Shown: one piece after another, positions 1-64,000 of the stretch
Position numbering within the stretch: the stretch's first letter is position 1
How the letters are laid out: every line of letters begins with the position of its first letter
Assembly (NCBI GenBank): GCA_028701035.1
Contig: JAQVRO010000001.1
Coordinates: 5,497-69,496 of the forward strand
Length of the DNA stretch: 64,000 bases
Reading direction: 5' to 3'
Source of the DNA: Minisyncoccota bacterium
GTDB lineage: Bacteria; Patescibacteriota; Minisyncoccia; Minisyncoccales; CSSED10-335
Made by a program: the position numbers and the translations under genes
Notes under the pieces: generated by a model
What the model saw: the letters and a program-made list of their open reading frames with translations, nothing else
Told to the model about the DNA's origin: nothing
Database searches by the model: none

Positions 1-2162
1 TGCTCTTTGCTTAATGGCTCAAAAAGAACAACTGAACTAAAACGATTGATAAATTCGGGCTTAAATATTGATTCTTTAAAGAAATAATTTAAAAGCTCTA
101 ACTTTAAAGACTCGGAACTAACATTATCTTTCGCGCGCTCTAGTATTAAATTACTTCCAGCATTACTGGTTGCAATGATAATGCAATTTTTAAAATCAAC
201 TCTTTGCCCCATACCATCAGTAATACTACCCTCGTCTAATACCTGCAAAAACAAATTTAAAATATCCTTGTGTGCTTTTTCTAATTCGTCTAATAATATT
301 AAAGAAAATGGCTTTTGCTTAACTTGGCTAGTAAGCAACCCCTCACTTTTAGTAGATCCTATCAACCTCTCAATATCATTAAGTGTTTGAAATTCAGACA
401 TATCAATACGAATCATATTTCTCACATCTTTAAAGTAAACCTCGGCTAAAGCTTTGGCGGTTTGAGTTTTACCAACTCCGGTGGGGCCAATAAAAAGAAA
501 TGATCCGATTGGTTTGTCGTGTGAAGAAATATCAGAACGAGACCTTCTAAGAGCTGAAGATATTTCTTTAACAGCACTGTCTTGATTGATGAGCCTTTGA
601 TGAATCAACGATTCGAGATTAACTAAAATATCCTTTTCTTGAGTATCCATCGCCCCAACTGGAATATTCATTTTACGAGAAACTATTTTCCGAATATGCT
701 CAGGCAAAAGAGTCTTTTCATTAATTTGACTAATATACATCATCGCCTCGTCAAGTAAATCTAGGGCTTTTTTAGGAAATGGCTCTTCGGGAATATATCT
801 ATCTGAACAAATAACAATCTCTTTAATGGCTTGATAAGATATAATCTTTTTATACTTAAACTCCATATTAATAGATTGTCTTTGTAAAAACATTATTGTA
901 TCTTTTTGAGATAACTCGGGCACATCTACTTTTTCAAAATACGATCCAACCGAAGAATTATTACTAATAGTTCGATACCCCTTGTAGTCAGTAATACCAA
1001 CAATAGGAAAACTATCAAAGGGAAGATAACTTGCTAATACACCAGAGACATCAACCTTACCCGGCTTTGATTCTCCAGATAAAAAATTATGAATATCGTT
1101 GATAAACAATATTGTGTTATTAGAATTAACGACTTCTTGGAATATATGATCTAGGACATTTTCTAATTCTTCACCATTTTCTACTTTAGCTATTAAAAAT
1201 GGTAAATCTAGCTCAACCACTCTTTTATGATTAAGGCCAACTAAGCTCTCAGCATAAAAACTCTTTTTTGCTAGTGCACGCATTATACAAATCCTCCCCA
1301 CTCCGGCGTCCCCAACTAATAAAACATTATTAATCCCTCCTTTGGCTAAAATTCTCTCAGTTTCTTCTATTTGTTTTGCGTGACCAATAATATCAGGAAA
1401 GTCATTTCTTTTAAAATAATCGGTCCAATTGATAGAAAACTTATCAAGCATTATCGTATAACCTGATGCCCAATCCTTAGCTAAAGATCCTTTTTTGACT
1501 AAGTTTTCCCATTTCCAAAACTTGCTTTGATTCTCAGCCCTCTTACGCATCCTATATATCCAATTGAAAACATTGCGCACATCTTCGGAATCAATATCAT
1601 AATTCTTAAAAACTTCTTTAAGTATAAAATGATTTTCTGAGGCAAAAACCAAAACATCATTTTTTTTAATTTTCACTCCCCCTCTATTCTTAGATTCGTT
1701 TAGAGAACCCTCTAGTAGTTTCCAGATATCGTCGTTATCTTTGGTTGTCTTTAATAATGCTCGCACCTCTCTAATATCAATACCTAATCTTGAAAAGACA
1801 AAAACAAAATCACTGTCCTCTAGTAAGTTGTAGAGAAACTGGCAGGTATTAGTAGAAAATGATCTAGCAACATCAAAGCTAAATAGCTCGGCAATATTAC
1901 CATTGTCTACTATTTTTGGATATTTTAATTTTACATTAAAAAAATATTCAATTTGGAAAAACAACAAAAACAAAGAGAAAGATAAAAATATTAAAGAAAC
2001 AAAATTATCATCAACAATTAAAAAGTAGAAAAGAAATATCAAGAAAAGAAGTAAAGATATTGTCTTTAATAATCGTGCCTTTCTAAAGACAACAAAGCGA
2101 TTCATTTTTACCGCGCTGTATATCGAAGAATTAACCAAATTAAATTGTTCTTTTATTGCCAT
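1..2162 (-). CDS. Membrane-anchored ClpA/B/C-family AAA+ ATPase (3' end runs off the window; not in the ORF track)
   Basis: Manual translation from ATG at 2162 (MAIKEQFNL...). Hydrophobic N-terminal stretch. NBD1 NNVLLVGDAGVGRI / LFINDIH. NBD2 PIGSFLFIGPTGVGKT and LILLDELEKAH, with both Walker A motifs in the same frame. Confidence 0.9.
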   Translation of the reverse strand, partial: MAIKEQFNLVNSSIYSAVKMNRFVVFRKARLLKTISLLLFLIFLFYFLIVDDNFVSLIFLSFSLFLLFFQIEYFFNVKLKYPKIVDNGNIAELFSFDVARSFSTNTCQFLYNLLEDSDFVFVFSRLGIDIREVRALLKTTKDNDDIWKLLEGSLNESKNRGGVKIKKNDVLVFASENHFILKEVFKNYDIDSEDVRNVFNWIYRMRKRAENQSKFWKWENLVKKGSLAKDWASGYTIMLDKFSINWTDYFKRNDFPDIIGHAKQIEETERILAKGGINNVLLVGDAGVGRICIMRALAKKSFYAESLVGLNHKRVVELDLPFLIAKVENGEELENVLDHIFQEVVNSNNTILFINDIHNFLSGESKPGKVDVSGVLASYLPFDSFPIVGITDYKGYRTISNNSSVGSYFEKVDVPELSQKDTIMFLQRQSINMEFKYKKIISYQAIKEIVICSDRYIPEEPFPKKALDLLDEAMMYISQINEKTLLPEHIRKIVSRKMNIPVGAMDTQEKDILVNLESLIHQRLINQDSAVKEISSALRRSRSDISSHDKPIGSFLFIGPTGVGKTQTAKALAEVYFKDVRNMIRIDMSEFQTLNDIERLIGSTKSEGLLTSQVKQKPFSLILLDELEKAHKDILNLFLQVLDEGSITDGMGQRVDFKNCIIIATSNAGSNLILERAKDNVSSESLKLELLNYFFKESIFKPEFINRFSSVVLFEPLSKE

Positions 2163-2533
2163 ATTCCTAAAATAAAAGATAATATCATAATAAAAGGAAT
2201 TAGAATCCATGCCACGATTACTAAGCCACCCAAGAGAAACAAACTAAAACCAGAAACCACTCCAATAATAATTGTTAAAAACCTGACAAACCCACCCAGA
2301 ACCCGAGAGACAAAATTACCGAATAAAATATTAATATAATTCAATGGACCTGAGCTTCTTTCGTGAAACCAATTATAATTATGCCAATAGCAAAACATTG
2401 TTTTAAAAAGAAATCCAATAGAAAAGAAATTAAAGTTGAAAACAAGAATATCTTTAAAGGTTTTAATTATGAAAAAAGGGGCATCAACTAAATACCATTC
2501 AAACCAATTTATGATTATACTTTTTGATTTCAT
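2153..2533 (-). CDS. Small membrane protein overlapping the start of the Clp ATPase
   Basis: 126-aa ORF with hydrophobic C-terminal helices; overlaps the Clp start by 10 nt. Confidence 0.75.
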   Translation of the reverse strand: MKSKSIIINWFEWYLVDAPFFIIKTFKDILVFNFNFFSIGFLFKTMFCYWHNYNWFHERSSGPLNYINILFGNFVSRVLGGFVRFLTIIIGVVSGFSLFLLGGLVIVAWILIPFIMILSFILGIWQ

Positions 2534-2566
2534 ATACTTAAAATCATTATACTTATTTTAAGGGTA

Positions 2567-2594
2567 TTGACAAGAAAATCATCTTTCTTATAAT
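2567..2594 (+). promoter_or_regulatory. Sigma70-type promoter
   Basis: TTGACA (2567-2572), 16-nt spacer, TATAAT (2589-2594), upstream of the ORF at 2648. Confidence 0.75.
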
Positions 2595-2647
2595 GGCTCT
2601 TGTAAAGATAAAAGGTCGAAAACTACCTTTTTTAAAATAATAAAAAT

Positions 2648-2815
2648 ATGGTTATTGAAAAAACAATTATGCCACTTGTGGCACAAGACGAAGACGAGTT
2701 AGATGAAATAGAAGAAGATTTAGTAGAAGATGACATGGACGATGATTTACTAGATGATGATATTGACGATATAGAAGAGATAGAAGACGACCTCGAAGAC
2801 ATCACTGAAGAATAA
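2648..2815 (+). CDS. 55-aa hyperacidic small protein (not in the ORF track)
   Basis: MVIEKTIMPLVAQDEDELDEIEEDLVEDDMDDDLLDDDIDDIEEIEDDLEDITEE*; 30 of 55 residues are D/E; flanked by a promoter and a terminator. Confidence 0.75.
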   Translation: MVIEKTIMPLVAQDEDELDEIEEDLVEDDMDDDLLDDDIDDIEEIEDDLEDITEE

Positions 2816-2817
2816 TT

Positions 2818-2844
2818 AAAAGACCGCCAAAAGGCGGTCTTTTT
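2818..2844 (+). terminator. Intrinsic terminator (possibly bidirectional)
   Basis: AAAAGACCGCC-AAAA-GGCGGTCTTTTT hairpin with T-tail, between convergent genes. Confidence 0.8.
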
Positions 2845-2967
2845 ATAACCCAGGGAATTGATACAAAAATAACCAGATAACAACAACGGCAACAATAATT
2901 ATAATTATGTAATCACTAATATTCATACTTTAATAATATCAATTGTATTATAAAAAAACAAGAGGGT

Positions 2968-3876
2968 TTAAAAATTACCCTCCTTTATTTTGTATTTATC
3001 TTTTGAAACATAGATCTCAAACTTTGCTCCTTTACCATGCTCGCCTACTTCTCTGATAGAGATCCCTGTTATTGATAGAATCTCCTTGCAGAGGAAAAGG
3101 CCAAGCCCGGTGTTCTTGCCGAAACCTTTATGAAATATCCTTTCTTTATCAATATCAGGAACTCCGCATCCATCATCCAACCAAGTTATGACAAGGCCTT
3201 GATCGGACTCTTTGCATTTAATACAGACCTTAGTAGCAAGGCCATGCCTTCTACTGTTATCCAGTAAGTTATAAAAAACCTTACTAATCATAGGGTCGGC
3301 ATATATTTCTATGTTGCGACAATCATATCGTATATTTCCACGAAGATTTAATATAGTGCTCTCAAGAGAAACCCATGACAGGTCCTTACCTAAGTCGTCA
3401 TAGGCCCGAGTAAATTCAACAATCTCCTGAATTCCAGAGATTGATCTAGAGACTTCTTTAAGATACCTTGAAGAAGTCTCGTCAAGGGTATCTTCTCTTA
3501 TAAAATGAAGATACCCATTGGCTGCCATGATATAATTTAAAATATCATGGCGAGTGATTTGGGATAGAATCTGCAACTTTTCATTAGCAGACCTAAGAAC
3601 CTTTCCAAGCCTCTTCTTCTCTGTCATATCTTTAACAGAGATGATCACCTCCGACTCCGATGGAAAAACTCTTATATCAAAGATTTCTCCATTTAACTCA
3701 TACTCAACAAGTTCTGATTGTTGAGCGCGAACAACTCTTGCAACAACCTCTAAGGCCATCGCGAGATCGCCCTCCGGAATAATATCCGAAAGATGTTTTC
3801 CAACAATCGGTTCATTGGAAACCATTTTTACAATGTTTCCCGCTTCGTCAGTAATAATCACAATGTCCATAAACAT
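2968..3876 (-). CDS. PAS-domain sensor histidine kinase, orphan
   Basis: H-box ITRHDILN, N-box VFYNLLDNSRRHG, G1 DDGCGV, G2 GFGKNTGLGL, N-terminal PAS-like region. Start uncertain (3918, 3876 or 3870); GGGGA precedes 3876. Confidence 0.88.
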   Translation of the reverse strand: MFMDIVIITDEAGNIVKMVSNEPIVGKHLSDIIPEGDLAMALEVVARVVRAQQSELVEYELNGEIFDIRVFPSESEVIISVKDMTEKKRLGKVLRSANEKLQILSQITRHDILNYIMAANGYLHFIREDTLDETSSRYLKEVSRSISGIQEIVEFTRAYDDLGKDLSWVSLESTILNLRGNIRYDCRNIEIYADPMISKVFYNLLDNSRRHGLATKVCIKCKESDQGLVITWLDDGCGVPDIDKERIFHKGFGKNTGLGLFLCKEILSITGISIREVGEHGKGAKFEIYVSKDKYKIKEGNF

Positions 3877-3940
3877 TCCCCGCACCAAATTGTAAAAGTG
3901 CTGGCAATAGAATGCCATATAAGATCGTTTTTGTAAAGGG

Positions 3941-4012
3941 TGAGTCCAGATGGATTTGAACCATCGACCTTTCGGATGTGAACCGAACGCTCTGCCCCTG
4001 AGCTATGGACTC
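3941..4012 (-). tRNA. tRNA-Val(CAC)
   Basis: Cloverleaf GAGTCCA..GCTC/GAGC..TTCGG-TT-CAC-AT-CCGAA..GATGG-TTCAAAT-CCATC-TGGACTC-A; CCA not encoded. Confidence 0.93.
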
Positions 4013-4079
4013 CTCGATATCCTTATATAATAAAAAGAAGGATTGCACAATATTTTAAAAAGTACTATAATACCTCATT

Positions 4080-5765
4080 ATGCAAATATTTGAATTTCAA
4101 TTTAATCCCAAAGTAAAAACCAAGAAGGTTGAGAACCTTTTTCAAGAGTTTGAATCAAGCGAACGCAACCTATATATTATTGGTGATCAAAAAAGAATCA
4201 TTCCCGGAAATGAAAAATTCTTAGCCAATATTATTAGAATGATAAAAGATGAATACGCTCTTAATGAACCAGAGAGTCACGAAAAAGCACTTCAAGAATG
4301 TTTGGTTAAAATAAACGATTACTTTAAAATTGAAATAGCTAGAGACAATATTGGCTGGATGGGTAATTTAAATCTAGTAATAGTTTCTCAATACAAAGAA
4401 GAGATCCATTTAACTAAAATGGGTAAATCAAAAGTTTATCTTTTAAAATATGAGAGTTATTCAGAATTAAATAATAAAAACAAAAAGGACTCTAGCTTTT
4501 TTGGAAGTATAATTTCTGGCAGAATGGTCTATGGCGACAGGTTGTGCGTTATATCAGAAGAATTAAACAAAATAATAGAAAAAAAGAAGGTATTAGAAGA
4601 AATAACTAAACTACCTTTCTTAGATCAAAAAATTGTAGACGAAATAATAGAACCTATTAAGAAAGATTTAGGTAAATCATCCGGCACATTCTTCCTCCTA
4701 GATAGTAAAGATAGCCCTAAGAAAAAAAATACATTAATGGAAGAGATAGAAATAGATTTTTCAATCAAAGAACTATACTATAGCATTAAAAGATTTGTTG
4801 ATAAAAAAACAAAGAAAACTCCAAAAATTGGGATTAACGAAGATCTTAAAAATCTCTTAAAGCCACTAATTGCCCTAGGATTGATACTATTAGTAGGATC
4901 TTTTGTTTTTGATAAAGAAGAAAAAGAAATAGTTAAAGAGCTAACCGTAGAAGAAAAGCTAGCTCAAATTGATATAACCAAAGAAGAATCTCTTCCTCTA
5001 TTAGCTGAATTGTATAATGAAGCGGACGACGAAACTGCCACAGAAATTCAAGAAATAATTGATTCTATGGCTAAGATATATAGAATTAATGATATTAGCA
5101 AATCAAAAGATTTTGAAGAAAATGTATCTAAAATACTTTTAAACAAATACGGCTATGACAACAACTTAGTAATATCTAGTAAAAAATATGAATCTAGTTT
5201 TCCAATAGATTTAGTGTTTGAGTTTCAAAACAGAATTCTTTTATTCTCTAAGCCAAACAAATTATTAGAGCTAAAGGATGATAAAATCACAGAACTAAAA
5301 CAACTTGAAATAGAAGCTCCCAATAACCCAACCCCCTATCTAAATAATATATACTTCACTAACAATAAAGAGATAATAAAATACGATTTAAATAATTATA
5401 CCAATTGGCTAAAATCTCCATTAAAACAATCGACCGACATTATTTCAATGTCAGTCGATGGTCATATTTGGATTTTAGATCAAGAGAATAAAATATCTAA
5501 ATATTATCTTGGCGAACATAGGGCAGATATTAATTTAAACATATTCCCAAGCTCTAAAAACTTTATTCAGATTTTAACTTCTACACAAACCGATTATATT
5601 TTTGCCTTAGATTCACTACATAATAGAATTATTGTAGCAGATAAAGACGGAAAATTAGTTAAACAAATTTGGAGCGAAAAATTTAACAACCTGAAACACA
5701 TCCAAATATCTAACAACAAACTATATATCTTAAACGAAAATACTGTTTACGAAACAACTATTTAA
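4080..5765 (+). CDS. Hypothetical membrane protein (possible PP2C-like N-domain, one TM helix, beta-propeller-like C-domain)
   Basis: 561-aa ORF; [17 protein letters not shown]; C-terminal repeats such as DGHIWILD and [15 protein letters not shown] resemble NHL blades. Confidence 0.65.
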
Positions 5766-6183
5766 GTGTAATTGTAGCACCAGCTGCTTCAAACTTCTTC
5801 TTCATTTCTTCGGCATCTTCTTTACCGAGTCCCTCAGAAACAATTTGAGGTGAACCTGCTGCCTCGTCAACTAAATCTTTAGCTTCTTTAAGGCCTTTTC
5901 CGGTAACATCTCTTACTACTTTAATTACCTCAATCTTTTTGTCTCCGATAGCGCTAAGCTCAACATTAAATGAGCTCTTTTCTTCGGCGCCTGCACCAGC
6001 ATCACCAGCTACAGGAGCGGCGGCAACAGCCATAGGCATAGATGCAGAAACTCCAAACTTTTTCTCTAAAACCTTTACAAGCTCTGAAAGATCTAAAACC
6101 GACATATTAGCGATCTCGTCTACGATTTTAGCAAATTTCTCAGGAACTTGAACTTCCTCATCTTTCTTTATTTCTTCTGACAT
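5758..6183 (-). CDS. rplL: 50S ribosomal protein L7/L12
   Basis: [41 protein letters not shown]; start moved to MSEEIKK. Confidence 0.97.
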
Positions 6184-6208
6184 TTTTTTAAAAGCCAAAT
6201 CTTATTTC

Positions 6209-6721
6209 TTAGGATTTAACTTGTTTAAGTGTGTAAATTAAACCTTTAATATTTCCCTCCAATACAGTGGCAAAACCAGAAATTGGAGCTTGGATTGTTC
6301 CAACCAATTGAGCCAAAAGTTCTTCCCTTGTAGGAAGCTTAGCTAATGCTAATACTTGCTCTTCAGATATTGCACTGCCATCCATAAACCCACTCACTAT
6401 TTTAAGGTTTGGATTTTCTTTAGAGAAATTATATGCAATCTTAGCTGGAGAAACTGGATCAGAAAAACCAAAAACAACACCAACTTCTTCTTTAAGGCTC
6501 TTGGCATCAATATCAATTTCGTTGTTTTTAAAAGCAACATTCATTAATGTCTTCTTAAAAACCGTAAACCCGGCATCGCTCTTTCTAAGCTCGCCTCTTA
6601 ATTCGGATATTTCATCCATTTTAAGACCTTTGAAGTTTACAAAAACCATTGCTTTTTGTTTCTTGATCTTACCATCTAAATCTTTAACTATCTCTTGTTT
6701 TCTTTCTTTGGTTAAAGGCAT
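6209..6721 (-). CDS. rplJ: 50S ribosomal protein L10
   Basis: LRGELRK..FTVFKKTL, LAKLPTREELLAQLVG; upstream of rplL. Confidence 0.97.
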   Translation of the reverse strand: MPLTKERKQEIVKDLDGKIKKQKAMVFVNFKGLKMDEISELRGELRKSDAGFTVFKKTLMNVAFKNNEIDIDAKSLKEEVGVVFGFSDPVSPAKIAYNFSKENPNLKIVSGFMDGSAISEEQVLALAKLPTREELLAQLVGTIQAPISGFATVLEGNIKGLIYTLKQVKS

Positions 6722-6744
6722 ATTTTGTGTAATAAAAAACTACG

Positions 6745-6820
6745 TAAATACACGCAGGCAAAAGGACGACCTTTTAAGATTATACCTCGAGAGGATTTAT
6801 ACACCTCTTGTCTGCGGTAA
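6745..6820 (-). promoter_or_regulatory. L10 leader (autoregulatory RNA)
   Basis: Minus strand CCGCAGACAAGAGG-TGTATAAA-TCCTCTCGAGG resembles the L10-leader core; directly upstream of rplJ. Confidence 0.7.
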
Positions 6821-6838
6821 TTGAACAATATCAACTTT

Positions 6839-7354
6839 TTACTTTTTAGTCAAGAGACTTACAACCTCTACCCCAAACTCTTCTGCTACATCAGGCCCAT
6901 TAGCAGTAATAATATTACCGTCAACCACAACATCCTTATCTTCAAATATTGCTCCGTTTTCAGATAATGTCTTAATTGGACTTTTGTCCATATTAGATGA
7001 CCAAACAGTTGCCCTCTTATTTTTCAAAATCCCCGCTTTGGCTAGTATTATAGGAGATATGCATATTGCTCCTATTATCTTTGCCTTGTTAATCAGATTA
7101 TATGAAATATCATTATCTAGATTACCCAAACATCCAGATCCACCAGCAAAAACCAAAGCATCAAAATCATTCATATTAACTTCGCTAATTAATTGGTGTA
7201 TCTCTACCTCTCCCCCACTAACACCTAGCGCTATTCCTTTAGCATTACTAGCTGTAGCAACACTAAAACCATTATTCTCAAAGACTTCTTTGGGAATAAA
7301 ATACTCCTCGTCTTTAAAATTGTTATAGGCAATTACAAATAGTATTTTTTTCAT
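6839..7354 (-). CDS. DJ-1/PfpI family protein
   Basis: FKDEEY, DALVFAGG, GAICISP, VVVDGNIITANGP. Confidence 0.92.
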   Translation of the reverse strand: MKKILFVIAYNNFKDEEYFIPKEVFENNGFSVATASNAKGIALGVSGGEVEIHQLISEVNMNDFDALVFAGGSGCLGNLDNDISYNLINKAKIIGAICISPIILAKAGILKNKRATVWSSNMDKSPIKTLSENGAIFEDKDVVVDGNIITANGPDVAEEFGVEVVSLLTKK

Positions 7355-8289
7355 TTTAAATATTTATTCTTAGCTTGTATATGCTCGTCAAAAGTTTTAC
7401 TAAAAACAGTTTCGCCATCTGGCTTAGAAAGATAAAAGAAGTATTCGCTATCTTTGGGATATATCGCCGCCTTGATACTATTAAGCCCCGGATTAGATAT
7501 TGGGCCAATTGGCAAGCCACGATTAATATATGTGTTATAGGGAGACTCTATCTTTGTTTCTTCGGTAGAAACTTGAACACTCTTTTTGCCAGTGATATAT
7601 ACTATCGTAGCACAAGATTGAAGTGGCGTTCCATATTCAATTCTTTTCCATAAAATCCCCGAAACTAATGCCATATCTTCGGAGCTTCTAACTTCTTTCT
7701 CAATAATTGACGCCATTGTAATAATCTCAAAGAGACTTTTATCCGCCATATCACTTCTCATCTCTTCAGTAATCTTGCTATTAAAGTTATCAATCATTAT
7801 CTTGATAATCTCTTTTTCAGAATAACTATAAGGAATGTTATAGGTGTCTGGAAAAAGATAACCTTCTAGGTTCTGACTATTAACTAAAGATAAAAAGTTG
7901 TCTTTATCAAAGTTATCTATTGTTTGAGATAAATATCCAGCAATATCATTTTTATTCCAACCCTCAATAATAGTAATCTTTTGATCAACCACATTGCCCG
8001 AATAAAGCAAATTAACCATATCAACAACCGTCACTGGATCTTTAATAAGATAATGACCAGCTTTAAGCTGACTCCCCTTGCCCGAAACAAAAGCACAAAT
8101 ATTAAAAAAATAGTGGTGCCAGATTAGATCTTCTTGGTATAGCTTTAATCCAATATTCTTTACTCCCTCACCGGGCAAGACAACAAAAAGAACATCGCCA
8201 TTATGTTCTTTTGAAGAATAAAAACCGAAGAGAAGAGAAATACTAATTATTAATATTAAAAAGAAGAAAATATATTTAATAAAATGCAT
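7351..8289 (-). CDS. mltG: Endolytic transglycosylase MltG
   Basis: LEGYLFPDTY, MASIIEKE, SPYNTY..GLPIGPISNPG. Confidence 0.93.
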   Translation of the reverse strand: MHFIKYIFFFLILIISISLLFGFYSSKEHNGDVLFVVLPGEGVKNIGLKLYQEDLIWHHYFFNICAFVSGKGSQLKAGHYLIKDPVTVVDMVNLLYSGNVVDQKITIIEGWNKNDIAGYLSQTIDNFDKDNFLSLVNSQNLEGYLFPDTYNIPYSYSEKEIIKIMIDNFNSKITEEMRSDMADKSLFEIITMASIIEKEVRSSEDMALVSGILWKRIEYGTPLQSCATIVYITGKKSVQVSTEETKIESPYNTYINRGLPIGPISNPGLNSIKAAIYPKDSEYFFYLSKPDGETVFSKTFDEHIQAKNKYLK

Positions 8290-8750
8290 TAGTTAAAAAT
8301 CTTCTTAATTTTATCGACTAAAGAAATATAATCAATAATCAATGTGCCGTTTAAGTGATCTATCTCGTGTTGTATGATTCTAGCCTCTAGGCCCTCTAGA
8401 TCGCACTCAATAGTATTTCCTTCAATGTCTAAAAATCTAACTCGCACATAGGTTGGTCTTTTAACATTAACTAATTGATCTGGAAGACTAAGACAACCCT
8501 CCTCAACAATATCTTTTTCGGATCCCCTTTCAAGAATAATTGGATTAATAAAAGGAACTATTTCGTTATCTTCAAACCTTACAAGAACCAATCTTTTTAA
8601 AACACCAACTTGAGGGGCAGCCAAACCCGCTCCACGCTCCAAATCAATTACATCTACCATTTGATCAACTAAATCCCGAATACTCCCATCTATTTCTAAG
8701 ACAGGTTCTGACTTCTGACGCAAAAACTTTAAATCTTTTCTTACCTCCAT
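8289..8750 (-). CDS. def: Peptide deformylase
   Basis: GAGLAAPQVG, EGCLS, QHEIDHLNG. Confidence 0.96.
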   Translation of the reverse strand: MEVRKDLKFLRQKSEPVLEIDGSIRDLVDQMVDVIDLERGAGLAAPQVGVLKRLVLVRFEDNEIVPFINPIILERGSEKDIVEEGCLSLPDQLVNVKRPTYVRVRFLDIEGNTIECDLEGLEARIIQHEIDHLNGTLIIDYISLVDKIKKIFN

Positions 8751-8751
8751 G

Positions 8752-8822
8752 CGGGTCCGCCCTGATTCGAACAGAGAACTTTGCTTTTGGAGAGCAAAAT
8801 TATGCCATTTAACTACGAACCC
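8752..8822 (-). tRNA. tRNA-Trp(CCA)
   Basis: GGGTTCG acceptor / CGGACCC-G; anticodon arm TTGCT-CTCCAAA-AGCAA; T-loop TTCGAAT. Confidence 0.88.
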
Positions 8823-8879
8823 AAATCAAAATCAAATTCAAAATGGAATTTGAAATCTTATTCTTCTAAATTAAGCAAA

Positions 8880-9053
8880 CTATTTCTTAGTTTCTTTGTG
8901 TGGCTTGTGGCCTCTGCACCAAGAACAAAACTTGCTCAATTCAAGCTTTTTTTCAATGTCCTGACCCTTGGATTTCTTAACTGAATAGTTAACTCTCTTG
9001 CAAGCGCCACATTGAAGCTTAACATATGCTTTCTTTTTTGATTTTGTAGCCAT
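8880..9053 (-). CDS. rpmG: 50S ribosomal protein L33, Zn-binding type (not in the ORF track)
   Basis: MATKSKKKAYVKLQCGACKRVNYSVKK...LELSKFCSWCRGHKPHKETKK; two CxxC motifs. Confidence 0.93.
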   Translation of the reverse strand: MATKSKKKAYVKLQCGACKRVNYSVKKSKGQDIEKKLELSKFCSWCRGHKPHKETKK

Positions 9054-9066
9054 ATTTTTAATACTG

Positions 9067-9138
<72 letters not shown>

Positions 9139-9145
9139 AATAGTG

Positions 9146-9228
9146 TGGGTAGAGAGGGATTTGAACCCCCGTAGCCCGAAGGCGCCAGATTTACAGTCTG
9201 GTGCGATTGACCGCTCCGCCATCTACCC
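9146..9228 (-). tRNA. tRNA-Tyr(GTA)
   Basis: GGGTAGA..CCAGA-CT-GTA-AA-TCTGG, long variable arm, TTCAAAT. Confidence 0.94.
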
Positions 9229-9292
9229 AACATTGTCAATAATTAGCAACAACGGATTTTATACTACCATAAAACATTAATTTTTCAATACA

Positions 9293-11968
9293 CTACCTCA
9301 AATCCTTGTATCTTAAATATTTATACAATTCCCCCATCCAAAGAACAAACGACGAGCCAATAATAATTAAAGCTAATTCAAATAAGTTGAGATGAACCAA
9401 ATGAAACACTGGATACAGAAAATGCATTGCGAGTAATTGCAATCCGACCGATAAGATTAATGCCCAAACAACATAGGGATTAGAGAATAATCCAATCTTA
9501 AAGATTGATCTTCTCATGGAGCGCATGTTTAAGACATTAAATAACTGAGTAAAAGCCATCGTTGCAAAGGCAGCGGTGCGGGCCTTTTCGATGTCTTGGT
9601 CAATAGACAAGTGATAACCAAAGAACCCTAAAGTAAGCACGGCCATTACAAAGACCATTATCAAAACAAAAGGTATCGTCTCTCTAGATAATATGTTTTC
9701 TGTTTTCTTTTTAGGAGGATCTTTTAGGACATCTCCATGTCCTGGCTCAGCCGCTAAGGCCAAACCAGCAAAACCATCTGTTACTAGATTGAGCCATAAA
9801 ATCTGCGTAGGTAAAAGAGGTAGTTGAGTAAAAAGAATAAGAGAACTAATTAATGTAACCGCTTCGGCAAAGTTGGTGGTAACCAAGAAGCTACTAGCTT
9901 GCCGAGTATTATTAAATACTATTCTCCCCTCTTCAATAGCACTAACAATGGATCTAAAGTTATCGTCGGTAAGTATAATCTCGCTAGCTTCTCGGGCAAC
10001 ATCGGTTCCGCTAATACCCATAGCAATACCAATATCTGCTTTTTTAAGAGCCGGTGCATCGTTGACCCCGTCTCCAGTCATAGCAACAATGTGACCTTGA
10101 CTCTGTAGCTCTTCGGCGATTCTAAGCTTCATATTAGGAGTAAGGCGAGCGAAAACATTGACTCGCTTTATAGCTCTAGAAAATTGGTCTTGAGACATAC
10201 ACAAAAGTTCAGATTCGGTAAGTGCATCGTTATCTTTTTCGTCTATTATTCCAACCTCTTTAGCTATTGCAAGACCAGTTCCTTTATGATCTCCAGTAGT
10301 CATTATAACTCGAATACCAGCTTGCTTGGCTTTTAAAACAGATTCTCTTGCCTCGGGTCTTGGGGGGTCAATAATTCCCACAACCCCCACAAAAACGATA
10401 TCAGAAACCAAATCATCAGATATAGTTTTCTGATTTTTTTTAACACTTCTATACCCTAGAGCTATCGTTCTCATGGATCTAGATGTAAGACGATTTGTTT
10501 TAGATAAAAATTCTTTCTTCTTAGTCCCAGTCAAAATATGCTCTCCCTTATCATCTAAAAAATATTTGGCTTTATCTAATAAAACCTCGGGGGAACCAAC
10601 GATATAAAGCTCTAAGTTATCTTTTCTAGAAATTAGAGATGCCCGATATCTCAATTCTGAACTAAAAGATTCGTCTTCTATTTTCTTTTCTTCTAAAATA
10701 TCTTTATTCAGTCCTGATTTTTGAGATAAAACAACTAGAGCAGCTTCTGTAGGATCTCCAATTACCCTATACTCACCACCCTCTTCTTTAAAAAGTCTAG
10801 CGTTATTACACAAGCAAGATATGTGCAATAGTTTAGCTAAAGAAGTATGCTCTAACGGAGAAATCTTAGTCTCGCTTAAAACAAAATCCCCTATTGAATC
10901 CCAACCATTACCAGTAACATCAATTGTATTGTCTGATAAAATAATACTCCTGACATTCATTGTGTTTTGAGTTAATGTTCCTGTTTTATCAGTACATATC
11001 ACGGTAGATACTCCCAAAGTTTCAGTGGAGGGCAATCGCCTCATAATTGCATTTCTACTAGCCATTCTACGAGCGCCAATAGCTAAAACAATAATTAAAA
11101 TTGCAGGTAATCCTTCAGGGATACCAGAAACCAAAGAAGCTATTGTGAAAAATAATATCTCTTCAAACTCTATCCCTTTGTAAACATAACCAACAATGAA
11201 TATTAGAAATGTTCCGATAACAGCAATGACTGCCATTTGCTTAGCCAATAAGTCTACCTTTAGCTCAAAAGGGCTCCTTCGTCTTTGAATGTTGCCAATA
11301 TCTTTGGCAATTGTTCCAAAAGTAGTTTCGTTTCCAGAAGCGACAACTACCGCTCGTGCATGGCCAGCAACAACAAACGTACCCATCCAAACCATATTAT
11401 TCCTGTCGGCAATCGTAACCTCTTTTTTAATCTTTAAACTATCCTTCGTTATTGGAGTTGACTCCCCCGTCAAAGCAGATTCTACCGTTTTAAAATTTCT
11501 ACAATCAATTATTCTAGCATCAACGGGTATTTTATCACCCTCCTCTAAAAAGATAACGTCACCAGGAACTAAATACTTGGCATCGATTTTGAACATTACT
11601 CCACTACGATAAACTTTAGCAGTTGGAACAATTATTTTCTTAAGAGACTGAATTGCTTTCTCGGCACGATACTCTTGAATAAATCCAACAATTGAATTGA
11701 TAAGAATAACAAAAAGAATTACATAAACATCTATCGTTTTGCCGTAAAACCACCCGATAACAGCGGCAACTATTAAAATATATATCAGAACACTATCAAA
11801 TTGCTTTAAAAATATGTATATTGGACGACTACTTTCTTTTTCTGTTATTTCATTGAAACCATAATCATCTAAACGACTTTTGGCCTCACTCTCGGACAAT
11901 CCAGACTCATCTGATTTAATATCGTTTAGAGTTTCTCTTGGTGATAGTAAATAAAAAGAATTTTTCAT
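9293..11968 (-). CDS. P-type cation-transporting ATPase (type IIA, Ca2+-like)
   Basis: TGES, PEGLP, DKTGTLT, TGDH, MTGDGVNDAPALKKADIG, QILWLNLVTD. Confidence 0.95.
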   Translation of the reverse strand: MKNSFYLLSPRETLNDIKSDESGLSESEAKSRLDDYGFNEITEKESSRPIYIFLKQFDSVLIYILIVAAVIGWFYGKTIDVYVILFVILINSIVGFIQEYRAEKAIQSLKKIIVPTAKVYRSGVMFKIDAKYLVPGDVIFLEEGDKIPVDARIIDCRNFKTVESALTGESTPITKDSLKIKKEVTIADRNNMVWMGTFVVAGHARAVVVASGNETTFGTIAKDIGNIQRRRSPFELKVDLLAKQMAVIAVIGTFLIFIVGYVYKGIEFEEILFFTIASLVSGIPEGLPAILIIVLAIGARRMASRNAIMRRLPSTETLGVSTVICTDKTGTLTQNTMNVRSIILSDNTIDVTGNGWDSIGDFVLSETKISPLEHTSLAKLLHISCLCNNARLFKEEGGEYRVIGDPTEAALVVLSQKSGLNKDILEEKKIEDESFSSELRYRASLISRKDNLELYIVGSPEVLLDKAKYFLDDKGEHILTGTKKKEFLSKTNRLTSRSMRTIALGYRSVKKNQKTISDDLVSDIVFVGVVGIIDPPRPEARESVLKAKQAGIRVIMTTGDHKGTGLAIAKEVGIIDEKDNDALTESELLCMSQDQFSRAIKRVNVFARLTPNMKLRIAEELQSQGHIVAMTGDGVNDAPALKKADIGIAMGISGTDVAREASEIILTDDNFRSIVSAIEEGRIVFNNTRQASSFLVTTNFAEAVTLISSLILFTQLPLLPTQILWLNLVTDGFAGLALAAEPGHGDVLKDPPKKKTENILSRETIPFVLIMVFVMAVLTLGFFGYHLSIDQDIEKARTAAFATMAFTQLFNVLNMRSMRRSIFKIGLFSNPYVVWALILSVGLQLLAMHFLYPVFHLVHLNLFELALIIIGSSFVLWMGELYKYLRYKDLR

Positions 11969-12606
11969 AGTATTTTTTTATTCTTATCTCTCCACTCTTC
12001 TATTCTTTTATGATCTCCAGATAACAAAACACTAGGAACGGCCCATTTCCCGTAAACTGCCGGCCTAGTAAACTGCGGGTACTCAATAGCACTAACACTT
12101 TTGGTTCTTTTTTTCAAAAAGTCATCTGTACCAACAACCATAGGAACAAGACGAGAAACCGACTCTATTACCACCATAGCTGGAATTTCCCCACCCATTA
12201 GAACATAATCACCTATTGATATCTCTTCATCCGCAATATGTTTAGCTACCCTTTCATCAACTCCCTCATACCTACCGCATATCATAATAATTTGATCAGT
12301 TTTAGACAAGCGATGGGCGGTCTTTTGATCATACTTCTTCCCTCGAGGAGTAAAAAGGATAACCCTAGATTTTCCTTTCTTAATTGATTCAACTGCTTTA
12401 AATATTGGTTCAATCATCATTACCATCCCTACCCCACCACCAAATGGCTTATCGTCTACGGTCTTTCTTTTATCGGTTGTAAAATCTCTTAAATTGTGGA
12501 TATTAATATCTATTAATTTATCATCGCAAGCATTTTTCAAAATGCCACTTTTTTTATAAGGGGCAAAGAACTCAGGAAAAAGAGTAATTACTTCGAAATT
12601 AATCAT
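11965..12606 (-). CDS. trmD: tRNA (guanine37-N1)-methyltransferase
   Basis: DDKPFGGGVGM, CGRYEGVDERV, SIGDYVLMGGE. Confidence 0.97.
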   Translation of the reverse strand: MINFEVITLFPEFFAPYKKSGILKNACDDKLIDINIHNLRDFTTDKRKTVDDKPFGGGVGMVMMIEPIFKAVESIKKGKSRVILFTPRGKKYDQKTAHRLSKTDQIIMICGRYEGVDERVAKHIADEEISIGDYVLMGGEIPAMVVIESVSRLVPMVVGTDDFLKKRTKSVSAIEYPQFTRPAVYGKWAVPSVLLSGDHKRIEEWRDKNKKIL

Positions 12607-12661
12607 AAAAAAATTGTGCTATCTACAAGATAGCACAATTTTTAATTTTAAGTAATACCCC

Positions 12662-12973
12662 CTAGAGGTTTAAATCGTCTAAATTAGTAGCTGACGATGG
12701 TCTTGCCTCTTCTACTCTTCTGCCTCCTTCTGGCTCTTCTATTTTTAAATTAACTCTTGCTTGGTTCTTTAAACCAATAATCCTAATCAAGTTTCTAATT
12801 GATTTTGCTGTAGCTCCAGCTCGACCAATAACTTGACCCATATCTTTCGAATTAATTCTCAAAGAGAGCAAAACTCCCATTTCGTCTACCTTTCTTTCAA
12901 CTTGAACATCTTCTGGATGATCAACTAAAGCCTTAACAACATATTCTAAGAATTCCTGGTCTGCAATAGGCAT
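12662..12973 (-). CDS. khpA: KH-domain RNA-binding protein (KhpA family)
   Basis: LVDHPEDV, DMGQVIGRAG; canonical rpsP-khpA-trmD order. Confidence 0.9.
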   Translation of the reverse strand: MPIADQEFLEYVVKALVDHPEDVQVERKVDEMGVLLSLRINSKDMGQVIGRAGATAKSIRNLIRIIGLKNQARVNLKIEEPEGGRRVEEARPSSATNLDDLNL

Positions 12974-13099
12974 AATATTTAATTCTGTTTTTTATTCTTC
13001 TTAACCTCGGTAGTCCGACCTTTGAATCTTACTGATAATTACAGTAAAATCACTGACCGTAATACTATATTTATATATTTCAAAAAGGAAAAAGTCAAA

Positions 13100-13615
13100 C
13101 TACTCTTTCTTTTCCTCCTCTACTGGAGCAGTTTCAACTTCCACTGGTTGTTCTTCAACTGGAGCTTCCTCTTCCTTTTCTGCTGGAGCAGTTTCCTCTA
13201 CTGGTTGTTCTACGATTTCAACCTCTGCTGGTTCTTCAGTTGGAACCTCCTCTTTCTCTTCCTCCTCTACTGAAGCACTTTCTTCTACTGGCTTCTCTTC
13301 AGTTTTAGTTTCTTCTTTCTTTTCTTCTTCTACTGGTTGTTCTTTTTTAGAAACACTATGTTTTGGTCTTTTAGGACCATCTACTATCTTCTCATCTACA
13401 AACATATTGAAAACAGTATCGGAAACCTGAACTCCATTTCCAAGCCAATATTTAACTCTTTCTGAGTTAATATTTCTTTGCTTTGTTGTTGGATCATAAA
13501 AACCAACTTCCTCGACAAAACGACCCCTTGCTGGAGCATTCTTTTTCTCAGTAACCACTATTTTATAAGCGGGCTGTCTTTTTCTACCTACTCTAAATAA
13601 TCTGATTGTTAACAT
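13100..13615 (-). CDS. rpsP: 30S ribosomal protein S16 with long acidic C-terminal extension
   Basis: MLTIRLFRVGRKRQPAYKIVV..GRFVEEVGFYDP; E/P/V-rich tail. Confidence 0.95.
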   Translation of the reverse strand: MLTIRLFRVGRKRQPAYKIVVTEKKNAPARGRFVEEVGFYDPTTKQRNINSERVKYWLGNGVQVSDTVFNMFVDEKIVDGPKRPKHSVSKKEQPVEEEKKEETKTEEKPVEESASVEEEEKEEVPTEEPAEVEIVEQPVEETAPAEKEEEAPVEEQPVEVETAPVEEEKKE

Positions 13616-13640
13616 ATTTTTATACTAACTTAATTATAAA

Positions 13641-14348
13641 TTAATTGCAATCTTTACAAGGCCATCCCTTAACCTTTAATGCTTCCCCAGCTGCATCCTC
13701 TTCGCCAGCTTGTTTAGAAAAACCATTACCTCGAGCGACAAGATTGTCTCCCAAAAAAACTCCCACCGTAAAGTTTTTTCTGTGATCGGGGCCTTCTTCC
13801 GCCAAAACACTGTATGTTGGAGTAACTCCCAATATTCTTTGAGCTTCTTCTTGAAGTCTTGATTTATTATCCTTATCAAGGCCAAACTTGATAATATTAG
13901 GAAGTTTTGTTATCAAATTATTGTTAATAAATTCGTTGCAAGAATTATATCCTTGGTCAAGATATATCGCTCCAACTAAAGATTCAAATGTATTGGCTAA
14001 TATCGACTGTTTTGATTTACCAACTTCTCGGTTTTCACCCTTTGACAAAAGGATAAAATCATTAAATCCTAATTCTTCAGAAGTTTCAGAAAGAATTTTG
14101 GTATTAACTAATGCTGCCCTTAAACTTGTAAGGTCGCCTTCTGTCTTATCGGGATAATTCTTGTATAAGTATTCGGTTACAGTTAACTCAAGAACCGCAT
14201 CACCCAAAAATTCCATTCTTTCGTTGTGACCTAGTAAAAAATCAGGGTTTTCGTTGATATATGAACGATGACAAAAGGCCTGCAAAAGCAAGTCTTTGTT
14301 TTTGAAAACTATTCCAATATTATTCTCAAGTAAAGAAAAATCGTTCAT
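13641..14348 (-). CDS. rnc: Ribonuclease III
   Basis: HNERMEFLGDAVL, C-terminal dsRBD (KSRLQE..EEGPDHRKNF). Confidence 0.96.
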   Translation of the reverse strand: MNDFSLLENNIGIVFKNKDLLLQAFCHRSYINENPDFLLGHNERMEFLGDAVLELTVTEYLYKNYPDKTEGDLTSLRAALVNTKILSETSEELGFNDFILLSKGENREVGKSKQSILANTFESLVGAIYLDQGYNSCNEFINNNLITKLPNIIKFGLDKDNKSRLQEEAQRILGVTPTYSVLAEEGPDHRKNFTVGVFLGDNLVARGNGFSKQAGEEDAAGEALKVKGWPCKDCN

Positions 14349-14352
14349 GGTA

Positions 14353-14790
14353 TTATCTATTCTCTATTTCTTCTTTCATTTCACGAAAGACGGTTCCTAA
14401 AACTCCGTTAACAAACCTTCCTGAGCTTTCTCCTCCAAAGCTTTTAGCTAGTTCTATAGATTCGTTTATGGCAACTTTTGGTGGAACCTCTTCTTTATCT
14501 CCAAATAAAAGCTCAAAAAGCCCGATTCGTAAAACATTTCTGTCTACAATTGCTACTTGCTCTATTGGCCACTCAGGAGCAGCTATCTTAATAATATCAT
14601 CTATTTTCTCAATATTGTCCATAATCCCTTTAACTAAAGAGAAAACAAATTCTTTTTCTTTGAGTCCTGGAGCAAATTCATCGATGTTTCTCTCTACGAT
14701 ACTATTTAGGTCCCCCACTCTTTTACCGAAAAAATCCCACTCATAAAAAGATTGGAGAACAATTGATCGTGACAAATGCCTAGAAGCCAT
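14353..14790 (-). CDS. nusB: Transcription antitermination factor NusB
   Basis: [31 protein letters not shown]. Confidence 0.96.
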
Positions 14791-14824
14791 GATTTTTAAA
14801 AATTACAATAAATTGTCAAAAAAA

Positions 14825-15067
14825 CTACTTTGCGCTTGGACTATTCTGCATCTCTTTTTCTTTCTGCTTTCTTTCCTTTTTATCAAGCTTTTTAAGAACG
14901 TCTATCACTTCTCTGCCCTTGTAATAGCCGCAATTTTTACAAGCAGTATGAGGTAATGTTTCTTTACCACACTTAGGACATGAAACAAAACCAGTCTTTT
15001 CTAAAAAGATGTGCATCCTTCTGTTATTTCGTCTACCTTTGGTATGACGTTTTTTTGGTACAGCCAT
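14825..15067 (-). CDS. rpmF: 50S ribosomal protein L32
   Basis: Start at MAVPKKRHTKGRR; CPKCG..HTACKNCGYYKG. Confidence 0.95.
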   Translation of the reverse strand: MAVPKKRHTKGRRNNRRMHIFLEKTGFVSCPKCGKETLPHTACKNCGYYKGREVIDVLKKLDKKERKQKEKEMQNSPSAK

Positions 15068-15147
15068 ATTTTTATTTCTTGTTTTAACTGACGATAATAT
15101 ACCATAGCAAGTATAATTTTGCAAGCTAAAAATCAACAATCAATCTT

Positions 15148-15177
15148 TTGAGTACAATTGTACTCAATATTGAGTAC
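15148..15177. repeat. Two overlapping perfect palindromes
   Basis: TTGAGTACAATTGTACTCAA (15148-15167) and GTACTCAATATTGAGTAC (15160-15177). Confidence 0.8.
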
Positions 15178-15180
15178 GCA

Positions 15181-15744
15181 CTATTTTAATTTAAAGCTCT
15201 TTCTGTGTATTTTAGAATAACCATACTTCTCAATAGCTAGTATGTGCTCTTTGGTTCCATAGCCCTTATTCCTCCTAAATCCGTATTCGGGATATTTTAA
15301 ATCATATTGATCCATTAACCTATCTCGAATAACTTTAGCAATAATACTTGCAACCCTACAAGAAACAATTCTTTCGTCGCCTTTAATAACTGGCAATTCT
15401 AAAGCATCAATCCCGATCTTAAAATTACCATCAATAATTACCAAATCGGGCTTAACATCTAAATCGTTTAGCGCTTTTCTCATGGCTAGTTTAGTTGCCT
15501 CCAATATATTTATCTTATCAATTATATTATTAGAGACCTTGCCAACCCCCCACTTAATTTCTTTTCTTGATTTAAAAAAATCAAACAATTCTTCTCTTCT
15601 TCTAGCGCTCATACTTTTAGAGTCTCCAAACTTCATATCTTTTAAAACACTGAAGTCAGTAATATGAACAGCTGTAGCAACAACTGGTCCCGATAAAGGA
15701 CCTCTCCCTACTTCGTCTAAACCAACAATACAGTTAAAATCCAT
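15181..15744 (-). CDS. rnhB: Ribonuclease HII
   Basis: GLDEVGRGPLSGPVV, DSK, IDGN, ASIIAKVIRD, NKGYGT. Confidence 0.96.
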   Translation of the reverse strand: MDFNCIVGLDEVGRGPLSGPVVATAVHITDFSVLKDMKFGDSKSMSARRREELFDFFKSRKEIKWGVGKVSNNIIDKINILEATKLAMRKALNDLDVKPDLVIIDGNFKIGIDALELPVIKGDERIVSCRVASIIAKVIRDRLMDQYDLKYPEYGFRRNKGYGTKEHILAIEKYGYSKIHRKSFKLK

Positions 15745-15782
15745 GTCTTTCTTTTTTTCAAATATTATTATATAATACCATT

Positions 15783-16469
15783 ATGCAAGAAACATATCAA
15801 TCTATTATTTCTCAAAAAGAAATTGACCAAATAATTAAAATTGCCGAATCGGAAAACACGCTTGCCGATTTCTCAAATATGACAATTCAAGAAATGAACT
15901 TGTCGGAAAGAGAAATAAGGTGTGGGTTGAATTTTACCAATACTGTTTTTTTAGGAAGTGTGTATATGGGCAGAACTATTGTTCATGGAAATATCGTTTT
16001 CAATGGCTCCGTAATCAATAACACAACTTACTTTGGAGAGATTAAGATAGCTGGAGATTTCTTAGCTACAAGAGTCGTAGTCAAAAACTCCCTTAATATG
16101 GTCAAGGGAGAAATTGATGGTCAATTTGTTATGGAAAAGGCCCACATCCAAGGATTTTTAGGGTTGAATAAGATAAAAGTTAAGGGAAACACTAATCTAA
16201 AAGGATTAAAGATAATAGGAATGGTTACTTCTAGTGGAATAATTAATGGAGATGTTTATTTACAAAATGCTGAAATACAAGGATCCCTAGATATGGAAAG
16301 TTGTAATATTACTGGTCTAGCCGATTTAAACAAAATTAATATATGGGGATTTCTTAATCTTGCTGATGGAGAAATTAAAGAAGCTCTTATTCTAAAAGAA
16401 AGCTATATCAAAGGAGAAACTTTATTTGAAGGACTTAAATGCAAAGAGAAGTTTGTTTCTTTTTTCTAA
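15783..16469 (+). CDS. Hypothetical beta-helix/pentapeptide-like repeat protein
   Basis: Recurring I.G...(F/L) pattern across 228 aa; directly upstream of dnaE. Confidence 0.6.
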   Translation: MQETYQSIISQKEIDQIIKIAESENTLADFSNMTIQEMNLSEREIRCGLNFTNTVFLGSVYMGRTIVHGNIVFNGSVINNTTYFGEIKIAGDFLATRVVVKNSLNMVKGEIDGQFVMEKAHIQGFLGLNKIKVKGNTNLKGLKIIGMVTSSGIINGDVYLQNAEIQGSLDMESCNITGLADLNKINIWGFLNLADGEIKEALILKESYIKGETLFEGLKCKEKFVSFF

Positions 16470-16478
16470 AAAATACTA

Positions 16479-19400
16479 ATGACTAAATTTACTCACCTTC
16501 ATGTGCACTCTCACTACTCCCTATTAGATGGATTATCCAAAATAGATGATTTACTAGAACATATAAAGAGTTTGGGGATGGACTCGGTAGCGATAACCGA
16601 TCACGGTGTATTGTATGGTGCAGTTGAGTTTGCCCAAAAAGCAAAAAAGGCTGGCGTTAAACCAATTATTGGTTGTGAATTCTATGTTGCCCCTGATAGT
16701 CTTCATAATAAAAGGCCTGGTATTGATGATAAGAGACACCACCTAATACTTTTAGCTAAAAACGAAACGGGCTATAAAAATCTAGTCAAGATGGTAACTA
16801 TCGCTCACTTAGAAGGTTTCTATTACAAACCACGAATAGACGAAAATACTCTAAGACAATATTCCGATGGCCTTATTGGATTATCTGCTTGCGTCCAAGG
16901 AAAAATACCCCAACTCATTATCAATAATAATACAGTAGAAGCAGAAAAAACAGCCCTAGATTATGAAAAAATTCTAGGCAAAGGAAATTTCTACTTAGAA
17001 ATGCAAGATCATGAAAAAATACCAGATCAAGCAAAAGCCAATCAAGGACTTATACAAATATCAAAAAATACTGGTATTCCTCTAGTGGCAACTAACGATT
17101 GCCACTACCTAAACAAAGAAGATGCTCATGCTCAAGATGTATTAGTGTTAATTAACACAGGAGCAAAAATAGATGACCCCGAAAGGCTTAATATGCAAGA
17201 GTGTGATTTGTCTGTTAGAAGCCCAAAAGAAATGGCTGAGAGTTTTAAGAAAACACCCGAAGCCATAGAAAATACTCAAAAGATTAAAGATGCTTGTAAT
17301 TTTGAATTTGAATTTGGAAAAATTAAATTGCCTGAATTTGCACTACCTAAAGAAAAAACTGCTGAAAAATACTTAAGGGAGTTAACGCTAAAGGGCGCTG
17401 AAGAGAAATGTAGCAACTATAACTATCAAGAAAGAATTGATTACGAACTTAGCGTTATTGAAAAAACAGGTTTTGCCTCTTACTTTCTTATTGTCCAAGA
17501 TCTTATTAATTGGGCAAAAGGAAATGGTATTGTTGTTGGTCCAGGGAGAGGCTCAGCCGGAGGGTCGCTAGTTTCTTATTGCTTAGGAATTACCGACATC
17601 AATCCCCTAGACTACGATTTACTATTTGAAAGATTTCTAAATCCAGAGAGAATATCAATGCCTGATATTGATATTGATTTTGCCGACAGAAGAAGAGACG
17701 AAGTAATATATTATGTTTCGGAAAAATATGGTAGCGATCGTGTGGCACAAATTATTACATTTGGAACTATGGCCTCTCGTGCCGTTATAAGAGACACCGG
17801 AAGAGCCTTGCAATACCCATACAATTATTGTGACCAAATAGCCAAAATGATTCCTATGGGATTATCGCTAGAAGAAACTCTAGAAAAAATACCTGAGTTT
17901 AGACAATTATATAACACTGATACCAAAGCAAAAGATTTAATTGATGTTGCCAAAAAACTAGAAGGGGTTGCTAGACATGCCTCAACTCATGCATGTGGAG
18001 TTGTAATATCTAAAGATCCGTTAGACGAAATAATACCACTCCAACACTCAACTAATAACGAAGGAAGTACGGTCACACAATACGAAATGACATCGGTTGA
18101 AGCACTGGGAATGCTTAAAATGGACTTCTTAGGACTCAAAAACCTAACCACCATAGAAGACACTCTTTCTAAGATATATGCCATATACAAGAAAAACATA
18201 GACATCAGCTCACTACCACTAGATGACAAAAAGACTTATCAATTATTACAAAAGGGAGAAACAATTGGGGTATTTCAGCTAGAATCTGGCGGTATGCAAA
18301 GATATTTAAAACAATTAAAACCAACCGAATTTGAAGATATTATTGCTATGGTAGCACTTTATCGTCCTGGACCAATGGAGCTTATACCTGATTACATTGC
18401 TAGAAAAAACAAACAGAAAGCTCCAGAATATATCCACCCTAAATTAAAACCGATACTAGAAAGCACTTACTCTATTCCCCTATACCAAGAACAAGTAATG
18501 AAAATGGCTCAAGACCTTGCTGGGTTCTCTTTGTCAGAAGCAGACATATTAAGAAAAGCGATGGGCAAAAAGATTAAATCACTTCTAGACGAACAAAAAG
18601 ATAAGTTTATTGATGGGTGTATTAAGAATGGTGTTGAAGACAAGGTAGCTCAACAAATATGGGATTGGATTACTCCTTTTGCTAGTTATGGATTTAATAA
18701 GAGCCATTCAGCAGGATATGCCACGATAGCTTACCAGACCGCCTGGCTAAAAACTCACTACCCTTGCGAGTTTATGGCATCGCTTCTAGCATCAGAAAGA
18801 AAAGATATTGAAAGAATATCTTTCCTAATTGAAGAGTGTAAAAGAATGAAGATAGAAGTTTTACCACCTGATATTAACGAAAGTTATGTTTTCTTTAGCG
18901 TTGTCCCTCAAAAAAACCAAATTAGATTTGGCCTATCTGCTATTAAAAATGTAGGATTAGGAATAACCGAAAACATTGTTGCTGAAAGAAAAGCTAATGG
19001 TCCTTTTAAATCACTTAATGATTTCATATCTCGCATACAAGAAGGAAACATTAATAAAAAGTCGCTAGAAAGCATGACAAAAGCTGGAGTTTTTGATAGT
19101 ATAATAGAAAGGAATAAGATACTGGAAAATATGGATGATATTTTAAGTCATATTAGAGAGAAAACCAAAAACGACTCTAATGGACAAAAAAACCTTTTTG
19201 ACAATACAAGTTTTAAACACGAAGAAATACATCTTAAAGATGCTCTCCCTACTTCTAAGAGCGACCGCTTAAAATGGGAAAAAGAACTATTGGGTCTTTT
19301 TGTAACTAGCCACCCACTAGAAGATATGCGAGAGTTATTGAGAAAAAACACAACAGCTGTAATTGTCGCTCAAAGAGCAATATCAGGACAAAGAATAAGA

Positions 19401-19640
19401 CTAGGTGGAATAATATCTGGAATTAAAAAGATCTTAACCAAAAGCGGAAAACCAATGATGTTTATTACCCTAGAAGATTTAACTGGGAAGATAGAGGTTG
19501 TTGTTTTTCCCACGACACTAGAAAAATATCAAAGCATACTAGAAGAAAATAAAATAGTATTTATCGCTGGTAAAGTAGACCACAAAGACGGAGTTCCAAA
19601 AATAATATCTGATCAAGTAGAAGAAATTTTAGAAATATAA
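16479..19640 (+). CDS. dnaE: DNA polymerase III alpha subunit
   Basis: HLHVHSHYSLLDG (PHP), GPGRGSAGGS, MPDIDIDF, YGFNKSH. Confidence 0.98.
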   Translation: MTKFTHLHVHSHYSLLDGLSKIDDLLEHIKSLGMDSVAITDHGVLYGAVEFAQKAKKAGVKPIIGCEFYVAPDSLHNKRPGIDDKRHHLILLAKNETGYKNLVKMVTIAHLEGFYYKPRIDENTLRQYSDGLIGLSACVQGKIPQLIINNNTVEAEKTALDYEKILGKGNFYLEMQDHEKIPDQAKANQGLIQISKNTGIPLVATNDCHYLNKEDAHAQDVLVLINTGAKIDDPERLNMQECDLSVRSPKEMAESFKKTPEAIENTQKIKDACNFEFEFGKIKLPEFALPKEKTAEKYLRELTLKGAEEKCSNYNYQERIDYELSVIEKTGFASYFLIVQDLINWAKGNGIVVGPGRGSAGGSLVSYCLGITDINPLDYDLLFERFLNPERISMPDIDIDFADRRRDEVIYYVSEKYGSDRVAQIITFGTMASRAVIRDTGRALQYPYNYCDQIAKMIPMGLSLEETLEKIPEFRQLYNTDTKAKDLIDVAKKLEGVARHASTHACGVVISKDPLDEIIPLQHSTNNEGSTVTQYEMTSVEALGMLKMDFLGLKNLTTIEDTLSKIYAIYKKNIDISSLPLDDKKTYQLLQKGETIGVFQLESGGMQRYLKQLKPTEFEDIIAMVALYRPGPMELIPDYIARKNKQKAPEYIHPKLKPILESTYSIPLYQEQVMKMAQDLAGFSLSEADILRKAMGKKIKSLLDEQKDKFIDGCIKNGVEDKVAQQIWDWITPFASYGFNKSHSAGYATIAYQTAWLKTHYPCEFMASLLASERKDIERISFLIEECKRMKIEVLPPDINESYVFFSVVPQKNQIRFGLSAIKNVGLGITENIVAERKANGPFKSLNDFISRIQEGNINKKSLESMTKAGVFDSIIERNKILENMDDILSHIREKTKNDSNGQKNLFDNTSFKHEEIHLKDALPTSKSDRLKWEKELLGLFVTSHPLEDMRELLRKNTTAVIVAQRAISGQRIRLGGIISGIKKILTKSGKPMMFITLEDLTGKIEVVVFPTTLEKYQSILEENKIVFIAGKVDHKDGVPKIISDQVEEILEI

Positions 19641-19644
19641 AAAA

Positions 19645-21237
19645 ATGACACAAATATCAAAAGAAACAAAAGATTTAATCTTGGGATACCAAAAATGGCA
19701 AGAATCACTCCAAAAGAAAGAAGGAGTTTCTACGATTCATGTCGACGAAGTCGCTTCTAAGGTTGCTGCCTTTTATGAAAAGATAAGAGGCATTATAGAC
19801 TGGAAAGAAGAACACCTAATTAAAATAGGTGTGATTGAAAGATCTGTTAGGAAAAGAATTATTCCTAAAATTGGAGTAAAAGAAGAAATAAAAGTGGATG
19901 CCGAGTCGTTAGTATTAGAACTAATAAGGTCTGGCCACTTTCCTAACGATAAGATAGAAGAATCTAAAATAGCAAAAATTCAAACAATAATTAATAAATA
20001 CATATATATTATTGGAAAACATTCAGAAAATGTTCAACTCATCCAATGGCTATCGTCAATCCTATCTTGCGAAATAGAAGAAGCCCTTACGCCATCCATT
20101 AAAGAAAAAGCTTTGATGGATTTTATGTATAATAAAATGAAGGCGTCTACCTTCTTAAGCAAAGATTTAATAGAAAAAGAAGGGATAACCGAAGAAGAAA
20201 AAAACATACAAATATTTATTAATATTCAACGAGCCCTTTTCGATTTAGACGACTCAATAATTGGATACCATCTTATAAAATACAAACACCCCAATTGGTC
20301 AAAATTATCAGACGAGGAATTAAAGGTAATTTCTCTAGATATAATTAAAATAAAAAAAGATATTGACTATGATCTAGATCATCCACTTAAAGGAAAGATT
20401 GGTCAACTTTGTAATAAATACAATACTCCTTATTTGATACTAAATGACATTATATTAGAAAATCCTTTTGAAGCAGAAAATAAAATCGCTAACCCAGCCC
20501 TTTTAGAATCTCTTATTAAAAAGTACTACGAAAAGAGATTAACTAATATGCAATCTCGTATGGTTCGAGCTGGATTCTATTCTACTCTATCAATATTTAT
20601 TACCAATATAGCGTCCCTTCTATTAATAGAAATGCCTGTAGCTAAATACTTCGGTCAATTTTCTAATACTGCCTACATCGTTGATATTTTTGTCCCAACA
20701 GCACTAATGGCAATACTAGTCTTAGCAATAGACCAACCACCAAAAGGAAATCTAGAAAGAGTAATAATGGAGACAATTAAAATATCTTACAATGACGAGA
20801 AAAAAGAAATCTATGAAATTAAAAGATTTAAAAAACGAGGCCCAATATTCAATTTTTTCATATCTTTAATATACGCCGTAAGCTTTATCTTAAGCATGAG
20901 TGCTCTTTACTGGTCTTTAAGCTTAATTAACTTCCCTCCCTTCTCATACATTGTGTTTATAATCTTCCTCTCACTTATTGCTTTCGCAGGAACTAAAATA
21001 AGAGAACGAGCAAAAGAACTACACATGGTAGACCAAAAAGATGGTTTTATTGCAACGATCACCGACTTATTGGCCCTACCAATTATTCTCTTAGGTAAAT
21101 GGCTTACTCTAAGATGGAAAAAATACAATATTATATCCGCTGTATTTAACGCACTAATAGATATGCCTTTATCTATATTTGTTGAATTTATTGAACAATG
21201 GAGATACTTCCTACAAGAAAAGAAAGAAAGACTCTAA
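19645..21237 (+). CDS. Hypothetical multi-pass membrane protein
   Basis: 530-aa ORF; soluble N-terminal half, several C-terminal TM segments. Confidence 0.75.
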   Translation: MTQISKETKDLILGYQKWQESLQKKEGVSTIHVDEVASKVAAFYEKIRGIIDWKEEHLIKIGVIERSVRKRIIPKIGVKEEIKVDAESLVLELIRSGHFPNDKIEESKIAKIQTIINKYIYIIGKHSENVQLIQWLSSILSCEIEEALTPSIKEKALMDFMYNKMKASTFLSKDLIEKEGITEEEKNIQIFINIQRALFDLDDSIIGYHLIKYKHPNWSKLSDEELKVISLDIIKIKKDIDYDLDHPLKGKIGQLCNKYNTPYLILNDIILENPFEAENKIANPALLESLIKKYYEKRLTNMQSRMVRAGFYSTLSIFITNIASLLLIEMPVAKYFGQFSNTAYIVDIFVPTALMAILVLAIDQPPKGNLERVIMETIKISYNDEKKEIYEIKRFKKRGPIFNFFISLIYAVSFILSMSALYWSLSLINFPPFSYIVFIIFLSLIAFAGTKIRERAKELHMVDQKDGFIATITDLLALPIILLGKWLTLRWKKYNIISAVFNALIDMPLSIFVEFIEQWRYFLQEKKERL

Positions 21238-22358
21238 TGAAAAAGTATAAAATTATAACTTATGGATGTTTGGCCAACTATTCTGACAGCGAAAGAATTG
21301 AAAAAAAATTAAAAGATAAGGGCTATTTAGCGAGCGAAAATCCAGATCTTGTAATAATTAATATCTGCTCAATAAGACAATCAGCTGTGGATCGAGCCTT
21401 TGCTCAAGCAAAAAAATATAAAAAAGTAATAGTTACTGGTTGTTTACTAGATTCGGATCGTGATAAATTCGCCAAATACGCTAAGATTGTTAAAAAAGAA
21501 GACTGCCTCAAGACAAAAATCACTCACTCTTGCCTTGTTCCAATAATGACGGGGTGCAATAATTTCTGTAGTTATTGCGTTGTCCCCTATACTCGGGGAC
21601 GAGAATACTCTAGACCTCAAGAAGAAGTTATCAAAGAAACAAAATCTTTTATTAAAAATGGAGCAAAAGAAATTTGGCTTTTGGGACAAAATGTAAATTC
21701 ATATAAATATGATTTTCCAAAATTGCTAAAAAACATTAACTCTATTCCGGGAGATTTTTGGATAAGATTTTTGAGCTCTCATCCAAAAGATATGAGTCGC
21801 GAATTAATTAAAAGCGTAAAAGAATTACCAAAAGTTACCGAATATATTAATTTGGCGGTTCAATCGGGAGACAATGAAATACTTAAAAAGATGAACCGAA
21901 AATACACCATAGAAGAATACAAGAAGTTAGCACTAAAGATTAAAAAAGAAATTCCTAATGTTTGCTTGTCAACCGATGTAATTGTTGGATTTCCCGGAGA
22001 AACAAAAAATGCTTTCAAAAATACATTGAAACTATTTAAAGAGATTGAATTTGATATGGCATATATTTCAAAATACTCTCCAAGACCAGGAACTCTAGCA
22101 TCAAAGATGGATAATCAAATATCGTTTGAGGAAAAGACAAAGAGATACAACGAATTGAATGATTTGCTTAAAAAAATATCTCTAAAAAGGAACAAGCAAC
22201 TAGTTGGGCAAAACACTAGAGTATTAATAAATAAAAACTCCATCGGAAAAACAAGAGAATACAAAACAATAAAAGTTGAGGGTGCCAGCGATAATTCTTT
22301 TGTTGATGTAGAAATAACAAAAGCTTTAATATGGGGACTAGAAGGAAAGATAAAATAA
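21237..22358 (+). CDS. miaB: MiaB-family radical SAM methylthiotransferase
   Basis: Start MKKYK; TYGC.AN, NICSIR, CNNFCSYC; adjacent to miaA. Confidence 0.9.
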   Translation: MKKYKIITYGCLANYSDSERIEKKLKDKGYLASENPDLVIINICSIRQSAVDRAFAQAKKYKKVIVTGCLLDSDRDKFAKYAKIVKKEDCLKTKITHSCLVPIMTGCNNFCSYCVVPYTRGREYSRPQEEVIKETKSFIKNGAKEIWLLGQNVNSYKYDFPKLLKNINSIPGDFWIRFLSSHPKDMSRELIKSVKELPKVTEYINLAVQSGDNEILKKMNRKYTIEEYKKLALKIKKEIPNVCLSTDVIVGFPGETKNAFKNTLKLFKEIEFDMAYISKYSPRPGTLASKMDNQISFEEKTKRYNELNDLLKKISLKRNKQLVGQNTRVLINKNSIGKTREYKTIKVEGASDNSFVDVEITKALIWGLEGKIK

Positions 22359-23206
22359 TAGCTATTTTAGGAGCAACTGCTTCTGGAAAAAGCGATTTAG
22401 CGGTCACACTAGCTCAAAAATTTAATGGTGAGGTAGTTTCTGCCGATTCTAGACAAGTATATATCGGCATGGATATTGGTAGTGGCAAAATTACTAAAAA
22501 AGAAATGAAGGGTGTCCCCCACCACCTACTAAGCATTGCTAGTCCAAAAAGAAATTTTAGCGCTGGACAATATCAGAAAAAAGCAGATCAAATAATTAAT
22601 CAAATTTTAAAAAAGAGTAAACTCCCTATTATTTGTGGAGGAAGTAATTTCTATATCAACACCATTACCAAAGGACTGGTTATGCCTAGCACAAAACCAG
22701 ACTATAAGTTAAGAAGTAAATTAAATAAAAAAAGTAACGAAGAGCTATACAAGATACTTAAAAACTTAGACCCATTAAGAGCGAAAAATATTGATAAAAA
22801 TAATCCTAGAAGATTGATAAGAGCAATTGAGGTTGCCCCCTCAGCTCCTCTTAAAGAAGACCCAAAATACGATTGCTTAGAGTTAGCAATTAAAAAGGAT
22901 AACTTGGAGCTTTTAATCAAAAAAAGAATTGATAAAAGAATTAAAATCGGAATGATTAAAGAAGTTAAAAGACTGAGAATTGGTGGCCTCTCGTGGCAAA
23001 GAATAGAAAACTTTGGACTAGAATACAAATGGATTGCAATCTACTTACAAAACAGAATATCAAAACAAAATATGATTGATGGAATCTTGCAGAGTTCAAT
23101 TAAATTAGCCAAGAGTCAAAACTCTTGGCTAAAAAAAGAAAAAAATATATACTGGATTAAAAATAAGAATGAGGCAGAAAAATTAATAAAAAATTTCCTA
23201 AATTAA
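22331..23206 (+). CDS. miaA: tRNA dimethylallyltransferase
   Basis: GATASGKS, SADSRQVYIGMDIGSGK, PHHL, RLIRAIE. Confidence 0.95.
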   Translation: MGTRRKDKIIAILGATASGKSDLAVTLAQKFNGEVVSADSRQVYIGMDIGSGKITKKEMKGVPHHLLSIASPKRNFSAGQYQKKADQIINQILKKSKLPIICGGSNFYINTITKGLVMPSTKPDYKLRSKLNKKSNEELYKILKNLDPLRAKNIDKNNPRRLIRAIEVAPSAPLKEDPKYDCLELAIKKDNLELLIKKRIDKRIKIGMIKEVKRLRIGGLSWQRIENFGLEYKWIAIYLQNRISKQNMIDGILQSSIKLAKSQNSWLKKEKNIYWIKNKNEAEKLIKNFLN

Positions 23207-24661
23207 TTTCTCTTTAAGTATCTTTTCTATTACTTTTGGATTAGCTCGGCCCTTAGTTTTAGCCATTATCCCACCAATTAAAAACTTAAAAGACGCTTCC
23301 TTGCCTTGCCTATAATCTTCAACTGCTTTAGGGTTTTCTTTAATGACCATCTCTATCATTAACTCAATTTCAGACTCATCTTCAAGCTCTGTGAGCCCTT
23401 TGTCTTTAATGATCTGAGATGGGTCACCACCAGTATTAAACATCTCTTTTAAGACCTCTTTCGCAACCTTACTAGACATTTTGTCTTTGTAAATTAAACA
23501 AACAAACTCGGCAAAGTTCTCGGGATCAATTGGAAGCTCGTCTCCGGTGCGTAAAGACTGAAAATCAGTCAAAAGATAATTTGCAGCCAGTCTTGATAGT
23601 TTTGGCATAACATCATCAACACTAAGAGTTATGTCTGTCTCTTTAATCCAATTTCTAAGCTCACTTACTACTTTTTCGTAATAATCTCCTAATTCCTTAT
23701 CTGTTACTAAAAACTCTGTTTCTTTATCAGAAAGGCTATACTCTTCTTGAAAACGGGATCGTCTTTGTTGAGGCAACTCAACAATAGATGATTTTATTCT
23801 TTGTAAATCAATACCGCTGTCTTTGATATAAACTGGAGGCAAATCGGGGTCGGGAAAATAGCGATAATCATGAGACTGCTCCTTGCTTCTTTGTCCAATA
23901 GTTATTTGTTTATTATCATCCCAACCCCTAGTTTCTTGAACAACAACTCCCCCACTATCCAATAATTCTTGCTGTCTTTTTATTTCATACTCCAACGCTC
24001 TCTCTATTGACCTAAAAGAGTTTAGATTCTTAATTTCTACTCTTACACCGTCTAGTTTGCCTGGGGCTGAAGATAACGAAATATTGGCATCAGCTCTCAT
24101 TTCTCCTTTTTCCAAGTCAACATTAGAAACATTCAAATACTTTAAAATCAAACGCAACTCTTGAGCAAAGCGAGTTGCTTCCTTGGCAGATTTAATAACT
24201 GGTTCCGTAACAAGCTCCATTAAAGGAACGCCGGATCTATTAAAATCAACCAAAGAACTATCAGAATCGGACGAATGAACCAATTTGCCCGCATCCTCTT
24301 CAAGATGAATTCTAGTTATTTTAATATCTCGCCCATCAACATTAAGAGAACCTCCTAGACAAAAAGGGTTTTCGTTTTGGCTAATCTGATAAGCTTTTGG
24401 TAAGTCGGGGTAAAAATAGTTTTTTCTATCAAATTTAGAATACTCTGGAATTTGACAACCAAGAGCAAGACCAACCCTAATAGTCTTCTCGATCGCTTTT
24501 TTATTAGCCACCGGTAAAGTTCCGGGGTGACCAGAACATACTGGACAAATATTAATATTAGGTGTCTTGTTATCAGATTCGTTTTTACAAGAGCAAAACA
24601 TTTTAGAATCTGTGTTAAGCTCTACATGAACTTCAAGACCAATGACAGTTTCGTATTTCAT
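23198..24661 (-). CDS. gatB: Asp/Glu-tRNA amidotransferase subunit B
   Basis: VIGLEVHVEL, RKNYFYPDLPK, HLEEDAGK, DYRYFPDPDL. Confidence 0.98.
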   Translation of the reverse strand: MKYETVIGLEVHVELNTDSKMFCSCKNESDNKTPNINICPVCSGHPGTLPVANKKAIEKTIRVGLALGCQIPEYSKFDRKNYFYPDLPKAYQISQNENPFCLGGSLNVDGRDIKITRIHLEEDAGKLVHSSDSDSSLVDFNRSGVPLMELVTEPVIKSAKEATRFAQELRLILKYLNVSNVDLEKGEMRADANISLSSAPGKLDGVRVEIKNLNSFRSIERALEYEIKRQQELLDSGGVVVQETRGWDDNKQITIGQRSKEQSHDYRYFPDPDLPPVYIKDSGIDLQRIKSSIVELPQQRRSRFQEEYSLSDKETEFLVTDKELGDYYEKVVSELRNWIKETDITLSVDDVMPKLSRLAANYLLTDFQSLRTGDELPIDPENFAEFVCLIYKDKMSSKVAKEVLKEMFNTGGDPSQIIKDKGLTELEDESEIELMIEMVIKENPKAVEDYRQGKEASFKFLIGGIMAKTKGRANPKVIEKILKEKLI

Positions 24662-25317
24662 TATTTCAAACCTTTCATTATTTTAACTCCAGAGCTAGTT
24701 CCGACGATACTAGCCCCCGCCTTTAGGGCTTTCTTAACATCTTCCACTGTTTTAATATTACCCGAGGCCTTAACAACTAAACCTGAATGCTTCTTCATCA
24801 ATTTCAAATGAATAATCTTTTCGTCCATTTCTCTATTCTCTAACGGGTCCTTAGAAGTTGCAGTTTTGATACAAAAAGCACCAGATTCTTTAACAACCTT
24901 GGAAACTTTAATAATCTCATCGTCGGTTAAAAACCCCGAACCAATTATTACCTTAGTTGGTAATATTTTACAAAGAGGCTTTAAATCTTTTAAAACCTTG
25001 TCATATCGGTCATATTTAACATCAATAACATTTAAGACAATATCTAACTCGTCAGCTCCATCTTTTTTAGCCTTTTTGCACATCGCTAATCTCTTAGCAT
25101 GAGCAGATAACCCCATATGCGGATCAATTAAAACAACTGTTTTGACTGAAGTCCCTTTTAATTCTTTGGCGACCAGAGAAACAAATTTAGGATTAACACA
25201 AACCCCATGAAAACCATAAAGCTTGGCCTCCAAACATCTCTCTTTAATATCTTTAGTTGTTGCCTCGGACCTAATATCAGTATGATCTATTGTGCTTGCT
25301 ATTTTTTTTATTGTCAT
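24661..25317 (-). CDS. deoC: Deoxyribose-phosphate aldolase
   Basis: IDHT, GVCVNP, GADELDIV, IKTAT, VKASG, GTSSG. Confidence 0.85.
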   Translation of the reverse strand: MTIKKIASTIDHTDIRSEATTKDIKERCLEAKLYGFHGVCVNPKFVSLVAKELKGTSVKTVVLIDPHMGLSAHAKRLAMCKKAKKDGADELDIVLNVIDVKYDRYDKVLKDLKPLCKILPTKVIIGSGFLTDDEIIKVSKVVKESGAFCIKTATSKDPLENREMDEKIIHLKLMKKHSGLVVKASGNIKTVEDVKKALKAGASIVGTSSGVKIMKGLK

Positions 25318-25997
25318 ATCTTTATTATTTTTAATATTTTTTGATTAATATCTTCGGGACTTAAAATATTATCCCCCACCATACAGTCTATAAACTTAAA
25401 ATCTCGGGGGTATGCTTTGGTTAATTCGATGTAAGCATTAAGACTATTTTTCAAATGCTCTTTATCATTCTCATGGATATCTTTCTTTTTCCCTAAAAAA
25501 CTAACCGCTTTTTTCTTTTGACTTTTATTCTTAGAAAGCTTGTAAGAAAAATCCACAGAAACTTTAAGAATAATTGTTAAATCTGGTTTTGGTATTTTAA
25601 ATATTCCATACTCTAAATTATATAACCATTTTAAATACTCCTCTCTTTTAGCTTTGCTCTTAATTTTACCTCCCTGATGACCGATATTAGAAGCGATATA
25701 GCGATCGGCAATCACAATATTTCCTTCGTCGATCCATTTTTTAATTTGAAAAGATGAGGCATAACGGTCAACTGCATAAAAAATAGATGCTCTGTATGGT
25801 CCAACCTCGTTAGCACTACCATAATTACCAGCCAAATACTCTTCTATTGATCCAGCTGATTTTTCTCCATATCTGGGAAAATCTATTTTCTTAACCTTCA
25901 ATCCTTTGGAAATTAATTTATCTGTTAATAGCTTAACCTGAGTAGCTTTTCCCGAGCCATCAACACCCTCTATGACTATAAATTTTCCTGGTTTCAT
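25314..25997 (-). CDS. tmk: Thymidylate kinase
   Basis: FIVIEGVDGSGKATQ, DFPRY, ADRY. Confidence 0.92.
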   Translation of the reverse strand: MKPGKFIVIEGVDGSGKATQVKLLTDKLISKGLKVKKIDFPRYGEKSAGSIEEYLAGNYGSANEVGPYRASIFYAVDRYASSFQIKKWIDEGNIVIADRYIASNIGHQGGKIKSKAKREEYLKWLYNLEYGIFKIPKPDLTIILKVSVDFSYKLSKNKSQKKKAVSFLGKKKDIHENDKEHLKNSLNAYIELTKAYPRDFKFIDCMVGDNILSPEDINQKILKIIKI

Positions 25998-26473
25998 TAT
26001 CCTAAAAATGTTATATCTTGATTAGGTTTATCTAAAATATCAACTTGAACACCTGCTTCTTTAAATAATTCGATAAAAGAATCATCGGCATAATTACTAA
26101 AAGTTACATACCTATTAATCTTTGAATTAACTAACATTTTGGCACAAATAATACAAGGAGTGTGAGTGCAATAAACGGTAGCTCCGGCTAAAGAAATACC
26201 ATGAAGAGAGCTTTGAATTATTACATTTTGCTCTGCATGAATAGCTCGACATATTTCGTGCTTAGTTCCAGAAGGTATACCATTTTGATCTCTTAAACAT
26301 CCGAGTTCAAGACAATCTTTAAGACCTGATGCTGCCCCATTATATCCTGTTGCTAATATGTGCTTGTCTTTTACAGCAACTGCGCCGACATGATGTCTGA
26401 CGCAGGTAGATCTCTCAGCAACAACGAGAGCAATTTTTAAAAAATACTCATCTATTGAGATTCTTTTCATCAA
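25997..26473 (-). CDS. dCMP deaminase (ComEB-like)
   Basis: RSTC..HVGAV, TGYNG, HAEQN, PCIIC. Confidence 0.92.
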   Translation of the reverse strand: MMKRISIDEYFLKIALVVAERSTCVRHHVGAVAVKDKHILATGYNGAASGLKDCLELGCLRDQNGIPSGTKHEICRAIHAEQNVIIQSSLHGISLAGATVYCTHTPCIICAKMLVNSKINRYVTFSNYADDSFIELFKEAGVQVDILDKPNQDITFLG

Positions 26474-26474
26474 A

Positions 26475-26900
26475 TTATTTTTTTATTTCTATTCCCATAT
26501 TTTTCGCAGTCCCCTCTATCGTTCTCATAGCCGCATCAATATCGTTAGCGTTGAGATCAACCATCTTTTTTTCTGTAACCTCTTTTAGTTGATCTTTAGT
26601 AATTGTAGCTACCTTTTGCTTGTTAGGAGTTTTAGCACCCTTTTCTATTCCTGCAACTTTCTTTAAAAGCTCCGATGCTGGAGGTTGCTTCATTTTGAAA
26701 GCATAAGTTCTATCTTCAAATATAGTAACCTCTACTGGCACAGTAAATCCAGCCTTATCTTTACTCTGATCGTTAAACTTTTGACAAAACTCTGCGATAT
26801 TTAATCCATGTGGTGCCAAAGAAGGCCCAACTGGAGGAGCTGGTGTTGCTTTACCGGCTGCTATTTGTAATTTTACAACTGCTTTAATTTTTTTAGCCAT
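26475..26900 (-). CDS. rplK: 50S ribosomal protein L11
   Basis: [24 protein letters not shown]. Confidence 0.98.
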
Positions 26901-26904
26901 AATA

Positions 26905-27450
26905 TTATATCTTATTAATCTGTAGAGAGTCCAATTCTACCGGAGTATCCCTACCAAACATATTAACCAAAACTTTTATCTTGCCCCTTTCAGAATCAAT
27001 TTCAGAAACTCGTCCATCGAAATCTTTAAAAGGTCCATCCACTATTTTAACTGCATCGCCTACTATAACATCTATCTTAAATCTTGGAACCTCAGCACCC
27101 ATTCTCTTTTTTAATAAATCAACTTCTTCAAAAGATAGTGGAAGTGGAGTTGTTCCCGCACCAACAAAACCAGTAACATTTGGCGTGTTTCGAACCACAT
27201 ACCAAGAATCATCGGTAACTATCATTTCTACTAAAACATAACCTGGATATATCTTTTCTTCAACAGATTTTCTTTTGCCATTCTTAATCTTGACTTTCTT
27301 CTCTTTAGGAACGATAACACTAAAAATCTTATCTTCCATACCTAAAGATTCAGCTCTTTGACGTAAGTTTTTAGCTACCGCTTCCTCATATCCAGAATAA
27401 GTATGAATGACGTACCATCTTTTTTCTTGTGAAAATTGTTGTTTGGACAT
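26905..27450 (-). CDS. nusG: Transcription factor NusG
   Basis: [23 protein letters not shown] domain [15 protein letters not shown]. Confidence 0.98.
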
Positions 27451-27452
27451 AT

Positions 27453-27641
27453 TTAAAGAATAAAGTTTCTAAAAAGAGTAGTGAATATATAATCAAATCC
27501 TCCAAGCATTATTGCTGTTATTATAGAGGCAACAATAACAATTAAACCATATTTTATAGCATAGTTTGAAGTAGGCCAAGTCACTTTGGCTGTTTCTTGT
27601 CTAACTTCTCTAAAGAATGTTCCTATGTTGTTTATAATCAT
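27453..27641 (-). CDS. secE: Preprotein translocase SecE
   Basis: FFREVRQETAKVTWPT plus a TM helix; start moved to MIINN. Confidence 0.92.
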   Translation of the reverse strand: MIINNIGTFFREVRQETAKVTWPTSNYAIKYGLIVIVASIITAIMLGGFDYIFTTLFRNFIL

Positions 27642-27679
27642 GTTTTGTATAATAGCTAAACAAAGCTCTTTTGTCAACC

Positions 27680-29593
27680 TTAAATATCTAAATTTCTAGC
27701 GCTCTTGGCTCTGCTTTGAATAAACTTTTTACGAGGCAAAACATCGTCACCCATTAAAACATCAAAAACTCTATCGGCTTCTTGAGCATCATCTATTTTA
27801 ACTTGCAAAAGAATTCTATTCTCCGGGTTCATGGTTGTCTCCCATAATTGCTCTGGATTCATTTCACCCAGACCCTTATACCTCTGTATTGAAATATTTG
27901 TCTTTTCCTTGCTCATAGAATCTAAAATTTCTTGTTTTTCATCTTCTAAATAAGCATACTCTACTCTTTTGCCAGCTTGTATTTTATACAAAGGAGGTTG
28001 GGCGACATAAACATAACCCGCCTCTATTAATGCCTTAAAATATCTATAAAACAAAGTAAGAATTAGTGTCTTAATATGATTTCCATCAGAATCGGCATCG
28101 GCCATGATAATAATTCTTTGATATCTAAGTTTCTCAATATTAAAGTCCTCGGCAATTGCGGTTCCAAGAGCAATAATTAAAGCTTTTATTTCTTTTGATG
28201 CTAGTATCTTGTCCAAACGAGCTCGCTCAACATTTAAAACTTTACCTCTTAATGGAAGAATGGCCTGAAACCTTCTGTCTCGAGCACCCTTACAAGAACC
28301 TCCTGCAGACTCCCCCTCTACAATATACAACTCTGATTCTTCTGGCTTTCTAGAAGAACAATCTGCTAGTTTGCCCGGTAAAGACAACCCCTCTAAGACA
28401 CCCTTTCTCAATACTGTTTCTCTGGCTGCTTTAGCTGCTTTTCTAGCTTTAGAAGAAAGGAGACATTTTTCAATAATAATCTTAGCATCTTGAGGATTTC
28501 TTTCTAAAAAGTCGGCTAAATATTCAGCCACAACAGCCTCAACGGCTGGCTTAACCTCAGGATTACCTAGCTTCGCTTTGGTTTGTCCTTCAAATTGAGG
28601 TTCTCTAATTTTAACCGATACCACTGCAGTGAGTCCCTCTCTAATATCTTCTCCGCCAAGATTATCATCGGTATTTTTTAATATTCCGTTCTTCTTGGCG
28701 TAATCGTTTAGTGTTCTAGTCAATGCAGATCTAAATCCTGTTAAGTGACTTCCTCCTTCTTTAGTAATAATATTATTAGCAAAACTTTCTTCGTAAGATT
28801 CGTATTCTTCAGTATAGACAAAAGAGGCTTCTACCGCTATTTCGTCTTTAACTCCCGTGCAATAAAATACGTTTTGGTGTCTTTTAATTGAACCTCTAGT
28901 TAAGTGTTTGACATAAGACAATAACCCTCCTTCAAAATAGAAAAAATAACCTTTTTTGTCTTTGGGATCTCTAAAATCGAAAAAACTAACAGCAATAGCC
29001 TTAGTTAAATATGATTGTTGTCTTAGATGAGACAATATTTTTTTAGTACTAAAAGATATTTCTTTAAATATTTCTGGATCGGCCTGAAAAGTAATTACTG
29101 TTCCTCTTTTGTTTGTCTTACCGTCTTTAATAAGCTTTGTCTTGACCTTACCCTTAGAATATTCTTGATAGTATTTATAACCATCACGATAAACATCGGC
29201 TCGCATCCATGTAGAAAGAGCACAGACAACCGACACCCCTACTCCATGAAGTCCGCCAGACACCTGATACGCATCTCCTCCAAACTTTCCACCAGCATGA
29301 AGCGTTGTCATAACTGTTTCTAGGGCAGACTTTTTGGTTTGAGCATGAACATCTATTGGTATTCCTCTACCATCATCTGCCACACTTACAATATTATCAG
29401 GTAAAAGCGTAATCTCTATATTCTTCGCATACCCTCCGATAGCTTCATCTAAAGAGTTATCGGTACACTCCCATATTAAATGATGTAGCCCTTCTGGTCC
29501 AGTAGAACCAATATACATACCAGGCCTTTTTCTTACAGGATCCAAACCTTCCAAAACAAAAATGTCTTTTGAAGTATATTCTTTTTTTGCCAT
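27680..29593 (-). CDS. gyrB: DNA gyrase subunit B
   Basis: VRKRPGMYIG, GGLHGVG, VEGESAGG, PLRGK, RYKGLGEMN. Confidence 0.96.
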   Translation of the reverse strand: MAKKEYTSKDIFVLEGLDPVRKRPGMYIGSTGPEGLHHLIWECTDNSLDEAIGGYAKNIEITLLPDNIVSVADDGRGIPIDVHAQTKKSALETVMTTLHAGGKFGGDAYQVSGGLHGVGVSVVCALSTWMRADVYRDGYKYYQEYSKGKVKTKLIKDGKTNKRGTVITFQADPEIFKEISFSTKKILSHLRQQSYLTKAIAVSFFDFRDPKDKKGYFFYFEGGLLSYVKHLTRGSIKRHQNVFYCTGVKDEIAVEASFVYTEEYESYEESFANNIITKEGGSHLTGFRSALTRTLNDYAKKNGILKNTDDNLGGEDIREGLTAVVSVKIREPQFEGQTKAKLGNPEVKPAVEAVVAEYLADFLERNPQDAKIIIEKCLLSSKARKAAKAARETVLRKGVLEGLSLPGKLADCSSRKPEESELYIVEGESAGGSCKGARDRRFQAILPLRGKVLNVERARLDKILASKEIKALIIALGTAIAEDFNIEKLRYQRIIIMADADSDGNHIKTLILTLFYRYFKALIEAGYVYVAQPPLYKIQAGKRVEYAYLEDEKQEILDSMSKEKTNISIQRYKGLGEMNPEQLWETTMNPENRILLQVKIDDAQEADRVFDVLMGDDVLPRKKFIQSRAKSARNLDI

Positions 29594-29639
29594 TTGAATT
29601 AATTAATTTACTCTTCTATTCTAGCTTAATTTATATTAA

Positions 29640-29668
29640 AAAACAAGAGGTATTTTTCCTCTTGTTTT
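29640..29668. terminator. Intrinsic terminator after the tRNA cluster
   Basis: AAAACAAGAGG-TATTTTT-CCTCTTGTTTT. Confidence 0.7.
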
Positions 29669-29674
29669 CTCTTT

Positions 29675-29752
29675 TGGCGCGGGCGATGGGATTCGAACCC
29701 ACGATCTCTACCGTGACAAGGTAGCGCTTTAACCTGGCTAAGCCACGCCCGC
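29675..29752 (-). tRNA. tRNA-Asp(GTC)
   Basis: GCGGGCG..CTACC-TT-GTC-AC-GGTAG..TTCGAAT..CGCCCGC-G-CCA (CCA encoded). Confidence 0.94.
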
Positions 29753-29766
29753 AAAAAATAAAGATA

Positions 29767-29840
29767 TGCCGGCGGGAGGACTCGAACCTCCGACCTACAG
29801 CTTATGAATCTGTCGCTCTAACCAGCTGAGCTACGCCGGC
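29767..29840 (-). tRNA. tRNA with CAT anticodon (elongator Met or Ile2)
   Basis: GCCGGCG..ACAGA-TT-CAT-AA-GCTGT..TTCGAGT..CGCCGGC-A; Met and Ile2 cannot be separated by eye. Confidence 0.9.
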
Positions 29841-29847
29841 AAACATG

Positions 29848-29918
29848 TTGCGGGGGCCGGAATTGCACCGGCGCCTTAAGGTTATGGGCCTCACATGGTA
29901 CTACTCCACCACCCCGCT
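29848..29918 (-). tRNA. Probable initiator tRNA-fMet(CAT)
   Basis: AGCGGGG/CCCCGCA acceptor with 1:72 mismatch; TGAGG-CC-CAT-AA-CCTTA; atypical T-loop TGCAATT. Confidence 0.82.
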
Positions 29919-30020
29919 ATATAACTACATACTAGTATATTTTTTAACTCAGGTCAAGACTTAGTCTTATCCAACGCAACGATAGCATGAAATGCCCCCC
30001 GCTTTCCAATACAAGATTCC

Positions 30021-30147
30021 ATTAAGGAGCTAAGCTCCTTAATCCAACCTCCTTAACCTATACTTCGCTTAATTAAGGAGCTTAGCTCCTTAATCCGACC
30101 TCCTTAATTTCGTTAAGGGGCTTAGCGCCTTAATCTAGGCTCCTTAA
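30021..30147. repeat. REP cluster A (3 hairpin units), same family as the RAYT-flanking REPs
   Basis: ATTAAGGAGC-TAA-GCTCCTTAAT, ATTAAGGAGC-TTA-GCTCCTTAAT and GTTAAGGGGC-TTA-GCGCCTTAAT, each followed by a tail ending CTCCTTAA. Confidence 0.9.
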
Positions 30148-30189
30148 GACAATCTTATTTTCATACTCATTACTGGATTAAAAAATACT

Positions 30190-30702
30190 CTACAAAAAAC
30201 CTAAACTCTTAAAAGATGTTTCGTAAACTTTAAGCACCTCTCTCACATTATCTTCGGTAAGTTTAAAATCTGGCTCTTGGATTATAGAATTTCTGGTTTT
30301 TCTAACTTCTCTTAATTCGTTGATATTAGCAATATCAATTGATGTTAATCTCTCTACTTTTTCTTCGGTTGTTTCTTCAGTATAACCCATAAACTTAAGC
30401 ATATCATCTAATAGTGCATCTGCTTCAATAACAGCAAGCTTGTATTCCGACTCAATCCCAGTATCAATCTTCTTTAAAATCTTTTTCCATTCTTTAGCGT
30501 ATTTATTGCTACCATAGGGTTTAAACATTACAAACTCAACAATATCTTCCCAAAATCTAAAACGAATCCAACTAGTTGTTGCCAAAGAGTAGAATATTAT
30601 AAAAACAAAGAATACCGACAATCCAATAAAAAGAACTCTCGCTCCTAGATAAATATATAGATAAGGATAAGGTATTAAAGATGGATCTATTAAATATTCC
30701 AT
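30190..30702 (-). CDS. Hypothetical membrane-anchored protein
   Basis: N-terminal TM; YKLAVIEADALLD motif; overlaps the end of gatA. Confidence 0.75.
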   Translation of the reverse strand: MEYLIDPSLIPYPYLYIYLGARVLFIGLSVFFVFIIFYSLATTSWIRFRFWEDIVEFVMFKPYGSNKYAKEWKKILKKIDTGIESEYKLAVIEADALLDDMLKFMGYTEETTEEKVERLTSIDIANINELREVRKTRNSIIQEPDFKLTEDNVREVLKVYETSFKSLGFL

Positions 30703-32099
30703 ATTTTTTCAAATTGTTTACCGGCTGATAATATTTTAGCTTCGTCAAAATGCTTACCTATTACTTGTATTCCCACTGGAAGATTATCAAGTTTTTTACA
30801 AGGCATAGACAATGCTGGAAGTCCTGCTAAGTTTATCGTAACAGTAAATATATCTAAAAGATACATCTCTAATGGATCCGTTGCCTTTTCCCCTATCTTA
30901 AAAGGAAAAGACGGAGACACTGGAGCAATTATTAAATCAACTTTTTTAAATGCATCTATAAAATCCTGACGAATAAAATGACGGACCTCGAGAGCTTTCT
31001 TGTAATATGCATCTTTATATCCAGCAGAGAGCGTGTGAGTTCCTAGAATAATTCTTCTTTTTACTTCCTTACCAAAACCATTACCTCGGTTTTGAAAATA
31101 GCTATCTATCAAGTCCTTGGCATCATCGTCCGAAAATCCATATCTCAGTCCATCATACTTACCCATATTAGAAGATACTTCTGATGATGTAATAATATAA
31201 TATGTAGAAAGAGCGTATTTAGTGTGAGGTAGAGAAATATCCACAACCTCAACTCCAAAATTACGCAACTCGTCAATGCTTTTATCAATTTCTTTTTTCA
31301 TATTCAGATCGATACCATCAATAAAATACTCTTTTGGGATGCCAACTTTTAATTTGGAAATTTCAACATTACATTCTTTAAATGAATAATCAGCCGAAGT
31401 AGAGTCTAAATTGTCCCGCCCCGAAATATTTTTGAAAACAATTTCAGCATCTTCAACATTCTTAGATATTACTCCAATTTGATCTAGTGAAGAAGCCATA
31501 GCCGCGAGCCCATAACGAGAAACTGCACCATAAGTGGGTTTAAGCCCAACAACGCCACAGAAGGCCGCTGGTTGCCTTATAGAGCCACCCGTATCAGAAC
31601 CTAGCGCCACTGTAGTTGTGCCCGAAGCTACTGCGGCCGCCGAACCACCCGAAGAACCCCCTGGAACTCTTGTTTTATCAATTGGATTTAGAGTAGCTCC
31701 AAAGAAAGAACTCTCAGTAGAAGAACCCATAGCAAACTCATCTAAATTGGTTTTACCTAAAAATACAGCTCCAGATTCTTTTAGCTTTTTAATAACACTG
31801 GCGTCGTATGGCGGAGTATAGTCTTTTAGAGCCAAAGATGCCGAGGTGCATTTTACCCCCCTGATCATAATATTATCTTTTATTGCTATAGGAATTCCAA
31901 GCAAGTCCCCTCTTTCTCCATTTTTAATACGCTCATCTGCTCTTTTAGCTTGCTCTAATGCAAGCTCTTTATTCTTTGAAATATATGCCGAGCAAGAATC
32001 TTCTTTGTTTAAGAAAAACTCAGTAAGCTCTACTGAAGAAAATTTACCATCGTATAATCCACTAGAAAGTTCTTTAATTGTCATTAACGAATAATCCAT
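30690..32099 (-). CDS. gatA: Asp/Glu-tRNA amidotransferase subunit A
   Basis: GKTNLDEFAMGSS, PGGSSGGSAAAV, GSDTGGSIRQP, YDGLRYG. Confidence 0.98.
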   Translation of the reverse strand: MDYSLMTIKELSSGLYDGKFSSVELTEFFLNKEDSCSAYISKNKELALEQAKRADERIKNGERGDLLGIPIAIKDNIMIRGVKCTSASLALKDYTPPYDASVIKKLKESGAVFLGKTNLDEFAMGSSTESSFFGATLNPIDKTRVPGGSSGGSAAAVASGTTTVALGSDTGGSIRQPAAFCGVVGLKPTYGAVSRYGLAAMASSLDQIGVISKNVEDAEIVFKNISGRDNLDSTSADYSFKECNVEISKLKVGIPKEYFIDGIDLNMKKEIDKSIDELRNFGVEVVDISLPHTKYALSTYYIITSSEVSSNMGKYDGLRYGFSDDDAKDLIDSYFQNRGNGFGKEVKRRIILGTHTLSAGYKDAYYKKALEVRHFIRQDFIDAFKKVDLIIAPVSPSFPFKIGEKATDPLEMYLLDIFTVTINLAGLPALSMPCKKLDNLPVGIQVIGKHFDEAKILSAGKQFEKIWNI

Positions 32100-32103
32100 A
32101 TAT

Positions 32104-32370
32104 TTAAAGAATTGGTTTTACTTTTAAGAATCTACCCTCTTTGTTATTAAAAGAATTAATAATTAAATCTTTATCATCAAAATCAATTGCGACATCGTCT
32201 CTAAAAACACTACTCAAATCGCTTTGGAAATAATCTTGTTGTTTATGGGAAATATTGGCTTCCTTTAAATCATCTACATAATCTAAAACGATAGCGATAT
32301 CTTTTCTTAAATCTTCTTCCTCTTTTGGATCAAAGCTTATTCTTGCTAAATTAGAAAGTTTTTTAATCAT
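32104..32370 (-). CDS. gatC: Asp/Glu-tRNA amidotransferase subunit C
   Basis: LSNLARI, FRDD, FLKVKPIL; directly upstream of gatA. Confidence 0.88.
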   Translation of the reverse strand: MIKKLSNLARISFDPKEEEDLRKDIAIVLDYVDDLKEANISHKQQDYFQSDLSSVFRDDVAIDFDDKDLIINSFNNKEGRFLKVKPIL

Positions 32371-33437
32371 TATCTTGGAGTTTCAATCGTATCAGTGTCA
32401 ACTAATACTTCTTGAAGTTCGTCTATATTTTCTAATACGAAACCTGCGCCACGAGCAACAGCAGTTAAAGGATCGTCCACAATAGTTGTTTTAATTTTTG
32501 TTTCTTGCGTAATTAATGTGTCTAATCCCTTTAATAAACTTCCACCACCCATAAGAAATATTCCTTTATTCATAATATCAGCCAAAAGTTCGGGTGGTGT
32601 TTCTTCAACAATCATTTTTATAGTTGAAACAATTTCTTTTACCGACTTTTCCATCGCCTTCCTGGCATTTTTGTCATTAATAATTATCTCTTCGGGCAAC
32701 CCACTTACCAAATTTCTACCTCTAATCGGCATCTCTAGTTTATCTTTAAGTGGATAAGCCGATCCAATATTAATCTTAACATTTTCTGCGGTTCTTTCTC
32801 CAATTAATAGCTTGTACTCCTCTTGAGCAAATTTAATAATATCTTCGTTAAGTCTGTCTCCAGCAACTCTTAAACTTTTAGCAACCACAATACCTCCTAA
32901 AGATATTACCGCAACCTCGGTAGTTCCTCCACCGATATCTACAACGAAATTACCACCGGCATCTTGGACTGGTAAGCGTGCTCCAATAGCTGAAGCCATT
33001 GGCTCCTCAATAAGATAAACAACGCTAGCTCCGGCACTTATACCTGCGTCTTGAACTGCCTTCCTCTCTACCTCAGTTACACCAACAGGGATACCAACTA
33101 TTAATCTTGGTCTAAAGCTAAAAGGAAATTTTCTTTGATATGCTTTATCAATAAAATAACGAAGCATTTGTTCGGTTACTTCAAAGTCAGAAACAACTCC
33201 AGAAACCAAAGGCCTAGTCGCCACAATATGGGCTGGAGTTTTTCCAACCATTCTTTTGGCTTCTTCACCAATTGATAAAATCTGACCCGTTTTTTGATTT
33301 ACCGCAACTACCGAAGGTTCAGAGATTATAATACCACGACCTCGCACATAAACTAAAGAATTAGCTGTTCCTAGGTCTATAGCAATATCGGTAGAAAATT
33401 TATTCAAGCTATCAGATAAAAATTTGTTTTTAAACAT
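32370..33437 (-). CDS. mreB: Rod shape-determining protein MreB (paralog 1)
   Basis: DIAIDLGTANS, EPSVVA, EEPMASAIGA, DIGGGTTEVA. Confidence 0.95.
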   Translation of the reverse strand: MFKNKFLSDSLNKFSTDIAIDLGTANSLVYVRGRGIIISEPSVVAVNQKTGQILSIGEEAKRMVGKTPAHIVATRPLVSGVVSDFEVTEQMLRYFIDKAYQRKFPFSFRPRLIVGIPVGVTEVERKAVQDAGISAGASVVYLIEEPMASAIGARLPVQDAGGNFVVDIGGGTTEVAVISLGGIVVAKSLRVAGDRLNEDIIKFAQEEYKLLIGERTAENVKINIGSAYPLKDKLEMPIRGRNLVSGLPEEIIINDKNARKAMEKSVKEIVSTIKMIVEETPPELLADIMNKGIFLMGGGSLLKGLDTLITQETKIKTTIVDDPLTAVARGAGFVLENIDELQEVLVDTDTIETPR

Positions 33438-33450
33438 ATTTGTAATTAAA

Positions 33451-34515
33451 TTATCGGAATATATCGTAAAATGTAACGATTACGAAAAGACAAAGTAAAA
33501 CAATAAAAGATCCGGCAATAAGACTCTGCTCTATCTTTTCGCTAACTGGCGAACCCTTAATCTTTTCAATAAGCAAGAATAATAACCGACCACCATCTAG
33601 GGCTGGTATTGGTATCAAATTAAATATCGCTAAAGATATAGAAACCATAACCATTACTTGCAAATAATCAATTATTCCTCGATCAAGCGCACCAACAAAA
33701 AAATCTTTAACAATGCCAACTGGACCAGCTACTTGAACTCCCGCGGGTAATTCTTCTCGAAACACAGCATTTTTAGCGCTAGTGCCTAATATTTTGACTA
33801 CATTAAATGTTATCTTGCCAGTCATTGTTGCTCCATATATTGGTGCTTCGTACCAAGGATATTTTACTGTTTCTACTCTGGCTAAGAAAAATCCAACTAC
33901 TCCGTCCTCTGCCAAAGATTGCACAACGACCTCTTCTTGTTTTTTGCCTCTCTCAATAGTTAGCGTAATAGGTTCTCCTGCATAATTGGATAAAAAGTTA
34001 CTTGCTTCATATCTTCTAGATACATCAATCTTTTCTGTGGCTGATTCCATACTTAAAATAATATCTCCCGATCCAAGACCAGCAACTGATGCCGGATAAT
34101 CCTTTTCTACACCAGTAATCATGACTTTGGCATTTGGAGATTCAACACTGTCTATGATTGCTTGAGGCATACCAATCATCGCCATAAGGGTTAGCAATAA
34201 AAAGGCTACTATCCAAAAAGCAACAACTCCGCCTAAAAGTATTAAGGCTCTTTGATATATTGGCTTTTGACTAAAGCTTCTTTCTCCGTCAGCTGCTTTT
34301 TGTTCTCCGTACATATTCACAAAAGCACCAATTGGTAGAAGATTTAAAGAGTATTCGGTCTCCCCTATTTTCTTAGCACAAATTCTAGGTGGAATTCCAA
34401 TACCAAACTCTTCAACTCTTACATTGTAATACTTGGCTACTAAAAAATGTCCTAGCTCGTGCAAAGCCACCAATAAGACTAAACTAGCAATTGAGATGAT
34501 GATATATAATAGCAT
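33451..34515 (-). CDS. rseP: RIP metalloprotease RseP (M50)
   Basis: HELGH, PDZ region, NLIPIPALDGG. Confidence 0.93.
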   Translation of the reverse strand: MLLYIIISIASLVLLVALHELGHFLVAKYYNVRVEEFGIGIPPRICAKKIGETEYSLNLLPIGAFVNMYGEQKAADGERSFSQKPIYQRALILLGGVVAFWIVAFLLLTLMAMIGMPQAIIDSVESPNAKVMITGVEKDYPASVAGLGSGDIILSMESATEKIDVSRRYEASNFLSNYAGEPITLTIERGKKQEEVVVQSLAEDGVVGFFLARVETVKYPWYEAPIYGATMTGKITFNVVKILGTSAKNAVFREELPAGVQVAGPVGIVKDFFVGALDRGIIDYLQVMVMVSISLAIFNLIPIPALDGGRLLFLLIEKIKGSPVSEKIEQSLIAGSFIVLLCLFVIVTFYDIFR

Positions 34516-34516
34516 T

Positions 34517-35077
34517 TTAGTTTTCCATTATTTCTTTTTTCTTTCTATCAGAAATATTTTCTATTTTCTGATTATATTCGTCGACTGTTTTTTGAAGATC
34601 ATCTTTTCCTTTGAACTTATCATCTTCTCTAATTAATCCGTCTTTAAAACCATCTTGGATCTCTTTCCAAGATTCTTCGCGAACCTTTCTTAGTGAAACT
34701 CGGGCGTCCTCGCTCTTTTCATTTAAGATTTTAACAAGATTAGTCCTAAACTCCTCTGTTAGTGGTGGTAAAAATATATTAATAGAATCTTGATCGGTTG
34801 AAGGGTTAACTCCAAGATCAGACTGAGAAATGGCCTTTTCTATTACTTGATTTAGTGTTCTGTCCCATGGCTGGATACTTATCGCTCTAGGACCCGATAT
34901 GTTTATTGAGGCGACCTGCTTAATAGGCATCTTAGTCCCATAAGAATCAACCATGATATTTTCCACCAAAGAAGTAGATGCTCGACCAGTTCTAATGCTA
35001 GAAATGTCTTTTTCGTAAAAATCAATTACTTTGTCAAAATCAATTCTTGTTTTTTTAATAATATCTTTAATATCCAT
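34517..35077 (-). CDS. frr: Ribosome recycling factor
   Basis: IRTGRAS, IQPWD, PPLTEE. Confidence 0.96.
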   Translation of the reverse strand: MDIKDIIKKTRIDFDKVIDFYEKDISSIRTGRASTSLVENIMVDSYGTKMPIKQVASINISGPRAISIQPWDRTLNQVIEKAISQSDLGVNPSTDQDSINIFLPPLTEEFRTNLVKILNEKSEDARVSLRKVREESWKEIQDGFKDGLIREDDKFKGKDDLQKTVDEYNQKIENISDRKKKEIMEN

Positions 35078-35080
35078 ATT

Positions 35081-35938
35081 TTACATTTTAATAATTAATG
35101 TTTCTAAGACTATTTTCTTATTAGTATTTGTTCTTGCTATTAAGCAAATTGCGTTTTCTAACGCTACCAATACTTCACTTATTTTAGAAATTGAATAGCT
35201 AGTTTTTTCTCCATTAACAGACTTGATCATAAGGGCTCGAAAATAGCTTAACCATATTTCTAATAAATCTTGGGGCTCTTCTATTTCTTTAATATATTGA
35301 AACTTTTTAAAGACAGGCGTTTTGGGTGAAATTAAAACCATTAGCTCTTTGATCTTTTCTCGTCTCAACGATATTTTAGAATAATCATTTTTAAAATCTA
35401 TTGCAAGCCCTGGTCTTCCAAAAGAAAAAAGGGCAATCTCCTCTGCAACTTTATCTTGACAATCAAGATATGTCAAATGCTTTTTTACTTCACTAAAGCT
35501 TACTGGAAAGAATTTTATCTTAGACATTCTAGAGCGAACAGTATTTAGTAGAGAATCGCTATGATCAGTTACAAGAATAAGAACTGAATCTCCAGTTGGC
35601 TCTTCTAGTATTTTTAAAATAGAATTCTGAGCAAAATCATTCATTAAATGAGCATCGTTGATAATAACAACTTTATACTGTGCAGAGTATGGCTTCATCG
35701 AAAATCTTTCAATCAAAGAACGAATTTGACCTATTTTAATTTCCCCATCTTCGGGCTCAACAATTAATAAGTCGGGATGATTTAGATTGGGGCTAGAAAG
35801 TAATTGACTTGCAAAATCTAGGGCTACCGTTTTTTTCCCAAGACCAGATAATCCCTCAAAAAGCATCGCGTGGGGAACTTTCCCCGATTTAATCATGTTT
35901 GATAATACTTGCCTTTGTTGGCTGTGTCCGACAACCAT
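35081..35938 (-). CDS. holB: DNA polymerase III delta' subunit
   Basis: HAMLFEGLSGLGK, HPD, NSILKILEEP, TVRSR. Confidence 0.88.
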   Translation of the reverse strand: MVVGHSQQRQVLSNMIKSGKVPHAMLFEGLSGLGKKTVALDFASQLLSSPNLNHPDLLIVEPEDGEIKIGQIRSLIERFSMKPYSAQYKVVIINDAHLMNDFAQNSILKILEEPTGDSVLILVTDHSDSLLNTVRSRMSKIKFFPVSFSEVKKHLTYLDCQDKVAEEIALFSFGRPGLAIDFKNDYSKISLRREKIKELMVLISPKTPVFKKFQYIKEIEEPQDLLEIWLSYFRALMIKSVNGEKTSYSISKISEVLVALENAICLIARTNTNKKIVLETLIIKM

Positions 35939-35940
35939 AA

Positions 35941-36948
35941 TTATTTCTTAATCATTATACTTCTCTTATAGGCATCAATGTGATCCAATACCTCGCTAGT
36001 TCCCTTGGCGACGCAAACAAGTGGATCTTCGGCAATAAAACAAGGAACTCCTGTGCTCTCAGAAATCAAAACATCTATTTCTCTTAATAGTGCTCCTCCA
36101 CCAGCAACAACCATACCTTTGTCCATAATATCAGCTGAGAGCTCGGGCGGTGTATCTCGCAAAACCTGGCGAATGGCTTTAATCATTTCGTCTAGCGTCC
36201 CCTCCATTGCCTCGGCAACCTCATTAGAGCTAACATCAATATTTCTTGGCAAACCCAAGATAAGGTCTCGCCCCCTTACATTCATAGTCATTTCTTCTTT
36301 TACTGGAACTGCGGTTCCTATCTTAATTTTAATATCCTCGGCAGTTTGAATTCCAATAGCCAACTTATACTTCTTTTTTATATACTCTACTATAGACTCA
36401 TCAAGTTTATCTCCAGCTGTTCTTAGAGAGTAATATGTTACAATACCACCTAGGGATAATACTGCCACCTCTGAAGTTCCTCCACCAATATCAACAATCA
36501 TATGACCTGAGCAAGAGTTAATTGGTATACCGGCTCCAATAGCAGCCAAAACTGGCTCTTTAGTTAGGTAAACATTTTTAGCACCAGCTAGAGTGCCTGC
36601 TTCAATTACTGCTCTCTTCTCTGTTGATGTAATGCCAGCAGGAACACCAACAACTAAATCGGGTTTGAAAAAACTCCAACGCCCCAAACTCTTCTCAATA
36701 AAATAGCGAAGCATTGCCTCGGTAATCTTATACTCGGCAATGACGCCATCTCTCAGTGGACGATATACTTTTATAGTATCAGGAGTTCGGCCAATCATTT
36801 TTTTGGCCTCAGCACCAACAGCCATAACCTTGTTTTCTAAAACAGAAACAGCCACAACAGATGGCTCGTTAATAACAACACCTTTTCCCGGCACAAAAGC
36901 TAGTGAATTACATGTTCCTAAATCTATTCCAATTTTTCTTACAAACAT
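35941..36948 (-). CDS. mreB: Rod shape-determining protein MreB (paralog 2)
   Basis: IGIDLGT, EPSVVA, RPLRDGVI, DIGGGTSEVA, TPPELSADI. Confidence 0.95.
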   Translation of the reverse strand: MFVRKIGIDLGTCNSLAFVPGKGVVINEPSVVAVSVLENKVMAVGAEAKKMIGRTPDTIKVYRPLRDGVIAEYKITEAMLRYFIEKSLGRWSFFKPDLVVGVPAGITSTEKRAVIEAGTLAGAKNVYLTKEPVLAAIGAGIPINSCSGHMIVDIGGGTSEVAVLSLGGIVTYYSLRTAGDKLDESIVEYIKKKYKLAIGIQTAEDIKIKIGTAVPVKEEMTMNVRGRDLILGLPRNIDVSSNEVAEAMEGTLDEMIKAIRQVLRDTPPELSADIMDKGMVVAGGGALLREIDVLISESTGVPCFIAEDPLVCVAKGTSEVLDHIDAYKRSIMIKK

Positions 36949-36950
36949 AT

Positions 36951-38225
36951 TTATGATTCTAAAGTTATTCTTTTAATGTCCCCCCCAATACCTTGCAATC
37001 TTTCTTCTATTTTTTCATAACCACGATCAATCTGCTCCATATTATGAATTGTGGTTATTCCTTGAGCCGCCAAACCTGCAGATATTAAAGCAGCTCCAGC
37101 ACGCAGATCAAATGTTCTTAAATCGGTTCCATATAATTGAGTTGGCCCACCAATAATTGCCCTATGAGGATCACATACAATAATCCTCGCCCCCATCTTA
37201 TTGAGTTCTTCTAAATACTTTAATCTTCCTTCATACATTGGATCATGAATTAAAGTAGAGTCTATTGTCTGAGTAGCCAAAACCCCAAACATAGACTGTA
37301 AGTCAGTTGGAATGCCTGGATAAGGAAGAGCTTGAATAGAAGCCATCTTCATATTAGAGGAACCATTGACTAATACTGTTTTGCTATCAATAATTTTAAT
37401 ATCAACCCCAAAGGACTTAAGATTTTTTATTAACAAATGCAAATAGTCTACTGGTGTATTTTTAACAATAACAGAACCACCAACAGTGGCAGTCATTAAA
37501 ATATATGTTCCCGCTTCAACATAGTCATATTGAATTGTATGTTCTGCTCCTTTTAGCTCTTTGTTTCCAATTAATTCAATTGTATGAGTTCCCTCTCCTT
37601 TAATTTGAACTCCCATCTTTTTTAAAAACAATGCAAGGTCTTGAATATGGGGCTCACAAGCTGCTAAATCAATAGTTGTTTTGTTGGGGCATAAAGCTAC
37701 CGCCATCATTACATTTTCTGTTGCCGTTACCGAGAACTCATCTAAAATAATATGGCCACCTTTTATACCGTCTTTGGCTTTCAAATAATACAATTCGTCT
37801 GATTGTTCAATAGTAACGCCGAGATCTCTAAAAGCATTCAAGTGAACATCTATTGGTCTAGCTCCGATAATACATCCCCCCGGCTTGTTAATCTCTGCCA
37901 TATTAAGTCTAGCTAACAATGGACCAATAATTAAAACCGAAGAGCGCATCTTTGTAACCAAAGATTTGTTTGTGATATTAGAAGTTATTTCTTTTGCTTG
38001 AACTTTTATCTTTCTTTCACTCAACCATTCAACCTCTGCACCCAAATCTTGAAGAAGCTCTATCATTTTAAAAACATCTTCAATCAATGGAATGTTATCA
38101 ATAATACAAGGTTGATCTGTCAAAAGTGTTGCAGCCAAAATCGGAGTTGCCGCATTCTTGGAACCCCTTACTTCTATTTCTCCTTTTAGTGGTTTTCCAC
38201 CATTAATTACAAACTTTTCAGGCAT
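36951..38225 (-). CDS. murA: UDP-N-acetylglucosamine 1-carboxyvinyltransferase
   Basis: GSKNA, MRSS, PGGCIIGARPIDVH, YPGIPTDLQ, DLRAGAAL, IDRGYE. Confidence 0.97.
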   Translation of the reverse strand: MPEKFVINGGKPLKGEIEVRGSKNAATPILAATLLTDQPCIIDNIPLIEDVFKMIELLQDLGAEVEWLSERKIKVQAKEITSNITNKSLVTKMRSSVLIIGPLLARLNMAEINKPGGCIIGARPIDVHLNAFRDLGVTIEQSDELYYLKAKDGIKGGHIILDEFSVTATENVMMAVALCPNKTTIDLAACEPHIQDLALFLKKMGVQIKGEGTHTIELIGNKELKGAEHTIQYDYVEAGTYILMTATVGGSVIVKNTPVDYLHLLIKNLKSFGVDIKIIDSKTVLVNGSSNMKMASIQALPYPGIPTDLQSMFGVLATQTIDSTLIHDPMYEGRLKYLEELNKMGARIIVCDPHRAIIGGPTQLYGTDLRTFDLRAGAALISAGLAAQGITTIHNMEQIDRGYEKIEERLQGIGGDIKRITLES

Positions 38226-38268
38226 AACACTATCATATAACAGATTTAGGAAGTTGGCAAGAGGTAGC

Positions 38269-39309
38269 CTAAGGCACCATTTTCCTTGATTCCATCAACT
38301 GATTATTACTTAAAATGTATAGTTTTTTGTTTTTTTGATTGAAATATATGCTTTCGTGGTCAATATATTCTAAATCTACAGTATTGACCTTATCTCTATT
38401 ATCAATCTCAATACTTTTAATTTCTCCCGAAACATTGAAAATTAAATAATGTGAATTTAGCCAATAAAGGTCTTTAATCTTTTTAGAGACTCTAGTAAGA
38501 AATACTTGCTCCAAATCGCTTAAGAATAAAACCTTAATCTCGTTACTATTAAAATAAGCTAGTTTGTTTTTATCGGGCGATAGTATGGGATCGTTGGGTG
38601 AACTAAACAGTAATTCGTATTCTAAATCTTTATTAAGGAAATAGAAGTCGTCATCAGCCCTGACCACTATACTGTTTAAATAATATAGTTTGTATTCTAC
38701 CCCCTCTACTATTTCTAATGGCTTCATCTTCATTACCCCACTACCCTTTTTAATAAAGCCATCTTTAGTAAGAGTAATTACTTCTTTACCACTAATCATA
38801 TAAGCTAACACATCTTCATCAATAATACTTTCTTCAGGCAAATCTTCTATGTCTCCACTAATACTGTAAGTTGAGTCATCTAGTGTAACTACACCATTAG
38901 AAAAATCTAAAACGTTTTCTTCAATAACAACAAATCCTAAATCTTTTGGTAATAATGTAATGTTATTAGCCTCAGTTACTTTCTTAGGATTAACATCGAG
39001 ATTCTTCTCCCAAGAATGATAACCATCTTTACTCACGACAACTCTGTATTTTTGAGGAATTAAATTCTCAATATATGATGTTCCAAAAAAGAAACTCGTT
39101 TCTTTTTCAATCACTAATTGATCTTTTTTAGTAATTGATATTTTAGCTTCGCGAGGTGTAACATAGAAATAAAAAGCTCCAGTTTGGACAATTTCAAAAT
39201 TATCGAAATCAAATCGATATCCTTGAGAATAGAAAACTACTGTCGGTGCAAAGATTAAAAAAAGCAAAGTAGTAACAGTAAAAAGAATGTTTCTTGTTTT
39301 TTGAGTCAT
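38269..39309 (-). CDS. PEGA-like domain membrane protein
   Basis: N-terminal TM, YSQGYRFD, KDGYHSWEK. Confidence 0.7.
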   Translation of the reverse strand: MTQKTRNILFTVTTLLFLIFAPTVVFYSQGYRFDFDNFEIVQTGAFYFYVTPREAKISITKKDQLVIEKETSFFFGTSYIENLIPQKYRVVVSKDGYHSWEKNLDVNPKKVTEANNITLLPKDLGFVVIEENVLDFSNGVVTLDDSTYSISGDIEDLPEESIIDEDVLAYMISGKEVITLTKDGFIKKGSGVMKMKPLEIVEGVEYKLYYLNSIVVRADDDFYFLNKDLEYELLFSSPNDPILSPDKNKLAYFNSNEIKVLFLSDLEQVFLTRVSKKIKDLYWLNSHYLIFNVSGEIKSIEIDNRDKVNTVDLEYIDHESIYFNQKNKKLYILSNNQLMESRKMVP

Positions 39310-39322
39310 AAATTATGTTAAA

Positions 39323-39347
39323 TATCCTGCTACTAGGTAGCAGGATA
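39323..39347 (-). terminator. Hairpin after rpsI
   Basis: TATCCTGCTAC-TAG-GTAGCAGGATA. Confidence 0.65.
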
Positions 39348-39359
39348 CTCGTAAGCAAA

Positions 39360-39812
39360 CTATCTCTTCTTCCATTGAGGAGCTCTTCTAGCTCTCTTGA
39401 GACCAAACTTCTTTCTTTCTCTTTGTCTTGGATCTCTAGTTAAGAATCCTGCTCTTCTTAGTCTTTTTCTAAACTCTTCGTTAAATTCTACCAATGCTCG
39501 AGAAATTCCGTGTCTTACTGCTTCGGCTTGAGAGTTAACTCCACCACCATGAACTTTAACCGATACCATAAACTTATCGTCACAATTCATTCTTTTTAGT
39601 GGAGAAATACAAATTTCTTGAAGAATTTTGGTAGTAAAGTATTTGTCAAATGATTTATCATTAACTGTTATCCCTTTGTCTCCTTTGGTATACATTCGAA
39701 CTCGAGCAACCGATGTCTTTCTTCTTCCAATAGTTTCAATATATCCTTTTACCTCGACAACTTCGGGCTCTTTTACTTCTTCCTTTTTGATTGTCTTTTT
39801 TTCTTCAGCCAT
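39360..39812 (-). CDS. rpsI: 30S ribosomal protein S9
   Basis: GRRKTSVARV, LTRDPRQRERKKFGL. Confidence 0.98.
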   Translation of the reverse strand: MAEEKKTIKKEEVKEPEVVEVKGYIETIGRRKTSVARVRMYTKGDKGITVNDKSFDKYFTTKILQEICISPLKRMNCDDKFMVSVKVHGGGVNSQAEAVRHGISRALVEFNEEFRKRLRRAGFLTRDPRQRERKKFGLKRARRAPQWKKR

Positions 39813-40160
39813 TTATTTAATAGTTAACCTTTTAATCATTAATGCTCTCAATTTGTTTTTGGGCAACATCCCCATTACTGCATTGCGTAATACTGTGCCT
39901 GGCTTTCTAATTTCCAAATCCTTCATTAATTCGCCCTTTAATCCTCCGGGGTATCCGCTGTGACGATAATATGTCTTCTGATCCATTTTTCTACCCGTAA
40001 TCTTAATTTGATTAGAGTTTTCAACCACAACAAAACCACCAGCATCTTTATTAGGCATAAAATCAACTCTATTTTTACCTCTTAAAAGAGTTGCAATTTC
40101 AGTTGCTAGTCTTCCTAAAGATTTACCTTTACCGTCTATATTATATGTTTCTCTTTCCAT
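39813..40160 (-). CDS. rplM: 50S ribosomal protein L13 (short form)
   Basis: LGRLAT..LRGK, YYRHSGYPGGLK, GMLPKNKL. Confidence 0.97.
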   Translation of the reverse strand: MERETYNIDGKGKSLGRLATEIATLLRGKNRVDFMPNKDAGGFVVVENSNQIKITGRKMDQKTYYRHSGYPGGLKGELMKDLEIRKPGTVLRNAVMGMLPKNKLRALMIKRLTIK

Positions 40161-40167
40161 AGTCGTA

Positions 40168-40515
40168 TTAAACTAATTCTATAAAAGCCATTTTGGCTCC
40201 ATCGGTCTTTCTTGGACCTACTTTAGTAATTCTAGTATAACCACCAGATCTATCCTTGTATTTTACTGCTAATTCTTCTACCATCTTTTTGGCAACATCT
40301 GGTGAGAAATTCTTCATTAAATTTCTTCTAGCATGAAGATCCTGACCTTTGGCAATTGTAATTTGTTTATCAAAAAATCGTGAAACTTCTTTTGCTTTTG
40401 CCTCGGTAGTTTTAATTTTACCATTCAAAACAATACCTCTGGCTAAAGAATTAAGAAGAGCGTCTCTTTGGCCTTTTTCTCTAGATAATATTCTTCCTTT
40501 TACTTTTTTTCTCAT
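40168..40515 (-). CDS. rplQ: 50S ribosomal protein L17
   Basis: IKTTEAKAKE, RSGGYTRI, DGAKMAFIEL. Confidence 0.97.
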   Translation of the reverse strand: MRKKVKGRILSREKGQRDALLNSLARGIVLNGKIKTTEAKAKEVSRFFDKQITIAKGQDLHARRNLMKNFSPDVAKKMVEELAVKYKDRSGGYTRITKVGPRKTDGAKMAFIELV

Positions 40516-40517
40516 AA

Positions 40518-41462
40518 TTATTTAAGCTCCAATCCTAATTTTTCTAATGCAGATACAATCTCGTCTACCCCCTTGTTACCCATACCATCTATTTCTAATA
40601 AAGACTCTCTGCTCTTTTTAACAAGACCAGCAACGGTTTTTATCTTAGCAGAAGTAAGGCTGTTTATTGTTCTTGAGCCAACACCTAAATCTTCTATTTT
40701 CATCTTTAAAACATCTTCTGTTTTTTCTTCAACCTTAACCGACTCTTCAACAACAACTTCTACTTCTTCGGGAACATCGTTTGATATCTCGCCTAACAGA
40801 GCAAGAAACTGGTTAGATAATATCTTAGCAGCCATATCAAATGCTTCAGTAGGTTCTATTGTTCCATCGGTTTCAACTTCTAAGAATAACTTATCAAAAT
40901 CGGTTCTCTTCCCAACTCTCATATTCTCTACCCTGAAATTGACACTTCTCATTGGTGTAAATATAGCATCTACTGATATTTGACCAACTTCTAGCTTTTC
41001 TCTTTTTTGTTGATCAGCAACAGTATAGCCCAAACCTCTTTCTACTAATATTTCCATTGTTAATTCTGCTTTCTTATCAGTTAAAGTAGCAATATGTTGT
41101 TCGGGATTAATCAGCTCTACTTGAGTAGGCATCTTAAAATCAGCTCCGGTTACCTCCTTTTCCCCTTTTACGCTAAGAATAATTCTCTGAGATTCATCGT
41201 CATGCATCTTAAATCTTAATTTCTTAAGGTTTAAAACAATAGTAATAATATCTTCTAAGACCCCGTCTTTAGTAGTAAACTCATGACTCACTCCATCTAT
41301 TTTAACTTGGGTCACTGATGCTCCCACGATAGAAGAGAACAAAACTCTTCTTAAACTATTTCCTAGAGTAACACCATAGCCAGGATAAAGACCTTCTATT
41401 TCAAAGATAGCTTTGTTTTTATCTTGGTTTATAACTTTTGGCTTTGCGGGTAATAGAATCAT
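40518..41462 (-). CDS. rpoA: RNA polymerase alpha subunit
   Basis: GYGVTLGNSLRRVL, HEF, VENMRVGKRTDFDKL; start moved to MILLP. Confidence 0.97.
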   Translation of the reverse strand: MILLPAKPKVINQDKNKAIFEIEGLYPGYGVTLGNSLRRVLFSSIVGASVTQVKIDGVSHEFTTKDGVLEDIITIVLNLKKLRFKMHDDESQRIILSVKGEKEVTGADFKMPTQVELINPEQHIATLTDKKAELTMEILVERGLGYTVADQQKREKLEVGQISVDAIFTPMRSVNFRVENMRVGKRTDFDKLFLEVETDGTIEPTEAFDMAAKILSNQFLALLGEISNDVPEEVEVVVEESVKVEEKTEDVLKMKIEDLGVGSRTINSLTSAKIKTVAGLVKKSRESLLEIDGMGNKGVDEIVSALEKLGLELK

Positions 41463-41475
41463 ATTTTTATTTTTA

Positions 41476-42111
41476 TTATTTAGAATAAAACTCAAAGATT
41501 AGAGATGTTTCTATCGGAATGTTAGCTTCTTCGGCTGTAGGAAGCTTAACAACCTTTCCTTTAAGGTTATCTTTGTCTAGCGTAAGCCAAAGTGGAGCAG
41601 TAAAACCCTTTAATGTTTTTTTAAGTTCTTGGAATTTTGGCATTTCTCTAGATTCTTTCTTTACTTCAATTTCATCTCCCTCAATTAATTCATAAGAAGG
41701 AATGTCAACCTTCTTACCGTTAACTGTAAAATGTCCATGATTAACCATCTGCCTTGCTTCAGAATGAGATGCGGCAAAACCAAGACGAAATACAACATTA
41801 TCAAATCTACTTTCTAATATTCTCATTAATTGATCTCCGGTGCTAAGATTAGAATCCTTAGAACCACCAGATAAAATATTATTAACATAGCTAGCAAACT
41901 GAGATTCACTTAAGTTGTACCAATTTTTAGCTTTTTGCTTTTCCATTAATCCTTTTCCGTATTCAGATATCTTACCACCTCTCTTTTTTGATCTTATTCC
42001 TGGAGGATAATTTCTTTTGATAATCTCACATTTCTGACCAAAACAACGCTCCCCTTTCAAAAAAAGCTTAACACCTAATCTTCTACAAATTTTACATTTT
42101 GGACCTATCAT
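41476..42111 (-). CDS. rpsD: 30S ribosomal protein S4
   Basis: CKICRR, LESRFDNVVFRLG, ARQMVNHGH. Confidence 0.98.
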   Translation of the reverse strand: MIGPKCKICRRLGVKLFLKGERCFGQKCEIIKRNYPPGIRSKKRGGKISEYGKGLMEKQKAKNWYNLSESQFASYVNNILSGGSKDSNLSTGDQLMRILESRFDNVVFRLGFAASHSEARQMVNHGHFTVNGKKVDIPSYELIEGDEIEVKKESREMPKFQELKKTLKGFTAPLWLTLDKDNLKGKVVKLPTAEEANIPIETSLIFEFYSK

Positions 42112-42115
42112 ATTA

Positions 42116-42532
42116 TTATATTCTTCTTGGTTTCTTAGCTCGACAACCGTTATGAGGAATTGGAGTAACGTCTTTAATTAAAGAAACATCTAAACCTTTA
42201 TTAACCAAAGATCTAATTGCAGAATCTCTACCGCCACCAACTCCCTTAACATATATCCTTACTTTATCTATACCTAACTTTTGAGCTTTTTGAGTAATGG
42301 CATCGGCTACTTTAGAGGCCGCAAAAGGTGTTGCCTTCTTGCTACCCTTAAAGCCAAGATTACCCGAAGTGGACCAACCTAAAACATCTCCATTCTGATT
42401 GGCTAAGGTTATTACAGTATTGTTGTAAGTGCAAGTAATGTAAACACTGGCCTCTTTAATACCCCTTACCTTAGGCTTAACTTCTTTCTTTGCTTCTCCT
42501 TCAGCTTTTTGTATAGTTTGCTTTTTTGCCAT
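42116..42532 (-). CDS. rpsK: 30S ribosomal protein S11
   Basis: YNNTVIT, GFKGSKKATPFAA, DVTPIPHNGCR. Confidence 0.98.
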   Translation of the reverse strand: MAKKQTIQKAEGEAKKEVKPKVRGIKEASVYITCTYNNTVITLANQNGDVLGWSTSGNLGFKGSKKATPFAASKVADAITQKAQKLGIDKVRIYVKGVGGGRDSAIRSLVNKGLDVSLIKDVTPIPHNGCRAKKPRRI

Positions 42533-42540
42533 ATTTCTAA

Positions 42541-42930
42541 TTATTTAGGAGCTGGAGCACCCTTTCTTCCAGAACCAACAGTCTTTTTAACATTGCCTCT
42601 TACTGTTCTGTTGTTAGTTTTAGTTCTCTGTCCACGAACTGGAAGACCCTTCATATGCCTTAATCCTCTCCAACAACTAATTTCTTTTAAACGTTTAACG
42701 TTTAACATTCTATCTTTTCTTAAATCACCCTCTACCTTGTATTCTTTTTCAATAATTTCTTTCAGCTTTTGAACCTCTTCAGAAGTCAACTCTGATGTTT
42801 TCTTGTCTTTATCAATGCCAGCTTGATTTAGTATCTTCTTACTTAAAAAAGGTCCAATCCCAAAAACATATGTGAGCGAAATCTCAACTCTCTTACTTTC
42901 TGGTATGTTTATTCCTGCTATTCTTGGCAT
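42541..42930 (-). CDS. rpsM: 30S ribosomal protein S13
   Basis: Start [10 protein letters not shown]; [17 protein letters not shown]. Confidence 0.97.
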
Positions 42931-42932
42931 AA

Positions 42933-43049
42933 TTATCCTTGTCGCTGTTTGTGCTTTTGATTCGCGGGGCAAATAATATGAATACGGCCCTTTCTTCTAA
43001 CGGCTTTACAGTCTTTACAAATTTTTTTAACAGACGACCTTACTTTCAT
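42933..43049 (-). CDS. rpmJ: 50S ribosomal protein L36 (not in the ORF track)
   Basis: [38 protein letters not shown]. Confidence 0.96.
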
Positions 43050-43056
43050 TTAATTA

Positions 43057-43278
43057 TTATTTTTTTCTGTAAACAATTCTTCCTCGGGTATCGGTTGGAG
43101 AGCTCATTTCTAGCGTAACCTTATCTCCTAGCATTACTCTAATACGAAACATTCTCATCTTTCCAGCCAAGTGAGCCATTACTTCCCCACCCTCATCTAA
43201 TTTAACCTTGAAATGAGCATTGGGCAATGCCTCTACTATGACTCCCGTTTTTTGTATAACTCCTTTTTTTTGATCCAT
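43057..43278 (-). CDS. infA: Translation initiation factor IF-1
   Basis: EALPNAHFKV, AHLAGKMR, GDKV, RGRIVYR. Confidence 0.96.
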   Translation of the reverse strand: MDQKKGVIQKTGVIVEALPNAHFKVKLDEGGEVMAHLAGKMRMFRIRVMLGDKVTLEMSSPTDTRGRIVYRKK

Positions 43279-43362
43279 TTTTTAAACCACCCTTTTAAAA
43301 GGTAGAGTACCAAACCACTAACAAGTGGACAATACCAAAAAGTTTAAGTTAAGTCAAGGGGT

Positions 43363-44601
43363 CTACTCGAAATTAATTTCGATAGATATTTTGTCTGAAG
43401 TAGGAACTTTTCTCATCCAAGATGGTCTGGTGTATATAGAAATCTTTTCTATGTTTTGATAATCTCTAAGTATTATCTCTGCTTGATCTAAGCTCATACC
43501 AGCAATCTCACTCTTTAACAAATCTTGTCTTATTGGAGAATAGGATAAGGCAGAAGCGTCTATTAAGATATTGGCTTCGCCAGAAGATATTGACTTTGAA
43601 TCTAGGGTATAGTTATAGTCTAAGCTATCTTGCCATATATTTTTAGGAGAAAACATTACATCAATTACATCTTCTTCGTCGCTAACTTGAGCTAAGAAAG
43701 ATCTAGTTAAAAACTTATTCATATCTTCAACTTTAAAACCCAGAAAACTTACTTCTAGCTTCATATAATAATCAAAGTCTTCGTAGTTCTCCCCCACTTC
43801 TGGCTCAACTGATTCTTCAATAATGATAATGTCTGTTAGATCTTCGCTAAAAGAATATTCGGGGTAACTGTTCTTTACTTCTGTTTTAGCTTCCTCAACT
43901 AGTGCATCGAATAATATTTCTTTAGCACCAACAACATCATCTTCTACTATTTTAGGAGCTTCCCCTGTAAAACCACCCTTTATTGGTGTTTCGTTTTCTG
44001 CATAAATACTACCAAACATTGCAGTTCCTTGAAGTCCCGGTATTGAGAAATTAGTTTTCTTCTCAATATTGTAATCTACTCCAGCTTCAACTGCACGAAC
44101 TAAGACTTCTGCTACACCAGGAGTATCACCACTTTTGCCAGGGACAACAATTCTTTCTGTTGATCTAAAAAGCTTGCCATCGGCTGAGACAAATCTTGTC
44201 TCGGCTATTAATGTTTGATTGTTAGTAGAATACTCATTATATACTTTTAGGGTGCCTTCGGCTTTCTTTTCTTCTACTGATTTACCAGACGAAAGAAAGT
44301 TTCTTTTTTCTTCTTTGTTAATAGTGAAAACTTTAGCAGGAATAACATCATCTTCTATGTGAAGATACTCTGCAGACAACTTAACAGTTTCGTTGTAGCT
44401 AAGCTGTTCGGTTTCAGGCCAAATATTAATTTCGAATTTGAATGTTGAAAAGTATACAAAACCCAAAATAATTAAAAAACCCAATCCAAAGACAACGCCA
44501 ACCTTCTTACTCTTTATGGGACGAAAACTGGGCTTGATAGCACCCACTACACTATCTCTTCTTTTGCTTGGCGGAAATATATCGTATATTTTTTTTGTCA
44601 T
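43363..44601 (-). CDS. Hypothetical membrane-anchored protein (baseplate-J-like motifs)
   Basis: N-terminal TM; KAEGTLKVYN, TRFVSADGKLF, VRAVEAGVDYNI. Confidence 0.65.
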   Translation of the reverse strand: MTKKIYDIFPPSKRRDSVVGAIKPSFRPIKSKKVGVVFGLGFLIILGFVYFSTFKFEINIWPETEQLSYNETVKLSAEYLHIEDDVIPAKVFTINKEEKRNFLSSGKSVEEKKAEGTLKVYNEYSTNNQTLIAETRFVSADGKLFRSTERIVVPGKSGDTPGVAEVLVRAVEAGVDYNIEKKTNFSIPGLQGTAMFGSIYAENETPIKGGFTGEAPKIVEDDVVGAKEILFDALVEEAKTEVKNSYPEYSFSEDLTDIIIIEESVEPEVGENYEDFDYYMKLEVSFLGFKVEDMNKFLTRSFLAQVSDEEDVIDVMFSPKNIWQDSLDYNYTLDSKSISSGEANILIDASALSYSPIRQDLLKSEIAGMSLDQAEIILRDYQNIEKISIYTRPSWMRKVPTSDKISIEINFE

Positions 44602-44641
44602 AATTTGATTATAATATATAAAAATTAAAAATAAAAGGGTC

Positions 44642-46465
44642 TCATTCTAAAACTGCCTTAATTCTTCTAATCCCCTCTCCCGAAGACTCTTGTTTGGTAA
44701 TCCTAAAACTCCCTAATTCCGATGTTCTCTTAGCGTGAGGTCCTCGACATATTTCTCTAGACAAACCACTAATAGAGTAAACCGTAACCAAATCGGGGTA
44801 TCTTTCTCCAAAGAAAGCTAGGGCTCCTGATTTTAGAGCATTGTCTAAGGACATCTCTTCTTTGGTAACCTCTAAATCGTCAGCTATTATTCTATTAACC
44901 ATTTTTTCTACTTCTAAAATTTCTTCATCAGTTAATTTTCTCTCAAAAGAAAAATCAAATCTTAATCTTTCTTTGGTGATATTGCTTCCTCTTTGAGCTA
45001 CACTATCGCCTAAAATATTTCTTAAGGAGTATAGTAAAATATGGGTAGCTGTATGAAGTTTGGTAGTTAAGTCATCACTATCAGCCAATCCGCCCTTAAA
45101 CATCCCAGAGGATGCTGTTTGTGATAATCCTTTGTGCTTATCCATTTCTAAGTTAAAGCTATCCATATCAACTTTTTTGCCACTTTCTTGTGCAAGCTCT
45201 TCGGTAATTTCTATCGGAAAACCATACGTTTGGTATAAATTAAAGGCGTCTTTGCCAGAAATAACATCGCTCTCTATTTTGTTAAACTCCTTTAATCCTT
45301 TATCTAGAGTCTTTCTAAACTTATCTTCTTCTTTCTGAATTTCGCTAACTACAAAATCATAGTTATCTACTAATTCAGGATAATATTCTTTGTAAATATT
45401 AATTACCTCTTTAACCAAATCAACACTAAAAGATTCTATGCCAATATTTCTTCCGTAAACAATAGCTCGCCTTATTAATCTCCTTACAAAATATCCTTGT
45501 TGTTTGTTACTAGGTGGAACTCCCCTTACATCGCCCAAAACAAAACAACTTGCCTTAATATGATCTGCTATAATCTCAAAAGAAACTACATTTTCAGAAT
45601 ACTTTTTTCCAGAGAGTTCTTCTATTTTAGATATTATTGGCAAAAACAAATCGGTTTCAAAGATACTACTTGCACCCACAGAAACCATAGCTAATCGCTC
45701 TAATCCTCCACCAAAATCAACATTCTTGTTCTTTAACTCTTTCCATCCATCTTCTGTTTTAATATATTGCATAAAAACAGAGTTACCAATTTCTATAAAT
45801 CTACCACAATCACAATTAGGATGACAAAACTCTCCATAAGAACTATCATGTTCTTTTCCAGTATCATAAAATGTTTCTGAGTCTGGGCCTCCCAATTCCC
45901 CTACTGCATCGCCTCTTTGCCACCAATTTTTATCCCGATAACTAAATATTTTAAACTTTGAAAAATCAATTTCTTCTTTAGGAGAACCGCTTAACATTTC
46001 CTTGCCCTCATAAGCATCAATACCATGTTTAGTATATATCTTTTTCAAAACCTCTATTGATTCGTTATCTTTTGGAATAGAATCATTACCCAAATATACT
46101 GTTTGATATAATTTGTTAGGATCTAGACCAATTTCGTTAATAATAAAATCAAACCACCAATTGAGTTGCTCTTCTTTAAAATAATCTCCCAAAGACCAAT
46201 TGCCTAACATTTCAAAAAATGTTGTATGACGCTTATCACCAACATCATTGATATCATCGGTTCTAAAAGACCTTTGGTAATTGACTAATCTACTCCCTAA
46301 AGGATGCTTTTCGCCTGAGAGATATTGAGTTAGAGGAAACATACCCGAATTAACAAAAAGTAGCGTAGAGTCATTTTCTGGTATTAAAGAAACCGAAGGA
46401 ATTGTTTTGTGTTCCTTTTGGTTATAAAAAGTTATAAATTTATTTCTGATTTCTTTTGAATTCAT
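44642..46465 (-). CDS. alaS: Alanine--tRNA ligase (short form)
   Basis: LLFVNSGM, HTTFFEMLGNWS, HTATH, EICRGPH; ends GIRRIKAV. Confidence 0.96.
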   Translation of the reverse strand: MNSKEIRNKFITFYNQKEHKTIPSVSLIPENDSTLLFVNSGMFPLTQYLSGEKHPLGSRLVNYQRSFRTDDINDVGDKRHTTFFEMLGNWSLGDYFKEEQLNWWFDFIINEIGLDPNKLYQTVYLGNDSIPKDNESIEVLKKIYTKHGIDAYEGKEMLSGSPKEEIDFSKFKIFSYRDKNWWQRGDAVGELGGPDSETFYDTGKEHDSSYGEFCHPNCDCGRFIEIGNSVFMQYIKTEDGWKELKNKNVDFGGGLERLAMVSVGASSIFETDLFLPIISKIEELSGKKYSENVVSFEIIADHIKASCFVLGDVRGVPPSNKQQGYFVRRLIRRAIVYGRNIGIESFSVDLVKEVINIYKEYYPELVDNYDFVVSEIQKEEDKFRKTLDKGLKEFNKIESDVISGKDAFNLYQTYGFPIEITEELAQESGKKVDMDSFNLEMDKHKGLSQTASSGMFKGGLADSDDLTTKLHTATHILLYSLRNILGDSVAQRGSNITKERLRFDFSFERKLTDEEILEVEKMVNRIIADDLEVTKEEMSLDNALKSGALAFFGERYPDLVTVYSISGLSREICRGPHAKRTSELGSFRITKQESSGEGIRRIKAVLE

Positions 46466-47115
46466 ATAATACTATTAAACTCTGGCTTAAGAGATAATCC
46501 TCCCACCAAAAGACCATCAAAGTTAGAATAATCTAAATAATTATCTTGATTAACGCTACCACCATACAAAACCTTAGAATTAACAACTCCTTTTATTACA
46601 ACCCTCCTATTCTCGGCTATTATCGGGCTACAAGCCTTACCGCTACCAATAGCCCAAAATGGCTCATAGGCAATAATAACTTTACTTAAATCCCTGCCAA
46701 CATCCTTAATAGAATCTTTGATTTGTTTAATTAAATAACTATCATCCAGCTTGTCTTCGCCAACGCATAAAATTACATTAAGGTTGTTTTTTAGAGCAGC
46801 TTTTAGTTTAAGATTAATTGTCTTGCTATCTTCGCCAAATATACTTCTTCTTTCAAAATGACCCAAAATAACATACTTACAACCAAAACTCTTAATCATC
46901 TTTGGCGAAATCTCTCCAGTTAATGAACCGCTGTCTACCCAAGAACAATTCTGAGCTCCAAGCTTAGCATTATTTAATTTAATCTTTCCTAAAAATATAG
47001 ATGGCGGACAAACAACCAAATTAGAAACATCCCTATACCTTCTAATAATAGCTTCCGCTTGCTTTAGTGTCGGCGGATTCATCTTCCAATTAGCAACTAT
47101 TAGTTTCTTTTTCAT
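46462..47115 (-). CDS. tpiA: Triosephosphate isomerase
   Basis: ANWKMN, GAQN, GHFERR, AYEPFWAIG, LYGGSV, LVGG. Confidence 0.95.
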   Translation of the reverse strand: MKKKLIVANWKMNPPTLKQAEAIIRRYRDVSNLVVCPPSIFLGKIKLNNAKLGAQNCSWVDSGSLTGEISPKMIKSFGCKYVILGHFERRSIFGEDSKTINLKLKAALKNNLNVILCVGEDKLDDSYLIKQIKDSIKDVGRDLSKVIIAYEPFWAIGSGKACSPIIAENRRVVIKGVVNSKVLYGGSVNQDNYLDYSNFDGLLVGGLSLKPEFNSII

Positions 47116-48128
47116 ACTTTTTGGTTTCTAAGATATTTGGCGGCTTCTTCTGGCTCAATTGTAGATATTTCTATTCCAACTCCAAGCTCAAAACCAGCCC
47201 AAATAGATGTTTTGGGTAATATTGTCCAATGCCAATGATAATATGAATGATCGGCATTGTCCGATGGAGCCGAGTGAAGATAAAAATTATAAGCTGGGTC
47301 TCCCAAGGCTTTGTATAGCTTCTTTAAAACAACGCGAAAGATATCGGCCAAGCTTTCTTTTTCTGCTTCAGTAATATTTTCGAAATGCGACAGATGTTTT
47401 TTAGGAGAAATGATTACTTGAAATGCAACCTTAGATGCGAAAGGACAAATAGCCATAAAATGTTTGTTTTGATAAACAATTCTCTCTTTCTCTTTTATCT
47501 CCCAATCATTCATTTTACAATAAATACAATCCCCATCTTTTTTATACTTCTTAGATTTAGCTAATGCTTTCTTTAGATCATAATCTATCAGCGGTATACC
47601 CGCTATTTGAGAATGAGGATGGCTCATAGATGCTCCTGCCTCAGGGCCATGATTATGGAATATGGCGACATAATTTATATTATCTTCTTTAATTAGTGCA
47701 TTATACCTATCAGCATAAACATCAATAACTTCTTTTACTTCTAGTAAGGACAACTGCCCCAAAGATTTATTATGATTCTTAGTAACAACAACCTCGTGAG
47801 CACCAACCGCATTCATTGTTTCAAAAAACTCACCTTTCTTTTTCCTATTAAGCTTACTAGAACGAACAAATGCTGGAAATTTATTAGGAATAACAACTGT
47901 GGTCCATTTTTTAATACCCTCAACCTCTTTGCCTTTATAGTATACAAGCAAGGGCTTTTCTTGAGTCTCAATATTACAGAAGAAACAGTCTTTTTTTAGT
48001 GACTTTATTTTACTATCTTTTGGCTTCTTAAAAGACTCGGGCCTTTTGGCCCTACCTGTAGCAATAACAACCCAATTGCCCGATGCTTTGTCTAGGCGTA
48101 ATTCTGATGGAAATTTATCTTCTTTCAT
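47112..48128 (-). CDS. galT: Galactose-1-phosphate uridylyltransferase family protein
   Basis: R.KRP, CFFC, NKFPA, NHGPEAGASMSHPHSQ; start moved to MKEDK. Confidence 0.88.
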   Translation of the reverse strand: MKEDKFPSELRLDKASGNWVVIATGRAKRPESFKKPKDSKIKSLKKDCFFCNIETQEKPLLVYYKGKEVEGIKKWTTVVIPNKFPAFVRSSKLNRKKKGEFFETMNAVGAHEVVVTKNHNKSLGQLSLLEVKEVIDVYADRYNALIKEDNINYVAIFHNHGPEAGASMSHPHSQIAGIPLIDYDLKKALAKSKKYKKDGDCIYCKMNDWEIKEKERIVYQNKHFMAICPFASKVAFQVIISPKKHLSHFENITEAEKESLADIFRVVLKKLYKALGDPAYNFYLHSAPSDNADHSYYHWHWTILPKTSIWAGFELGVGIEISTIEPEEAAKYLRNQKV

Positions 48129-48162
48129 ATTTGATATTATAGCAAATGTTAGGGAAAAAACA

Positions 48163-48186
48163 AGAATCCGCTTAAAAGCGGATTCA
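48163..48186 (-). terminator. Terminator after the pilin gene
   Basis: GAATCCGC-TTAAAA-GCGGATTC, followed on the minus strand by a T-rich run. Confidence 0.65.
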
Positions 48187-48207
48187 AGTATTGGGCACAA
48201 ATCGTAA

Positions 48208-48615
48208 TTATTGAATAACCTCAACCTCCTCTGCTTCTGTAGCATTTGAAGTAATTTTTATTCTTGTGTTGGTTGTTGGATTGTCAAACTGAATCAAATA
48301 GCCATCATCGCCAGTTGAAGGATCTACTGGAATTCCTCCAATATGATCGCCCACTAAATCACTACTACAACTTAATACGGTTGCTGTTGAACCATCGGTT
48401 GGAATACAAGAAGGATAAACTCCTTGGTTTGATATAACATAAGAATAAACTGCGTTGGCAATACTATTCATGTTACTCCATCGTGTTGCATTTCTAGCTT
48501 GTTCAAATTGTCTACCAGGATTAATTGCAATAATAATTGCAGCTGCAAGAATTGCTATAATACCGATAACGATAAGCAACTCAATTAATGTAAAACCTTT
48601 TTTATTGTTCTTCAT
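48208..48615 (-). CDS. Type IV pilin (probable major pilin)
   Basis: Prepilin site KKG|FTLIELLIVIGIIAILAA; small size; own terminator. Confidence 0.9.
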   Translation of the reverse strand: MKNNKKGFTLIELLIVIGIIAILAAAIIIAINPGRQFEQARNATRWSNMNSIANAVYSYVISNQGVYPSCIPTDGSTATVLSCSSDLVGDHIGGIPVDPSTGDDGYLIQFDNPTTNTRIKITSNATEAEEVEVIQ

Positions 48616-48631
48616 ATTTTTTAAAAATAAA

Positions 48632-48994
48632 TTAATTGCCGACCTTTATGAAATCTTGACTAACCCATACTAATAAGTCATTATCTAAAATAATTTGGGA
48701 CCATCCATCAACGCCCCCCACTAATTCGTATTCTCCAGCTTCAATTAATCCAATCTCTTCCGATTCGTAACTAGGTTCAGTATAACCATAAACTTCATCG
48801 CCCGCAATAACTACAAAGTCTTTCATATCTAATTTAGCTTGCTCTATTTGAAACATAACAACGATTCTTTGTTTTAACGGTTGCATGGAATATGGCACAG
48901 GAAAATTAACCACATACCATAGAGAAAATACAAAAAATCCAAGCCCAGCAAATGCTATCATTAATGATGTTAAATATCCCGGTAATTTATCCAT
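48632..48994 (-). CDS. TM + SH3-like small protein, paralog of the C-terminus of the upstream PilM fusion
   Basis: YVVNFPVPYSMQPLKQRI vs YLVLLPVPAPMVPLKHRV; GWSQI..VWVS. Confidence 0.75.
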   Translation of the reverse strand: MDKLPGYLTSLMIAFAGLGFFVFSLWYVVNFPVPYSMQPLKQRIVVMFQIEQAKLDMKDFVVIAGDEVYGYTEPSYESEEIGLIEAGEYELVGGVDGWSQIILDNDLLVWVSQDFIKVGN

Positions 48995-48995
48995 A

Positions 48996-50858
48996 TTATT
49001 CTATAATAGTTTCTTCTAATAATAAATCTTCCTCTGAATCTTCCCCTGACTCTTCCTCTGGCTCATTAATATTAATAACTTCTATGTGTTCTTCGTTTGC
49101 CCAGCCCTCAAAACCTGCTACCTTTAGTTTATACCAAATATCAATTTTTTGCAACAATTCTATTTCATCTTCTACCGTTGCAACATATAAAACTTCGCTC
49201 CTCTCTCCCGGCAAAGCATAGATGTTTATGCCACTTTCAATAAACTCTTCTCTTATCTTAACCAGCAACTCTTCTTTATCTTTTTCTAAATAAAACTGAG
49301 TCATTACTCTGTGTTTTAATGGAACCATTGGTGCAGGGACAGGCAAAAGCACAAGATAAAGTATTGATAACGATAAAAGAAATATACCTGATAGAGCTAC
49401 AATTAACGAAGCCATCAAAACAGATTTTTGCTTACCTTGTTGAGTTTTAATCTCTTTTGCCTTTACTTCAGATGGCAAAAGGTTTATTCCATCTCTTACT
49501 GGATCTTCTGCGCCCCCTCTCAGGGCAAGACCAATAACATTAGAATATATTACTCCTTTAGTATCATCAAGATTACTCGTATCTTTAATTTTAGTTAAAG
49601 GATTGCCAATTTCAACTTTATTCCCAAAGAACTTTTGGAAAAACAAATCAATTTCTGGCAACAGCGCCGAGCCTCCAGCTAGAATAATCCTTTTAATATC
49701 CTTCTTGAATTCTTTCTTATAAAAAGACTCTGCTTCTTTAGCTTCGTTCACTATCCTTACGGCTTCTTTTTCAATTACCGAGTAGAACTGTGTTTGGCTC
49801 TTAAAACCATCCCTTACCTTTATTTCTTCAGCTTTATCTTTAGCTATATTCAAACTATCAGCAATTTTTTGTGTAAAATTAAAACCAGCTACAGGCACAG
49901 AAACAGCGAAACATATCGCACCAGCACTATCGTATACAGATATAATAGTGCTCTTTGCTCCAATATCTAAAATCATCGTATCCTCTATCTCGTCTTTTTT
50001 AACAACTTCTTTCTTCTTTTTAAATACACTTTTCTTGTTCTTGTTTTCTTCAGCAATAGGATCGTAAACCTTTCTTAATAACCCTCGCCCAGTAGCAAAA
50101 GACTCAACATCTAGAGCAACCGGCGTAATATTGGCTGCTCTTAAAAAATAAATATAGTTATCAACAACATCTTTATCTACCGCAACACAAATTACATCTA
50201 TCTGATTCTCTTTTTCTTGATTAGTAATCTTTAAGAAGTCCCAAGATATCTTCTTTAAAGGTAAAGGTATCGTTGTTTCTATCTTCTTAGTTAGCGCGTT
50301 ATAAAAGTTTTCTTTTGCATCTATTTGAAAATGATATATGTATGTTTTGCTCTCTGGTAAGCTAATAATCGCCTTTAGCTCTTTTATCTCTTCGGCAATC
50401 AAAGGAAATGGTTTTGTTTCTTTTAGAGTTTTGTTTAAGATGCTTATTAATTCCTTTTGGTTCTTGATATCCCCATCTTCCACAATACCTTCTGGTAATA
50501 TGGCTCTACCATAAGAGACAATTTTGCCTTGCCTGTTTAACTGCATTATCTCTATTGAGTGGTCACTTACATCTATACCAACGACTGGTTGCTTAGTGAC
50601 ATCTAATAAATCACTAACAACTTGAGATTGCCTAATTTTAGCCAACTGCAACTTCCAACCTTCATTAGGTTTTTCTTTTTTAATTTCTTTGCTTTGCTTA
50701 ATAATCTCGTTTATAATCTGAGTTGGGTTGGCGCCTCTTTTCTGGGCCTGCTCTAACAAAGCTTTCTTTTCTGGATTTGATTCAATTATCTTCTTTAATA
50801 TTAAATCATCTCCGGCTCCTCTTTCTCTAGCTTTTTTAATTGTTTCTTCTATTGACAT
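48996..50858 (-). CDS. pilM: PilM-like pilus assembly protein fused to an INLLP/TM segment and an SH3b-like domain
   Basis: VVGIDVSDHSI, GIVEDGDI, ILDIGAKST, ILAGGSALL, IGLALR, then GINLLP, TM, WYKLKVAGFEGWA. Confidence 0.82.
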   Translation of the reverse strand: MSIEETIKKARERGAGDDLILKKIIESNPEKKALLEQAQKRGANPTQIINEIIKQSKEIKKEKPNEGWKLQLAKIRQSQVVSDLLDVTKQPVVGIDVSDHSIEIMQLNRQGKIVSYGRAILPEGIVEDGDIKNQKELISILNKTLKETKPFPLIAEEIKELKAIISLPESKTYIYHFQIDAKENFYNALTKKIETTIPLPLKKISWDFLKITNQEKENQIDVICVAVDKDVVDNYIYFLRAANITPVALDVESFATGRGLLRKVYDPIAEENKNKKSVFKKKKEVVKKDEIEDTMILDIGAKSTIISVYDSAGAICFAVSVPVAGFNFTQKIADSLNIAKDKAEEIKVRDGFKSQTQFYSVIEKEAVRIVNEAKEAESFYKKEFKKDIKRIILAGGSALLPEIDLFFQKFFGNKVEIGNPLTKIKDTSNLDDTKGVIYSNVIGLALRGGAEDPVRDGINLLPSEVKAKEIKTQQGKQKSVLMASLIVALSGIFLLSLSILYLVLLPVPAPMVPLKHRVMTQFYLEKDKEELLVKIREEFIESGINIYALPGERSEVLYVATVEDEIELLQKIDIWYKLKVAGFEGWANEEHIEVININEPEEESGEDSEEDLLLEETIIE

Positions 50859-50863
50859 TTAAT

Positions 50864-53842
50864 TTAAAATTTAAGGTCTAAGTCAGAGATATCAACTTCC
50901 TTTGGTTTTTCCTCTTTTTTAGTTTCAACTATTTTTTTGTCTTGTTGTTTATCCTCTGGCTCTTTTTGTTCTTCCTTAACTTCAATCTTTTTTTCAGCTA
51001 TAGCATCCTTTCTCTTGGCTTCTTGTTCTTCTTGGGCTCTCTTCTTAGCTTCGGCTTCTTTTTTTTGTTGCTCTATCTTTTTCAAGTAATCCTCGGCTTG
51101 TTCGTATATTGATTTAGCAGAGAAAAATCCAGCTTTCTTTTCAGGTTTGGTAGCTTTAGTTAATACTTCCTTAAATGCAGTAGCACTTTCTTCTAGCTTA
51201 TGACTATTATACATAGAAACTGCATTTTTGAAAAGACTATTAATTTCTAATTCTTTTTCTTTATCGACTTGTGGCCTCTCCTGTTGGACTTTAGCTATAA
51301 CTTCTCTTCTTTTAGATTCTTGTTCTTCTTGGGCTCTCTTCTTAGCTTCAGCTTCTTTTTTTTGTTGTTCTATCTTTTTCAAGTAATCTTCAGCTTGCTC
51401 GTATATTGATTTAGCAGAGAAAAATCCAGCTTTCTTTTCAGGCTTTGAGGCTTTAGTTAATACCTCTTTGAATGCAGTAGCACTTTCTTCTAACTTATGA
51501 CTGTTATACATAGAAACTGCATTTTTGAAAAGACTATTAATTTCTAATTCTTTATTTTTCTTTACTTCTTCTGCTTCTTTCTTTTGTTTTATCTTAAGAG
51601 CTTCTTCGGATTTTTTAAGATATTCTTCGGCTTGTTCATATAATGTTTTGGCAGAAAATAGTCCAGATTTTTTTTCGGGCTTAGGGTCTTTCTCCATTAC
51701 CTTTTTGAAACAAACTATACTTTCTTCTATCTTTTGATGATTATACAAAGATACCGCATTATTAAAAAGATTTTTAATTTCTAATTCTTTCTTTTTCTGG
51801 TCCTCCAACTCTTCTTGAGCTTTCTTCTTAGCCTCAGCCTCGGCTTTTTCTTTGGCGATTCTCTCGGCTTCAATTTTCTTCATTGCTTCTTCCCTGGCAC
51901 GCCTTTCTTCCTCTTGCCTCTTCTTAGCTTCAGCCTCAGCTCTTTGTTTATTCTCTTCTTCTTGTTTTCTCCATCTAAGTTCTTTTTCTGCCTTAATTAT
52001 ATAGTTTTCAGCTTTAAGTTTAAGAGAAATTCCTTTATCTTTAGATAAAGATACAAATATGTCTGGGTTTTGGTTGATTTTTTCTAATTTATTTAAAACA
52101 CTATTAAAGCCAACCAAGCTCTCTTCGAATTTACCTTGATCGAATAGATTAACCGAATCATCTATTATCTTGTTTAACTCTTGACGAACAAGCTCTTCTT
52201 TAGCTTTTCTTTCAAACTCATATTCAATTTCTTTTTTAGCCTCCTCTTTAGCTCTTCTTTCAATCTCCCGCCTTTCTGCATCTTGTTTTATCTTTGATAT
52301 TTGATTTTCAGCTTTTAAATATATTGGGTGATTTTTGTCTAGCTTGCTCATTAGTTGCTGAAACCCTTTCATGCAACTATCTAAGTCTCCATTTTGGTAT
52401 AGATTATTGCATCGCTCAAATTCATTAACAAGTTCTTTTTCTTTCTCTTCTTGGGCTCTTCTTGCTTCTTCCATTGATCTTTGCTCTTCTAATTCTTTTT
52501 GTTTTCTTAATTCTTCTGCCTCTTGAATACGCTTCTTCTCTTCTTCTTGCCTCTTCCACCTAATATCTTTCTCTGCTTTCAAGATGTAGTTCTCTGCTTT
52601 GAGTTTAAAAGATACTCCCGCGTCGGCTAGTGAAGTAAATTCGTTTAGCTTAGATAATACATTTTTAAAAGATACAATACTCTCTTCAAGTTTGCCTGAT
52701 TCGTAGAGAGAAATACCTTCAGCTAAAATGGAATTGAGCTCGACTCTTTGTTGTTCTTGTAGCTGGCGTTGCCTAGCTAGTTCTGCTTCCCTTTCTAGTC
52801 TTTCTTGTTCTTCTTTTTTAGCTCTTTCTTCTTGGGCTCTTCTTTCTTCTTCTTGCCTCTTCCACCTAATATCTTTCTCTGCTTTCAAGATGTAGTTCTC
52901 TGCTTTGAGTTTAAAAGACACTCCCTCGTCGGCTAGTGAAGTAAATTCGTTTAGCTTAGATAATACATTTTTAAAAGATACAATACTTTCTTCGAGTTTG
53001 CCTGATTCGTAGAGAGAAATACCTTCAGTTAAAATGGAATTAAGCTCAGCTCTTTGTTGTTCTTGTAGCTGGCGTTGCCTAGCTATTTCTGCTTCCTTTT
53101 CTAGTCTTTCTTGTTCTTCTTTTTTAGCTCTTTCTTCTTGAGCTCTTCTCGCTTCTTCTATTGCTCTTTGTTCCTCTAATTCTTTTTGTCTTCTTAATTC
53201 TTCTGCCTCTTGAGCCATTCTTCTTTCTTCTTCTTCTTTTTGTTGCTTAAGAATTCTGTGCTCTTCGTGCATCTTTTCGAGATCAATAGCACTATCAAGA
53301 TCTCTTAAGTTCTTTGTTAAAGTGTTAAGTTCTATTAAAGCCTTATCTGTTTTTTGTTTTAACTCAGCGATATTAGATTGTTCAACGCTATAATTCTCAG
53401 TTATTCTTTCAATGTTTTGAGCTCTTTTAGATATTTGACTTTCTAGTTGACCTACCTTCTCTTCTATTGCCCATCTTTTATCTTCTAGCTCTCTTCTTTT
53501 GTCTACCAATGCCCATCTTTCACGCTCAATCTTTCTCTTCTTTTCTATGTCATCAGTAGATGTTTCTTGGTTTTCAATATTCTCTTTTTCTTTATCGAGA
53601 ACTTCTTTTTCTTTTAAGATATATTCTATTTCTTTCGAAAGATTAGCTTTCTCGTCAACATCCTTAGTCATTGCTAATTCTTCAGCTTCTTTTTCCCTAA
53701 GAGCACTGTTTAGATATTCGTCTTTTACTTTTTTGAGTTCACTTAAACGCTCTGCTTCTTTTTGCAGAAGCGAAGAGTTTTGCTCAATTGATTTTTTTTG
53801 CAACTCCAACTCTTTTATTTTACTGTTGGTGATTTCTTGCAT
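50864..53842 (-). CDS. 992-aa coiled-coil protein with repeated TPR-like helical hairpins
   Basis: E/K/R-rich coiled coils alternating with LY..GKLEES..F..VL..KAENYI units. Confidence 0.8.
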   Translation of the reverse strand: MQEITNSKIKELELQKKSIEQNSSLLQKEAERLSELKKVKDEYLNSALREKEAEELAMTKDVDEKANLSKEIEYILKEKEVLDKEKENIENQETSTDDIEKKRKIERERWALVDKRRELEDKRWAIEEKVGQLESQISKRAQNIERITENYSVEQSNIAELKQKTDKALIELNTLTKNLRDLDSAIDLEKMHEEHRILKQQKEEEERRMAQEAEELRRQKELEEQRAIEEARRAQEERAKKEEQERLEKEAEIARQRQLQEQQRAELNSILTEGISLYESGKLEESIVSFKNVLSKLNEFTSLADEGVSFKLKAENYILKAEKDIRWKRQEEERRAQEERAKKEEQERLEREAELARQRQLQEQQRVELNSILAEGISLYESGKLEESIVSFKNVLSKLNEFTSLADAGVSFKLKAENYILKAEKDIRWKRQEEEKKRIQEAEELRKQKELEEQRSMEEARRAQEEKEKELVNEFERCNNLYQNGDLDSCMKGFQQLMSKLDKNHPIYLKAENQISKIKQDAERREIERRAKEEAKKEIEYEFERKAKEELVRQELNKIIDDSVNLFDQGKFEESLVGFNSVLNKLEKINQNPDIFVSLSKDKGISLKLKAENYIIKAEKELRWRKQEEENKQRAEAEAKKRQEEERRAREEAMKKIEAERIAKEKAEAEAKKKAQEELEDQKKKELEIKNLFNNAVSLYNHQKIEESIVCFKKVMEKDPKPEKKSGLFSAKTLYEQAEEYLKKSEEALKIKQKKEAEEVKKNKELEINSLFKNAVSMYNSHKLEESATAFKEVLTKASKPEKKAGFFSAKSIYEQAEDYLKKIEQQKKEAEAKKRAQEEQESKRREVIAKVQQERPQVDKEKELEINSLFKNAVSMYNSHKLEESATAFKEVLTKATKPEKKAGFFSAKSIYEQAEDYLKKIEQQKKEAEAKKRAQEEQEAKRKDAIAEKKIEVKEEQKEPEDKQQDKKIVETKKEEKPKEVDISDLDLKF
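51021..51553. repeat. Intragenic direct repeat (~236 bp, offset 297 bp)
   Basis: 51021-51256 is near-identical to 51318-51553; a more diverged copy follows at about 51600-51800. Confidence 0.85.
52541..53149. repeat. Intragenic tandem duplication (306 bp / 102 aa)
   Basis: 52541-52846 is near-identical to 52847-~53149. Confidence 0.9.
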
Positions 53843-53889
53843 GTTTATTATTTATATTTCTATTATATACAATGTATATTTTTTTGCAA
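53823..53889 (-). repeat. Direct repeat copy X1: promoter and first codons of the 992-aa gene
   Basis: 59/67 identical, ungapped, to 57710-57776; minus strand TTGCAA..TATAAT..ATG. Confidence 0.88.
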
Positions 53890-53911
53890 TAGTTCTTGCT
53901 GTTTAGCTTCT

Positions 53912-53936
53912 GATTAAGGCGCTAAGCGCCTTAATC
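53912..53936. repeat. REP B
   Basis: GATTAAGGCGC-TAA-GCGCCTTAATC. Confidence 0.9.
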
Positions 53937-54078
53937 TGCCATTGCCTTATTTTAAATATTTCAATATTATTTTATCACAAAAAATTAAAAAATCTAGCAC
54001 CTGATTAATTGGAGAAATAATTTATATGTTAATTCTCTGATATTAATTAATAAAATAATAAAAACGGCATCCACATAC

Positions 54079-54927
54079 TCAACACACATAGTATCTTCCC
54101 CTATCCTTCTTCACAATTCCTTTTAAGCAAAGAATAGAAAGCGTCGTGTTCGTCTGTGAAATATTCATCTCTATAATCTTACAAATACTGTTTGCATCCA
54201 TCGCTTCGCTTTTCAAAACATCAAAAACTTTCTTTTCGTTTTCTGAAAGTCCTTCTACTTTTTTTGCACTTCTTTTCTCTGAGCTTTTATTAAAAAAAGA
54301 AAGTATTTCTTCTGCTGAAAGAACACTCTTGGCCAATCCTTCTTTGATAATTCTGTTTGTCCCTTGTGATGTGGGATTAAATATAGAACCAGGGACGGCA
54401 AAAAGTTTTCTTTTGTATTTAACTGCTAAATTCACCGAAATAAGTGTTCCGCTTTTTTCTTCTGCTTCAACGGCAAGCACTGCTTTTGAAAGTCCAACAA
54501 CAATCCTATTTCTTTTTGGATAAGTCCACTTGCTAGGAGGGTATCCGTTATCAAACTCAGAAAGAATAAGACCCTTCTCTTCTATCTCTTTGTAAAGATC
54601 TCTTTGATAAGCAGGATGAATAACATCAACCCCACACGGCATAACAGCAATTGTTTTTCCACCCACACTTAACGCTGCACGGTGTGCCGCCGCATCAACG
54701 CCATACATAAATCCAGAAACAATAGTCACTCCTTCTTTAGCAACCTTTGAAACAATTTCCTCAACAACTCTCTTGCCATAACTAGTTATTCTCCTTGAAC
54801 CAACAACCGCCAAAGTATCACTAAAAATACTCTCATCAAAATCCCCTCTATAATTCAAAGCAACAGGAGCATCCTCAATCCCCTTTAAAATACTAGGATA
54901 GTTTTTATTATCAAGAAATATCTTCAT
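54079..54927 (-). CDS. dprA: DNA-processing protein DprA
   Basis: AVVGSR, IVSGFMYGVDAAAH, YPKRNRIV, VEAEEKSGTL, FAVPG; C-terminal wHTH. Confidence 0.95.
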   Translation of the reverse strand: MKIFLDNKNYPSILKGIEDAPVALNYRGDFDESIFSDTLAVVGSRRITSYGKRVVEEIVSKVAKEGVTIVSGFMYGVDAAAHRAALSVGGKTIAVMPCGVDVIHPAYQRDLYKEIEEKGLILSEFDNGYPPSKWTYPKRNRIVVGLSKAVLAVEAEEKSGTLISVNLAVKYKRKLFAVPGSIFNPTSQGTNRIIKEGLAKSVLSAEEILSFFNKSSEKRSAKKVEGLSENEKKVFDVLKSEAMDANSICKIIEMNISQTNTTLSILCLKGIVKKDRGRYYVC

Positions 54928-55267
54928 AATGCGTAATTCTCTCTACTCCCCCATTATTATTTAGCACAATACAAATCAAATCTATTCTGTATTGCCCCTT
55001 GTAGTTTTTTCTTTGAGCGTATCCTAATGCCCCTCTTCTTAATCTCCTTGTCTTATCTTTTTTGATTGTTTCTTCTGGACTACCAAATCTTTCGCTAGTT
55101 TTTGTTCTTACTTCCACAAAAACAAGCTCATCATCTTTACTAGCAACAATATCAATTTCTACATATTCTGTTTTGTAATTCCTTTCTAAGATCTGAAAGT
55201 CATTCTTTTGTAAGTATTCACAAGCAATATCTTCTCCTTTTATTCCTACATCTTGTTTGTTATGCAT
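54911..55267 (-). CDS. yraN: YraN family PD-(D/E)XK nuclease
   Basis: GEDIA..YL, ILERNY, EIDIVA, LVFVEVRT, YRIDL. Confidence 0.92.
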   Translation of the reverse strand: MHNKQDVGIKGEDIACEYLQKNDFQILERNYKTEYVEIDIVASKDDELVFVEVRTKTSERFGSPEETIKKDKTRRLRRGALGYAQRKNYKGQYRIDLICIVLNNNGGVERITHYEDIS

Positions 55268-55278
55268 TATAATCGTTA

Positions 55279-56805
55279 CTATTTTCTCGGTTCATCTAGG
55301 CGATACTGCAACGCCTCAGCAATATGCTCTATTTTTATTTCTTCACTTCGACCAAGATCAGCAATTGTTCGCGCAACTTTTATTACTTTAAAATATGCTC
55401 TCGCAGACAAGTGAAACTCCAACGAAGCACTGACTAAAACATCCTCTACTTCTTTAGATAAAGAAGCATACTTTTCTATCTGCTTGTTCTTCATTTCAGA
55501 GTTTGTAAAAATATTTTCCTCTTTAAACCTCTCTTTCTGTAATTCTCTTGCTTTCTCAACTCTCTTTCTTATCTCTTTTGACTTTTCATTATTTGCCCTC
55601 TTCTTTTCTTCCGCAGTTAATTTTTTAGTTTCTACATCGGGAACCTCTATATGAATATCAATCCGATCAAGCATCGGGCCAGAAACTCTTTTCCTATACC
55701 TTTCAACTTCTCTCTCAGTGCAACTACACTGTTTCTTTTCACTGTTAAGATATCCACAAGGGCAGGGATTAGCAGCAGCAACAAACATATATCGTGCGGG
55801 ATAAACAACACTCTCAATACTTCTTGAAATATTTACATATCCGTTCTCCATCGGTTGTCTTAGAGCTTCCAACGCCGATCTTTGAAACTCGTTTAGCTCA
55901 TCTAAAAACAATACTCCTCTATGGGCAAGTGTCACTTCTCCGGGCCGAGGACGAGTTCCTCCGCCAGTAAGTCCAATTGAAGATATCGTGTGATGTGGAG
56001 CACGAAAAGGACGATTTTGAATAAGCGAACTTCCCGGAGGCAGATTGCCAGAAACAGAATATATCTTTGTTACTTCAATTGACTCTTCTTCATTTAATTT
56101 TGGGAGAATCCCCGAAAAAGCTCTTGCAAGCATTGTTTTCCCACTTCCCGGACCACCAATCATAAACAAATTATGCCCTCCCGCTGCCGCTATCTCTAAG
56201 GCTCTCTTTGCTTCTTCTTGTCCTAAAACTTCTTCCATATCAAACTCACAGAAAAAATCCTCCTTCTGTTTCTTGTACTTCGCTCTTTCCGGCTGTTCCC
56301 TTCCACTTAAAAATGCTGTTAATTGCGAAAGATCTTTTACTGGATAAACATTTACTCCCGCCACTACCGACGCCTCGTTAGCCGAAAGCATAGGAAGAAA
56401 TATATTTTTGTATCCGTTTTCTTTTGCAAAAAGAGCAAGTGGAAGCGCTCCTTTTGTATGCCTCAACTCTCCATTTAAAGAAAGCTCTCCAAAGAACAAA
56501 CTTTTTTCAGGAATGGTTAAATTTAAAACCGAAGCAATAATTCCAGTAGCTATCGGCAGATCATAACAAGAACCATCTTTGGGAACATCAGCTGGAGCAA
56601 GGTTAACAATTATTCTCCTTCTGGGAAACTCTATTTTTGAGTTGCTTATTCCCGCCCGAACTCGCTCCTTACTCTCATCAACAACCTTCGCTGGAAGTCC
56701 AACAATATCAAAACTGGGAAGCCCCTTCTTCATCACATTGACTTCCACATCAACCCCAATAGAATTAAGGCCTAAATGAGCGACAGATGGTATCTTAATA
56801 AACAT
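55279..56805 (-). CDS. comM: ComM/YifB Mg-chelatase-like AAA+ ATPase
   Basis: IVGLP, VNLAPAD, GGPGSGKTM, RPFRAPHH, GEVTLAHRGVLFLDE, NPCPCG, SGPMLDRID. Confidence 0.95.
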   Translation of the reverse strand: MFIKIPSVAHLGLNSIGVDVEVNVMKKGLPSFDIVGLPAKVVDESKERVRAGISNSKIEFPRRRIIVNLAPADVPKDGSCYDLPIATGIIASVLNLTIPEKSLFFGELSLNGELRHTKGALPLALFAKENGYKNIFLPMLSANEASVVAGVNVYPVKDLSQLTAFLSGREQPERAKYKKQKEDFFCEFDMEEVLGQEEAKRALEIAAAGGHNLFMIGGPGSGKTMLARAFSGILPKLNEEESIEVTKIYSVSGNLPPGSSLIQNRPFRAPHHTISSIGLTGGGTRPRPGEVTLAHRGVLFLDELNEFQRSALEALRQPMENGYVNISRSIESVVYPARYMFVAAANPCPCGYLNSEKKQCSCTEREVERYRKRVSGPMLDRIDIHIEVPDVETKKLTAEEKKRANNEKSKEIRKRVEKARELQKERFKEENIFTNSEMKNKQIEKYASLSKEVEDVLVSASLEFHLSARAYFKVIKVARTIADLGRSEEIKIEHIAEALQYRLDEPRK

Positions 56806-56863
56806 AATACAATTTGATTAAATTCTAACAAATATAATACAATTATTAATACTTATTTAATCT

Positions 56864-56964
56864 CTATACTTCGCTTAATTAAGGCGCCTGGCGCCTTAAT
56901 CTAACCTCCTTAATTTATACTTCGCTTAATTAAGGCGCCTGGCGCCTTAATCTGAACTCCTTAA
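56864..56964. repeat. REP cluster C (2 tandem units, period 51 bp) downstream of RAYT
   Basis: TATACTTCGCTTA-ATTAAGGCGC-CTG-GCGCCTTAAT plus a CTCCTTAA tail, twice; same linker as in cluster A. Confidence 0.9.
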
Positions 56965-56968
56965 TACT

Positions 56969-57640
56969 TTAATCCTTTTCTATTAAATATTTATCTATAT
57001 CTTTTTTATTACGGCTTTCCTCAATCACCATTTTGACAAACTTTTTATACTCCACTACCGAATTTGACCCTTGTGCTTCAGAAAAATGATCAAGAATAAT
57101 GTCTTTACTCGCAACCAAATCGTCTGGCCTTTCTCCTAAGAAATATCCATAGCTTGTCCATGGATAATCTTCAACATCAGCTATTTTATGAATTTGTGAA
57201 TTACCATTGATATAGGCAGACAGCCAAAGAAGATAATCATCATTATCAATATGAATTGCTTTGTAAGCTCCTTGGAATAATCTACCTGGGCGATTGTATT
57301 TTTTATTAATAAAATTAGTATAGCTGTGTCCTATTTTGTGTAAAAATTTAGAAATACCATCATCGGTTAATTGTTGTAATATCAAATGATAATGATTAGG
57401 TAATAAATTATAAGCATTTATTGTGACTATTTTTTCTAATCCCTCTAAGAAGGAGCTTAGCTCCTTAATATCTTTACGAGCCACAGATGCCCTTTCTTCG
57501 TAATAAGATTTATTATTAAAATCCTTTAAGCCTCTTTTAAACATTTTATAATCTTCGTCTTCTCTAAAAAGCAATGAATCAGCTACAGCTCGATTATAAA
57601 CATGATAGTATTCACCATTGGTAAATTTTATTTTTCTCAT
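56969..57640 (-). mobile_element. REP-associated tyrosine transposase (RAYT; IS200/Y1 HUH family)
   Basis: GEYYHVYNR, AYNLLPNHYHLIL (HUH), GRLFQGAYK, AYINGN (candidate catalytic Tyr), YPWTSY; REPs on both sides; no tnpB. Confidence 0.9.
57450..57469. repeat. REP D inside the RAYT coding sequence
   Basis: AAGGAGC-TTA-GCTCCTTAAT, read as IKELSSF in the transposase. Confidence 0.8.
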
Positions 57641-57652
57641 ATAACTTTTTTC

Positions 57653-57702
57653 GTTAAGGAGCCTGGATTAAGGAGCCAGGCTCCTTAATCTAACCTCCTT
57701 AA
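57653..57702. repeat. REP E
   Basis: GTTAAGGAGCCTGG-ATTAAGGAGC-CAG-GCTCCTTAAT-CTAACCTCCTTAA. Confidence 0.9.
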
Positions 57703-57709
57703 TTTGTTG

Positions 57710-57776
57710 CTGTTGGTTATTGCTTGCATATTTATTATTTATATCTCCATTATATATAATGTGTATTCTTTTGCAA
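57710..57776 (-). repeat. Direct repeat copy X2: duplicated promoter and truncated gene start, now upstream of RAYT
   Basis: Matches 53823-53889; ATG at 57729 gives MQAITNSNKLRRLD* vs MQEITNSK in the full gene. Confidence 0.88.
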
Positions 57777-57798
57777 GCGTTCAGTTGTTTGGTTCTTG

Positions 57799-57848
57799 GT
57801 TAAGGAGCCTGGGTTAAGGAGCCAGGCTCCTTAATCCGACCTCCTTAA
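57799..57848. repeat. REP F
   Basis: GTTAAGGAGCCTGG-GTTAAGGAGC-CAG-GCTCCTTAAT-CCGACCTCCTTAA; abuts the stop codon of the pilin-LamG gene. Confidence 0.9.
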
Positions 57849-57849
57849 T

Positions 57850-59547
57850 TTATTTGGTGGTCCAGGTGGGGCCGTCTCCAACAGGTAAGAGGGTTCCGTG
57901 GTTGTCGTTTCCGCTTCTGTCGTAGGCGGTTTCGCCTTGACCTTCGTTTAATGGCCAGTGGCCAACGAGGCCGTTTCTGATATCGTAGCCTTTGTAGAGT
58001 TGCTCTACTTCTTCTGCAGAGAGAGCTCGGTTGTATATACGGACATCGTCGATAAGACCGTCCCAAAAATAAATATCAATACCCCCCACTCTTAAAGGTC
58101 CTACTATATCAATACTTGTAGAATCGACCCTACTTCCTATAAAAGAATTGTCAATAAATAGATTTGCATTAGATCCATTTCTAGAAAAAAATAAATAATG
58201 CCACTCTCCATCATTGTAATTCTCAGTTGTTGTTATTCTATTCGTACCTCCCCCCATCCAATAAACCCAAACTCCGTAAGGCTCATTATTAAAATTAAAA
58301 GATATATTATTAGCACTATAACTTGATCCAAAATTTAAAGCATGCATCCTCTTATTTGATATTTCGCTTTTAAACCAGAAACCAACCGAAAGATTATTTG
58401 TCCCAAAATCCCAGGCAGAATCATTCGGAATATTCGCATAATCGTTAGTGCCGTCGAAGTTTAGGGCGATTTCGGGGGCGCCGGTGGAAACTTCTTTGGT
58501 TTCGTCTTCAGTGGATTTTAAGGAAATGTTTTTGGTGACGGGGTTTTGCCAAATGGTATATTTGCTAGAATATTCGTAGTTGTATAGGTCTTGGATTTCT
58601 TCTGCTGATAGTGCTCGGTTATAGATGCGGACATCGTCGATAAGACCTTCCCATGACTGAGTTGTACTCCCTGGAAGGACTTGCCCAAATACATCATTTT
58701 CAGTATTATCGCCTAAAGTATCCAGAGATCCTGTTTCAGTTCCAGTTAAATTGCCATTTTTATAAGCTTTATAGGTTGTGCCATTTTTTACCCATGTAAT
58801 GTGTGTCCACTCATTTTCGGAGATAGTTCCAAAGTTTCCTCCTGTCCAGATGTCAATCCAATTACTGCCGGAGCCACTATAAAAAGAAATATTCTCTCCG
58901 TATATACCGACATAAAGAACCCCTTCCTTAGAAAATACTCTGTGATGTCCTGATGAAATTGGAGTCTTTACCCATGCTCCCAAAGACACCTCTGTTAAGT
59001 TGCTAGGGATTTTTACATCTCCTAAATCAATATAATCGTTATCTCCATCAAAATCTAAAGCTTCGCCCATTTTACCATCTACCCATGTAGGCCCATTAAA
59101 CAAAGTCCCATGGTTTTCGTTGCCACTGGCGTCATAGGCAGTTGTTCCACTTCCCTCGTCGAACTTCCAGTGTCCAACAAGCCCATCGGTAATATTACTT
59201 CCAGATATACTTCCCTCTTTTGGATCAACTAAATACTTACTTAAGTAGTTTGGTTTTAAGCAATCATACAAGTCATACTCTCCTGGGCCTGTGCCGATTG
59301 CAGTAAACTTATCTTGTGGAAGTGGTCCACTAGGACAATTCCAACCTCTATCGTTTTTTACTTTCTGTTGCACAGAGAGTAATATACTATTTAAATCTGA
59401 TTCTCTTTGAGAATCTCTTTGCGCTTTGATTTTTCCTACTGGGTCTACTGCTACCACAAAGAAAACTCCAAATATTATCATAACGCCAACGACAATCAAT
59501 AGCTCTATATATGTAAACCCTTTTGTTTTGTATAAATATTCTTTCAT
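57850..59547 (-). CDS. Type IV pilin-like protein with two LamG (concanavalin A-like) domains
   Basis: KG|FTYIELLIV; GLVGHW, ALDFDG, GLIDDVRIYNRAL twice. Confidence 0.88.
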   Translation of the reverse strand: MKEYLYKTKGFTYIELLIVVGVMIIFGVFFVVAVDPVGKIKAQRDSQRESDLNSILLSVQQKVKNDRGWNCPSGPLPQDKFTAIGTGPGEYDLYDCLKPNYLSKYLVDPKEGSISGSNITDGLVGHWKFDEGSGTTAYDASGNENHGTLFNGPTWVDGKMGEALDFDGDNDYIDLGDVKIPSNLTEVSLGAWVKTPISSGHHRVFSKEGVLYVGIYGENISFYSGSGSNWIDIWTGGNFGTISENEWTHITWVKNGTTYKAYKNGNLTGTETGSLDTLGDNTENDVFGQVLPGSTTQSWEGLIDDVRIYNRALSAEEIQDLYNYEYSSKYTIWQNPVTKNISLKSTEDETKEVSTGAPEIALNFDGTNDYANIPNDSAWDFGTNNLSVGFWFKSEISNKRMHALNFGSSYSANNISFNFNNEPYGVWVYWMGGGTNRITTTENYNDGEWHYLFFSRNGSNANLFIDNSFIGSRVDSTSIDIVGPLRVGGIDIYFWDGLIDDVRIYNRALSAEEVEQLYKGYDIRNGLVGHWPLNEGQGETAYDRSGNDNHGTLLPVGDGPTWTTK

Positions 59548-59551
59548 ATTA

Positions 59552-60784
59552 TTAATATGGTTTTGTACTTTCGTATAATAACTTTACTTCGCTTGGAGAC
59601 AAAGCTCGGTTGTATATACGAACATCGTCGATTTGTCCGTTGAAATAATCGACCAGAGAAGACCCGATTAACAATGGATAATTATTATTTATATTATATG
59701 GCCCTGTGCCTGTTTTTCTGATTGTTGTTAGTGACTTAGACTCCCCATCAACATAAACATAATGATTATCCCCTTTTCTTATAGCAACAACATTGTGCCA
59801 ATTACCATCTATAATGTCATCAGTTGTATACAGACGCACTTCATTGTCTGTGTCAGCTCGAACCCACCAACTTATTTTTTTTGATTCACTATGAACTCCA
59901 CCGAATGTCACTGTACCAATATAAATACTAACAAAATTGTATGGATCTATGGACTGTCTTTTTAATACAAGGCCCGCTATCTGGTCATTATTCAGTGCTA
60001 AAAACCATAACGATATTGACAAATCACTTATATTTGGTCTTAATTCAGGAGTATCTCCAATCTCCACATAATCCCCAACTCCATCAAACTCCAGTGCTCT
60101 ATCTTCTTCAAAAAACCTATTCTCCGACCAATCTGGTGCTCCAACTAATGTTCCATGATTATCGTTTCCACTAAAGTCATAGGCTGTTAGTCCTTTACCT
60201 TCGTTAAATGTCCAGTGGCCTACAAGTCCATCTGTTAAAAGCTTATCCGAAGGCTTTGAATTCTTGGCTCTTAAAGTATAAGCAGATATGAATTGGTCTG
60301 AAAAGTCATATTCTGGATAATTCTGCGGATTATAATACGAGGCTCCAATGGTTATTTGTACCGAACCAGGATCTTTAGGAAGACCAACATTTCTAAAGGT
60401 AAGACTATCAATCACTATACTTGATGCTGTTATTTTCTCCTGAGGATAACCTGCCACCTTCATTACAATAGCTCCGTCTTCAAGCCAAAAGAGAACTGGA
60501 TCGTTTTCATTGTTTGTTCTAAGCCATAACATATTTCCTGTTCTACCAGGTAATACTATCGTATCTGCATTCCTTATCTCTGCACCAATCTTTTGCATTG
60601 CAAAACGAACATTGTATGTTACCTCTTCTACAATTTCAGAATTAGAACTAGATGATAAAACATTGACTGCAATACCACCCATAGCCAAAAGAATACCCGA
60701 AAGAAGAAATGTATAAACAAGAAACTCAATAAAAGTAAAGCCTCTCTCCCTTTTCTTATTTAAATTATATTCTTTTAGAATCAT
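59552..60784 (-). CDS. Minor pilin with C-terminal LamG domain
   Basis: RG|FTFIEFLVY; GLVGHW..ALEFDG..GQIDDVRIYNRAL; start probably MILKEY. Confidence 0.86.
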   Translation of the reverse strand: MILKEYNLNKKRERGFTFIEFLVYTFLLSGILLAMGGIAVNVLSSSSNSEIVEEVTYNVRFAMQKIGAEIRNADTIVLPGRTGNMLWLRTNNENDPVLFWLEDGAIVMKVAGYPQEKITASSIVIDSLTFRNVGLPKDPGSVQITIGASYYNPQNYPEYDFSDQFISAYTLRAKNSKPSDKLLTDGLVGHWTFNEGKGLTAYDFSGNDNHGTLVGAPDWSENRFFEEDRALEFDGVGDYVEIGDTPELRPNISDLSISLWFLALNNDQIAGLVLKRQSIDPYNFVSIYIGTVTFGGVHSESKKISWWVRADTDNEVRLYTTDDIIDGNWHNVVAIRKGDNHYVYVDGESKSLTTIRKTGTGPYNINNNYPLLIGSSLVDYFNGQIDDVRIYNRALSPSEVKLLYESTKPY

Positions 60785-60788
60785 AGTA

Positions 60789-61892
60789 TTACCTAACAAC
60801 TTCTATTCTGCCTTGACGACCAACATTAATTTTAACAGAATCGCTACCGTCACTTAGCTCAATAATATTATCATCTACACCATCAAGCCCAGATTCATAT
60901 ATCAACCTTATTTCTTCCGCTGTAAGAGCACGATTGTAGATGCGGATGTCGTCAATAGAGCCGTTAAAAAATTGAGCGTAACCAGATAACGAACCAAGAT
61001 AAAGATTGGCACTTCCCCAATTATTCATGGTTCCACTAAAGGCTATAGTAGCTACCTGCATTCCGTCTATATATAAAAATTTATTCGTTCCGTTCCAGAC
61101 CCCTACCACATTGTGCCAATTTCCATCATTATAAGTTAATGGTGAAGTTAAAGTATTTGAATTGCCCGTATCCGTTAGAGTATAAAACTTTATAATATTA
61201 TTAGTAGAATCATCAACGCCAATAGCGTAACTACTATGAGAAGTATCTAAACGACGAAAGATAAAACAGCGAGTATTTTGAGAAGTATTAAATTTTATCC
61301 ATTGCGATATTGAAACTTGTGTTGTAATTGAATCTAAGCTTGTTCCACTTCCGCAATTCACATAATCGTCTGTTCCATCGAAATCTAGCGCCCCGCCAAC
61401 CTTACCATTTGCCCATGTAGGATCGTTAACCAAAGTTCCGTGGTTCTCCTGACCACTTAAATCGTGTGCTACGCCTCCCTCCCCTTCGTTCATTGTCCAA
61501 TGACCAACCAAGCCCTCAATTTGGGGTTTACCGCTATTATCAAAAACAATCTCTGGAGCTCCAGCAATAGTTATGTCTGAATAAAGTTCAAACACTTCGT
61601 CATATAAAGGATCTCTTTCTTCATAAGAGTTACCTTTAAAAGATGTATATGTTTCTGGTGTAAAATATACTCCCCAAAGGCTATCATCTCTACCTTTCAT
61701 TGACTTTGCCTGTGTTTGTCTTAAAACACTTAATAACTGAGAAGCTTCTTCTTCAACGGATTGTTTTTTTAAAGAACCAAAGCTTATTGGTATTGTCATA
61801 GCTGACAACATTGCAATCATTGAAACAACAAGCATAAGCTCAATGAAAGTGAACCCTTTTTGTCTTTTGCTTTTTTTTATAATCCAAAACAT
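60789..61892 (-). CDS. GspH/FimT-like minor pilin with internal LamG domain
   Basis: KG|FTFIELMLV; LRQTQAKSM; LamG between IVFDNSGKP and IIELSDG..INVGRQGRI. Confidence 0.86.
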   Translation of the reverse strand: MFWIIKKSKRQKGFTFIELMLVVSMIAMLSAMTIPISFGSLKKQSVEEEASQLLSVLRQTQAKSMKGRDDSLWGVYFTPETYTSFKGNSYEERDPLYDEVFELYSDITIAGAPEIVFDNSGKPQIEGLVGHWTMNEGEGGVAHDLSGQENHGTLVNDPTWANGKVGGALDFDGTDDYVNCGSGTSLDSITTQVSISQWIKFNTSQNTRCFIFRRLDTSHSSYAIGVDDSTNNIIKFYTLTDTGNSNTLTSPLTYNDGNWHNVVGVWNGTNKFLYIDGMQVATIAFSGTMNNWGSANLYLGSLSGYAQFFNGSIDDIRIYNRALTAEEIRLIYESGLDGVDDNIIELSDGSDSVKINVGRQGRIEVVR

Positions 61893-61904
61893 ATTTTAGT
61901 GATA

Positions 61905-64000
61905 TTAACGGTTAACATGATACTCTAAACCTCTTTGGTACAAAAACTTTATTTCGTCTTCTGTGAGAGCACGGTTGTAGATGCGAACATCGTCTATAAG
62001 GCCGTTAGTATAATCAACATTAGCCTGATCTCTTTTTCCGATCCATAAGTCATCATCACCAGCAACAACTGCTTTAGGTGTTCCAGAATAAGAACCATTA
62101 ATATATTGTCCATCTATATAAAGCGATAACGTAGTTCCACTCCAAGTCATCATATAATGATGCCAATTATTATCTTGTAGAACTGTATGTCTTTTGTAGT
62201 AACCATCACTCGCCATCATGTCTATCGTTCCGTTATTATGGGATGAATAATAAACCTGATAACCTTCTAATTGATCATGGTTTGCATTCTTTTTCGAAAT
62301 CATGAAACTGCTGTCTATTCCAACTGTTCCTTGAAATTTACTCCACAATGATATTGATAAATCGCTATCTAGCGCCAAACTCGCATCATTTCCCACATCC
62401 ACATAATTTCCGACTCCATCGAAGTCCAAAGATTTGTCGTGGCGGCCATCTACCCATCTAGTGTATCTTATGATAACAATGCCAGAACCACCAGAACCAC
62501 CATCTCCAATGGGAGTAGTGTCGCTATGAGCACCTCCTCCTCCTCCACCACCACCTGTATTGGACAAAGCATCTTCTCCTTTCTGTTCTTCACTACTTGA
62601 AGTGTCATATCCATCACCTCCGTCACCACCACCTCCAGATCCTCCCTCCCCAGGGTTAACTCTATCTATAGTGGCATCGTTTCCCCCAATTGCACCACCT
62701 CCACCACCTGCGAACCAACCATATTCTCCATAATTATCTCCGAAAGTATGACCAAAATAAAGACCGTCTCCACCATCTTGAGCAACTGTTCCATCTGAAG
62801 AACCTCCTGGTTCTGAAGCACCTCCACCACCTGCCGAACTACCACCAGGACCATAATAATCCCCCCCCTTATTTCCTTGATTAAGGGTTCCTGCGCCACC
62901 CTCAACAGGATGATCAACATGCCTTGCACCTCCTCCACCGGATCCTCCACTATGTGGACTATTCTCAGAGATATTGTCAATGCTTGCACCCCTTCCACCC
63001 CCTACTGCTACAAGTGTATCGAATACTGAATTTTCACCATCTTGAGGAGCAGTGTCATTGTACCCACCTGCCCCGCCGTCACCGACATTAATTGAGATAC
63101 TACTTCCTGAGACTACATTGTATGAATCATCGAAAATCAACCCTCCAGCTCCTCCGCCGCCGCCGGCAGTATGATGATAGGTGCCACCATTATTAAGTCC
63201 ACCTCCTCCGCCGCCGCCGACAACAAGAACATCTACTTCCGTTACTCCTTCTGGCACAGTCCAGGTGTGACTACCTACTGTGGTAAAAGCTTCTATACCA
63301 ACATACTTTCCTTTAGAGCCACCTCTCTTGGCTCCATAAATAGTGCCATGATTATTATTCCCAGAACTATCAACAGCTAAATCACCAAATGTTTCATCCA
63401 TATCCCAATGACCGACTAAACCATCTGTGATGTTTTCTGTTTCGTTATAAAGTTTTTGAATTTCTGTTTCTGACAAAGCTCGGTTATAAATGCGGACATC
63501 ATCAATGAGACCATCAAAAAAACTAATCCAATCGCTACCGTTATACCTGCCCCCTATAGTAAAATAATTAGCGCCTTTTTTTAAAGTAGAATCTGATATT
63601 ATAGCACTATTTACAAAAACTCCATCAACATAAATACTGGCTTCTTTGGTAGAGCTATCAAACACACCAACAAAATGAATCCAATCATTAGTTTTTGAAA
63701 TTCCAGAACTAATCTCATAATAACCAGTGCTATCTCTAACAAGAAAAATAAACTCTCCACTTTCATTTATTCTTAAATCATACTGCTCCATTGAATTCTG
63801 TGCTCTTCCAGCGATAATAGTCCATGTATTCGGAACAGTATTTGCTTTTACCCAAGACGAAATAGTAACAGATCCATCTACTTCTGTTTCTGAAGAAGCT
63901 CCCATTGTCACATAATCGTCCACTCCGTCAAAATCTAAATATGATTCTCTATCGTCCGATGCCTCGTTATAAACAGCAGTGCCTCTGCCCTCATTCATTG
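61905..64000 (-). CDS. Large adhesin-like protein with LamG domains and a glycine-rich domain (5' end probably outside the window)
   Basis: The first residues MNEG match the internal HWTMNEG motif seen in the neighbouring gene; two DDVRIYNRAL; VDVLVVGGGGGGG..GGSGIVIIRY. Confidence 0.85.
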   Translation of the reverse strand, partial: MNEGRGTAVYNEASDDRESYLDFDGVDDYVTMGASSETEVDGSVTISSWVKANTVPNTWTIIAGRAQNSMEQYDLRINESGEFIFLVRDSTGYYEISSGISKTNDWIHFVGVFDSSTKEASIYVDGVFVNSAIISDSTLKKGANYFTIGGRYNGSDWISFFDGLIDDVRIYNRALSETEIQKLYNETENITDGLVGHWDMDETFGDLAVDSSGNNNHGTIYGAKRGGSKGKYVGIEAFTTVGSHTWTVPEGVTEVDVLVVGGGGGGGLNNGGTYHHTAGGGGGAGGLIFDDSYNVVSGSSISINVGDGGAGGYNDTAPQDGENSVFDTLVAVGGGRGASIDNISENSPHSGGSGGGGARHVDHPVEGGAGTLNQGNKGGDYYGPGGSSAGGGGASEPGGSSDGTVAQDGGDGLYFGHTFGDNYGEYGWFAGGGGGAIGGNDATIDRVNPGEGGSGGGGDGGDGYDTSSSEEQKGEDALSNTGGGGGGGGAHSDTTPIGDGGSGGSGIVIIRYTRWVDGRHDKSLDFDGVGNYVDVGNDASLALDSDLSISLWSKFQGTVGIDSSFMISKKNANHDQLEGYQVYYSSHNNGTIDMMASDGYYKRHTVLQDNNWHHYMMTWSGTTLSLYIDGQYINGSYSGTPKAVVAGDDDLWIGKRDQANVDYTNGLIDDVRIYNRALTEDEIKFLYQRGLEYHVNR

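Follow-up and report, generated by a model that had tools for sequence, protein, structure and literature searches.

A methanogen-type histidine kinase gene behind tRNA-Val in a Minisyncoccales genome: a probable captured archaeal sensor

The window, i.e., the whole stretch of 64,000 nucleotides which was analysed, belongs to a bacterial genome of about 0.58 Mb (G000, genus g1; 91% complete, contamination 0.08%). On its minus strand a tRNA-Val gene is followed by an open reading frame for a soluble histidine kinase, which extends over positions 2968–3918 and comprises 316 amino acids when counted from the first ATG (3918). The real start is likely the ATG at 3876 or 3870, 63–69 nt past the 3' end of the tRNA, because the orthologous proteins begin with MFMD or MD; in the kinase copy of G001, the second species of genus g1, a GGAGG motif is located just ahead of the ATG. 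A beginning within 70 nt of the tRNA, as had been proposed in a sequence-only reading of this DNA, is thus correct by the likely start. The features of the locus are compiled in Table 1. No terminator was detected by a consensus scan between tRNA and kinase, and read-through from the tRNA promoter is therefore plausible; the two genes may be co-transcribed, which would provide the kinase with a promoter. An RNA fold in the spacer conserved between G000 and G001 was not supported. The hairpin at the end of the kinase gene gave a z score of −2.2, with equally stable structures in 6 of 200 shuffled sequences, and was not called by the consensus terminator scan; a similar element was recognized by eye in G001, where the stretch as cut gave a z score of −1.5.

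Table 1. Positions of features at the kinase locus, given in coordinates of the window.
Feature	Position	Strand	Remarks
27-aa hydrophobic ORF	2843..2926	(-)	delimits the variable slot on the host side; comparable ORFs recognized by eye in G001 and G005
Terminator-like hairpin with U-tract	2952..2984	(-)	overlaps the kinase stop codon
Histidine kinase gene	2968..3876	(-)	302 aa from the likely start; 65% identity to the G001 ortholog
HATPase_c catalytic domain	2992..3309	(-)	N box NLLDNSRRH, G1 DDGCG, G2 GFGKNTGLGL (~3097–3126)
DHp (HisKA-like) domain	3382..3594	(-)	weak HisKA/SPOB_a matches
Shortened PAS-like domain	3613..3870	(-)	~residues 3–88; ends at the motif D(M/I)TEKKR
tRNA-kinase spacer	3877..3938	(-)	short; resembles the G001 spacer
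tRNA-Val(CAC)	3939..4012	(-)	intact, CCA not encoded; position shared by G001 and G005

The domain order of the protein is PAS–DHp–CA. The HATPase_c domain was recognized by Pfam with 55.7 bits (cut-off 26.4), and the HisKA and PAS matches scored under their cut-offs. The N, G1, F and G2 boxes are intact in the alignment, and the ATP lid is short (16 residues as measured by spacing). The putative phospho-acceptor, His110 (codon 3547–3549), is situated within the motif RHDILN; H110, D111 and N114 were invariant in all 40 aligned sequences. With its HATPase_c domain carrying the boxes and its DHp domain carrying an acceptor histidine, the protein is, as judged from the sequence, a class-I sensor histidine kinase of ordinary mechanism, which should be capable of autophosphorylation and phosphotransfer. 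A curated family model specific to the subfamily expanded in Methanomicrobiales was not among the models matched. A profile of the N-terminal 88 residues, made from five orthologs, detected PAS-like segments in six kinases outside the genus (iE<1e-3; none with shuffled controls), and residues 3–298 aligned in an Atlas model to archaeal kinases with a TM score of 0.85; the tentative assignment of a PAS fold is based on these two results, the Pfam match for PAS being below the cut-off. A single-sequence AF2 model showed the PAS-like order of elements, but with a mean pLDDT of 38 it was too poor for a fold search. No transmembrane segment was evident in a 19-residue Kyte-Doolittle scan (highest mean 1.42), and no start resembling a signal peptide was seen by eye. 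The earlier description of a cytoplasmic kinase without membrane segment is upheld, its PAS domain being probable, and the three motifs which had been quoted for it are present letter for letter in the translation.

Continuity of the assembly across positions 2900-4100, where a mis-assembly had been considered, was borne out. Metagenome contigs bridge the 3' junction (X5, 1800–3114; X10, 2304–3217) as well as the 5' junction with the tRNA (X4, 3490–4105; X5, 3608–4211). They originated from three studies, of a landfill, manure and an oil facility; none of those listed covers the full 3.4 kb. In G001 the gene order is identical and the kinase occupies the matching slot. The kinase truly belongs to this genome. 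Its region has a GC content of about 39%, compared with about 28% on both sides, which could be taken for an assembly chimera or contamination during binning, but the gene order of G001, the junctions bridged in three studies and the genome contamination of 0.08% leave this explanation a practically negligible probability. In run X3 kinase sequence adjoins the same left flank also in a co-occurring, more divergent relative (window 2733-3650), and the locus is thus likely present in further species of the genus. No RNA run was among the data sets listed as containing the sequence, which speaks neither for nor against expression. Two neighbours may be mentioned. A protein of 561 amino acids (4080-5765, plus strand) was not matched by Pfam, contains a single hydrophobic stretch in its centre, and is located beside rplL in seven of eight genomes of the family. 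A very acidic ORF of 55 amino acids (2648-2815, plus strand) follows a perfect promoter, TTGACA-16-TATAAT, at 2567-2594; a similar ORF and leader were seen by eye in G001, G004, G005 and G007.

The slot behind tRNA-Val is variable in the family. It is occupied in G005 by a Ca/Na antiporter following tRNA-Val(CAC); in G003 an antiporter is located ahead of the same upstream gene, without a tRNA call, and G004 and G007 possess other content. The flanking genes are host genes common to relatives, and the hydrophobic 27-aa ORF at the edge likely encodes a small membrane protein. The variable content and the odd composition would agree with the notion of a tRNA serving as an integration hotspot, but the traces of an integration event are missing: no direct att repeat of the tRNA 3' end was found within 2500–4200, no 14-mers of the tRNA 3' half occur elsewhere in the genome, and the single Phage_integrase (tyrosine recombinase) match of the genome is not at the site, being located on contig C9. 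Close relatives of the kinase were found neither in phages or viral contigs nor in plasmids, where the best matches showed 24–29% identity and were mostly haloarchaeal. A mobile carrier was rejected on these grounds, and the hotspot idea is supported in part. The genome encodes ComEC and DprA, and the uptake of naked DNA with subsequent recombination would therefore appear to be the likelier route. As a separate observation, the tRNA-Val(CAC) genes of g1 (3939-4012) and G005 (L078:6286-6358) share one locus, but their stems are strongly different and they were not matched to each other by a DNA search; the tRNA gene itself may thus have been replaced.

Comparison of the kinase genes of G000 and G001 yielded a dS of about 1.6 and a dN/dS of 0.146, a value which is spanned by those of nine neighbour genes (0.08–0.21). 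The GC3 of the kinase gene is 0.36 (genome, 0.267±0.042), and its codon score is the 11th lowest among 462 crude ORFs. By these measures it is an old and retained foreign gene, partly adapted and under purifying selection. The transfer predates the split of the two species and consequently need not name the present host.

Among the homologs outside the genus which carry an organism name, 47 of 49 are from Methanomicrobiales, one is from Methanomassiliicoccales and one is labelled Rectinemataceae; about four fifths of the listed homologs carry no such name, so that a wider bacterial range is possible. The first listing (120 matches) contained 13 named Methanomicrobiales, one Rectinemataceae and one Parcubacteria, the second (120 matches) 34 Methanomicrobiales and one Methanomassiliicoccales. 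The label 'Candidatus Pacearchaeota archaeon' on one ortholog is taken to be a mislabel, since the 50S L10 protein of the same accession series is identical to that of G001. The same label is found on further bacterial proteins of the order (P0124, P0270, P0274, P0315) and can mislead searches for transfers. In the kinase core, identity was 52% to Methanocalculus (223 bits), 42% to the best copy of family f68 (183 bits; at most 42–45% for f68) and about 30–32% to native CPR kinases (56 bits, in the ATPase part only); through drift, the DHp region has come to share about 50% identity with any archaeal kinase. Three Methanomicrobiales genomes contained 26, 41 and 76 matches of the type. In a sample of 121 genomes of the archaeal phylum (E≤1e-30), 15 genomes of the class sample had from 3 to at least 24 matches each, three other genomes had one match, and 103 had none. 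The type was detected in two of eight genomes of the CPR family of g1, both of genus g1, and not in the six other genera; in the phylum sample of Patescibacteria it was found in one of 401 genomes, which was G000 itself, and was not detected in the 400 others. These counts support the view that the type is expanded in Methanomicrobiales and foreign to the lineage of its bacterial host genome, as had been suspected. Genus g1 is placed deep inside its family by a tree of ribosomal proteins (1,098 columns), and a gain on the stem of the genus is thus the simplest assumption.

An archaeal ancestry of the kinase is very probable. The motifs YADPM and GFGKNTGLGL are common to the g1 kinase and the Methanomicrobiales-type kinases, and an ATP lid of 16 residues was found in all five g1 rows and in 62 of 67 Methanomicrobiales-type rows (five were not parsed); lids measured 19–20 residues in haloarchaea and 25 in five of nine classic kinases (one had 18, three were not parsed). 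The short lid, which results from a shared deletion, is present in Bathyarchaeia-type rows as well and marks a wider group. In a tree rooted on classic kinases, Bathyarchaeia-type sequences formed one side and Methanomicrobiales, g1 and f68 the other, with SH-aLRT values of 95 and 94; the results obtained with IQ-TREE are from quick trees with SH-aLRT support only. Of the Bathyarchaeia-type rows, P0416 alone carries that name, and P0411 clusters with this row; the rows P0410, P0414, P0415, P0417 and P0418, labelled 'B_', are not Bathyarchaeia-type after all. The backbone of the kinase trees is a polytomy, within which g1 is found in several of them. In the FastTree tree, for which 266 of 342 cores were kept after removal of near-copies, g1 was nested in Methanomicrobiales; in one IQ-TREE tree it was sister to a Methanofollis pair (SH-aLRT 91). 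The donor indicated by BLAST is Methanocalculus, that indicated by the trees is Methanofollis, and hence no donor genus can be named.

For AU tests, 36 or 47 rows were hand-picked from sets of 109 and 62 rows, with most of the long-branched f68 copies omitted. A grouping of g1 with classic bacterial kinases, the native HQLRTPL type included, was rejected (p=0.0024, 47 rows), as was a single clade of all CPR copies (p=0.021, 36 rows). Compatible with the data were monophyly of the archaea with CPR copies outside (p=0.19, 36 rows), g1 outside Bathyarchaeia plus Methanomicrobiales (p=0.29, 47 rows), and g1 with four f68 copies as one clade (p=0.20, 36 rows); placement of g1 beside the outgroup had a likelihood above that of the free tree (p=0.72, 36 rows). 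From the idea of an inter-domain transfer with nesting, the archaeal-type affinity can therefore be retained, and strict nesting in Methanomicrobiales is one of several placements compatible with the trees. The direction of the transfer is suggested by the distribution and the lid signature rather than by resolved nesting.

The same kinase type was found in two further families. A sample of 401 genomes of the order yielded 18 with matches: G000, G001, ten of family f68, four of family f5, and two (G225, G234) which were left out of the count for the type, their matches being ordinary kinases located next to receivers. In a full scan of f68, the type was present in 25 of 52 genomes and seven of nine genera; carriers include G256, G180, G283, G123, G493, G240, G319, G308 and G270 (loci L063, L070–L077, L112–L133). 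The architectures are sensor-less, REC-HK and REC-PAS-HK. The copies are AT-adapted and are located at several loci among host genes (clpB region, hisS, pth–lepB, ileS and others); most are flanked by bacterial genes, although a few may be strays, as the bins which contain them are larger or show more contamination. The sensor-less form adjoins clpB in three genera, and the gene often found beside it resembles that of a Ham1-type NTP pyrophosphatase. One f68 kinase falls in a 90% cluster with a protein named 'Parcubacteria bacterium 32_520', and members of the f68 ClpB cluster are labelled Minisyncoccales. Lineage 32-520/UBA5633 was equated with Minisyncoccaceae, the cells of which attach to Methanospirillum (PMC9763046, PMC10936435, both in part). 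Family f68 is thus, going by cluster labels and these papers, most likely Minisyncoccaceae. Growth of the Minisyncoccus type strain was supported by M. hungatei, but not by any of seven further methanogens, which included Methanoculleus and Methanolinea (PMC12281837, in part). In f5, short sensor-less kinases are encoded at L062:3397-4053 (G132), L067, L064 and L065, and three of the four adjoin a gene for a heavy-metal-type P-ATPase. The copies of G132 and G246 grouped with Bathyarchaeia-type kinases (SH-aLRT 98; long branches, one named row), a possible hint of a Bathyarchaeia partner for f5. Families f1, f5 and f68 do not group together on the ribosomal-protein tree; this and the rejection of a single CPR clade suggest at least two acquisitions, and probably more.

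The kinase had been called an orphan, which is true of its position, as no receiver gene is present on the contig; the search of the genome, however, revealed five stand-alone receiver proteins of 120–181 amino acids on other contigs. Three of the five are far from any kinase, and all the ORFs are too short for the usual DNA-binding output domain. No Response_reg match was obtained on contig C28. The genome has four native kinases of the HQLRTPL class near stand-alone receivers, and these could serve all five. One receiver (L005:1258-1803, G000 contig C17) carries a C-terminal tail of 60 residues with two CxxC pairs; this candidate partner may possess an output function. According to parts of PMC5847659, kinases of this class in archaea signal mostly to stand-alone REC proteins, so that partners of a suitable kind would be available to a captured kinase.

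Taken together, the kinase is probably a captured archaeal-type cytoplasmic sensor, which phosphorylates or dephosphorylates one of the CheY-like receivers of the genome itself. An ancestor of genus g1 would have acquired a gene for a soluble kinase from a methanogen of the Methanomicrobiales type, on or beside which it would have lived; natural transformation is the most likely route. Of the sensor part, a single PAS domain, the last one, would have been retained together with the kinase core, and the gene would have settled in the variable one-gene slot behind tRNA-Val. It has been maintained by purifying selection, and the kinase would work inside the bacterium. The cytoplasmic cue read by the trimmed PAS domain could be a small molecule, a partner protein, or the redox or energy state. 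The dimer would then autophosphorylate at His110, and phosphate would be passed to, or removed from, a stand-alone receiver, the receivers presumably acting by protein contacts and not by DNA binding. A Methanomicrobiales host for genus g1 is a testable prediction, which could turn out either way. The suggestion that the kinase points to the host gains from the richness of f68, likely parasites of Methanospirillum, in this type, but loses from the age of the transfer.

Instead of from a host, the gene may have been obtained from environmental methanogen DNA, and its product would now be one more sensor or phosphatase of the usual kind. This account, differing from the preferred one in the host link only, is quite possible, although we would hold it to be somewhat short of even: an archaeal kinase with dozens of copies per methanogen genome would be the likeliest gene to be picked up, the competence genes ComEC and DprA are present, the transfer is old, and the homolog labelled Rectinemataceae suggests that non-parasites acquire the type as well, but the type was not found in the 400 other sampled Patescibacteria, is confined to g1, f68 and f5 in the order sample of 401 genomes, and is richest in that family which is most likely the one attaching to Methanospirillum (PMC9763046, PMC12281837, in part). 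Also conceivable is a relay, in which a gene of archaeal ancestry reached g1 by way of another Patescibacterium, such as f68 in the same habitat, and would tell nothing directly about the host of g1. The g1 kinase is, however, 52% identical to Methanomicrobiales kinases and 42% identical to the nearest f68 copy, its gene is still rich in GC3 for the genome, and its architecture and locus are unlike those of the f68 copies seen; g1 and f68 were joined in no free tree, even if their clade is compatible (p=0.20). A relay is thus improbable despite the occurrence of the type in 25 of 52 f68 genomes, in AT-adapted copies among host genes.

Interference with the signalling of the host had been considered in the sequence-only reading; the kinase would enter the archaeal host and phosphorylate, or drain, receivers there. 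We have abandoned this as very unlikely. The protein shows neither a transmembrane segment nor, by eye, a signal-peptide-like start, a VirB4-type delivery protein was not matched in the 91%-complete genome, the bacterium has five receivers of its own, and drift of the DHp region (about 50% identity) should erode the specificity for host partners. The catalytic boxes, all retained, the absence of a receiver gene beside the kinase, and the reliance of archaeal signalling largely on stand-alone REC proteins (PMC5847659, in part) would be in its favour. An opposite direction, with a type old in the Patescibacteria order, mostly lost there and given to, or shared early with, archaea, is more improbable still; long-branched CPR copies do fall at the base when distant outgroups are used, and monophyly of the archaeal rows is compatible (p=0.19), but a common clade of the CPR copies is rejected (p=0.021), f1, f5 and f68 are ungrouped on the ribosomal-protein tree, losses would have to be assumed in large number, the loci differ between lineages, and the sister group is Bathyarchaeia-type.

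A wider notion, tentative and rather unlikely as it stands, is that archaeal hosts may have left this kinase type as a repeated trace in Minisyncoccales, in the form of host sensors which were captured, trimmed and wired to the CheY-like receivers of the bacteria. If true, episymbionts could read the cue which the host itself reads, and change accordingly from searching to growth in the attached state and back. Such a rule would reproduce the known association of Minisyncoccaceae with Methanospirillum; for g1 it would predict a Methanomicrobiales host and for part of f5, with less weight, one among the Bathyarchaeia. Hosts of Patescibacteria are known for only a handful. A type abundant in one archaeal class and concentrated in a likely parasite family could perhaps allow host proposals from sequences for uncultured lineages, e.g., those of landfills, digesters and oil fields. 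In a genome of about 0.6 Mb, the retention of a foreign protein for signalling by selection, through the divergence of two species, suggests that sensing is of importance to such cells. Minisyncoccus archaeiphilus is publicly available in co-culture with Methanospirillum hungatei (PMC12281837, PMC13293708, in part), and the idea should therefore be testable now.

Among known systems, the soluble (REC)-(PAS)n-HisKA-HATPase kinases of Methanomicrobia (PMC5847659, in part) resemble the g1 kinase in being cytoplasmic PAS kinases with RHDILN, YADPM, GFGKNTGLGL and a short lid, at 45–55% core identity. The g1 kinase differs by its single copy in a bacterial genome of 0.58 Mb, behind a bacterial tRNA, and by its one shortened PAS domain, without REC, in 302 amino acids; the kinases of Methanomicrobia have mostly 350–1,900. 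A member of the subfamily with tested function was not found in the census literature on Methanomicrobia kinases (PMC5847659, in part). The f68 kinases share with it the subfamily, the lid signature, the bacterial order and the embedding among host genes, but they differ in loci and architectures and reach at most 42–45% identity; no mention of them was found by term in the available parts of the Minisyncoccus papers. The native CPR kinases of the HQLRTPL class are also class-I and encoded in the same genome, but they have a longer lid and about 30% identity in the ATPase part only. Solved PAS/HisKA/HATPase kinases (PDB 3a0r, 2c2a, 4gcz) have the same domain order and are distant class-I proteins; the best profile match was 3a0r (E 2.6e-25, nearly full length), and none of the structures listed is a close relative within the subfamily. 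A methanogen-type kinase in Patescibacteria was not reported in the full-text literature searched, including Minisyncoccus and Nealsonbacteria papers, supplements aside. Archaea-to-CPR transfers in print comprise the cupin-type PGI in Nealsonbacteria (PMC7304191), RuBisCO (PMC6389311) and TyrRS/TrpRS (PMC5370408; all in part), i.e., enzymes of metabolism or translation, whereas the g1 gene encodes a signalling protein; its likely donor order is the one to which the known hosts of a related family belong. The mechanism of the kinase and the presence of archaeal genes in CPR were already known; the new part is the recurring, lineage-restricted capture, which matches a known host order.

Follow-up and report, generated by a model that had tools for sequence, protein, structure and literature searches.

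What brought natural-transformation genes, a RAYT nuclease and its REP hairpins together between two copies of one promoter and gene start, in a locus of pilin genes? We addressed this question in a 64,000-nucleotide stretch of DNA (the window) from contig JAQVRO010000001.1 of a Minisyncoccota bacterium, whose genome comprises 580 kb in 41 contigs. A first-pass annotation of the window had proposed that a RAYT/REP unit, bounded by the two repeats, carried the transformation genes as its cargo.

Gene content and soundness of the assembly

The block is flanked upstream by a pilin-like LamG gene (57850..59547, minus strand) and downstream by a coiled-coil/TPR gene of 992 aa (50864..53842, minus strand), whose own promoter and start form the duplicated segment. 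The gene assignments of the first-pass annotation agreed with the profile searches. Between the repeats lie, all on the minus strand, (i) dprA (54079..54927; TIGR00732 226 bits for a cut-off of 191, PF02481 also over its cut-off), (ii) yraN (54911..55267; NF009154 114 for a cut-off of 109, PF02021 also over its cut-off), (iii) comM, or YifB (55279..56805; TIGR00368 570 for a cut-off of 362), assigned by trees to type B, and (iv) the gene of a RAYT-type HUH Y1 nuclease of 223 aa (56969..57640), a Y1_Tnp protein (PF01797 31 bits for a cut-off of 23). The three transformation genes, hereafter the cassette, are intact (dN 0.04-0.10 against dS 0.36-0.99 among four copies), and the genome also holds the transformation-related genes comEC, comF, pilM and pilins. 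The cassette resembles the DprA-ComM-YraN module (PMC13663708; 10.1101/2024.10.21.619469) in that three families over their curated cut-offs form a co-directional cluster. Further likenesses are the presence of comEC and a winged-helix-like C-terminal region on DprA, of which residues 226-281 give a TrmB-like match, below the cut-off of that family.

As the genome is fragmented and its contigs break at REPs, we considered whether the block is an assembly chimera of two strains, an outcome that the first-pass annotation had named as fatal to its proposal. Nothing points to one, as far as this is testable on contigs. In the best-holding run, a single contig of 3784 bp covers 53111-56894 with zero differences; contigs from two other studies bridge the first repeat and dprA (53318-54292 and 53251-54357); and another independent contig covers 56969-57722, thus joining the RAYT to REP E and reaching 13 bases into the second repeat. 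The junction between REP E and the second repeat is bridged by 31 bases on both sides in none of the listed independent contigs. Against a chimera, the order of cassette, repeat and coiled-coil gene is identical in the sister species, where an 830-aa orthologue of the 992-aa gene comes after the same cassette; the two repeats differ by 12% and have different flanks; and, indirectly, relatives with 98% identical RAYT and DprA are found in other assemblies, where their contigs have matching lengths (11,083 and 165,528 bases). We therefore hold a chimera to be scarcely credible.

The empty allele that the earlier proposal called for did not turn up either: in a weak, contigs-only search, no joint directly linking the two repeats was present among the joints listed for four runs. 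Contigs drop rare forms. The listed joint 53935-57814, which seemed to skip the block, was rejected as it contains the linker of another REP cluster, and other such joints were discarded for linkers from other REP clusters. Genome G001, of the same genus, was rejected as an empty allele in spite of having no dprA, comM or RAYT, for this is an assembly gap: L050, 99.1% identical to it, has the cassette, and the G001 contig stops just before it. In run X4, the contig end left loose at 53971 may belong to a different allele; none of 5 genomes contained its 30 letters.

Origin of the comM-yraN-dprA cassette

Across the order, type-B ComM (24 rows) and type-B DprA (25 rows) each form one clade with a support of 100. 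On the RpoB tree, built by FastTree, the type-B hosts need 13 changes, 9 of them forced by starred branches, and monophyly of 15 B hosts as against 5 A hosts is rejected (AU p 8.4e-6; test on 24 of 57 rows, first 600 columns). Clustered type-B comM and dprA are shown by these trees to be one clade in scattered hosts across the order. In each of the 19 non-self genomes that carry type-B comM, comM was matched once only, with no second, native copy.

The present cassette is far closer to copies from a distant lineage than the core genes are: ComM is 93% identical in amino acids, and the cassette 82-87% in nucleotides, to those of genomes G157 and G158, while RpoA and RpoB are 54% and 66% identical, so that comM, yraN and dprA were likely imported as a block. 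In the ComM tree, the present genome and its sister nest within the group of G026, G159, G157 and G158, and a topology keeping these four together without them is rejected (AU p 6.6e-5). The cassette occupies the same site in the sister species, its dS of 0.36-0.51 to that species ranking 2, 4 and 5 among 43 genes (median 0.94). As for the native comM slot, between orthologues of C35:4617 and C35:5214 of this genome, comM occupies it in 8 type-A loci showing both flanks (9 compared), and two REPs are found there in the present genome. The GC3 of the cassette (0.23-0.30) falls within the range of the genome (0.27 +/- 0.04) and is uninformative on origin. These comparisons indicate that comM-yraN-dprA moved horizontally into this genus, recently and clearly. 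The cassette differs in this from the described module, being horizontally mobile and replacing native scattered copies. In the passages of PMC13663708 consulted, transformation is treated as a chromosomally encoded process, and the mobile elements named in those of PMC12378983 are ones disrupting comM rather than ones alongside which comM spreads.

The extent of the shared DNA bears on the carrier. The horizontally moved unit (54096..56824, minus strand), common to G157 and G158, begins 16-19 bp ahead of the comM start and breaks off some 17 bp before the dprA stop; the RAYT, REP B to F and both repeats lie outside it. The donor copies have other flanks, an extra comF and unrelated RAYTs, which are 35-36% identical to the present one and have different hairpins. 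The comM and dprA trees thus bear out the horizontal movement suggested earlier, but not a RAYT/REP unit bounded by the repeats as its vehicle; that part of the proposal falls on the makeup of the donor-shared DNA and on the polyphyly of the RAYTs adjacent to such clusters.

For the same reasons we consider it very unlikely that the block is a composite element, in which the RAYT would excise and insert the stretch from REP E to REP B, or from one repeat to the other, as one single-strand unit; equally improbable is that such an element brings a replacement promoter and gene start for its target. Such an element would account for the anatomy, in which one end has a truncated start, the opposite end a complete promoter and start, and both have REPs; RAYTs of the CPR do occur with their own hairpins at many different sites, and G001 has a 350-bp insert bounded by a REP pair which is absent from the same site here. 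However, transposase, ends and cargo are not shared as one unit, the donors carrying the cassette with other flanks and RAYTs. The genome has no second copy of the block, no empty joint was seen in the four runs, plasmids gave matches below 60% only, and viral contigs had no RAYT relatives. With IS200/IS605 transposons the locus shares the HUH Y1 fold, hairpin ends and apparent mobility between sites; it differs in its 223-aa protein with an insertion and a C-terminal tail, in having neither tnpB nor a near-identical second copy, and in its repeat, since enzymes of this type make no target duplication (PMC3333891). The arrangement of the two ends also calls to mind a different class of element. 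SXT, which integrates at prfC, restores the 5' end of its target gene. Elements of this type likewise leave the truncated, displaced start of a gene on one side and an intact promoter with its gene start on the opposite side, whereas the present block has no integrase or conjugation gene, a repeat diverged by 12% and no observed excision. There is no support for a RAYT transposon that carries cargo between att-like repeats.

The RAYT, its hairpins and the duplicated gene start

The RAYT is the only such gene found in the assembly. Its residues H83, H85 and Y143 are invariant in 5 aligned relatives, Y143 being the putative catalytic tyrosine. A modest structural model (pLDDT 61) has as its best fold match 4ER8 (E 2e-5), TnpA of IS608 and ISDra2 also being matched; a PDB sequence search with the RAYT alignment gave no match, and the score against NCBIfam NF047646 REP_Tyr_transpos (31.5 bits) lies below the cut-off of 80. 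The protein carries the motifs NHYH and FQ, those given for subclass 2.1 in Table 1 of PMC6006769, and not the DH[LF]H and WE/WQ motifs of the canonical REP-associated RAYT groups 2 and 3 (subclasses 2.2 and 2.5). Overall, the system resembles the REPtron of E. coli (TnpA_REP, 4ER8; PMC3333891 and PMC5581495) in consisting of a single HUH Y1 gene flanked by genome-dispersed hairpins, in its fold, and in hairpin clusters with shared linkers, as in BIMEs. It differs as follows: its motifs are those of subclass 2.1, or Group 1, for which no REPs were found (PMC6006769); none of REP B to F has a GT[AG]G tetranucleotide foot beside it, on either strand; and RAYT homologues lie at many sites, with up to 19 matches per genome. 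The six closest homologues among 400 genomes (48-61% identical) belong to six other families and occupy six different sites, of which one adjoins a type-B cluster, two adjoin pilin genes and three are elsewhere; none was found in the 7 family members searched. This distribution does not agree with RAYTs as stationary and vertically inherited genes, the description given in 10.1101/2021.07.10.451892. A further relative, P0002 (86% identical), is probably the RAYT gene of the sister species.

Close homologues bear hairpins related to those which flank the present RAYT, namely REP C (56878..56914, a hairpin with a half-hairpin tail), REP D (56929..56965), REP E (57654..57704) and REP F (57800..57850, immediately past the stop codon of the pilin-LamG gene). 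A shortened hairpin lies within the RAYT reading frame itself (57447..57472) and is present inside close homologues too. REP B (53912..53937), on the far side of dprA, is degenerate in the sister species. The hairpins of the block described as REP-bounded are thus real, but the boundary is not special, since REPs of this family occur genome-wide (54 hairpins in 24 clusters) beside one RAYT. Non-REP flanking modules of 30-70 bp are common to many of these clusters, copied to many sites in the genome. G158 carries the REP family of the present genome, linker included, inside its own cassette and at 8 other places, which implies encounters between this RAYT family and the cassette in both lineages.

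The repeat itself was confirmed: 53823..53889 (X1) and 57710..57776 (X2), both on the minus strand, are identical at 59 of 67 positions, ungapped, at an offset of 3887, and a looser, gapped similarity extends from them into REP B and REP F. The second-best ungapped match to X1 in the 580 kb of the genome is 42/67. Both copies contain, as previously annotated, a promoter, here a promoter-like site TTGCAA-16-TATAAT (10/12), and these are two of the region's four best sites in a scan which, with 19 sites against 12.9 in shuffles, is weak taken alone. X1 includes the first 7 codons of the 992-aa gene; the likeness of X2 to this gene ends after 7-8 codons, where REP E starts, in keeping with the truncation reported before, and the duplicated ATG opens a mini-frame of 14 codons (57685..57729, minus strand) with its stop inside REP E. 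X2 is likely to act as the promoter of the RAYT. X1, X2 and the sister-species copy differ at 8, 9 and 13 of 67 positions (X1 and the sister copy at 9), distances which are unrootable and which are no less compatible with a local duplication than with a donor/resident pair. Synonymous changes relative to the sister species are few over the initial 75 codons of the coiled-coil gene (8/75 vs 17/45), fitting a recombination tract that ends there; the sister-species stretch, L050, ends upstream of comM. Low dS at gene starts is common.

The reading which we somewhat favour is that two parts arrived separately, an imported cassette replacing native genes and a hairpin-flanked RAYT which landed independently, with the repeat as a scar. 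Having come from a distant lineage and taken the place of the native genes, the cassette would travel by natural transformation into pilin loci, and would have to move in one piece since DprA and ComM form a cognate working pair, their pairing being species-specific (10.1101/2024.10.21.619469). RAYT-REP units, presumably mobile in the order, would likewise enter the variable pilin region, and would be maintained there by being part of the competence transcript and by riding on often-recombining DNA. To produce the repeat, incoming DNA may have recombined homologously on one side, within the 5' end of the coiled-coil gene, and illegitimately on the other, at codon 7-8 beside REP E, leaving the resident promoter stranded upstream, where it now probably drives the RAYT. 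An identical arrangement would result from copying of a REP with its flank, a frequent occurrence in this genome.

Recurrence of RAYTs beside type-B clusters

The link between RAYT and cassette recurs across the order, well above controls. Of 15 assessable type-B clusters, 10 have a RAYT no more than 3 kb away (adjacency scored on fetched DNA; 62 RAYT matches outside the listing), against about 0.8 expected from RAYT numbers and genome sizes, or 2.3-4 if only 10-20 sites per genome are used; since kin are non-independent, the 10 cases may represent 5-6 events. In RAYT-rich genomes, native controls had a RAYT at 0/20 comM and 0/20 dprA loci. RAYT and cluster are on the same strand in all 14 cases seen, the RAYT is inside the operon in G033 and G114, it is directly upstream of native yraN in 2/29 genomes, and in 4 genomes the sole RAYT found adjoins the cluster. 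Five assessable clusters have no RAYT within 6-9 kb, two of these genomes being without any RAYT match, and the RAYT is thus dispensable. The adjoining RAYTs are polyphyletic (8 changes on the RAYT tree, 5 forced) and come from several clades, each with its own hairpins, including at a shared site; the partner has even been swapped within one genus (G145 vs G115/G064). We accordingly rejected the idea that one particular RAYT clade accompanies the cassette, on a tree whose "far" RAYTs were drawn from high-scoring matches to the adjacent-RAYT profile and which is therefore uninformative on clade specificity.

Most RAYT-positive clusters occupy a shared site upstream of rpoB, where pilin genes lie. 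This hot spot does not fully explain the link, because a RAYT accompanies 7/7 assessable clusters whose contig also includes rpoB (8/8 with G101, its site inferred) as against 4/35 rpoB-upstream stretches without the cassette (2.6-12 kb; several genomes whose contig ended at rpoB excluded), and because clusters at other sites also have one (G114, G016, G157, G158 and G236).

It is improbable, in our estimation, that there is no meaningful link at all, types A and B being old paralogue sets sorted by loss and few transfers and the RAYT excess being inherited; as improbable is the accompanying account, in which a few ancestral neighbourhoods underlie the pattern and X2 is a local copy of REP B and its flank, unrelated to the cassette. 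Within type B, ComM does group mostly by host family, the rpoB site is shared, REP-flank modules are widely copied, and the branch of X1 is short (2) and that of X2 long (6), as after duplication and relaxation. Yet an A copy has been retained in none of the genomes that have type-B comM, A hosts alternate with B hosts inside families and also inside one genus (G140 B, G104 A), type-B ComM nests among ComMs from outside the order, the transfer into the present genus is recent and clear, and the RAYTs at the shared site stem from different clades.

A possible reading, to which we give clearly less credence than to separate arrival, is a functional partnership, with RAYTs repeatedly recruited to the type-B competence operon and acting on the incoming single strand. 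At the same tentative level, the RAYT would cut transforming ssDNA at REP hairpins and join it to a chromosomal REP, giving a homology-free junction, and the homologous junction might be made and resolved by DprA/RecA, ComM and YraN. This would amount to a REP-addressed integration in the Paceibacteria, in which a mobile comM-yraN-dprA operon recruits a RAYT and homology is needed on one side only; with similar reserve, the X2/REP E junction could be seen as a fossil of a system which spread itself across the order, displacing native transformation genes. The excess at type-B clusters with none at native controls, the constant strand, the intra-operon and yraN-upstream positions, the cut of X2 exactly at a REP and the presence of ComEC argue for it; moreover, TnpA_REP of E. 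coli cuts ssDNA, and recombines it, at positions distant from REPs, and has been proposed to capture flanking genes (PMC3333891). Against it stand the dispensability of the RAYT, the swapped partners, the kinship among the 10 cases, and the 20 best ComM matches outside the order, none of which has a RAYT nearby (7 are clustered with dprA or yraN; only neighbourhoods were looked at). A recurrent linkage of RAYTs to transformation genes was not found in the literature searched.

Whichever mechanism applies, separate arrival or partnership, in this order of ultra-small bacteria the recombination arm of transformation is itself a cassette which spreads horizontally and replaces the native genes altogether, as one would expect were DprA and ComM functional only in cognate pairs. 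RAYTs, the host function of which has long been in question, are far commoner beside the type-B cassette than beside native copies, and this link offers a concrete, testable setting for their activity, the incoming transforming ssDNA. Type-B clusters also collect further genes, namely GIY-YIG, Fic, NYN and toxin-antitoxin genes.

Two types of comM and dprA in the order

We surveyed 150 genomes sampled from the order and found comM in 106. In 19 of them comM matches at 60-71% and adjoins dprA, usually together with yraN and comF (type B, the type of the genome studied here), and a twentieth genome has a type-B dprA-yraN without comM. In the remaining 87 comM genomes the matches do not exceed 55%; the 20 of these that were put on the tree (native type A) have comM, dprA and yraN each at a separate conserved site. 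The type-B proteins form one clade, while their hosts lie dispersed on the RpoB tree (13 changes, 9 of them forced; AU p = 8.4e-6, 24 rows). A and B hosts alternate within families and even within one genus, and no second comM was found in the 19 genomes with a type-B comM. On the tree, the type-B ComMs branch among those of organisms outside the order; for the deep A/B pattern, ancient paralogy followed by loss is a possible explanation. DprA matches at 50-51%, the type-B level, are named as Omnitrophica proteins (P0201, P0218 and P0224), so that type B may extend beyond Patescibacteria.

In our genome, the conserved native comM slot (contig C35:4973-5214, outside the window) has lost the gene, leaving only two REPs with shared flank modules, and dprA is absent before topA. 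At C10:5937-6888, a separate comF with two REPs upstream is followed by a 54-codon dprA remnant whose closest match is type-B DprA (54%); this may be what is left of an earlier, decayed cassette. DprA and ComM from different species complement only when moved together (10.1101/2024.10.21.619469, excerpt) and YraN acts with ComM (PMC13663708, excerpt), which would account for replacement of comM-yraN-dprA as a whole cassette.

Foreign origin of the cassette

Relative to two distant genomes, Candidatus Paceibacterota Tobar13.5m-G73 (G157) and Patescibacteria MAG133 (G158), ComM is 93%, YraN 81-84% and DprA 82-84% identical, whereas RpoA is only 54% and RpoB 66% identical (dS >2). On the ComM tree our genus nests within the group G026/G159/G157/G158, while on RpoB this group is a clade without it; for ComM, keeping the group together without our genus is rejected (AU p = 6.6e-5). 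Judging from these trees, that lineage is the likely donor. Cassette dS to the sister species is 0.36-0.51, the three genes ranking 2, 4 and 5 of 43 (median, 0.94), and between G157 and G158 the cassette is not slower than rpoB (0.44-0.79 versus 0.39), which suggests that it arrived or was exchanged after the two sister species split. Another gene (C6:10280-11440), with a dS of 0.10 to the sister species, far under all others of the 43, is likely a recent exchange.

The first-pass annotation had proposed that a REP-bounded RAYT module moved transformation genes into the pilus locus. Import of the cassette stands; the RAYT unit as its carrier is not supported, as the DNA common with the donor lineage is only 54096-56824, a tract that opens shortly ahead of the comM start and gives out a little before the dprA stop codon. 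Ahead of the cassette in G157 and G158 lie comF and RAYTs that are 35-36% identical to ours and have different hairpins.

RAYTs beside type-B clusters

With a search profile built from three of the ten positive clusters, a RAYT was found within 3 kb of 10 of the 20 type-B clusters, a count that overstates the number of events because kin are not independent; in five clusters the 6-9 kb to either side hold no RAYT, and a contig end cuts the remaining five. Chance would give about 0.8, or 2.3-4 if RAYTs were limited to 10-20 sites. In RAYT-rich type-A genomes, no RAYT lies beside any of 20 comM and 20 dprA loci (at most 6 kb on either side, some of them truncated), and one lies beside 2 of 29 yraN loci (1.5 kb each side). 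All 14 adjacent RAYTs seen (our genome, G157, G158 and G236 included) share the strand of the cassette.

RAYT-cassette synteny recurs, but several points speak against a fixed partnership: (i) the adjacent RAYTs are polyphyletic (8 changes on the RAYT tree, 5 forced), (ii) of 35 stretches upstream of rpoB, a pilin locus and seat of many B clusters, 4 carry RAYTs but no cassette, (iii) only one of the six closest homologues of our RAYT adjoins a B cluster, (iv) other small mobile genes likewise gather in B clusters, and (v) no RAYT was found at 20 ComM loci outside the order (profile search; Pfam on 60 of 124 neighbouring frames). We read the locus as a mobile cassette of transformation-recombination genes whose RAYT neighbour is recurrent but non-specific; the first interpretation is supported in part. 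In openly available literature, judged mostly by title or start of abstract, we found no publication that ties RAYTs to comM/dprA or describes a comM-yraN-dprA cassette as mobile in Patescibacteria; excerpts of PMC12455944 mention neither comM, dprA nor a transposase (see also those of PMC8266576 and PMC12378983).

RAYT-like matches occur in 77 of 151 genomes of the order, up to 19 per genome, and RAYTs, pilins and type-B clusters are repeatedly found in the pilin/TPR-gene region upstream of rpoB (stretches L226, L234, L236 and L262). By its sequence and predicted fold, the window protein appears to work like a RAYT, although it falls below the cut-off of family NF047646 and the GT[AG]G test for canonical hairpins failed at its locus. 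Its motifs are those of subclass 2.1, a group reported without REPs (PMC6006769, excerpt) and said to show more IS-like traits than any other true RAYT group (PMC5581495, excerpt). Most RAYTs whose DNA was examined have their own perfect palindrome, unlike this published picture. RAYT inheritance has been described as stationary (10.1101/2021.07.10.451892, excerpt), which does not hold in the order. In-frame REP hairpins, a published trait of subclass 2.4, were seen inside RAYT genes (window 57447-57472; L220-L223; L052).

The duplicated gene start and the REP family

The reported repeat of a promoter and gene start was borne out: X1 (53823-53889) and X2 (57710-57776) are identical at 59/67 positions at an offset of 3887, the next best match in the genome reaching only 42/67. 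On the minus strand, the pilin-LamG stop is followed by REP F, promoter X2, a 14-codon frame, the RAYT (56969-57640), REPs D and C, comM, yraN, dprA, 140 bp, REP B, promoter X1, the 992-aa coiled-coil gene and pilM. The second gene start is indeed cut at REP E, within which the 14-codon frame stops after matching the 992-aa gene over 7-8 codons. A promoter-site scan found both boxes kept in X2, which would be the best-placed promoter for the RAYT under either origin of the repeat.

Parts of the stretch are present in 22 runs from 12 studies. The best of four runs examined gave a contig over 53111-56894 without differences, X1-dprA is bridged in two other studies, and RAYT-REP E with only 13 bases of X2 is covered in one; these independent contigs speak against a chimera. 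No empty allele was seen in the contigs of four runs, and the block-skipping joints listed were rejected as such, since their linkers belong to other REP clusters. In run X4, a contig departs from the window at 53971, on the upstream side of REP B, and stays different over 255 letters or more, which would mean a different allele or extra DNA inserted between dprA and REP B. In the sister species (L050, 99.1% to the same-genus genome G001; contig cut inside comM) the order comM-yraN-dprA-X-coiled-coil is unchanged and REP B decayed. The family member G007 has the pilin locus without the cassette, no match to our dprA query, and the coiled-coil gene fused to pilM (a single 1643-aa frame, L040:5971-10902).

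Two routes fit the repeat. In one-sided integration, donor DNA with RAYT, cassette and its own X would form one junction homologously within the coiled-coil gene and another, illegitimate one at codon 7-8, a point at which the REP tail and the gene start are alike; homology-facilitated illegitimate recombination is a known process. Synonymous changes to the sister species are scarce over the first 75 codons of the coiled-coil gene, which weakly favours one-sided integration. Alternatively, a REP and its flank would have been copied to a new site, as proposed for TnpA_REP (PMC3333891, excerpt); modules common to REP clusters show such copying in our genome. X1, X2 and the sister copy differ pairwise by 8, 9 and 13 positions, which fits either route.

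What sets the locus apart is the X module in two copies; REP proximity is ordinary, as the 580-kb assembly holds 54 REPs in 24 clusters, many sharing flanking modules of 30-70 bp, and one Y1 transposase gene. The REPs form perfect stems of 10-11 bp around a loop of 3 bases; a half-hairpin tail is frequent. One non-palindromic module of 55-65 bp adjoins more than 10 clusters (e.g. window 29960-30140; C35:5133-5193; C18:20770-20837) and in many instances has TTGAC at its end immediately ahead of a gene, so that REPs may bring along a movable piece of promoter; other shared modules resemble terminators. Our REP family, with linker, also lies between yraN and dprA of G158 (L053:5283), where no cognate RAYT was found. 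In G001, two REP pairs enclose about 350 bp with a small frame (L129:6390-6900, contig C42), and in our genome that site (C22:3215) bears a single REP cluster: the two sister species differ here by a REP-bounded indel.

Follow-up and report, generated by a model that had tools for sequence, protein, structure and literature searches.

LamG cores of a Patescibacteria minor-pilin cluster are probably replaced as blocks

In the R64 shufflon, the tips of the PilV adhesin are switched by Rci at sfx sites, and Neisseria pilE/pilS gene conversion, polymorphic toxins and phage tail-fibre tips exchange variable blocks at conserved junctions. Diversity-generating retroelements (DGRs) of CPR bacteria diversify surface binding domains. 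Modular type IV pilins with an IPR012902 plus PF13385 architecture have been described; that study names PF13385 as one of the common additional domains, and several of its representatives belong to Candidatus lineages (Raynaud et al., bioRxiv 10.1101/2021.01.27.428410). PilC of Streptococcus sanguinis is reported to be a pilin with a ConA-like lectin module (PMC9934059), and the minor pilins PilX1 and PilX2 of Nanosynbacter lyticus carry lectin-like domains, a jelly roll in PilX1, and bind host walls (PMC11623550; bioRxiv 10.64898/2026.10.06.756255). Here we describe a locus of an ultrasmall Patescibacteria-type bacterium in which the predicted binding parts of tip pilins appear to vary by block exchange.

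Layout of the pilin cluster

The locus reaches the end of the window, by which we mean the whole 64-kb stretch of DNA analysed, and extends past it: five adjacent minor-pilin genes, all with PF13385 by Pfam, carry nine LamG domains in 8.8 kb. The initial annotation had counted six LamG domains in four genes, which matches the Pfam Laminin_G_3 stretches of the four genes in the window (2+1+1+2) but falls short of the real cluster. The fourth gene, g837 (837 aa), starts at window-equivalent position 64418, and the fifth, g745 (745 aa, three further LamG domains), lies outside the window with pilC and pilB; the pilB- and pilC-like genes, as read from the sequence, are directly upstream of the pilins. 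PilM and a short pilin are found inside the window by Pfam.

54079..56805, minus strand: comM, yraN and dprA, neighbours and possible helpers in DNA uptake and recombination
56878-56951, 57654-57702 and 57800-57848: REP palindromes flanking the RAYT gene
56969..57640, minus strand: RAYT-like Y1 transposase, neighbour of the cluster (REP_Tyr_transpos E 1e-7, below cut-off)
57850..59547, minus strand: g565, 565-aa pilin with two LamG domains, LamG 1 set into the pilin head behind its DPxEGS loop, LamG 2 C-terminal
57991..58062, minus strand: IDD anchor, g565 LamG 2
58063..58434, minus strand: g565 core 2, low GC (3 types in 3 records)
58579..58650, minus strand: IDD anchor, g565 LamG 1, in both run X4 and protein P0047 fused with the anchor of g837 core 1
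58651..59028, minus strand: g565 core 1, swapped unit (6 types in 8 records)
59552..60784, minus strand: g415, 410-415-aa pilin with a single C-terminal LamG (ComGF match weak, below cut-off)
59570..59641, minus strand: IDD anchor, g415
59642..60064, minus strand: g415 core (5 types in 12 records), with a different core in a run X4 contig
60789..61892, minus strand: g367, 367-aa GspH/FimT-like pilin, LamG between pilin-head beta-strands (GspH E 4e-8, below cut-off)
60894..60965, minus strand: IDD anchor, g367
60966..61358, minus strand: g367 core (2 types in 3 records)
61905..64000, minus strand: 3' part of g837, two LamG domains and a glycine-rich module, no Glu5
61935..62006, minus strand: IDD anchor, g837 LamG 2
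62007..62399, minus strand: g837 core 2 (2 types in 2 records)
62463..63293, minus strand: Gly_rich_2 module in g837, separating the head of LamG 2 from its core
63444..63515, minus strand: IDD anchor, g837 LamG 1
63516..63908, minus strand: g837 core 1 (3 types in 3 records)

An N-methyl signal scores above the Pfam N_methyl cut-off in g367, and the GFTxIE motif is directly legible in g565, g415 and g367; g837 and g745 have degenerate N-methyl motifs, with weak ComG-type matches only. We take g415 to be PilW/GspJ-like and g837 to be PilX/GspK-like. At the position of the g837 glycine-rich module, the orthologous cluster L034 has two Gly_rich_2 modules against one in the window's genome. In two pilins, g367 and g565, LamG lies inside the pilin fold; a homologue in G040 is without LamG, and its DPAEGS leads directly into TKYQIWQNP. 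The order of g565 LamG 2 reads as permuted (FDG-core-IDD-GLVGHW head), and some g565 alleles stop before this domain.

A model of g367 built from a 36-row alignment reached pLDDT 87, against 38 for a single-sequence fold. Its closest structure is domain 4 of AbnA (5hon; Z 23.9, rmsd 2.3, 193 aligned), and S. sanguinis PilC (PDB 7oa8) aligns with Z 15.3 and rmsd 3.7 over 190 positions. The LamG anchors code for the first and last strands, which link the domain to the pilin, so that a swap between them would keep both frame and fold. From the likeness to S. sanguinis PilC and N. lyticus PilX1/2, we infer that the domains may bind glycans or host surfaces at the pilus tip.

Unrelated cores between conserved anchors

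The swapped unit is the central 115-140 codons of LamG (~130 residues). The 44 core records make up 32 types, near-identical or about 24% alike; over the 496 pairs of types the median identity is 0.24, with a single pair between 0.36 and 0.90 (65%). Among related strains the pilin and anchor protein is 79-100% identical and the cores are unrelated. Scaffold DNA of L034 is 81-93% identical to that of the window's genome, with 7/7 comparable cores unrelated, and proteins of one 165-kb NCBI contig, with a g745 N-terminus 99% identical, have 6/6 comparable cores unrelated. L033 and L034, at ~96% DNA identity, share the g367 core, and their g415 cores are unrelated (18%), with replacement edges resolved to a single codon. 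Edges of replaced blocks are sharp, lying at FDGxxxYV and immediately before IDDVR, and left crossovers differ between alleles, all within the head. Orthologues in other strains bear unrelated cores, not the same ones, and the initial annotation's main proposal, an exchange of cores between conserved anchors, withstands all three of the checks set for it there: these orthologues, the trees and the synonymous sites of the IDD anchor.

Cores also recur across slots. Core 1 of g565 in P0004 equals L034 g745 core 3 (100% over the 87 available residues), and L034 g565 core 1 equals the core of a secY-linked paralogue in genome G001 (98% over the 66 available residues); g565 core 1 of P0003/14/15 and g745 core 1 of the window's genome are 65% identical. 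Between the G001 paralogue and L033 g565, a 180-nt tract is identical and the 5' parts are ~60% alike, a conversion-like pattern. The flank tree takes 11 changes of slot, with 10 as the minimum and 24.7 after shuffling (0/200 shuffles as low), and the core tree 26 (192/200 shuffles as low), the latter being star-like with long branches and little signal of its own; neither tree includes nine duplicate-allele records, out-of-genus proteins or partial cores. Flank and core trees are incongruent, flanks following the gene slot and cores not doing so.

All six IDDVRIYNRAL anchors stand where they had originally been placed, and a repeat search agrees, returning them as a six-copy, 74-nt family with 64-81% identity to the reference copy. 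In g565, anchor DNA is GC-richer than the enclosed core (205/425, 0.48, vs 122/377, 0.32; Fisher p=5.5e-6), as are its synonymous third positions (72/139 vs 20/116, p=1e-8). The GC difference first noticed in this gene is hence significant, but a step of this strength is peculiar to the allele: it is weaker in the L034 orthologue (linker 27/70, core 35/123, tail 26/68). For the cluster as a whole, anchors have a GC3s of 0.34 and cores one of 0.21 (8 cores, delimited by script), with a genome mean of 0.24.

The anchors had further been described as similar even in DNA. For the IDD anchor this goes beyond protein constraint, the identical-codon share among paralogues being 0.51 vs 0.45 expected (75/2000 simulations as high), but the head (0.37 vs 0.41; 1796/2000) and FDG anchors (0.58 vs 0.51; 227/2000) carry no such signal. 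Codon simulations and arginine codons agree that the IDD anchor is unsaturated at synonymous sites: its arginines are CGN in 18/18 cases, against 13/73 in the rest of the five genes and 0.26 genome-wide. At other loci, chosen by protein match, anchor arginine is CGN in 17/28. For other Patescibacteria, a CGN excess with z 6.8 was discarded as circular, 8 of its 26 loci (L117-L121, L123-L125) having been chosen by CGN matches, and viral LamG, tried as a codon control, was uninformative, with 7 motifs from 80 loci.

Slow domain shuffling, with cores entering rarely and by chance, mostly long-flank exchange between strains, and anchors conserved as protein and not selected as joints, is an unlikely account, though the strongest competitor. 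The lack of a synonymous signal in the head and FDG anchors fits it, as do the short exact matches between slots (31 nt at most, others <=20 nt) and certain alleles that stay unchanged over many assemblies, one g415 allele making up 6/12 records. Against it stand the sibling lineages in which every comparable slot differs, the identical cores in different genes and the rare codons kept in the IDD anchor. Control lineages of the same architecture (G040, G007, G069, G145) show no shuffling, the same slots holding homologous cores (38-55%, exclusive of the G145 g745 orthologue, in which wrong domains were paired and one motif missed) with N-termini 51-63% identical.

Routes of replacement

That a dedicated enzyme, be it a site-specific recombinase, the RAYT or another, reads the IDD-anchor DNA and swaps cores seems improbable. 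In its favour, the codon form GAYGANGTNCGNATHTAY of the anchor has 108 matches in 35/151 genomes of the order and the AGR form 32 in 25/151 (both counts without a per-genome background), most anchors contain a small inverted repeat of GATG-TCCG-CATC type or a variant, and the RAYT gene adjoins the cluster. On the other hand, the genome's single PF00589 tyrosine recombinase lies on another contig and not beside the array, IS110/Piv has no match in 3/3 genomes, left edges are variable, and the anchors form direct repeats along a single strand, with no inverted, shufflon-like pairs. The suggestion in the initial annotation that the adjacent RAYT and uptake genes could supply the mechanism is not supported: REP palindromes number 0 in the 8.8-kb cluster vs 51 genome-wide, contigs of runs X2 and X4 skip the RAYT gene, and a search for a full comM came back empty in G005, a 99%-complete genome with the same pattern of anchors and cores. 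Nor was comM found in G001, possibly through an assembly gap. Both recA and comEC were found in 3/3 genomes, and dprA lies in the window.

Within one sample, assembly unitigs carry two cores in the same slot, a pattern that the initial annotation had proposed to look for in metagenomic reads. Unitig joints swap exactly the g415 core and two g745 cores; the g415 replacement in the run X4 contig is joint 2843-3261, and in this run the window's core has depth 3.8 at the g415 slot and the alternative core 41.7. Joint 1800-6668 agrees with the fusion protein P0047, in which genes are fused via their IDD anchors. These results come from 4 of 21 sequencing runs, small-share runs being left out; run X1 is possibly the window's own sample and was not counted as independent.

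It is very improbable that the mosaics are assembly chimeras formed via repeated anchors. All alleles do derive from short-read metagenome assemblies, with no long read across a slot, assemblies break at cluster genes, and the G001 g745 orthologue, with its g415-like end, may be a chimeric join; yet exact repeats between slots are mostly <=20 nt, single unitigs (records 3, 4, 27 and 29) span a core and slot-specific sequence on both sides, identical alleles recur across JGI, ENA and Logan assemblies, and 32 unrelated cores could not arise in this way. Fast divergence through point mutation, whether by positive selection or by the genome's working-looking DGRs, one of which targets a pilin-Fib_succ_major gene, is the least credible account: cores are identical or unrelated with differing lengths, not graded, two template repeats match Fib_succ_major targets and not LamG (<=16 nt to the cluster), and the bimodal identities already refute it, barring intermediates under deeper sampling.

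We therefore consider it likely that LamG cores are replaced as blocks between strains and genes, probably by homologous recombination at the head/FDG and IDD ends, with predicted effects on what the tip binds. A RecA-type crossover or gene conversion within 25-150 nt of imperfect homology would install a foreign core, which would then spread by ordinary strain-to-strain recombination via the long flanks. Donors could be other slots, other cells or other Patescibacteria LamG genes, probably acquired by DNA uptake, in keeping with the presence of recA, comEC and dprA. Cross-slot events may be rare, because exact inter-slot matches of <=31 nt give RecA little to work with. Because some cores stay in the same slot through many assemblies, the rate of swapping is one on an evolutionary scale and implies no per-generation rate.

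Searches for donors gave nothing close: in a set of 1.84 billion representatives the g367 core reached 48% at best over its full length, the g565 cores had no close relative, with 0/212 new cores at >=45% to any known core, and viral contigs gave 38% at best. Silent, promoterless donor cassettes were not found in the assembly, which is 91% complete and breaks off within one paralogue where contig C38 ends; all nine slots lie in intact genes.

Implications and comparison with known systems

We infer host or surface recognition, from other pili, as the function that may be under selection, and host range may then be predicted to shift faster than the species tree. Natural alleles differing in the core alone offer matched pairs, the same pilin with different cores, for binding assays. 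Such loci would break in assemblies because of the block exchange of cores. More speculatively, and in our view doubtfully, the IDD-anchor DNA could be a selected, order-wide joint through which any core of a phylum-wide pool enters at least nine slots, giving an antibody-like combinatorial repertoire beside DGRs that sets host range. Our observations suggest that the first and last strands of LamG are a natural scaffold for exchangeable binding surfaces.

Like modular type IV pilins, the cluster pilins carry a ConA-like lectin module on a pilin. In the former the module is at the C-terminus, whereas in g367 and g565 it is inside the pilin head; here modules sit on five adjacent pilins and their cores are exchanged, and the accessible part of Raynaud et al. 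describes no swapping. N. lyticus PilX1/PilX2 are likewise Patescibacteria minor pilins with lectin-like domains but belong to another class; bioRxiv 10.64898/2026.10.06.756255 does not mention LamG, and the accessible parts of the two reports describe no cassette exchange. Pilin-LamG fusions are already published; no report of LamG core exchange was found in the literature covered.

LamG cores differ from DGR targets in that whole blocks are replaced, without a template repeat or an adenine bias. The cluster resembles the R64 shufflon in that DNA rearrangement changes the variable, binding part of a tip protein of type IV pili, but it is without inverted cassettes or an adjacent recombinase, its variable parts are internal cores and not C-termini, and its pool is open-ended. 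With Neisseria pilE/pilS gene conversion and the tip exchange of polymorphic toxins and phage tail fibres, the cluster would share a RecA-type exchange in which variable blocks move between short conserved boxes; in contrast to these, no silent cassettes were found in the 91%-complete assembly, the nine slots lie in intact genes, and the unit exchanged is the inside of one folded domain.

The minor-pilin cluster and its LamG domains

The 580-kb genome under study (91% complete; window at C28:5497-69496) carries a minus-strand cluster of adjacent minor-pilin genes, named here by length in residues. The gene order, with LamG domains counted from profile matches, is:

pilB, minus strand, outside the window
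pilC, minus strand, outside the window
g745, minus strand, outside the window, three LamG
g837, minus strand, start outside the window, two LamG
g367, minus strand, one LamG
g415, minus strand, one LamG
g565, minus strand, two LamG
REP/RAYT, minus strand
comM, yraN and dprA, minus strand

The initial annotation described six IDD anchors, divergent cores and a GC step in the window, and repeat, core-delimiting and GC analyses recovered them all. Each LamG runs from a head (GLVGHW...NHGTL...W) through FDGxxxY and a core of 113–142 residues to IDDVRIYNRAL. The g367 LamG is located within the pilin head; an order-wide set of 26 homologous pilins, taken from the best loci, comprises 23 genes without a LamG and three (g367 and those of genomes G040 and G145) with one at the identical point. 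The predicted g367 structure (pLDDT 87, pTM 0.75) suggests a helix at residues 16–66, pilin strands at 73–117 and 342–366, and a LamG at ~125–336, in which the strands from residue 193 to residue 299 would form the core and the first and last strands the anchors. In structure it comes closest to domain 4 of arabinanase AbnA, a carbohydrate-bound domain (5hon, Z 23.9), followed by neurotoxin N-terminal binding subdomains, CBM40, pentraxins and S. sanguinis PilC; likeness of fold tells nothing of the ligand.

LamG 1 of g565 also interrupts the pilin, and a homologue in G040 lacks it. In LamG 2, which is absent from several alleles, the head comes after the IDD anchor, an arrangement that reads as a circular permutation. 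Because the g565 allele P0004 carries, as its second module, a different, longer two-part domain beginning after the same linker, this site can apparently accept modules besides the standard LamG.

Homologues bear Patescibacteria names (Giovannonibacteria, Kaiserbacteria, Taylorbacteria, plus one Parcubacteria record). Gly_rich_2 modules (window 62463-63293; metagenome contig L034:378-3590) have conserved starts (82–91% over 33 residues) and middles at 51–53%, and an extra copy is inserted in the pilin part of L034 g837. A gene pair that we take to be AbiEi/AbiEii-like (C28:75852-77212) separates map from the pilB region and is absent from the equivalent place in genome G001.

Core replacement between strains, slots and samples

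The cores were originally proposed to be exchanged between conserved anchors, and relatives indeed carry unrelated cores. L034, a 9.5-kb contig holding the orthologous cluster, has 81–93% scaffold DNA identity to the window, with none of seven comparable cores related. The proteins encoded on one 165-kb NCBI contig match the window genome at 99% over the g745 N-terminus and carry unrelated cores in 6/6 comparable slots; scaffold identity suggests that the protein records belong to the window's genus. L034 and a further locus, L033, are ~96% identical with exactly equal g367 cores, while their g415 cores differ (18%), identity being lost within 1–2 codons after FDGxxxYV and regained at IDD. Across 44 records and 11 slots, including a secY-linked paralogue, we counted 32 core types, with a median pairwise identity of 0.24 (496 pairs) and just one pair between 0.36 and 0.90.

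Cores also recur across slots. P0004 g565 core 1 matches L034 g745 core 3 (100% over 87 residues) and L034 g565 core 1 matches the G001 secY-linked paralogue core (98% over 66 residues), both partial cores; g565 core 1 of P0003/14/15 is 65% identical to window-genome g745 core 1. P0047, from a 43-kb contig, fuses the g837 N-terminus and core to the g565 tail, and metagenome run X4 holds a matching joint between the g837 and g565 IDD anchors. The proposed comparison of trees points the same way: 33 flanks group by slot, whereas the same 33 cores do not, although their tree is nearly a star. The secY-adjacent paralogue of g565 lies at the end of C38 (L212) and at L021:1-735, and in each genome the contig stops within it; in the full-length alleles P0007 and P0024, its linker and tail are shared with g565.

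All four metagenome runs (two landfill, one oil production facility, one unspecified) were examined as contigs, where cluster unitigs are mostly 400–600 nt, about one core plus ends. Among the matches listed, joints put other sequence in place of the g415 core and g745 cores 1 and 2, bearing out in contigs, not reads, the expected alternative cores between anchors; the X4 g415 slot holds the window's core (3 differences, depth 3.8) beside another (depth 41.7). Also among the matches listed, window cores recur in other studies with 2–15 differences, the g415 pilin part there differing at 43/632 positions. An X4 contig (L032:9427-10157) is 96% identical across the g745 start and pilC end and then continues unlike, the remainder of pilC being all but uncovered at 88%; a sibling species may have a breakpoint within this gene.

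Codon signal and possible routes of exchange

At the two Arg positions of the IDD anchor, CGN is used in 18/18 cases, against 13/73 elsewhere in the five genes and a background CGN share of 0.26 genome-wide (0.32–0.35 following Val or Asn). This retention shows that the anchors have been either homogenised or imported from a shared pool; because anchor copies are not independent, it is by itself no proof of DNA-level selection. The head and FDG anchors have no excess DNA conservation among paralogues. A search of the order's 151 genomes matched the CGN form 108 times, in 35 genomes, and the AGR form 32 times, in 25.

The adjacent RAYT and comM, once suggested as swap machinery, are not supported in that role: the RAYT is skipped in contigs of runs X2 and X4 and REPs are absent from the cluster, and no full comM was found in G005, which shows the same anchor-and-core pattern, nor in G001, where a gap in the assembly could explain it (24/41 genomes have it). 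The RAYT, between REP palindromes (window 56864-57848; L032 joint 170-1009), is present or absent among strains, with 51 such palindromes genome-wide. The sole tyrosine recombinase is on another contig, and IS110 was found in none of three genomes searched. recA and comEC occur in 3/3 genomes tested. Homologous recombination fits the left crossover edges, which differ among alleles, and a conversion-like 180-nt tract identical in the G001 secY-linked paralogue and L033 g565. Short inter-slot identity suggests that new core-slot pairs would be created in rarer events at short homology, with ordinary exchange spreading them afterwards.

We rejected diversity-generating retroelements (DGRs) as the source of LamG core variation, since those in the genome target Fib_succ_major domains. 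One, at C3:10914-14197 (L209; RT, Avd, template repeat), targets a 377-aa pilin fused to Fib_succ_major, with 15/21 template/variable-repeat differences at template adenines; a second, on C40 (L210), has 15/15, C12 holds a near-duplicate RT locus and C20 a related repeat. Pilin variation in this cell thus has two sources, DGRs and LamG core exchange.

Breadth and relation to known systems

In G005, from the same family, four pilin-LamG genes lie in tandem; their N-termini are 84–100% alike and their cores 18–28%. G116 has 14 such genes in two tandem arrays (L117, L118). Non-pilin three-LamG proteins are also mosaic, P0031 sharing core 1 with P0036-38 and cores 2–3 with P0035. Control genomes G040, G007, G069 and G145 retain homologous cores in equivalent slots (38–55%); the architecture is therefore old and swapping lineage-specific. 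In G007 and G069, AGR codons occur in anchors of the g745 type.

LamG core exchange in these pilins is real, a recombinational variation of predicted adhesins. Our literature search found no paper on such exchange. The combination of pilin and PF13385 is already catalogued (bioRxiv 10.1101/2021.01.27.428410) and lectin-like minor pilins of Nanosynbacter bind hosts (PMC11623550; bioRxiv 10.64898/2026.10.06.756255). Relatives in Paceibacteria live on methanogens. To these systems the locus adds a full pilin set, internal LamG insertion, core moves across genes and alleles within samples.
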